This document shows, piece after piece, positions 1-37,239 of a stretch of DNA of 37,239 bases. This DNA is from an uncultured Gammaproteobacteria bacterium (GTDB lineage Bacteria; Patescibacteriota; Microgenomatia; Levybacterales; UBA12049), in the NCBI GenBank assembly GCA_964408825.1, contig CAYPAU010000002.1, forward strand, positions 34,589-71,827, in the 5' to 3' direction. The notes below the pieces were generated by a model. That model had not been told where the DNA came from. It searched no databases and saw only the letters and a list, made by a program, of their open reading frames with translations. Position numbers and translations under genes: made by a program. Every line of letters starts with the position of its first letter. The first letter of the stretch is position 1.

Positions 1-8108: not shown

Positions 8109-9512
8109 ATGATGCGCATTTACAATACTCTTTCGCGAAAGATTGAGGATTTTAAGCCGATTGCCTCCGATCATGTGGGGATTTATACCTGCGGACCTAC
8201 GGTTTACCGTGAGGTTCATATAGGAAATCTTCGTACTTATATCGGCGCAGATATTCTAAGGAGAGCTTTGATGTATAGCGGTTTCCGTGTAATTCATATC
8301 AAAAACATTACGGATGTCGGTCACATGAGAAGAATGGAGGAGGGGGACGAACAGATCGATCCCGTGATAGAGGAGGCATTGAAGGAAGGAAAAACGCCGC
8401 AGAAAATTTCCCGGCATTTTACGGATTTATTCTTAAAAGATGAGAAGAAACTTAATATTCTCCCCGCGACCGTTTATCCAAAAGCCACAGACCACGTAAA
8501 GGAGATGACAGAAGTTATCAAGATTTTGATTAAGAAAGGTTTTGCCTATCAAGTTGACGGAACAGTTTATTTTGATGTAAAGAAATTTAAGAATTACGGA
8601 AGATTATCCGGGAATACTTTGGATAAAATGGAGAATTTGCTTAAGGCCGTCCGGATTTCGGTTGAAACGGACAAAAAAGACAGCGCGGATTTTGCGCTTT
8701 GGAAAAAGGCAGAAAGAGACAGGCTTATGAAATGGGACAGTCCATGGGGGGAAGGGTTCCCCGGATGGCATATAGAATGCAGTGCCATGAGCATAAAATA
8801 TCTGGGCGATACTTTTGATATTCATACGGGAGGAGAGGATCTTGTCTTCCCCCATAACGAGGATGAGATTGCGCAGAGTGAGGCTGCGACCGGAAAAAAA
8901 TTTGCAAACTTTTGGTTTCATGGAGGTTATCTTTTGGTTGATAGCGAGAAAATGTCCCGTTCCAAAGGGAATGTTTATACGGTCTCCGATCTTGAAAAAC
9001 AGGGGTTTGACCCTCTCGCTTTTCGCTATTTGACATTGACTATTCATTACAGGACCCGAATGAATTTCACTTTTGAAGCCCTCAAGGCCGCTCAAACCGC
9101 TTTAAATAATTTAAGGGAAATTACTTCGGAATATAAAAATCCCAAGATTGGATGTGCAGAGTTTGAGGAAAAATTTGAAGAAGCGCTTAATGACGATTTA
9201 AATATGCCCAAAGCTTTAAGTATTGTCTGGGAGTTAGTTAAATCCGATTATCCGGATAGTGCCAAGGCCCAAAGCCTTTTTAAATTTGATAAAGTCTTAG
9301 GGCTTGATTTGGAAAGATCAAAAGAATTATTTAAGAAAAAGAAGGAACCGATACCGGATGAAGTTTTAGAATTAGTCAAGGAAAGAGAAGAGCTTCGAAG
9401 GAAAAAAAGATATCATCTTGCGGACCAATGGAGACATAAAATAAAGAAAAAGGGCTATGACATAGAGGATGCCAAAGACGGTACAACGATTATTAAGAAG
9501 ATTAAATCTTAA
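8109..9512 (+). CDS. cysS: Cysteine--tRNA ligase
   Basis: YTCGPTVY, HIGN, DFALWK, GFPGWHIECSAM, KMSRS. Confidence 0.97.
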   Translation: MMRIYNTLSRKIEDFKPIASDHVGIYTCGPTVYREVHIGNLRTYIGADILRRALMYSGFRVIHIKNITDVGHMRRMEEGDEQIDPVIEEALKEGKTPQKISRHFTDLFLKDEKKLNILPATVYPKATDHVKEMTEVIKILIKKGFAYQVDGTVYFDVKKFKNYGRLSGNTLDKMENLLKAVRISVETDKKDSADFALWKKAERDRLMKWDSPWGEGFPGWHIECSAMSIKYLGDTFDIHTGGEDLVFPHNEDEIAQSEAATGKKFANFWFHGGYLLVDSEKMSRSKGNVYTVSDLEKQGFDPLAFRYLTLTIHYRTRMNFTFEALKAAQTALNNLREITSEYKNPKIGCAEFEEKFEEALNDDLNMPKALSIVWELVKSDYPDSAKAQSLFKFDKVLGLDLERSKELFKKKKEPIPDEVLELVKEREELRRKKRYHLADQWRHKIKKKGYDIEDAKDGTTIIKKIKS

Positions 9513-9674
9513 TAATTTCTAAAAACTTTTATATAGCAACTTTCTCTCTTCTTACACATTCTTAACATAATTTTTTTTGAAATATTACGATTGGTGCCTA
9601 CGCTTGAGCTTGTTAAATAAAAATAAGGGGCAGTTTCCGTCCCTGTTTTAGGCTGTGTAATGCCTTAAGTTATA

Positions 9675-11696
9675 ATGAAAACAAATCCTTGGCTTTCATC
9701 AAAGATTCTAAAGACCTTTGAGGAGATGAGTCATGGATGTGTGGTTTTTGATAAGAATTGGAACTATATTTTTTTAAATAAATCTGCCCGGAAATTATTA
9801 AAAATAAACAACAAGAACGCTTTAGGGAAAAATCTTTTCGAACTTTCGCCTTATCTTAAAAAGACAGAGTTATACCAGAAATCAAAAAAAATTTCTCAAT
9901 CCGCCCGCCTGCCGGACGGACAGGCCGCTCGGCGGACCACTTTTGAATATTTCCTTCCAGCTATCGGCAAATGTCTTAAAATTGCTGTTTACCCATTCAA
10001 GGAGGGAACTGTTTGTATTTTTTGGGATATTTCTGATAAGAAAAGGACAGAAGATAATCTTAAATTTTTGTCTGAGGCCGGAAAAATTCTTGGTTCATCG
10101 ATGGATTATCAGATCACCCTAAACACTATTGCCCACCTTGCAATTTCTCAAATCGCCGACTGGTGTCTCGTCGAAATGTTGGATGGTAAGGAGAAACTTG
10201 TCCGTGTCGCAATAGAACACAGAAATCCTCAGGTGGTAAAATGGGCAAAACGAATTTCTCAAATAGTCCCTCCATACATGGAAGCCTCTCAAGGATCGCC
10301 AAATGTTCTTCGAACTGGTAAATCGGAGCTTTATCCCATTGTGACAGAATCAATGCTTAAGCTTTCCGCACGTAATAAATTTGAACTTAGGATACTAAAG
10401 AAAGTCGGATTCAATTCTGTAATTGTAGTTCCTCTTAAGATTAAAGACAAAACTATCGGTGCAATAACATTTGTAGCAACCACGGAATCTGGGAAATCTT
10501 TTGATAAGATTGATCTTATGATGGCGGAGGAACTTGCTCAACGTGCCTCCCTTGCAATTCAAAATGCAAAAATCTATAAAGGTGCCCAGGATGAACTGCG
10601 GGAAAGAAGGAGAATTGAGGAGGAATTGAGAGCCTCCCGTGATCAACTTAACGTAATATTTCAGAATGTTGCCGATGGAATAACGGTTCAGGACGGATCT
10701 GGAAAATTAATTTATGCCAATAAAATGGCTTCTTTGATAGCCGGTTATAGTTCGACCTCTGAGATGATTGAGAATCCAATGGCCTGGATGGACAGATTTG
10801 AACTTTTCGATGAGGAAGGAAATGAATTAGAGGATAAAAAATTTCCGGGAAGAAGGGCTTTGGAAGGAGAGATTAATCCCCAAGAAATAATACAGTACGT
10901 GGACAAGATAACCGGAGAAAAAAAGTGGTCTGTGGTTAAGGCAAGACCTGTTTTTAATGAAAGGGGAGAGGTGGTTCTTATTATAAATATAATTCAGGAT
11001 ATTACACAAAGATTTGCGCAGGAACAGAAAAAAGATGAATTCGTTGCCCTGGCATCCCATGAACTTAAGACCCCTGTTACGACTCTTAAAATGTATACTC
11101 AGCTTCTTGAGAAAAAATCAGAAAAAGCAGGGGACTTAAAAAATCGGGAAATCTTTTTTAAGATGAATAAACAGGTTGACAGACTCACAGAGCTTATAAA
11201 AGACCTTCTTGATATATCAAAAATTAGGCTCGGAAGACTCGAATATAAAATGGAAAAATTTAGAATGGATCAGCTTATTAGGGAAACGGTTGATAATATT
11301 CAACTTGTTTCAACAACGCACAGGATTTTTTTGAACGGAATAAAAAAGCAAAAAGTTGTGGGAGATAGGGAAAGAATAGGTCAAGTTCTCATAAATCTTA
11401 TAAATAATGCCATAAAATATTCTCCCAAGGGAAACAAAGTAATTGTCGGTTCTTCAAAAAACGGGAATAAAATAATTGTAAGCGTTCAGGATTTTGGAAT
11501 GGGTATACCGCAGAAGAGCAGAAGAAAAATATTTGAAAGATTTTTCCAGGCAGAAGGTGTCAATCAAACCTTTCCGGGCTTGGGACTTGGACTCTATATA
11601 TCGTCCCAAATTATAAAAAGACATCACGGAGGAATCTGGGTTAAGAGCGAAAAAGGCAAGGGATCTACTTTTTCATTTTCTCTCCCTACTGCTTAA
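9675..11696 (+). CDS. Cytoplasmic PAS-GAF-PAS sensor histidine kinase
   Basis: ASHELKTP H-box, NLINNAIKY N-box, DFGMGI, GLGLGL, GKGSTF; no TM segment. Confidence 0.93.
   Translation: MKTNPWLSSKILKTFEEMSHGCVVFDKNWNYIFLNKSARKLLKINNKNALGKNLFELSPYLKKTELYQKSKKISQSARLPDGQAARRTTFEYFLPAIGKCLKIAVYPFKEGTVCIFWDISDKKRTEDNLKFLSEAGKILGSSMDYQITLNTIAHLAISQIADWCLVEMLDGKEKLVRVAIEHRNPQVVKWAKRISQIVPPYMEASQGSPNVLRTGKSELYPIVTESMLKLSARNKFELRILKKVGFNSVIVVPLKIKDKTIGAITFVATTESGKSFDKIDLMMAEELAQRASLAIQNAKIYKGAQDELRERRRIEEELRASRDQLNVIFQNVADGITVQDGSGKLIYANKMASLIAGYSSTSEMIENPMAWMDRFELFDEEGNELEDKKFPGRRALEGEINPQEIIQYVDKITGEKKWSVVKARPVFNERGEVVLIINIIQDITQRFAQEQKKDEFVALASHELKTPVTTLKMYTQLLEKKSEKAGDLKNREIFFKMNKQVDRLTELIKDLLDISKIRLGRLEYKMEKFRMDQLIRETVDNIQLVSTTHRIFLNGIKKQKVVGDRERIGQVLINLINNAIKYSPKGNKVIVGSSKNGNKIIVSVQDFGMGIPQKSRRKIFERFFQAEGVNQTFPGLGLGLYISSQIIKRHHGGIWVKSEKGKGSTFSFSLPTA
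9900..9936. repeat. Nested GC-rich mini-palindrome, in-frame in the kinase PAS region
   Basis: TCCGCC[CGCCTGCCGGACGGACAGGC]CGCTCGGCGGA encodes SARLPDGQAARR. Confidence 0.7.
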
Positions 11697-11734
11697 GTCT
11701 TTTTTCATTTTTTAAAATAAGTTATAATAATTTT

Positions 11735-12778
11735 TTGATGTTTAAAATCCGCACATTAATTATCTTATCTTTGGGAATTTTGGTGGTTTTTATAGCGAGT
11801 CTTTTAGGCTTTCAAAAAGACAGACTTAATCAAGTAACAGATAACATACAGGAAGGTATAGACGATGGAGGGATTCTGAATAGGCTTAATCCCTTATCTA
11901 TTGAAACTCTAAAAAGTCAGGAATATCCCGGAAGCGATATGGTTATTGAACAGACTTTGGACAACTCGCCAAATTATAAAAGGTATATCGCTTCATATAA
12001 ATCAGACGGGCTTAAGATTTATGGGCTTTTGACAATACCCTTGGGAAAAATGCCGGAGGGTGGATGGCCCGCAATTATTTTTAACCACGGTTATATCGTC
12101 CCTTCCGAGTATAAAACAACGGAAAGGTATAGTGCCTATCTTGATAGTTTTGCAAGAGAAGGTTTCGTAGTCTTTAAGCCTGATTACCGAGGCCATGGAG
12201 AATCGGAAGGAAATCCCACCGGTGCCTACGGATCAAACGATTACACGATAGATGTTTTAAATGCGGTTTCATTAATCAAAAAACTTAAAGAAGTAAATCC
12301 CGGGAAAATCGGTATGTGGGGACATTCGCTTGGAGGATTTATAACTTTAAGGAGTATGGTTGCCACAAAAGATATAAAAGCAGGCGTAATTTGGGCAGGA
12401 GTTGTTGCGTCCTATCCTGATCTTTTAACGCGTTGGAGAAGAGGGAGTGCAACACCTTTCCCTTTGCCGTCCGGTGCAAGGCGATGGAGGCAAATACTTC
12501 AAGAACGGTTTGGAACTCCAGAGCAAAATCCTTCTTTTTGGAATTCGATTTCCGCAAACTCATATCTTGCAGACATTTCAGGACCGCTTGCGCTTCATCA
12601 TGGGACTTCTGATTCTTCTGTCCCTATTGAATTTTCAGAAAAGTTAGCAGAGCAAATGAAAGAGGCAGGGAAAACCGTTGAGTTTTATTCCTATCCGGGG
12701 GATGATCATAATATCTCTCAAAATTTTAATCTTGCAATGCAAAGATCCATTGAGTTTTTTGATAAACGCCTAAAGTAA
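11735..12778 (+). CDS. Membrane-anchored alpha/beta hydrolase (peptidase S9-like)
   Basis: N-terminal TM, HGY, DYRGHG, GHSLGG nucleophile, HGTSDSSV, GDDH. Confidence 0.88.
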   Translation: MMFKIRTLIILSLGILVVFIASLLGFQKDRLNQVTDNIQEGIDDGGILNRLNPLSIETLKSQEYPGSDMVIEQTLDNSPNYKRYIASYKSDGLKIYGLLTIPLGKMPEGGWPAIIFNHGYIVPSEYKTTERYSAYLDSFAREGFVVFKPDYRGHGESEGNPTGAYGSNDYTIDVLNAVSLIKKLKEVNPGKIGMWGHSLGGFITLRSMVATKDIKAGVIWAGVVASYPDLLTRWRRGSATPFPLPSGARRWRQILQERFGTPEQNPSFWNSISANSYLADISGPLALHHGTSDSSVPIEFSEKLAEQMKEAGKTVEFYSYPGDDHNISQNFNLAMQRSIEFFDKRLK

Positions 12779-12866
12779 GATTTGCACTTTTAGACTGTTG
12801 ATTTATTGATTAGTTAATTGTAAATTGTTAAATGTTAATTGTTATTTATGGGGGGGGTGATAAAGA

Positions 12867-13313
12867 ATGAGTAGAAATTTAATTATTGCTGTAGTTGCCG
12901 TAACAATTATTGTTGTAGGCGCAGCTTTTGTTGTAAAGAATTCTCCAAGTCAGAACAGAACTTCCCAAGGGGAGACTCAAACATCGCAGCCAACGCAGGA
13001 AAGTAAACCAAATGCGACTGACTCAGAAACAACACAAAACGTTAGAGAGTTTACTGTCACAGGAAGTCCATTTAAGTTTGATATCAAAGAAATAAGAGTG
13101 AAAAAAGGAGAAAAAGTTAAAATAGTTTTCAAGAATTCAGCCGGAACCCATAACCTTACTATAGATGGGCTAAACGTAGGAACTCCTGAAATACAGGCAG
13201 GTCAAGAGACAGCAGTTGAATTTACCGCCGATAAAGCCGGTACCTTTGAATATTACTGTTCGGTTGGTAATCACAGGGAAATGGGGATGGTCGGAACTTT
13301 GGTTGTTGAATAG
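12867..13313 (+). CDS. Membrane-anchored cupredoxin-domain protein
   Basis: HN ... YYCSVGNHREMGM type-1 copper ligand set (His, Cys, His, Met). Confidence 0.9.
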   Translation: MSRNLIIAVVAVTIIVVGAAFVVKNSPSQNRTSQGETQTSQPTQESKPNATDSETTQNVREFTVTGSPFKFDIKEIRVKKGEKVKIVFKNSAGTHNLTIDGLNVGTPEIQAGQETAVEFTADKAGTFEYYCSVGNHREMGMVGTLVVE

Positions 13314-13362
13314 TGGCCCTGATTAGTAGTGACTAGTTACTAGTTGCTAATTGCTTATTTTT

Positions 13363-14310
13363 ATGATGAGGAGGGAGCGCCTTGCAAGAGGAAAACTTAT
13401 TCGTCTTTTAAGACTTTTTTTTCTCGTCGTTTTTGTTACCTCTGTTTGGATAATTCTTGCCAACAGAGTCTCTTCAAATACGATAATCTCACCTCTCTCC
13501 TCCTCAATACTTACCTCAAGTCTTCCTGTTCAGGATACAAAGGGAGAAAGTGTTTTGGGAGATATAGTGAAAGATACATTGAAAGATGCAAAGGGGGATT
13601 ACTCAGTGGTTATTTCAAATCTTAAGACTTCGGAAAGTTATTCTTTAGATGAGCATAAAGTTTTTGAAGCCGGAAGTTTATATAAGCTTTGGGTTATGGG
13701 AGCTACCTTTGCGCAGCTTAGAAATGGAATTTGGGAAGAAAATACTATTTTGAGTGAGGATATAAAAGTCTTAAACGAAAAATTTCATCTTGCAACTGAG
13801 TCCGCAGAACTAGAGGAAGGTAAAATTGAGCTTCCAGTAAACACTGCTCTCCGCAGGATGATAACCATTTCAGATAATTACTCGGCGCTTCTTCTTGCAT
13901 GGAAACTGCGGCTTTCAAAGGTCTCGGCTTTTATGGATTCAAGAGGATTTTTTGAATCAAAGCTTGGGGGAAGCGACGAACTTCCTACCACAACGGCCTA
14001 TGATATGGCGTTATTTTTTGAAAGACTCTACAAAGGTCAACTTGCCGACTCAAAGAGTACACAAGAGATGATTGAACTTCTTAAAGCCCAGCAGCTAAAC
14101 AGTAAAATTCCAAAACTTCTACCCCAAGAAACAATTATTGCCCACAAAACCGGAGAGCTGGGACTTACGACTCATGACGCCGGAATTGTTTATCACCCAA
14201 AGGGAGACTATATAATAGTGGTAATGTCTAGTAGTTCAAGACCGGCAGACGCCGTAGAGAAAATTGCCCAAGTTTCTAAATCAGTTTTTGACTATTTTAG
14301 TAGCCGATAA
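13363..14310 (+). CDS. Serine hydrolase, class A beta-lactamase-like / PBP fold
   Basis: SLYK (SxxK), SDN, HKTG motifs; N-terminal TM. Confidence 0.88.
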   Translation: MMRRERLARGKLIRLLRLFFLVVFVTSVWIILANRVSSNTIISPLSSSILTSSLPVQDTKGESVLGDIVKDTLKDAKGDYSVVISNLKTSESYSLDEHKVFEAGSLYKLWVMGATFAQLRNGIWEENTILSEDIKVLNEKFHLATESAELEEGKIELPVNTALRRMITISDNYSALLLAWKLRLSKVSAFMDSRGFFESKLGGSDELPTTTAYDMALFFERLYKGQLADSKSTQEMIELLKAQQLNSKIPKLLPQETIIAHKTGELGLTTHDAGIVYHPKGDYIIVVMSSSSRPADAVEKIAQVSKSVFDYFSSR

Positions 14311-15445
14311 AGTTAAGAAGATCTTCGGCCTCTTTTAAATTTTGGTTATAGAATACCGCTTTTTGAAATTCTGAGCGGGCCTTTTCGAGATTTCCTTGTC
14401 TTTGGTAAATTTTGCCTCTTAAAACATAAAGCTCTGAAAACGCGCGATTGTAATTGTTAAGAACCCTGTCGGTTATTTCAAAAACTCTGTCATAATTTCC
14501 AAGCTCAAAATAAGCTTGAGTTGGCTCTATCTGATACCAGAGAGTCCGGAAGGGAAGAAGATTTTCTACTTTTTCAAACTCCTCGGTTGATCTTTGATAA
14601 TTTCCAATATTGTAAAGCGCAACGGAAAGATTAAATCGCGCATAAATGTCACTGGGATTTTCCAATAGTTCCCGTTCGGAGTTTGCCACAGCGTTCTGCC
14701 AGGAGGCTTGGGCGTTGAGATTTGGACCCAGGATTTGTTCTGCGATTTTCTGTTTGTCCCCTGGAACCAAAACTAGGTACTCATAGTTAAACTTTTCCCA
14801 GAGAATATTGAAATCATCATAAGAAAAACTCAAATTTTTATTTTGTAAACTATCGTCCTGAATAAATATTCCGAGGGCTTCATCGTATCCTTTAATTATT
14901 CTGTAATGCCCTATGTCTTCATTTGGTTTGGTCAACGTTCTGGCAATTACAGGCATGTCATTTGCAATAAATTGTTTAACAATTTCCGGATTTCCCATTG
15001 GGCGGTGATAGGGGATAAGGCCGTAGTTCTTTCCCTTTTCCGCAAGCTCCTCAAGCGTTACAGACTTATCATCATTATCCCCGGAAGCGACTTGATATGG
15101 ACGCAAGTCCTGTCCAAGTTTTTCTTGAGACTCGTTTACCCCATGGTAAGAAAGAGCCATTGATAGAGCAGCGGGACCGCAGTTATTAAATGTTTGAAAA
15201 ATGTGATAGTCGCCATTTGATAAAATTTTTTGGTTCGGAACCGCAGAGAGCTGGACCGGTGTTAGGGAAAGAGACGAAGGAGAAACGACGGAAACAGGAC
15301 TAATGCCCACTTGAACCCGCCTGCCCTGCCCTGCCGGCAGGCGGGCGGCAGGCAGGGTTTTCTCAGAGTAGGATTTGTAGCTTAGGATAATTATTAAAAC
15401 TGCAGATAGTATCAGAACCGCTGATGTTAAAACGATTTTTTTCAT
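14297..15445 (-). CDS. C39-like cysteine peptidase with C-terminal TPRs
   Basis: QTFNNCGP, GHY, QDDS catalytic pattern; TPR-like helices; signal anchor. Confidence 0.85.
   Translation of the reverse strand: MKKIVLTSAVLILSAVLIIILSYKSYSEKTLPAARLPAGQGRRVQVGISPVSVVSPSSLSLTPVQLSAVPNQKILSNGDYHIFQTFNNCGPAALSMALSYHGVNESQEKLGQDLRPYQVASGDNDDKSVTLEELAEKGKNYGLIPYHRPMGNPEIVKQFIANDMPVIARTLTKPNEDIGHYRIIKGYDEALGIFIQDDSLQNKNLSFSYDDFNILWEKFNYEYLVLVPGDKQKIAEQILGPNLNAQASWQNAVANSERELLENPSDIYARFNLSVALYNIGNYQRSTEEFEKVENLLPFRTLWYQIEPTQAYFELGNYDRVFEITDRVLNNYNRAFSELYVLRGKIYQRQGNLEKARSEFQKAVFYNQNLKEAEDLLNFIGY
15316..15356. repeat. CCTGCCTGCCGGCAGGCAGG-family palindrome with a second copy inserted at its centre, in-frame
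   Basis: Removing 15325-15345 regenerates CCCGCCTGCCGGCAGGCAGG; encodes LPAARLPAGQGRR. Confidence 0.8.
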
Positions 15446-15530
15446 CAAGGTATTCTAGCAAATTTATTACTTCTTTGGGAGAATACTCTGTATGAAAAAT
15501 GTGAAATTTTTCTCCTTGAAATTTTCACAC

Positions 15531-15559
15531 TTGCAATTTTCACAAGACAGAGTGATAAT
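15531..15559 (+). promoter_or_regulatory. Putative sigma70 promoter for the GC-rich cassette, overlapped by repeated AATTTTCAC sites
   Basis: TTGCAA-17-GATAAT; AATTTTCAC at 15520 and 15535, near-inverted GTGAAATTT at 15501. Confidence 0.55.
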
Positions 15560-15565
15560 ACGAGG

Positions 15566-15871
15566 AGTTACCGAACTTTGCGTCCGAGAATTGTTAAGAC
15601 GCAAGATGAAGGACTCATTTTGTTTTTTCTTTTTCATCAAATTGCTGATGTCTTAAGGAAAAACAAATCGCACATTGAAAAGTTCTGGAATAAGTTTATT
15701 TTGATGTGTGGAACAGGGTTCTCCCTGTCTTTTGATGATCGATTCATCAGCGGACAGGGGGAACTCATCTGCACGCCAAATTAAGGAGGTTTTATCGAAA
15801 GAGGATTAATACACCGTCGCAAGCGAAAATACCCACACCCAGCCTAACAAGAAGGGACCAACAGGAGGTAC
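15566..15871 (+). ncRNA. Putative structured ~300-nt 5' leader
   Basis: Three consecutive hairpins (about 15618-15667, 15669-15710, 15719-15763) with G-U pairs on the + strand, plus segments complementary to the 3' flank. Confidence 0.5.
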
Positions 15872-16543
15872 ATGATGCAGCTCATCGCCGCACGAAGGTT
15901 CCCGCTGGGCATTGTGGTCCTGATCGCAGTGGCGCTCGCCGCATTCACGGTGCTGCTAAGCGCTCACGACGGTCACGCCAACGCCAGAGCCAGTCCCGCG
16001 GGATCCGCTGATCAAGCAGTGGTCGCGACCTCGTCAAGCATTCACGTGGACGACGTCACCACCACCGCCATCGCGGACAACACGACCGCCGGCGCTATCG
16101 GACAGTTATCCCGATCCAACATTGCGGGTGACCCGAACAGCCTCGGCGGCATCACCGACTACTCAAACATCTCCGGCAACGGCGCCCGAGCTGGACCGGC
16201 TGCGGGTCTGAGCACCGTCGACTACGGCGACACCAGCACCGCTGGAACTTTCGTGGCAGACACCCTCACTACGCAAGAAGCTCTTGCGACGTCCGTCGCG
16301 ACTTCCGACGACCCGAGCCTCACCGGCGTCCTGGCGAACTACGTCCTGATGTTATCGCTGACTGCAATCGCGATCGTCGGCGTGTTCGCCATCTATCTGG
16401 GCCTGCGACTGTACGGCAAGAACGGAGGGGTGTTTTCCAACATCCGCCTTGCCGGCACTGGCCTGCAGTTTGTGTCCCGAAGACAACACGACTCGTCATC
16501 GGGTCACCTGATGTCCTGCGTCGCCGGCGCTGCCTGCTCCTGA
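15872..16543 (+). CDS. GC-rich hypothetical membrane protein (signal peptide, Thr/Ala/Ser/Asp-rich region, C-terminal TM)
   Basis: AGGAGGT SD; C/G-ending codons; 38/60 GC in line 16021 versus 15/60 in line 17101. Confidence 0.8.
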   Translation: MMQLIAARRFPLGIVVLIAVALAAFTVLLSAHDGHANARASPAGSADQAVVATSSSIHVDDVTTTAIADNTTAGAIGQLSRSNIAGDPNSLGGITDYSNISGNGARAGPAAGLSTVDYGDTSTAGTFVADTLTTQEALATSVATSDDPSLTGVLANYVLMLSLTAIAIVGVFAIYLGLRLYGKNGGVFSNIRLAGTGLQFVSRRQHDSSSGHLMSCVAGAACS

Positions 16544-16970
16544 CGCACCAGCACTGCGCGTCTTGTAGGAGGCGGTAACGCTTTCCATTCCCGGCTATGG
16601 GCACTTCGGAGACCTTGTCTTCGATCGAACCACTCTGGGATGCCCCCTCCCCCCGGAGTAAACCAACGCTTCTATGCCAACAGGGTCTTTCGGGGTAACC
16701 CGTAGCCCATTCCGCAGCAGTGCAGATGAGTTTCCCCACAAAATTCTGTGCTAATACGGAAATCGGCAAGTTTATCAGACTTGGAGGTTGACATGACCGG
16801 CTTTCAAATGCTTATTCCAGCTTTTATTTTAAGAGAGAAGAGAAGGGTTAAAAACCCAAAATGTTGTCGAGATACCTTGATTGCAGTTAAGACTTACGCG
16901 TCTTAATTTTGCGGCCATGGTCCCTCTACCTCATTTACACTTTCTCTCTTATCCTTTGAAAATAAAGAAA
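16544..16970 (+). ncRNA. Putative structured 3' trailer
   Basis: Nested stems GCACTGC/GCAGTGC, ATGGGC/GCCCAT, GAGACCTTGT/ACAGGGTCTT, ACTCTGGG/CCCGGAGT, AAGAGAGAA/TTCTCTCTT; three segments complementary to the 5' leader. Confidence 0.45.
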
Positions 16971-17044
16971 TTTGTTTCCAGGGGATAATTTAAAACTTCA
17001 TCCAACAGCGCTTTTCTTGACATAACTAAAATCATTCTACTACA

Positions 17045-18529
17045 ATGATTAGACAAGTTATGCCATCTTCCATTTCTATTATTCAAAAAGCTTCTTCAAA
17101 AGTATTCATCAAATTCCACTACATAGTAATTACTGTTGCTATAGTCTTAAATGTTTTATTTCTTTATTACCTTATTTTAGTTCAGAAAACCACATGGGAT
17201 GCTTTCTGGCAGTCCAACGCTTCATGGTATGCATGGTCTCAAGTAGTTTTAAGTGTTGTTACGGCTGTTCTTTTCGGAATAGCCGTCTCTTTCCTTTTCT
17301 ATGTGATAGAAGAAAAAAAAGAGGGATCAAGATCTACATTTCTTCATACGTTGGGTTCTTTATTTTTTTCAGCCGCCGTAACAGGATGTTCGGTCTGTAG
17401 CGCCTTTCTTCTTCCGACACTTGGTATTGCCGCCTCCCTTGTTGCTTTTCCATTGGGAGGACTTGAGATAAAACTTTTCTCAGCCCTAATACTTTCGTAT
17501 GCAATCTTTCAATACTCCAAAAGTGTACTTGGGCTTTGTGAGATTCCAAAAGAGAAAATTATATCGCTAAAAAATAAAAACTTAGTTCTAAATATCAACA
17601 AAGAAACTCTTGCGCAACTTAATCCCATTTTGCTTTTACTACTTTTTATCCTCACCGTTTATGCGATTCCAAGACTCCCTATAAAATATCGAGCCAAGAC
17701 TCAGAGGGCAATCGCAGCATCCGGCAATATTTCAAAGTCACAAGCAACCTCAGCCGAAGTTTTCTCTCAAATTAATCCCTCGCAGGGTTATGAAATTAAC
17801 GCTGCCTACGGAGATCTGGGGCCAAAGATGATAGAGATGGGTGTAATCGACCTTGATAAATTTAGACAAGTTTATCAACAGTCAGGACAACCATTAACCG
17901 CAGAACAAGAAAAGATCTTAACTTCCGGGCTTGATAAAAAAATAAAAATTGATCAGAATAATTCCTATTTCCTGTTAAACTTCTTTTGGGCTTTTGGTCT
18001 TGGTAATAAAACTAAGATTCTTACAGAAGGCGATATGGTCAAATACGGCCAGGGGCAGATCGGGAACTTTGCCTCGACAGGCGGTTGGACCTTATCCCGT
18101 GGAGACGCCGTGGATTACTACTCAAAAAGAGCCTTGGTGCCATTGACTTCTCAGCAAGAAGATTTAGTGGATAAGGTTGCCTCGAACATTTATAGACCAT
18201 GCTGCGGCAATTCAACTGCTTTTCCTGATTGCAATCACGGTATGGCACTTTTAGGAATGTTGGAGTTAATGGCCTCAAACGGAGCAACCGAAAGCCAGAT
18301 GTACGATGACGCAAAATATATTAATGCTTTTTGGTTTCCCGGAAATTACTACGATATTGCCCTTTATTTTAAAAATAAAGAAGGAAAAGACTATAAAGAC
18401 GTAGACCCAAGATTAGTACTCGGTAAAGACATTTCATCGGCCTTTGGGGCACAAGAGGTTAAAAAATGGCTCACAGAAAAAGGAATAGTTGAGCCGCCGC
18501 CCCAGCAGGGAGGGGGATGCGGAATTTAA
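17045..18529 (+). CDS. Polytopic membrane protein with membrane CxxC and soluble Cys/His-rich domain
   Basis: About 5 TMs, GCSVC; RPCCGNSTAFPDCNHG; C-terminal GGGCGI; TTGACA upstream. Confidence 0.85.
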   Translation: MIRQVMPSSISIIQKASSKVFIKFHYIVITVAIVLNVLFLYYLILVQKTTWDAFWQSNASWYAWSQVVLSVVTAVLFGIAVSFLFYVIEEKKEGSRSTFLHTLGSLFFSAAVTGCSVCSAFLLPTLGIAASLVAFPLGGLEIKLFSALILSYAIFQYSKSVLGLCEIPKEKIISLKNKNLVLNINKETLAQLNPILLLLLFILTVYAIPRLPIKYRAKTQRAIAASGNISKSQATSAEVFSQINPSQGYEINAAYGDLGPKMIEMGVIDLDKFRQVYQQSGQPLTAEQEKILTSGLDKKIKIDQNNSYFLLNFFWAFGLGNKTKILTEGDMVKYGQGQIGNFASTGGWTLSRGDAVDYYSKRALVPLTSQQEDLVDKVASNIYRPCCGNSTAFPDCNHGMALLGMLELMASNGATESQMYDDAKYINAFWFPGNYYDIALYFKNKEGKDYKDVDPRLVLGKDISSAFGAQEVKKWLTEKGIVEPPPQQGGGCGI

Positions 18530-19134
18530 TGAGGATAGTGATACCCTTACCCGGAGTCAAAAGAAAAACATTATTGTTTATACTAGCATTCATAGGAATT
18601 CTTTTAGGACTTTACATATTTTCCAATTTCCAAAATAAAGAACTTATAACCCGTACCTATGCGACCTACGCGAAGGATTTTGAGTATTTGAGTAAAAACG
18701 GCAACTCTTCTTGCTCCTCGGAATTTAAAGACTCCATCAATCAAATGCCAGATAATGCTAGACTTCGGGGTTCGTGCTGCTCGCCAATGGATCTTCACCG
18801 CTACACAGAACAGAGGAACGGACTTAAAAAATATAAGAATATAGCGGAGATTCCGCCTGATCCTTATAATATTGAAGCTTCCCTTGTTAAAAAAATGATG
18901 GGTCATTACGAAGATACGTTAACTCCGGAAGAACAAAAAGCATATGATTTCGCTATGCAAAACTCCAAAGAAAAAGGCCCTTGCTGCTGCAAGTGCTGGA
19001 GATGGTATGTCTATGGCGGACTTGCCAAGTATCTAATTCAAAATTATGGATTTGGCGGAGAACAGGTTACAGAAGTTTGGAATTTATCAGACGGTTGTGG
19101 AGGCGCGGGGGATCACGTAAATCATGCAGATTAA
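18529..19134 (+). CDS. Membrane-anchored Cys-rich protein
   Basis: N-terminal TM; SCS, GSCCSPM, PCCCKCW, DGCGG; ATG overlaps upstream TAA. Confidence 0.85.
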   Translation: MRIVIPLPGVKRKTLLFILAFIGILLGLYIFSNFQNKELITRTYATYAKDFEYLSKNGNSSCSSEFKDSINQMPDNARLRGSCCSPMDLHRYTEQRNGLKKYKNIAEIPPDPYNIEASLVKKMMGHYEDTLTPEEQKAYDFAMQNSKEKGPCCCKCWRWYVYGGLAKYLIQNYGFGGEQVTEVWNLSDGCGGAGDHVNHAD

Positions 19135-19594
19135 TGCGGAAGCAAAAATAATAGGGGCTGTTTTCTTCGCAACATTTATTATTTTAATAGGAGGAGTATT
19201 TTTTCTCTCAAAAGACGAGAAGCCAGTTTCTAAAGGGGAAGTAGTAGCCCAAAACGGCATACACTGGCATCCAAGACTTTCGGTTTATATTAAAGGTCAA
19301 AAGCAAGAATTTACGGACAGCATAGGCTTAGGCGCTGTTCATCAGCCAATGCACACTCATTCCGAGGATTATAAGCAGGGAATAGTCCATATGGAATTTG
19401 GGGGTACGGTTACAAAAGATGAAACTAAGCTTTCGAATTTTTTCAAGATTTGGGGCAAACAATTTAATTCAAGCTGCGTGTTTGATAATTGTGGCGAAGG
19501 GAAGGTAAAAATGCTTGTGAACGGGGTAGAGAATAAAAATTTTGAAAATTATGCGATGAGAGACGGGGATAATATAGAAGTAAGATTTGAATAA
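19124..19594 (+). CDS. Membrane-anchored His-rich protein
   Basis: N-terminal TM; HWH, HQPMHTH, GIVHME, CxxxxC. Confidence 0.82.
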   Translation: MQINAEAKIIGAVFFATFIILIGGVFFLSKDEKPVSKGEVVAQNGIHWHPRLSVYIKGQKQEFTDSIGLGAVHQPMHTHSEDYKQGIVHMEFGGTVTKDETKLSNFFKIWGKQFNSSCVFDNCGEGKVKMLVNGVENKNFENYAMRDGDNIEVRFE

Positions 19595-19608
19595 ACTTCC
19601 TCTCTTTG

Positions 19609-19656
19609 TTGACTTAGCCCACTTTTAGTAGTATCATATCCCTGTAGGGGGGATAT
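19609..19656 (+). promoter_or_regulatory. Sigma70 promoter with CsoR-type operator
   Basis: TTGACT(19609)-17-TATCAT(19632); C-tract/G-tract palindrome ATATCCCTGTAGGGGGGATAT 19636-19656 directly before csoR. Confidence 0.75.
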
Positions 19657-19658
19657 AA

Positions 19659-19931
19659 GTGTATAGACCCAAAGATACTCAGGAAAGAATTCTTCATAGA
19701 CTAAAGATTGCCAAGGGGCACCTGTCAAAGGTTATAAAAATGGTGGAAGATCAGTCGTATTGCATCGATGTGATTCACCAGTCCCAGGCAGTACAGAGTG
19801 CCTTAAAGGAGGTAGATAGTCTGGTTTTAAAGAATCATTTAGAAACCTGTGTCGCGGACTATTTTAGAACCAATCAAAAGGAAAAGGCCATCACCGAGGT
19901 AATAAACGTATTTAAGAAAAGCGATAAATAA
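19659..19931 (+). CDS. csoR: CsoR/RcnR family metal-sensing repressor
   Basis: RLKIAKGHL, YCIDVIHQ, HLETCV (Cys-His-Cys ligands); GTG start. Confidence 0.92.
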   Translation: MYRPKDTQERILHRLKIAKGHLSKVIKMVEDQSYCIDVIHQSQAVQSALKEVDSLVLKNHLETCVADYFRTNQKEKAITEVINVFKKSDK

Positions 19932-19941
19932 ATATTAAACT

Positions 19942-22182
19942 ATGGAAAAGATGTATACATGTCCGATGCATCCTGAAGTTGTTTCCGACAAACCAGGCCG
20001 TTGCCCAAAATGCGGGATGAACCTTACGGAAATAGAAAACAAGAAAGAAAATATAAAAAATAACCGACAGAAAGGGCATGGTTCGATGGAACAAGGCGAA
20101 CACAGAATGAGGCCGGTTTCGGAGATCTCATGGTGGGAGAAGTTTAAAATGGGTATGACCATGGTCATGGGCATGGAGCATGGGGGTTTGGCAGGACGAG
20201 AAATGGCACGCCTTATGGAGGAGGATATCCGCAACAAGTTTTTCTTCTCTCTTGTCCTCTCAATCCCAATTATTGCGTATTCACCGTTTGCTATTGAATT
20301 TCTAAAGCTTCGACTACCTTCTCCAATTCCCATTCCGTTTCTCCTATTTATTTTGACGACTCCGGTATTTTTTTATTCAGGTTGGATTTTTCTTTACTCG
20401 ACATATAAGGCTTTGCTTGCCAAAACTTTAAATATGGCAGTTCTAATTGCCGTAGGTATTACAGCTGCCTATGGATTTAGTGTTATTTTAATGCTTCTTG
20501 GTTCAAGTGATTCCTATTATGAGGCGGCAGCACTTCTTATAACTTTTGTTTTGTTTGGTCATTGGATGGAGATGAAGTCCCGCCGCGGTACGACCGATGC
20601 GCTCCAGGCTCTGTTTAATCTCGTTCCCCCTCAGGCAAGAGTCATAAGAAACGGTCGCGAGATTCAAATTCCAACTTCAGAAGTAAAGGTTGATGACATT
20701 GTAGTTTTGAAACCCGGAGACAAGGTGCCTGTTGATGGAGAAGTTACTGAGGGGGAAACGGCAATTGATGAGTCTTTGGTTACAGGCGAATCAATCCCCG
20801 TTGCCAAAAAGACCGGCGATAACGTTATTGGTGGTTCTATCAATACGACAGGTTCTGTTAAATTTAAGGCCACGAAGGTGGGAGAAGACACCGCTCTTGC
20901 CCAGATAGTTAAGCTTGTTGAAATTGCCCAAAGTTCCAAAGCTCCCGGACAAAAAATTGCAGACAGATTTGCGCAATACTTGGTAATTGTTGCAGTCGGA
21001 GGAGGGCTCTTAGCGTTTGGAGGATGGTATTTTGTTTTAGGAGCGCCGATTCTTGTTGCTCTAACTTTTGCCATCTCAACCACAGTCATTGCGTGCCCTG
21101 ATGCTTTAGGACTTGCGACTCCGACTGCAGTTGCCGTAGGCACTGGACTTGGCGCCAAGCATAACATTTTGATTAAGGATGCGCCGACTTTAGAGCAGGT
21201 TTCAAAAATCCAAGCGGTCGTCCTTGATAAAACCGGAACGTTAACTGAAGGCAAACCCAAAATTACAGATGTGGTAGCTGTCTCTGGGTTTTCAGAAGAT
21301 GAAATTCTAAAGCTTGACGCGGCCGCAGAGGCAAAATCGAGCCACCCATTAAGTCAAGCTGTTCTTGAAGAAGCAAAAAAAAGAAAACTAAAGACCCCAG
21401 CCGAGGTTAAAGGATTTAAAAATATTGCGGGGCATGGAGTAGAAGCGGAAGTCTCAGGCAAACATATATTAGTAGGGACTGTTAAGCTTATGAACGACAG
21501 AAAGGTAGGCCTAGAAAATATCCAAAAAGATATTGATCGATTACTTTCCCAAGGGAAAACGATTATGATACTTGCCATCGATGGAAAAGCCGCGGGCGTT
21601 GCCGCTGCGACGGATCCTATAAAGGCAACGGCCGCAAAAGCCATTGAAAGGATGCAGGAATTAGGTCTTGAAGTGGCTATGATAACAGGAGACAACCAAA
21701 AAACGGCAGAAGCAATCGGAAAACAACTAGGAGTAAAAAGAGTTTTTGCCGAGGTTTTGCCCGAGGACAAAGCAAAGTATGTTAAGAAACTCCAAAAAGA
21801 AGGAAAATTTACGGCGATGGTAGGGGATGGTGTTAATGATGCGCCGGCCTTAGCCCAGGCAGATATCGGCATTGCAATCGGTGCAGGAACCGATGTGGCT
21901 ATCGAGACAGCAAAAGTGGTTCTTATGAAATCAGACCCTGCCGATGTTTTGCGCGCCATCCGTTTATCAAAAGCAACCGTAACCAAAATGAAACAGAACT
22001 TATTCTGGGCTTCGATTTATAATTTACTTGCCATTCCCATTGCAGCAGGAATTCTTTATCCAAAGTTTGGCATTTCGCTTCGACCTGAGATCTCGGCTCT
22101 TTTGATGAGTATCTCCTCAATTATCGTGGCAACAAATGCCGTCTTGTTAAATCGAGCCGAAAAGAGTTTAGTCGAAGTTTGA
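19942..22182 (+). CDS. copA: P1B-type heavy-metal (copper) translocating ATPase
   Basis: YTCPMHP..CPKCGM N-domain, TGES, CPD-ALGLATP, DKTGT, HP, GDGVNDAP, YN and MxxSS. Confidence 0.93.
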   Translation: MEKMYTCPMHPEVVSDKPGRCPKCGMNLTEIENKKENIKNNRQKGHGSMEQGEHRMRPVSEISWWEKFKMGMTMVMGMEHGGLAGREMARLMEEDIRNKFFFSLVLSIPIIAYSPFAIEFLKLRLPSPIPIPFLLFILTTPVFFYSGWIFLYSTYKALLAKTLNMAVLIAVGITAAYGFSVILMLLGSSDSYYEAAALLITFVLFGHWMEMKSRRGTTDALQALFNLVPPQARVIRNGREIQIPTSEVKVDDIVVLKPGDKVPVDGEVTEGETAIDESLVTGESIPVAKKTGDNVIGGSINTTGSVKFKATKVGEDTALAQIVKLVEIAQSSKAPGQKIADRFAQYLVIVAVGGGLLAFGGWYFVLGAPILVALTFAISTTVIACPDALGLATPTAVAVGTGLGAKHNILIKDAPTLEQVSKIQAVVLDKTGTLTEGKPKITDVVAVSGFSEDEILKLDAAAEAKSSHPLSQAVLEEAKKRKLKTPAEVKGFKNIAGHGVEAEVSGKHILVGTVKLMNDRKVGLENIQKDIDRLLSQGKTIMILAIDGKAAGVAAATDPIKATAAKAIERMQELGLEVAMITGDNQKTAEAIGKQLGVKRVFAEVLPEDKAKYVKKLQKEGKFTAMVGDGVNDAPALAQADIGIAIGAGTDVAIETAKVVLMKSDPADVLRAIRLSKATVTKMKQNLFWASIYNLLAIPIAAGILYPKFGISLRPEISALLMSISSIIVATNAVLLNRAEKSLVEV

Positions 22183-22186
22183 ATTC

Positions 22187-23071
22187 ATGGAACTTTTGAT
22201 GAGCGCATCATTTATAGCCTCTTTTTTTGCAGGAGTAGCGGCTTTGTTTGCACCCTGTTGCATTACCGTTCTTTTGCCGACTTATTTTGCTTCAATCTTT
22301 AAAGAAAAAGGGCTGATCTTTTTTATGACATTTATATATTTCCTGGGAGTTTTAGCAGTTTTTCTTCCCTTGGGTCTTGGAGCAACTTTCATAAGCCAAA
22401 TCTTTAGTCTCTATCACAATACGATCTTTTTTATCGGAGGAGTATTTCTGATATTTCTGGGGTTGACAATGCTTCTTGGCAAACAATTCTCCCTTCCTTT
22501 CACGGTGCATCCAAGCCTTAAGAATTACAATATTCCTTCAGTTTTTACCCTAGGTGTATTTTCGGGAATTGCGACGACCTGTTGCGCGCCTGTTTTAGCA
22601 GGAGTTTTAACCCTGGCGGTTTTACCCGGGAGTGTAATTCTTGGAGGAGTCTATACTCTTGCCTATGTATTGGGGATGGTAGTGCCGCTTTTTATTATCG
22701 CTCTTACTTTAGATAAATTTAATTTTACTCAAAAGTTTTTCGGTTTTCGAAAGGCTACTTCCTATACTTTGTTTGGGCAAAAAATAAGACTTACTTTTGC
22801 CAATCTTTTCTCGGGTCTTGTCTTCCTTATTTTTGGAATAATTATTTTATATCTTGAGAGAACGAACCAGCTTCTTTCCCATGCGTCTTATCAAGTAACC
22901 GTGAATCTTTACCTTACCCGTTTTGTCCGGTTTTTAGAAAACTTTACCAAATTTATCCCCGAAACTTTATGGGCAGTACTTTTCATGGGGGTATTTTTTC
23001 TGATAATATGGCAGGCAATAAAACAGTTTAGGAAAACTTATAAAACAGAAGTGAAGGAGGTGAAAATGTGA
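22187..23071 (+). CDS. ccdA: CcdA/DsbD-beta family membrane electron transporter
   Basis: Polytopic; FAPCC..LP and TCCAPVL pseudo-symmetric Cys motifs. Confidence 0.82.
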   Translation: MELLMSASFIASFFAGVAALFAPCCITVLLPTYFASIFKEKGLIFFMTFIYFLGVLAVFLPLGLGATFISQIFSLYHNTIFFIGGVFLIFLGLTMLLGKQFSLPFTVHPSLKNYNIPSVFTLGVFSGIATTCCAPVLAGVLTLAVLPGSVILGGVYTLAYVLGMVVPLFIIALTLDKFNFTQKFFGFRKATSYTLFGQKIRLTFANLFSGLVFLIFGIIILYLERTNQLLSHASYQVTVNLYLTRFVRFLENFTKFIPETLWAVLFMGVFFLIIWQAIKQFRKTYKTEVKEVKM

Positions 23072-23715
23072 ATCAAAAAGGATTATTGACTGTCCTTTTG
23101 ACAACAGGAATTATTGTTCTTCTTGTTGTTGTTTTATCTAATTTTAATTTTAAACTTGAACCTAAATCAACACAAGAGAAGATAAACAAAAACAATACCG
23201 TAACGGATGATCACCATGCAGGGCAACAAGCTATCAACTCGACAATTTTTGATTCTTTAACCGGAAAACCTGCCCCTGATTTTACTTTGGAAAGTTATGA
23301 CGGAGAGAAAATCACATTAGAGAGCCTTAGAGGTAAAAACGTCATTTTATTTTTTAGTGAAGGGCTCATGTGTTATCCATCCTGTTGGAATCAAATTGCA
23401 GCTTTTGGAAAAGACAGCGAATTTACAAGTAAAAACACGGTGGTTTTGACCATTGTTAATGATCGAAAAAATGACTGGAGACAGGCTGTAGTTAAAATGC
23501 CCGAATTAGCATCGGCAAAAGTATTATTTGACACCGACAGGGCCGTATCTGTCTTATACGGAGCTTTGACTCTTCCTTCCTCAATGCACAGAGGTCAATT
23601 TGCCGGTCATAGTTACGTTATAGTCGACAAGGAAGGGATTATCCGTTTTGCAAGGGACGATCCTCAGATGGCAGTGAGAAATATGGAATTATCAGCTGAA
23701 ATAGACAAACTTTAA
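23068..23715 (+). CDS. Membrane-anchored thioredoxin-fold redoxin (AhpC/TSA or Sco-like)
   Basis: GKPAPDFTL..LESLRGKNVILFF, CYPSC, GHSYVIVDKEG; AAGGAGGTG SD. Confidence 0.82.
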   Translation: MNQKGLLTVLLTTGIIVLLVVVLSNFNFKLEPKSTQEKINKNNTVTDDHHAGQQAINSTIFDSLTGKPAPDFTLESYDGEKITLESLRGKNVILFFSEGLMCYPSCWNQIAAFGKDSEFTSKNTVVLTIVNDRKNDWRQAVVKMPELASAKVLFDTDRAVSVLYGALTLPSSMHRGQFAGHSYVIVDKEGIIRFARDDPQMAVRNMELSAEIDKL

Positions 23716-23737
23716 TTTGGAAAGGAGGGAAGGGACT

Positions 23738-23946
23738 TTGAAAATTTCTGATATCTTTAAGACCGCTTCCAACAAACAAAACAAAGTTAAGGATCCAATT
23801 TACGGAATGAAAGTTGATCTTGAAAAAACAAAGTTTAAGAGTACTTATAAAGGAAAAGTATACGGTTTTGTTCGCAAGGTTGCAGGGGTGACTTTATAAA
23901 AAATCCGGAAAAAATCTTAAGAACTGGGATAAACCTCTCCTTGTAG
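23738..23946 (+). pseudogene. Degenerate YHS-domain metal-binding protein
   Basis: KDPIYGM (expected DPxCGM); adding one T in the run at 23866-23869 restores YGF-CSQGCRGDFIKNPEK. Confidence 0.75.
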
Positions 23947-24056
23947 TCGGGCAGAAATTTTGATCGCAGCTTTGCTTATTTCCCACCCCAACAAACTTAT
24001 CCCAGATCTAAGCATAAATCAATGGATGAATGAAGTAGAGCAATGTGAATGATTTG

Positions 24057-24082
24057 TTCCATCATTCGCGCGAATGATAGAA
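24057..24082. promoter_or_regulatory. 26-bp palindrome downstream of the ArsR gene
   Basis: TTCCATCATTC-GCGC-GAATGATAGAA. Confidence 0.6.
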
Positions 24083-24095
24083 TAAATCTTTTGAA

Positions 24096-24365
24096 TTACT
24101 CCAGTTTTCTTAAGAATTTAAGAGTAGATAAGCCTTTATCCGATAGCTTGTGGCGGACATTTTTGTTCTGATTTCGTTTCAAAATCAAACCTGCTATTGC
24201 CATCCGCCTTACATGCTGGCTTGCATTTTTCAGTTCTATTTTTACTCTTTGAGCAATTTCACTGACCGAAAGCTCAGGCTCCTTCTCAAGAAGTTCCAAT
24301 ATCTGAATCCTTCTATGATTTGAGTATCCCTTAACTATTCTTTCCAAGTTTCTGGTCTTTAGCAT
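24096..24365 (-). CDS. ArsR/SmtB-type winged HTH regulator
   Basis: RRIQILELL...LSVSEIA...ASQHVRRM..AGLI; no Cys ligands. Confidence 0.88.
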   Translation of the reverse strand: MLKTRNLERIVKGYSNHRRIQILELLEKEPELSVSEIAQRVKIELKNASQHVRRMAIAGLILKRNQNKNVRHKLSDKGLSTLKFLRKLE

Positions 24366-24382
24366 AAATCTATATTATCATA

Positions 24383-24408
24383 TTCCATCATTCAATAGAA
24401 TAATGGAA
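24383..24408. promoter_or_regulatory. 26-bp palindrome upstream of the ArsR gene (probable operator)
   Basis: TTCCATCATTC-AATA-GAATAATGGAA; same arm as 24057-24082. Confidence 0.65.
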
Positions 24409-24626
24409 TGAAGGCTTAAAGTAGTATTATGAGATTGAATAGAATTAAGCATAATGTACCAGCCGTAAATAAACTATGTAATAGGTATAAAAAATATTAA
24501 ACAAATAAAAAAGAACATTTGATTTTCCACCCTTATATTATAAGCAAGCAAATAATTTGTAAAAGAAATCAATATTTTATAAAATACTAAATTGCCTGCG
24601 ATAAGCAGGTTTTTAATTTTAATAAT

Positions 24627-25199
24627 ATGCGTCACAAAAACATAAAAACTCCGTTATATAAAAAAAGCATAGAAGTGATCTTTGATAAAGTTTTGGAAGT
24701 AAGAGCCAAGGGAGGGGATAAGGATGCCTTTTCCAAGCTATATCTTAAACACTTTGATTCAATTTACAGATACGTTTTTTTCAGAGTAAATATGAATCGG
24801 CAGGACGCTGAAGACATGACCGAGACGGTCTTTCTGAAAGCCTGGGAGAAGATAGAAGGATTTGATGAGGAAAAAGCGGGTTTTCGGCCTTGGATATATA
24901 AAATCGCAAGAAACCTTATCGTAGATTTTTACAGAAACAATAAGAAAACAACCCGGCTTTCGGCACTGATTATTGATGAGCGGGAAAACGTTGAGCAAAA
25001 AGTACTTGGAAAAATTGAAAGTGATGAAATATTAAAAGCAATAAGCCAACTATCGGAAGAACAGAAGGAAGTAGTGGTTATGAAGTTTATCGAAGGATTA
25101 AAAAACGGGGAAATTTCAAAAGTGCTTGGAAAAAAAGAGGAGGCGGTAAGAAGCCTTCAGTATAGAGCTCTTAAGAAGCTTAAAGAAATTTTAAAATAA
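24627..25199 (+). CDS. ECF sigma-70 factor
   Basis: AEDMTETVFLKAW, WIYKIARN region 2; LSEEQKEVV...EIS..LG..AVRS region 4; true start may be GTG 24675. Confidence 0.92.
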   Translation: MRHKNIKTPLYKKSIEVIFDKVLEVRAKGGDKDAFSKLYLKHFDSIYRYVFFRVNMNRQDAEDMTETVFLKAWEKIEGFDEEKAGFRPWIYKIARNLIVDFYRNNKKTTRLSALIIDERENVEQKVLGKIESDEILKAISQLSEEQKEVVVMKFIEGLKNGEISKVLGKKEEAVRSLQYRALKKLKEILK

Positions 25200-25200
25200 T

Positions 25201-25863
25201 ATGGAAGATTTAAACAAATATAAAGACATAATTAAAAGGCTTAATAAGCTAGATAGCATTTCTCCGGATAAACAGTTTAAGTCCCATTTTGAAAAATCAT
25301 TTATTCGTCTTTTACCATCAAGACACAGAAGCCCTTCTTTACTTGGATACCCTGTAAGGTTTGCTTTGATAATTTTCCTGGTGGTTGTCCTTGGCGCCTC
25401 GGGTACTGTTTTGGCCGCAGAGAAAGCAAGTCCCGGCTCCATATTTTATCCTGTTAAAAAAATAACCCAGGACATAAAACTCATAATGGCAACAAATTCC
25501 AAAGACAGAGCCGCCGTCCATCTTAAGAAAGCAGAAGATAAAGTTAAGGAAATAGAAAAGTCCGCCTCCGAGAATAAAGAAGAAAATCTTGAAAAGACTG
25601 TAGAGGGGTACGAAAAAGATGTAAGAAGCGCCCTGGAGGAAGCCGGTAAAATTAACAACGGAGAAAACCAGGCCAAGAGTAGCGTTGAAGAAGCTTTAAA
25701 TAAAAATAAGGAAGTTTTGGAAAATTTAAAAGTAACTGTTCCTACTCAGGCACAGCCAGCTATAAATAAGGCAATTGAAGTGTCTAGCCATGGTCAGAGT
25801 CAAGCCGGGGAAAATAATTCAGGCAATTCAAACGGAAATAAGAAGGGAGGTGACGGAAAATGA
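25201..25863 (+). CDS. Putative anti-sigma factor (single TM, DUF5667-like helical domain)
   Basis: Follows ECF gene; TM then ASPGSIFYPVK motif. Confidence 0.72.
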   Translation: MEDLNKYKDIIKRLNKLDSISPDKQFKSHFEKSFIRLLPSRHRSPSLLGYPVRFALIIFLVVVLGASGTVLAAEKASPGSIFYPVKKITQDIKLIMATNSKDRAAVHLKKAEDKVKEIEKSASENKEENLEKTVEGYEKDVRSALEEAGKINNGENQAKSSVEEALNKNKEVLENLKVTVPTQAQPAINKAIEVSSHGQSQAGENNSGNSNGNKKGGDGK

Positions 25864-26324
25864 TAGGAATTTTAATAGCATTATCAGTAATTGGGATAAT
25901 TATTCTGGGAGGAAGCAGTGCAACAGGGCTTATAAAGGCACAGCAGGAATTATCTGCAAAATCAGATATTCAGGCAGAAACTTCTGAGGTTCCCAACACT
26001 AAATCCAAAACTGATTTTGAAGCATCAGGCGAGGTGGCTGACGATCAAGACGAGGATGGTGAGGACAATTTGGAGGGACAAAAGCCGGATAATACAAAAG
26101 TCGCAGCTTTTAATATAAAATCCGGAAAAGAAATGCCAACTCTTATTCCTCAGGTGGCCGTCGATAACTCATTGGCTCTTGAAGTATCGCAAGGAAATAA
26201 CGACGAGAATAACGAGGAGGGAAAAGAGGTTGAGACCCAGTCAAAAACAAGTACAAATGCCGGTTTTGGCAAGCAAGTATCGGTCTCTGCGCAGTCATCA
26301 ACGCACGGAAAATCCGGAAAATAA
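25860..26324 (+). CDS. Secreted/anchored acidic low-complexity protein
   Basis: GGAGGTG SD; N-terminal hydrophobic segment. Confidence 0.72.
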   Translation: MIGILIALSVIGIIILGGSSATGLIKAQQELSAKSDIQAETSEVPNTKSKTDFEASGEVADDQDEDGEDNLEGQKPDNTKVAAFNIKSGKEMPTLIPQVAVDNSLALEVSQGNNDENNEEGKEVETQSKTSTNAGFGKQVSVSAQSSTHGKSGK

Positions 26325-26357
26325 CGGGAAGATCAATAAGGCTTCATTTCCCAAATA

Positions 26358-26385
26358 TCTAAAAGCGGGTATACCCGCTTTTAGA
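26358..26385. terminator. Perfect 28-bp palindrome (terminator or REP-like)
   Basis: TCTAAAAGCGGGTA|TACCCGCTTTTAGA after the ECF operon. Confidence 0.6.
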
Positions 26386-26464
26386 CCATGATAAATAGAA
26401 TTCTATCCTAACCACTTACAGACCGGATCGCTTGATTTCCCACCCCAACCAGAGTTCTTGTTCG

Positions 26465-26492
26465 TGTAGTGATGTATTGATACATCACTACA
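26465..26492. repeat. GTAG-initiated REP-like palindrome
   Basis: TGTAGTGATGTAT-TG-ATACATCACTACA. Confidence 0.6.
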
Positions 26493-26557
26493 AAATTCTT
26501 GCTCAAATAAATCTAAAAGAATTTTTCCTTTTTCTGTGGGCGTGGTATAATTTCTGA

Positions 26558-26977
26558 ATGAAACGGCAAGTGATTACTGCGTGTGTTTTTCTTCATAAAG
26601 ACGGCAAAGCTTTTATTGGCAAACGTTCTAAGACAAAGTCATTTTTGCCTGGAAAATGGGAATTGCCCGGCGGTCATGTAGAATTTGGTGAAACTCTTGA
26701 GGAGTGTTTAAGACGAGAACTGCGGGAGGAATTTGATATGGAAATAATACTGGGAAAGCCGTATTTCGAATTTACCTACCCAATGAACGATGGGAACGAC
26801 CATGTAATAGAAGTGTTATATCTCGCTCAAATGGAAAATCCAGATCAAGAAATTAAGCTTAGAGCGGAAGACCACGAGGATTATAAATGGATTTCAGAAG
26901 ATCAAATTGATAAGTATTTCAAAGACAATGATGACGAAGGGGCTGCTATAAGAAAAGGATTTCAAGCTCTGGTATAA
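26558..26977 (+). CDS. NUDIX hydrolase
   Basis: WELPGGHVEFGETLEECLRRELREE Nudix box. Confidence 0.92.
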   Translation: MKRQVITACVFLHKDGKAFIGKRSKTKSFLPGKWELPGGHVEFGETLEECLRRELREEFDMEIILGKPYFEFTYPMNDGNDHVIEVLYLAQMENPDQEIKLRAEDHEDYKWISEDQIDKYFKDNDDEGAAIRKGFQALV

Positions 26978-26984
26978 TTTCCCC

Positions 26985-27395
26985 ATGAAAGCAAGAGTTA
27001 TTGTCTCCATAATTATTAAAAGAAATGGGGACTATCTTTTTGGGAGAAAAGATAAGGGGATAGGTCCGTACCCTGACACGTGGCACAATCTTGGCGGCGG
27101 AGTAGATCTTAAGAAGGAGAATCTTGAAGAAGGAGCAAAAAGAGAGGTAAAAGAAGAGGCGGGAATTGAAATAAAAAACTTGAAAAGATTGTTGTTTGAT
27201 GAAGATTATGAACCCGACAAGAAAGGAACAAAAACACATTTCCTATTTCTGGTTTTCGAAGCCGAATATAAATCCGGGGAATTAAAAGCAGGGGATGATA
27301 TCAGGGAACTTAGGTGGTTTAAGAAGAAAGAGCTTAAAAATATTCCTCTAACAAGACCAACAATTAAATTATTTAAAGAGCTAGGTATTATTTAG
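26985..27395 (+). CDS. NUDIX hydrolase
   Basis: GGGVDLKKENLEEGAKREVKEEAG Nudix box. Confidence 0.92.
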   Translation: MKARVIVSIIIKRNGDYLFGRKDKGIGPYPDTWHNLGGGVDLKKENLEEGAKREVKEEAGIEIKNLKRLLFDEDYEPDKKGTKTHFLFLVFEAEYKSGELKAGDDIRELRWFKKKELKNIPLTRPTIKLFKELGII

Positions 27396-27482
27396 ATCTT
27401 ACTTTCCAAGGGCAGACACCATGATATAGTTCTTCATTTTTTTCTTGACAACCGGCGTTGTTGCGGTTATCCTAAAATGTAG

Positions 27483-28139
27483 ATGAAAGTTGTTCTCCTA
27501 ATCTTTTTGCTTCTTTTTTCCGTTTTTTCATTTGGCGTGCCTGCCTCTTACTCTAAGAATAGTACTGAAAGCTCGACTAGAAGAGGGAATATTAAAGAGG
27601 CAAGGGAAGAGTTCTTGGAAAAACGACAAAATATCCGTGAGGAAGTTAAGGAGGAAAGAGAAGCGGCAAGAGAAGAGTTTAAGGCAAAAAGGGAAGAGTT
27701 TAAATTAAAGCTTCAAAGCCTTAAAGACGAGCGGAAAAAATTGGTTGTTCAGAGGATTGACACCCGGCTTGCGCAGATAAATTCCAATAGTACGGACAGG
27801 ATGGGAAATGTTCTTGAGAAATTAAATGGAATTCTTTCAAAAATTGAAAGTAAAACCAATGAGGCATCGGCAAGCGGCAAGGATGTTTCTGAAGTTGAAA
27901 GCGCAATAGAGGATGCAAAAACCGCAATTGCAACTGCCGAGAACGCCGTAAGCGAGCAGGCAGGCAAGGAATATGTAATAAATATCGAAGATGAAGCGAC
28001 GCTTAAAAATGTTGTCGGACAAACGGTAAGCCAACTTCGTTTGGATTTGCGAGATGTCCACAAATTGGTAGTTGATGCAAAGCAAGCGGTAAGAAAAGCA
28101 GCTAAAGAACTTGCTAAAATAAATTCTGCAGAAAAATAA
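27483..28139 (+). CDS. Secreted coiled-coil protein
   Basis: Signal peptide then E/K/R heptads; TTGACA upstream. Confidence 0.8.
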   Translation: MKVVLLIFLLLFSVFSFGVPASYSKNSTESSTRRGNIKEAREEFLEKRQNIREEVKEEREAAREEFKAKREEFKLKLQSLKDERKKLVVQRIDTRLAQINSNSTDRMGNVLEKLNGILSKIESKTNEASASGKDVSEVESAIEDAKTAIATAENAVSEQAGKEYVINIEDEATLKNVVGQTVSQLRLDLRDVHKLVVDAKQAVRKAAKELAKINSAEK

Positions 28140-28141
28140 TT

Positions 28142-28507
28142 ATGGATCCAAAAACAAATAGCGCTCAAAATACCAGTTCTGCCCCGGCACAAACTCCGAC
28201 TCAGCCGGCAGTTACTCCTCCGGTCCAAAGTGCTCCGCCTATTGTTCCTTCCTCCCAAAATCCAGCGCCTGAAAAAAAGGGAAAAATGCTTTACATCTTA
28301 ATTGCAATTGTAGTTTTAATCCTTGTAGGTGCGGGGGTGTTTATACTTACGGGAAATAAAAGCCAAAATACTTCTGTCCCAAGTCAGGCGACCGAGAAGT
28401 CCGAAGAAACGCAAGTAAGTCCCGAAGAGGCGGAAGTTGACAGCGTGACAGTAGACGATCCCCAGAAAGACTTTACAGATGTAGACAAAGACCTCCAGGA
28501 ACTTTAG
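28142..28507 (+). CDS. Single-pass membrane protein, Pro-rich N-terminus
   Basis: TM LYILIAIVVLILVGAGVFIL; acidic C-terminus. Confidence 0.78.
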   Translation: MDPKTNSAQNTSSAPAQTPTQPAVTPPVQSAPPIVPSSQNPAPEKKGKMLYILIAIVVLILVGAGVFILTGNKSQNTSVPSQATEKSEETQVSPEEAEVDSVTVDDPQKDFTDVDKDLQEL

Positions 28508-28512
28508 GGTAG

Positions 28513-30123
28513 TTAGAGCTCGCAGGAGCTTTCAGTTTCGGCAGTACAGGTATCTGTTCCACTTCCACCCTTAGCATCATCAATTCCAGCTTCACCGTCT
28601 ATCACATCATGTCCTGAGCCGCCTCTTAAATCATCATTACCATCTCCGCCAAATAAATTATCGTTTCCACTATCTCCGTCTAGCCTATCATTTCCGTCCT
28701 GGCCAATTAGTACATCCTTTCCTGATCCACCAAAGGCTTTATCATCCCCCAAGCCTCCCACCAGACAGTCCTCAGCTGCGCCGCCAGTAAGCTTATCATC
28801 TCCGCCATAGGCAAAAATTAAATCGCGACCTGCTCCGCCATTTAAATTATCGTTTCCGTTTGTTCCCTGAATAATTTTGTAGTTTGCGATATTACCGGTA
28901 CAGTTTTGGGGAAGCGTTGGCGGATGTTCATATGAACCGCTATCACAACCTGCACCCTGTGGTCTTCCTACCCCACGCTGATCAGTACTGACAGTGCAGG
29001 AGGCAACCGGTACCAGGTCGATGGCCGGACTTGCCGGAAGTAATGCATGAGTCTGTGTGGGCCCGCCATTGTTTGCAAGTGAACCAACCAAAGGATTAGT
29101 GCTATTCAAATCGCCGGTTCCTGAAAGGGAACACGAAGCATCGCTTGCTATATTGTATCCCAAGGAAGTGATGCCTCCGGCGCAATCATCGGATGAAGTT
29201 GCTGCAGTATTTGCGGCAAGTATTGAATTTTTTAAGTTCATTGTCCCGCCAAAATTCCAGATCCCGCCGCCATTATCTGTTGCGATATTATTGGCAATTG
29301 TAGCATGAGTGAAGTTTACAGTTCCGAATCTATTGAAAACACCGCCGCCGTTGAGCGCCGTGTTTCCGCTGATAGTGCTGTTTATGATATTAATCGTCGG
29401 ATCTTGGCCAAGAACGCCACCACCGCGTCCGGTCGTAGTATTGCCACTAATAGTAATTCTGTTCAATGTTACTATTCCTCCAGTGTCGCTATAGATGCCT
29501 CCGCCGCCATGGCTCGTATCTGGACTAGTTGCATTGTTGTTACTGATAGTGCTATCAATTACTGTCAGCGTTCCCGTAGCCGTATTAAAAATTCCTCCGC
29601 CGCCAAAAGTAGCAATACAGTTGTTGGTAACGGTGCTGTTGTTAATTGTTAAAGTGCCCCGATTCAAAACGCCACTCCTGTTGCCATTTTGAACGGTTAC
29701 TTTATCGATTGTGACCGTCGCTCCCGGGTGAATTTCAAAGACCCTATCAATGCCGCCGCCATCTATGATGGTGGTGCTATTACCGGCTCCGTTAATTGAC
29801 AAGTTCGAGATGATATCAAGATCTCCGGTCACGTTTACATTTTCGCCTGCACCTGGAATACTAAGCGTATAGGTGCCTGCAGGTAAAACGATTGTATCGG
29901 TTCCGCTACCGACTGTGCAGCTATCAACAGCGGCGTTTAAATTAGCCGATTGAATAGCTTCTCTGAGCGAGCAATCACCGTCTGAGTTAAGTTCATCGTC
30001 AGTTGTATTCACAACAATATTTGCCGCAAAGATTTTCTGGTTTTGAGACATGAGAAGAAAAATAAGAAGCGGTACTATTAATAGAAGAATGCTTAGAATA
30101 GATTTAGTTTTCAAGTTAATCAT
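28513..30123 (-). CDS. CSLREA-domain beta-helix surface protein with C-terminal RTX-type Ca-binding repeats
   Basis: VNTTDD..DGDCSLREAI, GGGI repeats, DQRGV.RPQGAGCDSGSYE, multiple GGxGxD nonapeptides. Confidence 0.88.
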   Translation of the reverse strand: MINLKTKSILSILLLIVPLLIFLLMSQNQKIFAANIVVNTTDDELNSDGDCSLREAIQSANLNAAVDSCTVGSGTDTIVLPAGTYTLSIPGAGENVNVTGDLDIISNLSINGAGNSTTIIDGGGIDRVFEIHPGATVTIDKVTVQNGNRSGVLNRGTLTINNSTVTNNCIATFGGGGIFNTATGTLTVIDSTISNNNATSPDTSHGGGGIYSDTGGIVTLNRITISGNTTTGRGGGVLGQDPTINIINSTISGNTALNGGGVFNRFGTVNFTHATIANNIATDNGGGIWNFGGTMNLKNSILAANTAATSSDDCAGGITSLGYNIASDASCSLSGTGDLNSTNPLVGSLANNGGPTQTHALLPASPAIDLVPVASCTVSTDQRGVGRPQGAGCDSGSYEHPPTLPQNCTGNIANYKIIQGTNGNDNLNGGAGRDLIFAYGGDDKLTGGAAEDCLVGGLGDDKAFGGSGKDVLIGQDGNDRLDGDSGNDNLFGGDGNDDLRGGSGHDVIDGEAGIDDAKGGSGTDTCTAETESSCEL

Positions 30124-30247
30124 TCTTTCACCATAACTTTTACATTATTAAAATCCTTTTGTCAACTATTTTTGTGTAATAAAAGTGTGAGAAAAAGCTG
30201 TTATTAACCCCTTTATAATAATCAGGTTGTATGTTTAAATATGGGAT

Positions 30248-30322
30248 ATGAATCCCGTTAAAGATCGATTTTATTATGTTTATGTACTCCAAAGTTTAAA
30301 GAGTAAGAAGTGGTATACTGGA
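30248..30322 (+). pseudogene. N-terminal remnant of a small GIY-YIG nuclease
   Basis: ATG 30248 reads MNPVKDRFYYVYVLQSLKSKKWYTG, then loses similarity and stops at 30361 inside ychF. Confidence 0.65.
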
Positions 30323-30326
30323 CGGG

Positions 30327-31403
30327 ATGAATCTATCAGTCGGGATTGTGGGACTTCCTAACGTAGGGAAGTCAACACTTTTTAATGCACTTTTAAAAAA
30401 GCAACAGGCATTGGTTGCCGATTATCCCTTTACAACAATTGAACCAAATGTCGGAGTAGTTCCTGTCCCTGATGAAAATCTTGAAAAAATTGCAAAGATT
30501 GTTGGTGCTGAGATCGCTCGGCAAACACATGTTGAAAATGACGCTCGCTCAAGTTTTTCACAAAAACAAAATTTGCCCCGCTCGCTAAGTGAAAGCCTTT
30601 TTAAAAATAAGAATTTAAAAAGTAGTAAAGATCAGACGCCTTTCAGTTCATTTTCAAATGGTTTGCCTTCACTTACTCCACCCATTGTCCCCTCAACCGT
30701 AAAATTTATTGATATCGCAGGACTTGTAAAAGGAGCACACGAGGGTGAAGGGTTGGGAAATAAGTTCCTCTCTCACATAAGAGAAGTTTCGGCAATTGCT
30801 CATATTGTTAAATTGTTCAATGATCAAGATCAAAAAAAAGTTTTGGAAGATTACGAGATCATTAAATTGGAGTTAGAGCTGGGGGGAATTGAGGGGAAAC
30901 CTGAAATAATTGTTTTAAACGTTGCGGAGAATGAATATAAAATTGATACGATTCAAAAGCTTTGTTCCGATTACATGAGAATTTTCAATTTAGACAGAGA
31001 CGATATAGTCGTAATTTCTGCAAAAATAGATTCGGAACTTTCAGGACTTTCAGATAGGGAACAGAAAGAATATCTTTCATCGCTGGGGCTTCCTTATTCA
31101 GGACTTGAAAGGCTTATAAAAAAAGCATATGAAATGCTCAATTTGATTTCTTTTTACACTACCAAGGGAGGGAAAGAAGTCCATTCTTGGCCTATAAAAA
31201 GGGGAACAAAGGCAATTGAGGCCGCGGGAGAGATTCATACAGATTTTTCCAAAAACTTTATAAAGGCAGAAGTTATTTCTTGCGAAGATTTTATAAAAAT
31301 AGAGGGATGGAAAGAGGCAAGAGAGGCGGGAAAAACCAGACTCGAAGGCAAAGATTACATTGTAAAAGACGGCGACGTAATCGAGTTTAAAATCGGATCT
31401 TAA
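30327..31403 (+). CDS. ychF: YchF/Ola1 ATPase with a ~55 aa in-frame insertion and shortened helical domain
   Basis: GIVGLPNVGKST, YPFTTIEPN, DIAGLVKGA..GEGLGNKFL, TGS domain EGKDYIVKDGD. Confidence 0.95.
   Translation: MNLSVGIVGLPNVGKSTLFNALLKKQQALVADYPFTTIEPNVGVVPVPDENLEKIAKIVGAEIARQTHVENDARSSFSQKQNLPRSLSESLFKNKNLKSSKDQTPFSSFSNGLPSLTPPIVPSTVKFIDIAGLVKGAHEGEGLGNKFLSHIREVSAIAHIVKLFNDQDQKKVLEDYEIIKLELELGGIEGKPEIIVLNVAENEYKIDTIQKLCSDYMRIFNLDRDDIVVISAKIDSELSGLSDREQKEYLSSLGLPYSGLERLIKKAYEMLNLISFYTTKGGKEVHSWPIKRGTKAIEAAGEIHTDFSKNFIKAEVISCEDFIKIEGWKEAREAGKTRLEGKDYIVKDGDVIEFKIGS
30504..30682 (+). mobile_element. ~150-bp structured repeat element, copy 3 (in-frame in ychF)
   Basis: ATGACGCTCGC 30538-30548, CCGCTCGCTAAGTGAAAG 30578-30595, CTTTCAGTTCAT 30640-30651; GGCAAAC/GTTTGCC terminal stem. 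Confidence 0.85.
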
Positions 31404-31422
31404 AAGATGTGCAAGAGATATG

Positions 31423-31830
31423 TTATATTGCGAGGTTTAGTTTGAATGGATGTGGCTGGACTTTTCCGCTATGAATTGAATTTTCAATCCAATCTATTAG
31501 AGCATCACAAGGAGCAGTTCGGTCATCCTTAAATTCAAGAAACGGTCTGACGTCAATTGCTGCCTTCTGCCCGCTTAAGGTGATATTGAGACTCGGAAGA
31601 CTGAAGTGCTGCAAGCCCTCTTTTGTTACACTGAAATAAATTCCTTGAAATCTTACTCCGAAGGATGTTTCAACCGAACGGGAAAGTTTCGTAACGGTTA
31701 TAGTTGAACCATCCTTTAAAACAACTTCTCTTCGATCGATTGGGGATTCCTCCTCGGGGGCTGGCATTTTTGAATAGACTTCTTCAAGTCTTGCAAAGGG
31801 CGTTGAGGATGGTTTATCTTTCTCCTTCAT
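31423..31830 (-). CDS. Hypothetical protein
   Basis: 135 aa ORF; TTGACA-17-TAAAAT-7-ATG on - strand. Confidence 0.75.
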   Translation of the reverse strand: MKEKDKPSSTPFARLEEVYSKMPAPEEESPIDRREVVLKDGSTITVTKLSRSVETSFGVRFQGIYFSVTKEGLQHFSLPSLNITLSGQKAAIDVRPFLEFKDDRTAPCDALIDWIENSIHSGKVQPHPFKLNLAI

Positions 31831-31871
31831 GTTGCAGATTTTAGTGAAAATAGATTACAATGTCAACCTAT

Positions 31872-32420
31872 TTAAGGAACTATTAAATTATAGTTTGAGA
31901 CGAGGATGATTTTTTCGATTTCATTTTGCGAGTTTAATTTAAAGCCTGCAACATAATTATCAGAGGAAATTCCGATAATCATATCAGAAGAGAAGTTTTC
32001 GGGGTTGTTTTGAATAAGTTTTGCGCGGATGGAGTTTTTTTCTGAAAAATCCCATGTTCCCTTGCTTGACTCAAGATATGACATTTGTGCAGTTGCTTCC
32101 GAGCGAGTTATCATTCCGCAGCACTCACTGGCATACAAAATTAAAGAAACATTATCTTTCATGTAGCCTTCCAAAGCCTGATAGTTTTTGGTATTTATAG
32201 AAGCTTGTATATTTTCTGAAACCCAAGCCTTGCTGTTTTTTGGAGTTGGAGAAGGGGATAGATTATCAAGAATTTTAGTCGGAGTTTGGGTTTGATTTTC
32301 TTGCGGAGTCAGAGTCGGTGCGGGAGAGACTTTATTCTGATTTTTTCCAAAAAAATAAGCTCCTGTTAAAAACCCGATTAAAACTATTGCGACAGCAAGC
32401 CCCAAAATGAAGTTTTTCAT
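31872..32420 (-). CDS. Membrane-anchored secreted protein with Pro/Thr linker
   Basis: N-terminal TM, PTLTP linker, globular domain with ASECCG. Confidence 0.8.
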   Translation of the reverse strand: MKNFILGLAVAIVLIGFLTGAYFFGKNQNKVSPAPTLTPQENQTQTPTKILDNLSPSPTPKNSKAWVSENIQASINTKNYQALEGYMKDNVSLILYASECCGMITRSEATAQMSYLESSKGTWDFSEKNSIRAKLIQNNPENFSSDMIIGISSDNYVAGFKLNSQNEIEKIILVSNYNLIVP

Positions 32421-32514
32421 AACTTACTTATAACACAAATAACTATGAAAAACAAAGAAAAGGTAGCGAAACTGTCCCGCCGTTAAGAATGTGTTAGTGG
32501 AGTTTGAGTGATTC

Positions 32515-32540
32515 TGTCTAATATATTAATATATTAGACA
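32515..32540. repeat. Perfect 26-bp AT-rich palindrome upstream of rpsF
   Basis: TGTCTAATATATT|AATATATTAGACA. Confidence 0.7.
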
Positions 32541-32634
32541 ATGGTAGAGGTGATGATTTTAAAAGTTTTATTAAGGTTTGTTTATTAAAGTTGCTTATTG
32601 AAATTTAAATATAAACTTGATAGGATTAAAAACC

Positions 32635-33066
32635 ATGAGAGCATATGAATTGACATTGGTTTTGAAACCAACGCTTAAAGAAGAAGAGCGAAAGAAACTT
32701 CTAACAACCGTAAAAGGTTATTTTGATAACCCGAATATCGTCAGGGAAAGTGGATGGGGGCAAAAAACTCTCTCCTATCCTATAAAAAAGGAGGTTTCGG
32801 GATATTACGTTCAGGTTGTTCTTGAGATGGAAAACACACTTCCCTCAGATCTTGAGAGAAGACTTCTTACGAACAATAATGTCCTACGCCATCTATTGCT
32901 TAAAACCAGAGAAACAGAGAGCTCCTCCTCCGCCAAGGCTTCGGAGGACAAGCAAAAGTCAAAAATAGACGAGAAGGCAAAAGTTCAAGAACCAAAGAAA
33001 AAAGTTTCAGAGAAAAAAGCGGCAACGAAGCCTAAGAAAGCTATAAAAAAGACTAAAAAGAAATAG
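32635..33066 (+). CDS. rpsF: 30S ribosomal protein S6 with Lys-rich tail
   Basis: MRAYEL, WGQKTLSYPIKK, VLRHL; rpsF-ssb-rpsR order. Confidence 0.93.
   Translation: MRAYELTLVLKPTLKEEERKKLLTTVKGYFDNPNIVRESGWGQKTLSYPIKKEVSGYYVQVVLEMENTLPSDLERRLLTNNNVLRHLLLKTRETESSSSAKASEDKQKSKIDEKAKVQEPKKKVSEKKAATKPKKAIKKTKKK
32926..32948. repeat. Mini-palindrome in-frame in the rpsF tail
   Basis: TCCTCCG-CCAAGGCTT-CGGAGGA encodes SSAKASED. Confidence 0.65.
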
Positions 33067-33145
33067 AAAGTGCTAATTGTTAAAATAGTTAAATTGTTAT
33101 ATTGTTAAACTAGCTACTAGCAACTAGTAACTAGCCACTAGTTTT

Positions 33146-33652
33146 ATGGCAAGAAGTCTAAATAGAGTACAATTAATAGGAAATCTCACACGGGATCCGG
33201 AGCTTCGTTATACCCCAAACGGCACAGCAGTTTGTTCCTTCTCTATTGCCACCAACAGAAATTGGACAACTGAATCGGGAGAAAAAAGAGAAGAGGCGGA
33301 ATTTCATAGGATAGTTGCATGGAATAAACTTGCCGAAATCTGTTCTCAATTTTTGGTAAAGGGAAGAAAGGTTTATGTAGAGGGGAGACTATCGACGCGA
33401 AACTGGAATGCACAGGACGGAACACAGAGAACTACGACTGAGATAATCATAAACGACATGATTCTTCTTGATTCAAGGCGGGCAGAAGAGGAGAAGATTG
33501 AAGGGGATGTCGAGACTAAGGATGAAGTTAGGAAGGCAAAGTCAGAAGAAAAGCCCAAATCAAAAAAAGAAAAGTCAAAAAAAGAAGCGGAAGAAGATGA
33601 AAAAGAAGCACCTTTGGAAGAAGAAGTTTCCCCGGATGATATCCCGTTCTAA
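33146..33652 (+). CDS. ssb: Single-stranded DNA-binding protein
   Basis: LNRVQLIGNLTRDPELRYT, VYVEGRL, C-terminal DDIPF. Confidence 0.97.
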   Translation: MARSLNRVQLIGNLTRDPELRYTPNGTAVCSFSIATNRNWTTESGEKREEAEFHRIVAWNKLAEICSQFLVKGRKVYVEGRLSTRNWNAQDGTQRTTTEIIINDMILLDSRRAEEEKIEGDVETKDEVRKAKSEEKPKSKKEKSKKEAEEDEKEAPLEEEVSPDDIPF

Positions 33653-33772
33653 CTACTAACTACTCACAACTAACAGATAAAACGATTAACAGTTGTAAAA
33701 GATGCCTTAAATTGTTAAAATTGTTAGATCTTACTAGTCAATAGTAAATTGTCAATAGTCAATTGTTGAATT

Positions 33773-34015
33773 ATGGCAAAGAAGAGAAGACAAATAAGAG
33801 TAATTCGAGTAAAGGAGGCTTGCTATTTCTGTAAGGAGGGAAAAACTCCCACATTTCAAGATGTGCAGACCCTAAGAAGATTCTTATCCGAGAGAAATAA
33901 GATTATTTCAAGGGCCAGAACCGGTCTTTGCGCAAGACATCAGGGAGATCTTGCAAAGGGTATAAAGCATGCAAGGCATTTGGCGCTTTTGCCGTTTACT
34001 ACGAGCCAATTTTAA
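33773..34015 (+). CDS. rpsR: 30S ribosomal protein S18 (Cys-containing form)
   Basis: CYFC, RARTGLCARHQ, IKHARHLALLP. Confidence 0.95.
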   Translation: MAKKRRQIRVIRVKEACYFCKEGKTPTFQDVQTLRRFLSERNKIISRARTGLCARHQGDLAKGIKHARHLALLPFTTSQF

Positions 34016-34021
34016 TAGCGT

Positions 34022-34807
34022 ATGACTTCGCTGTCCATAAATCTTCCACAAGGTTTTATTTCAAAAGTAAAGGTAGGGGAAAAGGTAGTCTCAGGACAAG
34101 TAATTGCCGGGAAAAACATTGTTGGCGTTGATCATGAAATAAATTTATTCAATGTTCTTCAAATAGACCCAGCACATGCTGGAAAAATTCTCGTAAAAAG
34201 AGCAGGGGATAAGGTTAGCGAGGGAAGTGTTGTTGCCATTAAAAAAGGCACGCTTTCGATCGGCGCAAGGAGAGCAGTGAGCCCTGTTGCGGGGACAATT
34301 TTTAAATTTGATGAAGACTCAGGGATCCTAACGATAAGATCGACAGAGGAGGCAAAGATAGAAGATATTTTTTCTCCTGTTGATGGGGAAGTTGAGTTAT
34401 GCGATAATGAGAAAATCGTTCTTAAAACGACCGAAGAAGTTTTTGTTGCCCAAGATGCTATAGGGCAGGGCAATATTTCGGGAACCTTACTTTTTTTAAA
34501 GGACGAAACAGTAGAAGGCTCCGATATTAAATCGGACGTTAAAGGGAAAATTGTCGCAGGAAAAATTCTAACAAGAGAAGCTCTTGCAAAATCATTAGGA
34601 CTCGGGGCGCAGGGTCTCATCGCCCAAAAAATAATGGGAGAGGACTTGGAGGATCTTAGAAAAAGACTGATAGGAACGCCAATTTTTATAGTAGAGGAAA
34701 AAGATTTTGAAAAGATCCAGAAATCCTGCCTGCCGGCAGGCAGGGCTGAAGGGAAAAAAGTTTTTCTTGAGCCCGGTAAAAAAACCATCCTACTTTTGAA
34801 GAAATGA
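34022..34807 (+). CDS. Hypothetical protein with repeated barrel-sandwich hybrid-like motifs
   Basis: VKVGEKV, GDKVSEG, SPVAGTI, SPVDGEV. Confidence 0.7.
   Translation: MTSLSINLPQGFISKVKVGEKVVSGQVIAGKNIVGVDHEINLFNVLQIDPAHAGKILVKRAGDKVSEGSVVAIKKGTLSIGARRAVSPVAGTIFKFDEDSGILTIRSTEEAKIEDIFSPVDGEVELCDNEKIVLKTTEEVFVAQDAIGQGNISGTLLFLKDETVEGSDIKSDVKGKIVAGKILTREALAKSLGLGAQGLIAQKIMGEDLEDLRKRLIGTPIFIVEEKDFEKIQKSCLPAGRAEGKKVFLEPGKKTILLLKK
34725..34744. repeat. Perfect 20-bp GC palindrome, in-frame
   Basis: CCTGCCTGCC|GGCAGGCAGG encodes CLPAGR. Confidence 0.85.

Positions 34808-37239: not shown

Follow-up and report, generated by a model that had tools for sequence, protein, structure and literature searches.

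The window, by which we mean the whole 37,239-nucleotide stretch of DNA that was analysed, contains an island of about 63% GC in the 38% GC genome of a small groundwater bacterium, and the change in GC at the island edge is abrupt. The island holds an ORF of 223 aa (222 aa from the second ATG), for which a first-pass annotation had noted foreign, GC-rich codon usage and a strong Shine-Dalgarno sequence; the ORF is coding-like, with GC of 0.60/0.54/0.75 at codon positions 1/2/3, and GGAGG stands in front of it. It lies in a cargo segment (GC 0.58–0.66, GC3 0.75) between structured flanks, and cargo and flanks together make up a scaffold member at 15617–16988, one of a conserved set in Levybacteria (Table 1). 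Chimeric assembly, raised beforehand as a possible source of the arrangement, is contradicted by contigs from 4/4 runs of one study, which span both junctions with 0 differences (for example 15540–17192 in X2); no RNA run is listed as containing the stretch. A joint 15680->16942, considered as an empty site, was rejected as such and assigned to an abundant G183-like organism with member B of the set, because the letters at its loose end equal the left flank of B. Against its own genome the island matches only itself. With Rfam 15, there were 0 matches at gathering score in the whole window, and the 11 matches over 15300–17200 at E up to 10 were all to eukaryotic families and far below gathering; within the window there was no tRNA or tmRNA.

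Table 1. Features of the scaffold member in the window, in 5' to 3' order
Feature	Position	Strand	Sequence	Remarks
Candidate promoter	15531..15559	+	TTGCAA-17-GATAAT	Putative; about 110 nt 5' of the boxA-like motif
Small leader hairpin	15635..15650	+	CATCA-AATTGC-TGATG	5' of the boxA-like motif; read from the sequence
boxA-like motif	15670..15681	+	GCACATTGAAAA	Resembles rRNA-leader motifs of G000, G183 and G073
LR2 left arm (pair b)	15685..15694	+	CTGGAATAAG	Pairs with 16811–16820
Local hairpin HL	15716..15766	+	GGGTTCTCCCTGTC...GACAGGGGGAACTC	About 22 bp; -35.1 kcal/mol
LR1 left arm (pair a)	15757..15774	+	GGGGGAACTCATCTGCAC	
Shine-Dalgarno-like site of the scaffold	15785..15789	+	GGAGG	Conserved in A, B and C (alignment)
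Cargo segment	15790..16719	+		Own 5' leader, GGAGG 15864–15868, ORF 15872–16543, 176-nt GC-rich 3' tail
LR1 right arm	16720..16737	+	GTGCAGATGAGTTTCCCC	
LR2 right arm	16811..16820	+	CTTATTCCAG	13 nt 5' of P1
3' rod	16833..16948	+	P1: GAGAGAAG / CTTTCTCTC	P1 around a long irregular hairpin
Rod tip hairpin	16887..16906	+	TTAAGAC-TTACGC-GTCTTAA	
Terminal hairpin	16949..16986	+	TATCCTTTGAAAAT ... ATTTGTTTCCAGGGGATA	17 bp

The flanks are not peculiar to this locus. A search for the same scaffold around different GC-rich ORFs, as the first-pass annotation had proposed, found it in other genomes: it is present at seven loci (members A to G, A being that of the window) in 6 of 245 Levybacteria-order genomes and is thus rare. 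A DNA search in the first 60 relatives gave short chance matches only; order-wide BLAST recovered both flanks at two loci of genome G183 (E 4e-10 and 2e-7), which are members B and C. Furthermore, FBPase_3 genes in 5 of 8 positive genomes proved to be GC-rich islands with the same flanks. The order of elements is a boxA-like motif, the LR2 left arm, HL, a ribosome-binding site with the cargo, the LR1 and LR2 right arms, the 3' rod and the terminal hairpin, and the conserved sequence extends about 140 nt to the left and 250 nt to the right beyond the 18-bp repeat. The cargo is a membrane protein in A and B and a fructose-1,6-bisphosphate aldolase/phosphatase at the other five loci (FBPase_3 in C, E 7e-177), so that B and C hold unrelated cargo in the same frame within one genome. 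Model R1, which scores 92–124 bits on the seven members but was built from the same seven and is not independent of them, gave 3 strong matches in 151 genomes of family f1, 4 strong matches in 49 genomes of f2, and a reduced copy in G130 (E 2.8e-8); its strong matches are the very sequences behind the model. Matches of the pattern GAGAGAAG...CTTCTCTC in G031 and G003 were discarded as chance, lying in coding DNA with no island. Members D, F and G occupy one syntenic site, where cargo (50–55%) and flanking genes (43–65%) are similarly far from identical; these three look vertically inherited, judging from the sequences, and cargo exchange would therefore be occasional. Among 80 metagenome loci with relatives of the downstream 494-aa protein, a GC island was present in 0, and the best 18 of these 80 had no other window gene at E <= 1e-5.

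Of three nested complementarities between the flanks that had been described, two stand and the outermost does not. LR1, 18 bp with one G·U pair, is beyond chance and conserved. It is the longest flank-to-flank inverted repeat here, the same search around eight other GC islands giving at most 12–14 nt, and its duplex of -38.2 kcal/mol compares with -20.7±2.7 in shuffles, 0/300 of which reach it. In members B and C, LR1 is preserved by G·U pairs and by a 4-nt indel that the two arms share in matching form; it is above shuffles in 5/7 members, each at 0/300, weaker in E (15/300) and non-significant in G (51/300). LR2 is likewise conserved and was equalled by 0/1000 landmark-anchored shuffles in the window; anchored by the boxA-like motif and P1, it is found in 7/7 members at <=30/1000 shuffles, its arms covary while their sequences differ between member groups, and the MFE fold of 15600–16990 includes its full set of 10 pairs. 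These tests used anchored short windows, as RNAduplex on long flanks gave spurious long duplexes. For pair (c), 15594–15602 with 16898–16906, the complementarity is present in the sequence, but a 9-mer of this kind is at chance level (71/1000 shuffles), the pair is absent from relatives, and its right half coincides with the 3' arm of the conserved hairpin at the rod tip.

The first-pass annotation had also called for a covariation test, and LR1, LR2, HL and the right module all covary. The consensus fold of HL in the seven members has 22 pairs, 10 of them changed on both sides; the terminal hairpin has 17 pairs, 11 changed on both sides, with 97.4% of cells paired. In the right module 95.3% of cells are paired against 87.6% in shuffles (0/500 reach it), 12 pairs are changed on both sides (again 0/500), and slid controls are 48–65% paired; these counts come from seven related sequences, a small set in which kin share changes. 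P1, with 8/8 pairs in the MFE fold, is compensated in member E (GGAGGAGAT / ATCTCCTCC), and by eye the tip hairpin runs through AAGAC/GTCTT, CAGAC/GTCTG, CCGGGA/TCCCGG, TTGGGA/TCCCAA and TCAGGA/TCCTGA, with a loop that ends in GC. G·U cells outnumber A·C cells 27:7 and 30:5; the fold is therefore on the sense strand, and covariation and this strong G·U bias together show, at the level of sequence comparison, that the structure belongs to the mRNA-sense strand. The central proposal of the first-pass annotation, a roughly 1.4-kb RNA in which a cargo ORF is framed by scaffold-forming flanks, is supported by conserved flanks, covariation and G·U bias. No T run follows the terminal hairpin, and the region scan found no good intrinsic terminator.

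Local hairpins with alternative folds, also suggested beforehand, are real: the 3' arm of HL overlaps the LR1 left arm by 10 nt, and the two use the same G-run. The MFE fold of 15600–16990 holds LR2, HL, P1 and the terminal hairpin, and in all six members that were folded the predicted MFE has HL and not LR1, forcing LR1 costing +0.5 to +15.5 kcal/mol. In the window the cost is just +0.5 kcal/mol, so that HL and LR1 are isoenergetic there.

A second group of features lies in the leader; this boxA-like leader and the 3' rod domain had been overlooked in the first-pass annotation. A boxA-type motif is found in 7/7 members, 63–87 nt 5' of the G-run and 1–4 nt ahead of the LR2 left arm (4 nt in the window). 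The published consensus, GYTCTTTAANA (PMC5725501), is given there for gamma-proteobacteria; against this gamma-proteobacterial standard the window motif GCACATTGAAA and that of B match at 8/11 positions, C at 9/11, E and F at 10/11, and D and G at 11/11. The motifs of A–C agree with the variant in the rRNA leaders of their own lineage: the G000 rRNA leader at the end of contig C19 (GCACATTAACA) matches the window motif at 9/11 positions, and the G183 rRNA leader (GCACTTTAAAA) matches that of member C (GCACATTAAAA) at 10/11. The small leader hairpin occupies the place of boxB in rRNA leaders; member B has ACATCT-ATTTGC-AGATGT at this position, and in member C the hairpin is weak or absent. A promoter upstream of the ORF had been claimed, and the site exists, but it matches the consensus at just 9/12 positions and falls outside the stretch conserved among relatives; the region has 4 promoter-like sites against 1.6±1.1 in shuffles. 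The boxA-like motif would be transcribed from this weak match. The genes nusB, rnc and rho are all present by gene searches.

As to the cargo, the proteins of the window and of member B are by sequence prediction membrane proteins with two hydrophobic segments, in the window an N-terminal one and a C-terminal one at residues 149–182, and they are 29% identical over the length of the former (E 4e-4). In database searches the window protein matched only itself and had no Pfam family. The cargo of C is 78–96% identical to at least 120 proteins among the matches listed, and of the six organism-named ones among these, five are from Dehalococcoidia/Chloroflexi/Chloroflexota and one is from Patescibacteria. 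Cargo genes contain 29–35% C, against 19–22% in four host genes. The GGAGG of the scaffold directly precedes the FBPase cargo of member C, which it would serve as ribosome-binding site. Despite long divergence in a genome of 38% GC, the cargo has kept a GC content near 60%.

Textbook accounts of rRNA operons describe complexes of Nus factors at boxA and processing stems formed between the two flanks, and the scaffold resembles such an operon in several respects. A boxA-type leader motif lies directly 5' of a long-range helix arm, the 3' arm follows beyond a product of 1–1.5 kb, and the enclosed product is GC-richer than the genome; the G183 16S gene itself has a boxA at -99 and, by eye, a 21-nt flank-to-flank stem. 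The scaffold, on the other hand, encloses an mRNA with a Shine-Dalgarno site and no structural RNA, has two nested long-range helices with HL holding the G-run of LR1, adds a 150-nt 3' rod and a terminal hairpin, and has contents that are swappable and foreign. The product is enclosed, as by an RNase III stem, by long-range helices with one arm in each flank (LR2 above shuffles in 7/7, LR1 in 5/7). A duplex of about 20 bp or more, nearly continuous, would be expected of such a stem; LR1 has 18–22 bp in A–C and 8–12 bp in D–G, the latter being short for RNase III.

We favour, with moderate confidence, a reading in which the scaffold is a slot built like an rRNA operon, where Nus factors, boxA and a stem for processing would enable the cell to transcribe C-rich foreign genes and process their RNA. 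The promoter would start a transcript whose leader carries a boxA-like Nus-factor site with the LR2 left arm directly after it, then HL, the LR1 left arm, the ribosome-binding site and the cargo ORF, followed by the LR1 and LR2 right arms, the rod-like 3' domain (P1/P2) and the terminal hairpin. NusB/S10 would bind the boxA-like site and remain with the polymerase, so that transcription of a C-rich, poorly adapted cargo could resist Rho, which anchors on C-rich RNA, as described in PMC6797219. The leader would be held near the RNA exit, much as in the loop and tether model of the rRNA leader outlined in PMC4807359, until the right arms emerge about 1 kb later and the left arms pair with them. 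Once LR1 has displaced HL, the closed stem would comprise the 10 bp of LR2 and 18–22 bp of LR1; it may then shield the mRNA, or RNase III may cut it to release the mRNA. Recombination would exchange the cargo inside the conserved frame. The boxA effect may have either sign: at E. coli suhB the Nus/boxA complex can, according to PMC5725501, also repress translation and promote Rho termination. Other points that count against this reading are the 8/11 consensus match of the window motif, the absence of genome-wide enrichment of a loose boxA motif, the preference of the predicted folds for HL, the weakness of LR1 in E and G and its shortness in D–G, the small number of members, the rarity of the scaffold and the apparent vertical inheritance of D, F and G.

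Other systems share parts of this design. RfaH/ops is a known case of antitermination dedicated to foreign operons. In S. aureus, the C-rich 3' UTR of icaR mRNA pairs with the G-rich 5' UTR and makes an RNase III site; that pairing, unlike LR1, covers the Shine-Dalgarno sequence itself, and it concerns a single gene with no shared frame and no boxA. RfaH/ops and LoaP act through a cis leader element of foreign operons that is thought, in the accounts of PMC5449661 and PMC12691694, to overcome Rho, but the ops element is DNA and its reader a NusG paralogue, whereas the scaffold element is a boxA-like RNA. The lambda nutL-N leader and E. coli suhB, as presented in PMC5725501, have a boxA 5' of a coding gene, and from boxA to the ribosome-binding site their leader is highly structured and sensitive to RNase III. 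They differ from the scaffold in having neither a 3' partner nor closure across the ORF, and in their repressive effect; N and boxB are further requirements in lambda, and for the scaffold no N-like protein is known.

The nearest competing explanation takes the same RNA scaffold as a brake or switch, in which boxA-bound Nus factors, HL and 5'–3' closure repress translation or promote Rho termination until RNase III or a signal relieves the repression, as with lambda N/nutL and suhB. The boxA-dependent repression of suhB and the analogy with the N leader, both drawn from PMC5725501, speak for it, and so do the 22-bp HL between the boxA-like motif and the ribosome-binding site, like the structured N leader, and the competition of HL and LR1 for one G-run with a difference of +0.5 kcal/mol in the window. 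The motif, however, lies 115–202 nt from the start codons; the boxA survey in PMC5725501 was limited to <=50 bp of a start, with regulation from further upstream called possible there. Neither HL nor LR1 covers the ribosome-binding site, moreover, and a metabolic enzyme kept for so long is presumably expressed. We regard a brake as unlikely. It is improbable that the repeats are instead sites where a gene-cassette system acts on DNA or ssDNA (integron attC-like, Xer/dif-module-like or IS200/IS605-type hairpin ends), conserved through recombination and not RNA folding. Unrelated cargo in one frame, even within G183 (loci B and C), its bounding by inverted repeats and a patchy distribution would all suit such a system, and folded ssDNA tolerates G·T wobble, which makes it compatible with the strand bias. 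Yet no recombinase, integrase or transposase is found by Pfam among the five neighbouring gene products (a protease-TPR protein, a beta-lactamase-like protein and unknowns; the cargo ORF and an antisense ORF were scanned too) or, by eye, among the ORFs listed for the G183 loci. The element is single-copy in its own genome and has at most two copies elsewhere, none near-identical to another; D, F and G sit at one syntenic site with divergence like that of their neighbours; and the boxA-like motif, the ribosome-binding sites and the covarying 150-nt 3' rod are hard to explain as recombination sites.

The same evidence weighs on the more specific proposals of the first-pass annotation. That the 18-bp pair might be the terminal inverted repeat of an IS or MITE is contradicted by the lack of extra genome copies and of a transposase among the five neighbouring gene products scanned; a scan of the species genomes placed the exact right-end 23-mer at the two G183 loci only, and 0 viral contigs contain it, and the outer sides of the repeat share only ACA, too short for a target-site duplication. 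An RNA-mobilised cassette gains no support, with no reverse transcriptase, ribozyme or multi-copy spread seen for the window element, and neither does expression in a high-GC host, since foreign origin and long retention explain the GC-rich cargo. A hok-like fold-back mRNA, in which 5'–3' pairing would keep a membrane-toxin mRNA inert until processing, could draw on the pairing, the alternative folds and the two hydrophobic segments of the A and B cargo, but these cargos are of 206–223 aa and no small toxins, the other 5/7 loci encode the full-length FBPase_3 enzyme, and the region scan gave no antisense promoter-like site on the minus strand; we consider it very improbable and the suggestion unsupported. 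Least credible of all, to the point of being negligible, is an ordinary foreign islet whose repeats are remnants or due to chance, or a chimera. The sharp GC jump, the orphan ORF and the chance level of pair (c) are what such an islet would show, but it is refuted by the bridging of both junctions in 4/4 runs, by the conservation and covariation of the flanks elsewhere, and by the duplex tests, the 18-bp repeat exceeding the 12–14 nt around eight other islands.

In our literature searches, no description was found of a boxA-type leader combined with covarying, kilobase-range 5'–3' helices around interchangeable protein-coding cargo. If the rRNA-operon-like slot is true, it would suggest how CPR bacteria with reduced genomes manage, in spite of Rho, to express genes of alien composition; it would also be a natural example of an mRNA closed off by long-range RNA pairing during transcription, and a compact candidate cassette to insulate transgenes. 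A bolder form of this reading, which we offer tentatively and think rather doubtful, is a dedicated rRNA-mimic platform for foreign genes. The boxA-loaded polymerase would carry the leader and chaperone an mRNA loop of kilobase length as it closes, an exchange of HL for LR1 of the toehold type would report that the whole cargo has been transcribed, and RNase III would release an end-protected mRNA. The frame might also serve to capture genes, so that AT-rich, reduced CPR cells could use those of GC-rich neighbours such as Chloroflexota and keep them GC-rich, and C9-type islands, whose boxA is accompanied by closing repeats of the form GGTATRCAGA, would represent another version of the design. 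The C2 and C9 islands are without similarity by BLAST. A loose boxA motif occurs 27 times in the genome where 33 occurrences are expected, and so shows no enrichment. When these 27 matches are ranked by downstream GC, the fourth, at window position 29657 (-), is a chance match inside the coding sequence of a repeat-protein gene; the first three are the window element, the rRNA leader and the leader of the C9 island, in that order.

The GC-rich segment studied here sits in a 1.6-kb intergenic gap between a C39-peptidase/TPR gene (14297-15448, minus strand) and the gene for a 494-aa membrane protein (17045-18529, plus strand), within a genome (G000) of 780 kb, 38% GC and 23 contigs. The core of the gap, approximately 15790-16740, has 58-66% GC, and its ORF at 15872-16543 (ORF223), with GGAGG ahead of it at 15864-15868, looks coding from its GC content at codon positions 1/2/3 (0.60/0.54/0.75). 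The predicted protein has a hydrophobic N-terminal segment and a second hydrophobic segment at residues 149-182; a Pfam scan assigned it no family, and in two very large protein libraries its sole match was itself. The first-pass annotation had proposed checking coverage over both boundaries for a chimera, and the island proves to be no assembly artefact: in all four runs of one study that contain it, contigs assembled independently cross the two GC junctions with 0 differences, and a single contig covers 15540-17192. Depth on the island in the four runs (14.6, 17, 3.6 and 7.3) is similar in magnitude to flank depth, somewhat higher in two. An apparent joint from 15680 to 16942 (up to 128x depth) was considered as an empty site and rejected, as its loose-end letters are the left flank of member B, a related locus in genome G183; member B is thus carried by a G183-like organism that is abundant in these samples. 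At a GC-rich repeat with hairpin form (15316-15356, CCCGCCTGCC...GGCAGGCGGG), located within the 5'-terminal part of the C39/TPR gene, contig depth rises to 245-1507x in the four runs, so many organisms or sites share the repeat. The best promoter-like site of the region, TTGACA-18-TACAAT (17017-17046, 11/12), overlaps the listed ATG (17045) of the 494-aa gene, whose start may therefore be a later ATG, or whose mRNA may be leaderless.

The flanks of this island recur around different GC-rich ORFs, as a search of related genomes suggested by the same annotation has borne out. An initial DNA search of 60 relatives gave short chance matches only, and an order-wide search of 245 genomes of Levybacteria found both flanks twice on one G183 contig (E 4e-10 and 2e-7), each time enclosing a GC-rich block. 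At locus B a 206-aa protein, 29% identical to ORF223 and collinear with it (E 4e-4), is the cargo; that of locus C is a full-length fructose-1,6-bisphosphate (FBP) aldolase/phosphatase (PF01950, E 7e-177). PF01950 is present in 8 of the 245 genomes and forms a 58-59% GC island with GC3 of 0.67-0.72 in five of them, every one of which carries the scaffold: C (G183), D (G073), E (G041), F (G074) and G (G076), the scaffold in the window being member A. The other three genes (G090, G006 and G162; loci L127, L128 and L133) have host-like GC with GC3 of 0.32-0.33, and none of these loci has the paired scaffold motifs; the LR2-arm motif is missing from L128 and L133, and at L127 one lone GGAATAAG/CTTATTCC site lies some 3.9 kb into the locus. 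The three genes encode proteins with 27-46% identity to the GC-rich versions, so the order holds both native-looking and foreign-looking forms of this enzyme. The exact right-end 23-mer was found at only the two G183 loci, with one genome per species scanned, and in 0 viral contigs. The right module was also made into a covariance model (R1), which gives the seven members from which it was built 92-124 bits; beyond these it finds a reduced copy between ftsA and ftsZ (G130:C1:~441100-441950, locus L143; E 2.8e-8). This copy frames a 133-aa GC-rich secreted protein; its boxA-like motif is GCACATTAATA, and it also has an HL-like hairpin, the terminal hairpin and a P1 that is short. Including a few weak ones, R1 matches occur in 6 of the 151 genomes sampled from family f1 and in 5 of the 49 from f2. 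The scaffold family is thus real but sparse, with seven clear loci in 6 of 245 genomes from two families.

Scaffold elements of member A in 5' to 3' order (window coordinates; LR1, closing long-range helix; LR2, second long-range helix; HL, local hairpin competing with LR1; P1, helix of the 3' rod)
Element	Position	Remark
Candidate promoter	15531-15559	weak match
Small hairpin	15635-15650	
boxA-like motif GCACATTGAAAA	15670-15681	
LR2 left arm	15685-15694	
Hairpin HL	15716-15766	
LR1 left arm	15757-15774	10-nt overlap with HL
GGAGG	15785-15789	
Cargo segment	15790-16719	own leader, ribosome-binding site, 176-nt tail
LR1 right arm	16720-16737	
LR2 right arm	16811-16820	
P1	16833-16840 with 16940-16948	encloses long hairpin, tip 16887-16906
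Terminal hairpin	16949-16986	17 bp

In C-G the cargo starts 39-50 nt 3' of the G-run and, in C-F, its stop codon lies 9-21 nt 5' of the C-run, the G-run being that of LR1; in A and B the foreign segment has longer untranslated ends. A small CGGGGTAACCCG-type hairpin with a GNRA-like GUAA loop stands just 5' of the LR1 right arm in A (16693-16705) and G (L132:2619-2631); it is absent from the other members and may be coincidence.

Three complementarities had been described around ORF223, and their coordinates are correct. LR1, 18 bp with one G·U, was reached by 0 of 300 shuffles, and the longest flank-to-flank repeat at eight other GC islands in the same search was 12-14 nt. LR2, which is present in the minimum-energy fold, was reached by 0 of 1000 shuffles in an anchored test. 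The third pairing is at chance level: its 9-mer arises in 71 of 1000 shuffles and has no counterpart in the relatives, and its right half belongs to a conserved local hairpin, of which it is the 3' arm. With test windows set by independent anchors (26 nt after the boxA-like motif against 30 nt before P1), LR2 beats shuffles in all seven members (0, 14, 1, 30, 2, 4 and 0 of 1000) with arms that differ by group, namely GGAATAAG/CTTATTCC in A-C, GGAATTTT/AAAATTCC in D, ACAAGGTAAAGAA/TTCTTACCTTGT in E, GGATGGATTTT/AAAATCCATCC in F and GGGTGGAT/ATCCACCC in G; across groups, left and right arms match poorly. LR1 exceeds its shuffles in A, B, C, D and F (0/300 each), is weak in E (15/300) and is not significant in G (51/300); in B and C it is 4 nt longer than in A on both arms, and where it is mismatched the sense strand has G·U. 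Across the 25 pairs of the right module, 95.3% of cells are paired (column shuffles, 87.6%) and 12 pairs are changed on both sides (0/500 shuffles reach either value), and slid controls gave 48-65% pairing; E, for instance, has GGAGGAGAT/ATCTCCTCC in place of GAGAGAAG/CTTCTCTC. HL has 22 pairs, 10 of them changed on both sides. G·U cells exceed A·C cells by 27:7 in the right module and 30:5 in HL, and pairing falls on the other strand from 95% to 84% and from 92% to 76%, respectively; the fold thus belongs to the sense strand, where it would act as RNA or, less likely, as single-stranded DNA. Coming from seven related sequences, which are few and share ancestry, these figures are best read as support rather than proof.

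HL and LR1 overlap and thus compete. The minimum-energy and centroid folds of 15600-16990 contain LR2 (10/10 pairs), HL (22 pairs), P1 (8/8) and the terminal hairpin, with 0 of the 18 LR1 pairs, and HL is in the minimum-energy fold of every member folded. Forcing LR1 in the window fold keeps LR2 and costs only +0.5 kcal/mol (+3.4, +11.2, +2.9, +15.5 and +10.5 in B, C, D, E and F). In A-C, LR1 reaches 8-13 nt past HL, an extension that could act as a toehold after synthesis of the 3' arm.

A boxA-type 11-mer is found in 7/7 members, 63-87 nt 5' of the G-run and 1-4 nt 5' of the LR2 left arm. D and G match the published gamma-proteobacterial boxA consensus GYTCTTTAANA (PMC5725501) fully, and E and F at 10/11 positions. 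A-C carry a GCACATT variant, the same one that occurs in the lineage's own rRNA leaders; the boxA of these leaders is GCACTTTAAAA in G183 (99 nt 5' of 16S), GCACCTTAACA in G073 and GCACATTAACA at the end of G000 contig C19. The G000 16S gene is unassembled, and the C19 leader was compared with the G183 rRNA leader, with which it has promoter, leader and stem arm in common; the contig end (G000:C19:1-700) carries an rRNA-operon promoter (TTGACA...TATAAT), the boxA and the 5' arm of the 16S stem. A loose boxA motif is not enriched genome-wide (27 found versus 33 expected), and when its matches are ranked by downstream GC the top three are the window element, the rRNA leader and the leader of a second GC-rich island, on contig C9. 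The fourth, a 12-mer at 29657 (minus strand), was rejected as a chance match inside a gene; that gene (28600-29900, minus strand) encodes a large repeat protein rich in NGGG / beta-helix-like repeats.

These features are best accounted for by a slot in which foreign genes are expressed and processed in the manner of an rRNA operon, a mechanism that we propose from sequence and to which we would give about an even chance. Nus factors keep boxA RNA attached to the polymerase during elongation and favour loop formation and correct processing; in suitable contexts they also block Rho termination (PMC4807359). C-rich RNA is an anchor for Rho (PMC6797219), and the cargos are 29-35% C versus 19-22% in four host genes. 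G000 encodes NusB, RNase III and Rho, and its RNase III gene rnc directly follows nusB (G000:C5:19002-19675), an adjacency that is suggestive in suiting the proposed mechanism. The main rival, which we hold to be rather unlikely, gives the same structure the opposite sign: it would be a brake or switch that depends on Nus factors, on the pattern of suhB and lambda N. Reading the repeats as those of a DNA cassette is less probable still, since no recombinase is found among the five neighbouring gene products scanned, copy number is low, and some features make sense solely in RNA. The hok-like and host-export interpretations offered initially are, like a chimera, unsupported. The S. aureus icaR mRNA, whose 5' and 3' UTRs pair, is a further point of comparison. 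No description of such a frame was found in the literature searched; the passages of PMC12455944 on horizontal transfer in Patescibacteria leave it unmentioned, and PMC5449661 and PMC12691694 deal with antitermination of horizontally acquired operons.

The FBP aldolase/phosphatase cargos are only 34-64% identical to one another. Cargo C is 78-96% identical to the best 120 of 8000 scored proteins, so C either was imported rather recently or took part in a recent exchange; organism names on six of the 120 comprise five Dehalococcoidia/Chloroflexi/Chloroflexota and one Patescibacteria, and several best-matching proteins lie on megabase-size contigs. D, F and G, from one genus, occupy one syntenic site, and between D and F the cargo is 50-55% identical, a value within the span set by the flanking genes, which reach 65% on the upstream side and 43-47% on the downstream side; there the cassette has thus been vertically inherited and has stayed GC-rich. 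The neighbours of A, a beta-lactamase-like gene and the C39 gene, are divided in G183 between loci C and B, a split suggesting that the frame was locally rearranged or duplicated.

The combination of boxA and closing helix seems general for GC-rich islands of the order, judging from islands of the C9 type. The C9 island (about 3.1 kb, G000:C9:17961-21089, locus L088, outside the window) encodes a 311-aa membrane-anchored protein and, in addition, three paralogous membrane peptides of 60 aa with two helices each; it begins with a boxA-like GTTCTTTGAAAA directly followed by GGTATGCAGA and is closed by the exact complement of AAGGTATGCAGA. The 311-aa protein has relatives in 9 of the 245 genomes, and every one of them lies in a GC-rich island. 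Of eight fetched loci, five (L100, L101, L102, L103 and L106) have the island flanked by inverted copies of GGTATRCAG, a motif with only 6 occurrences in the whole G000 genome, and in all five a boxA-like motif lies 5' of the motif copy at one end.
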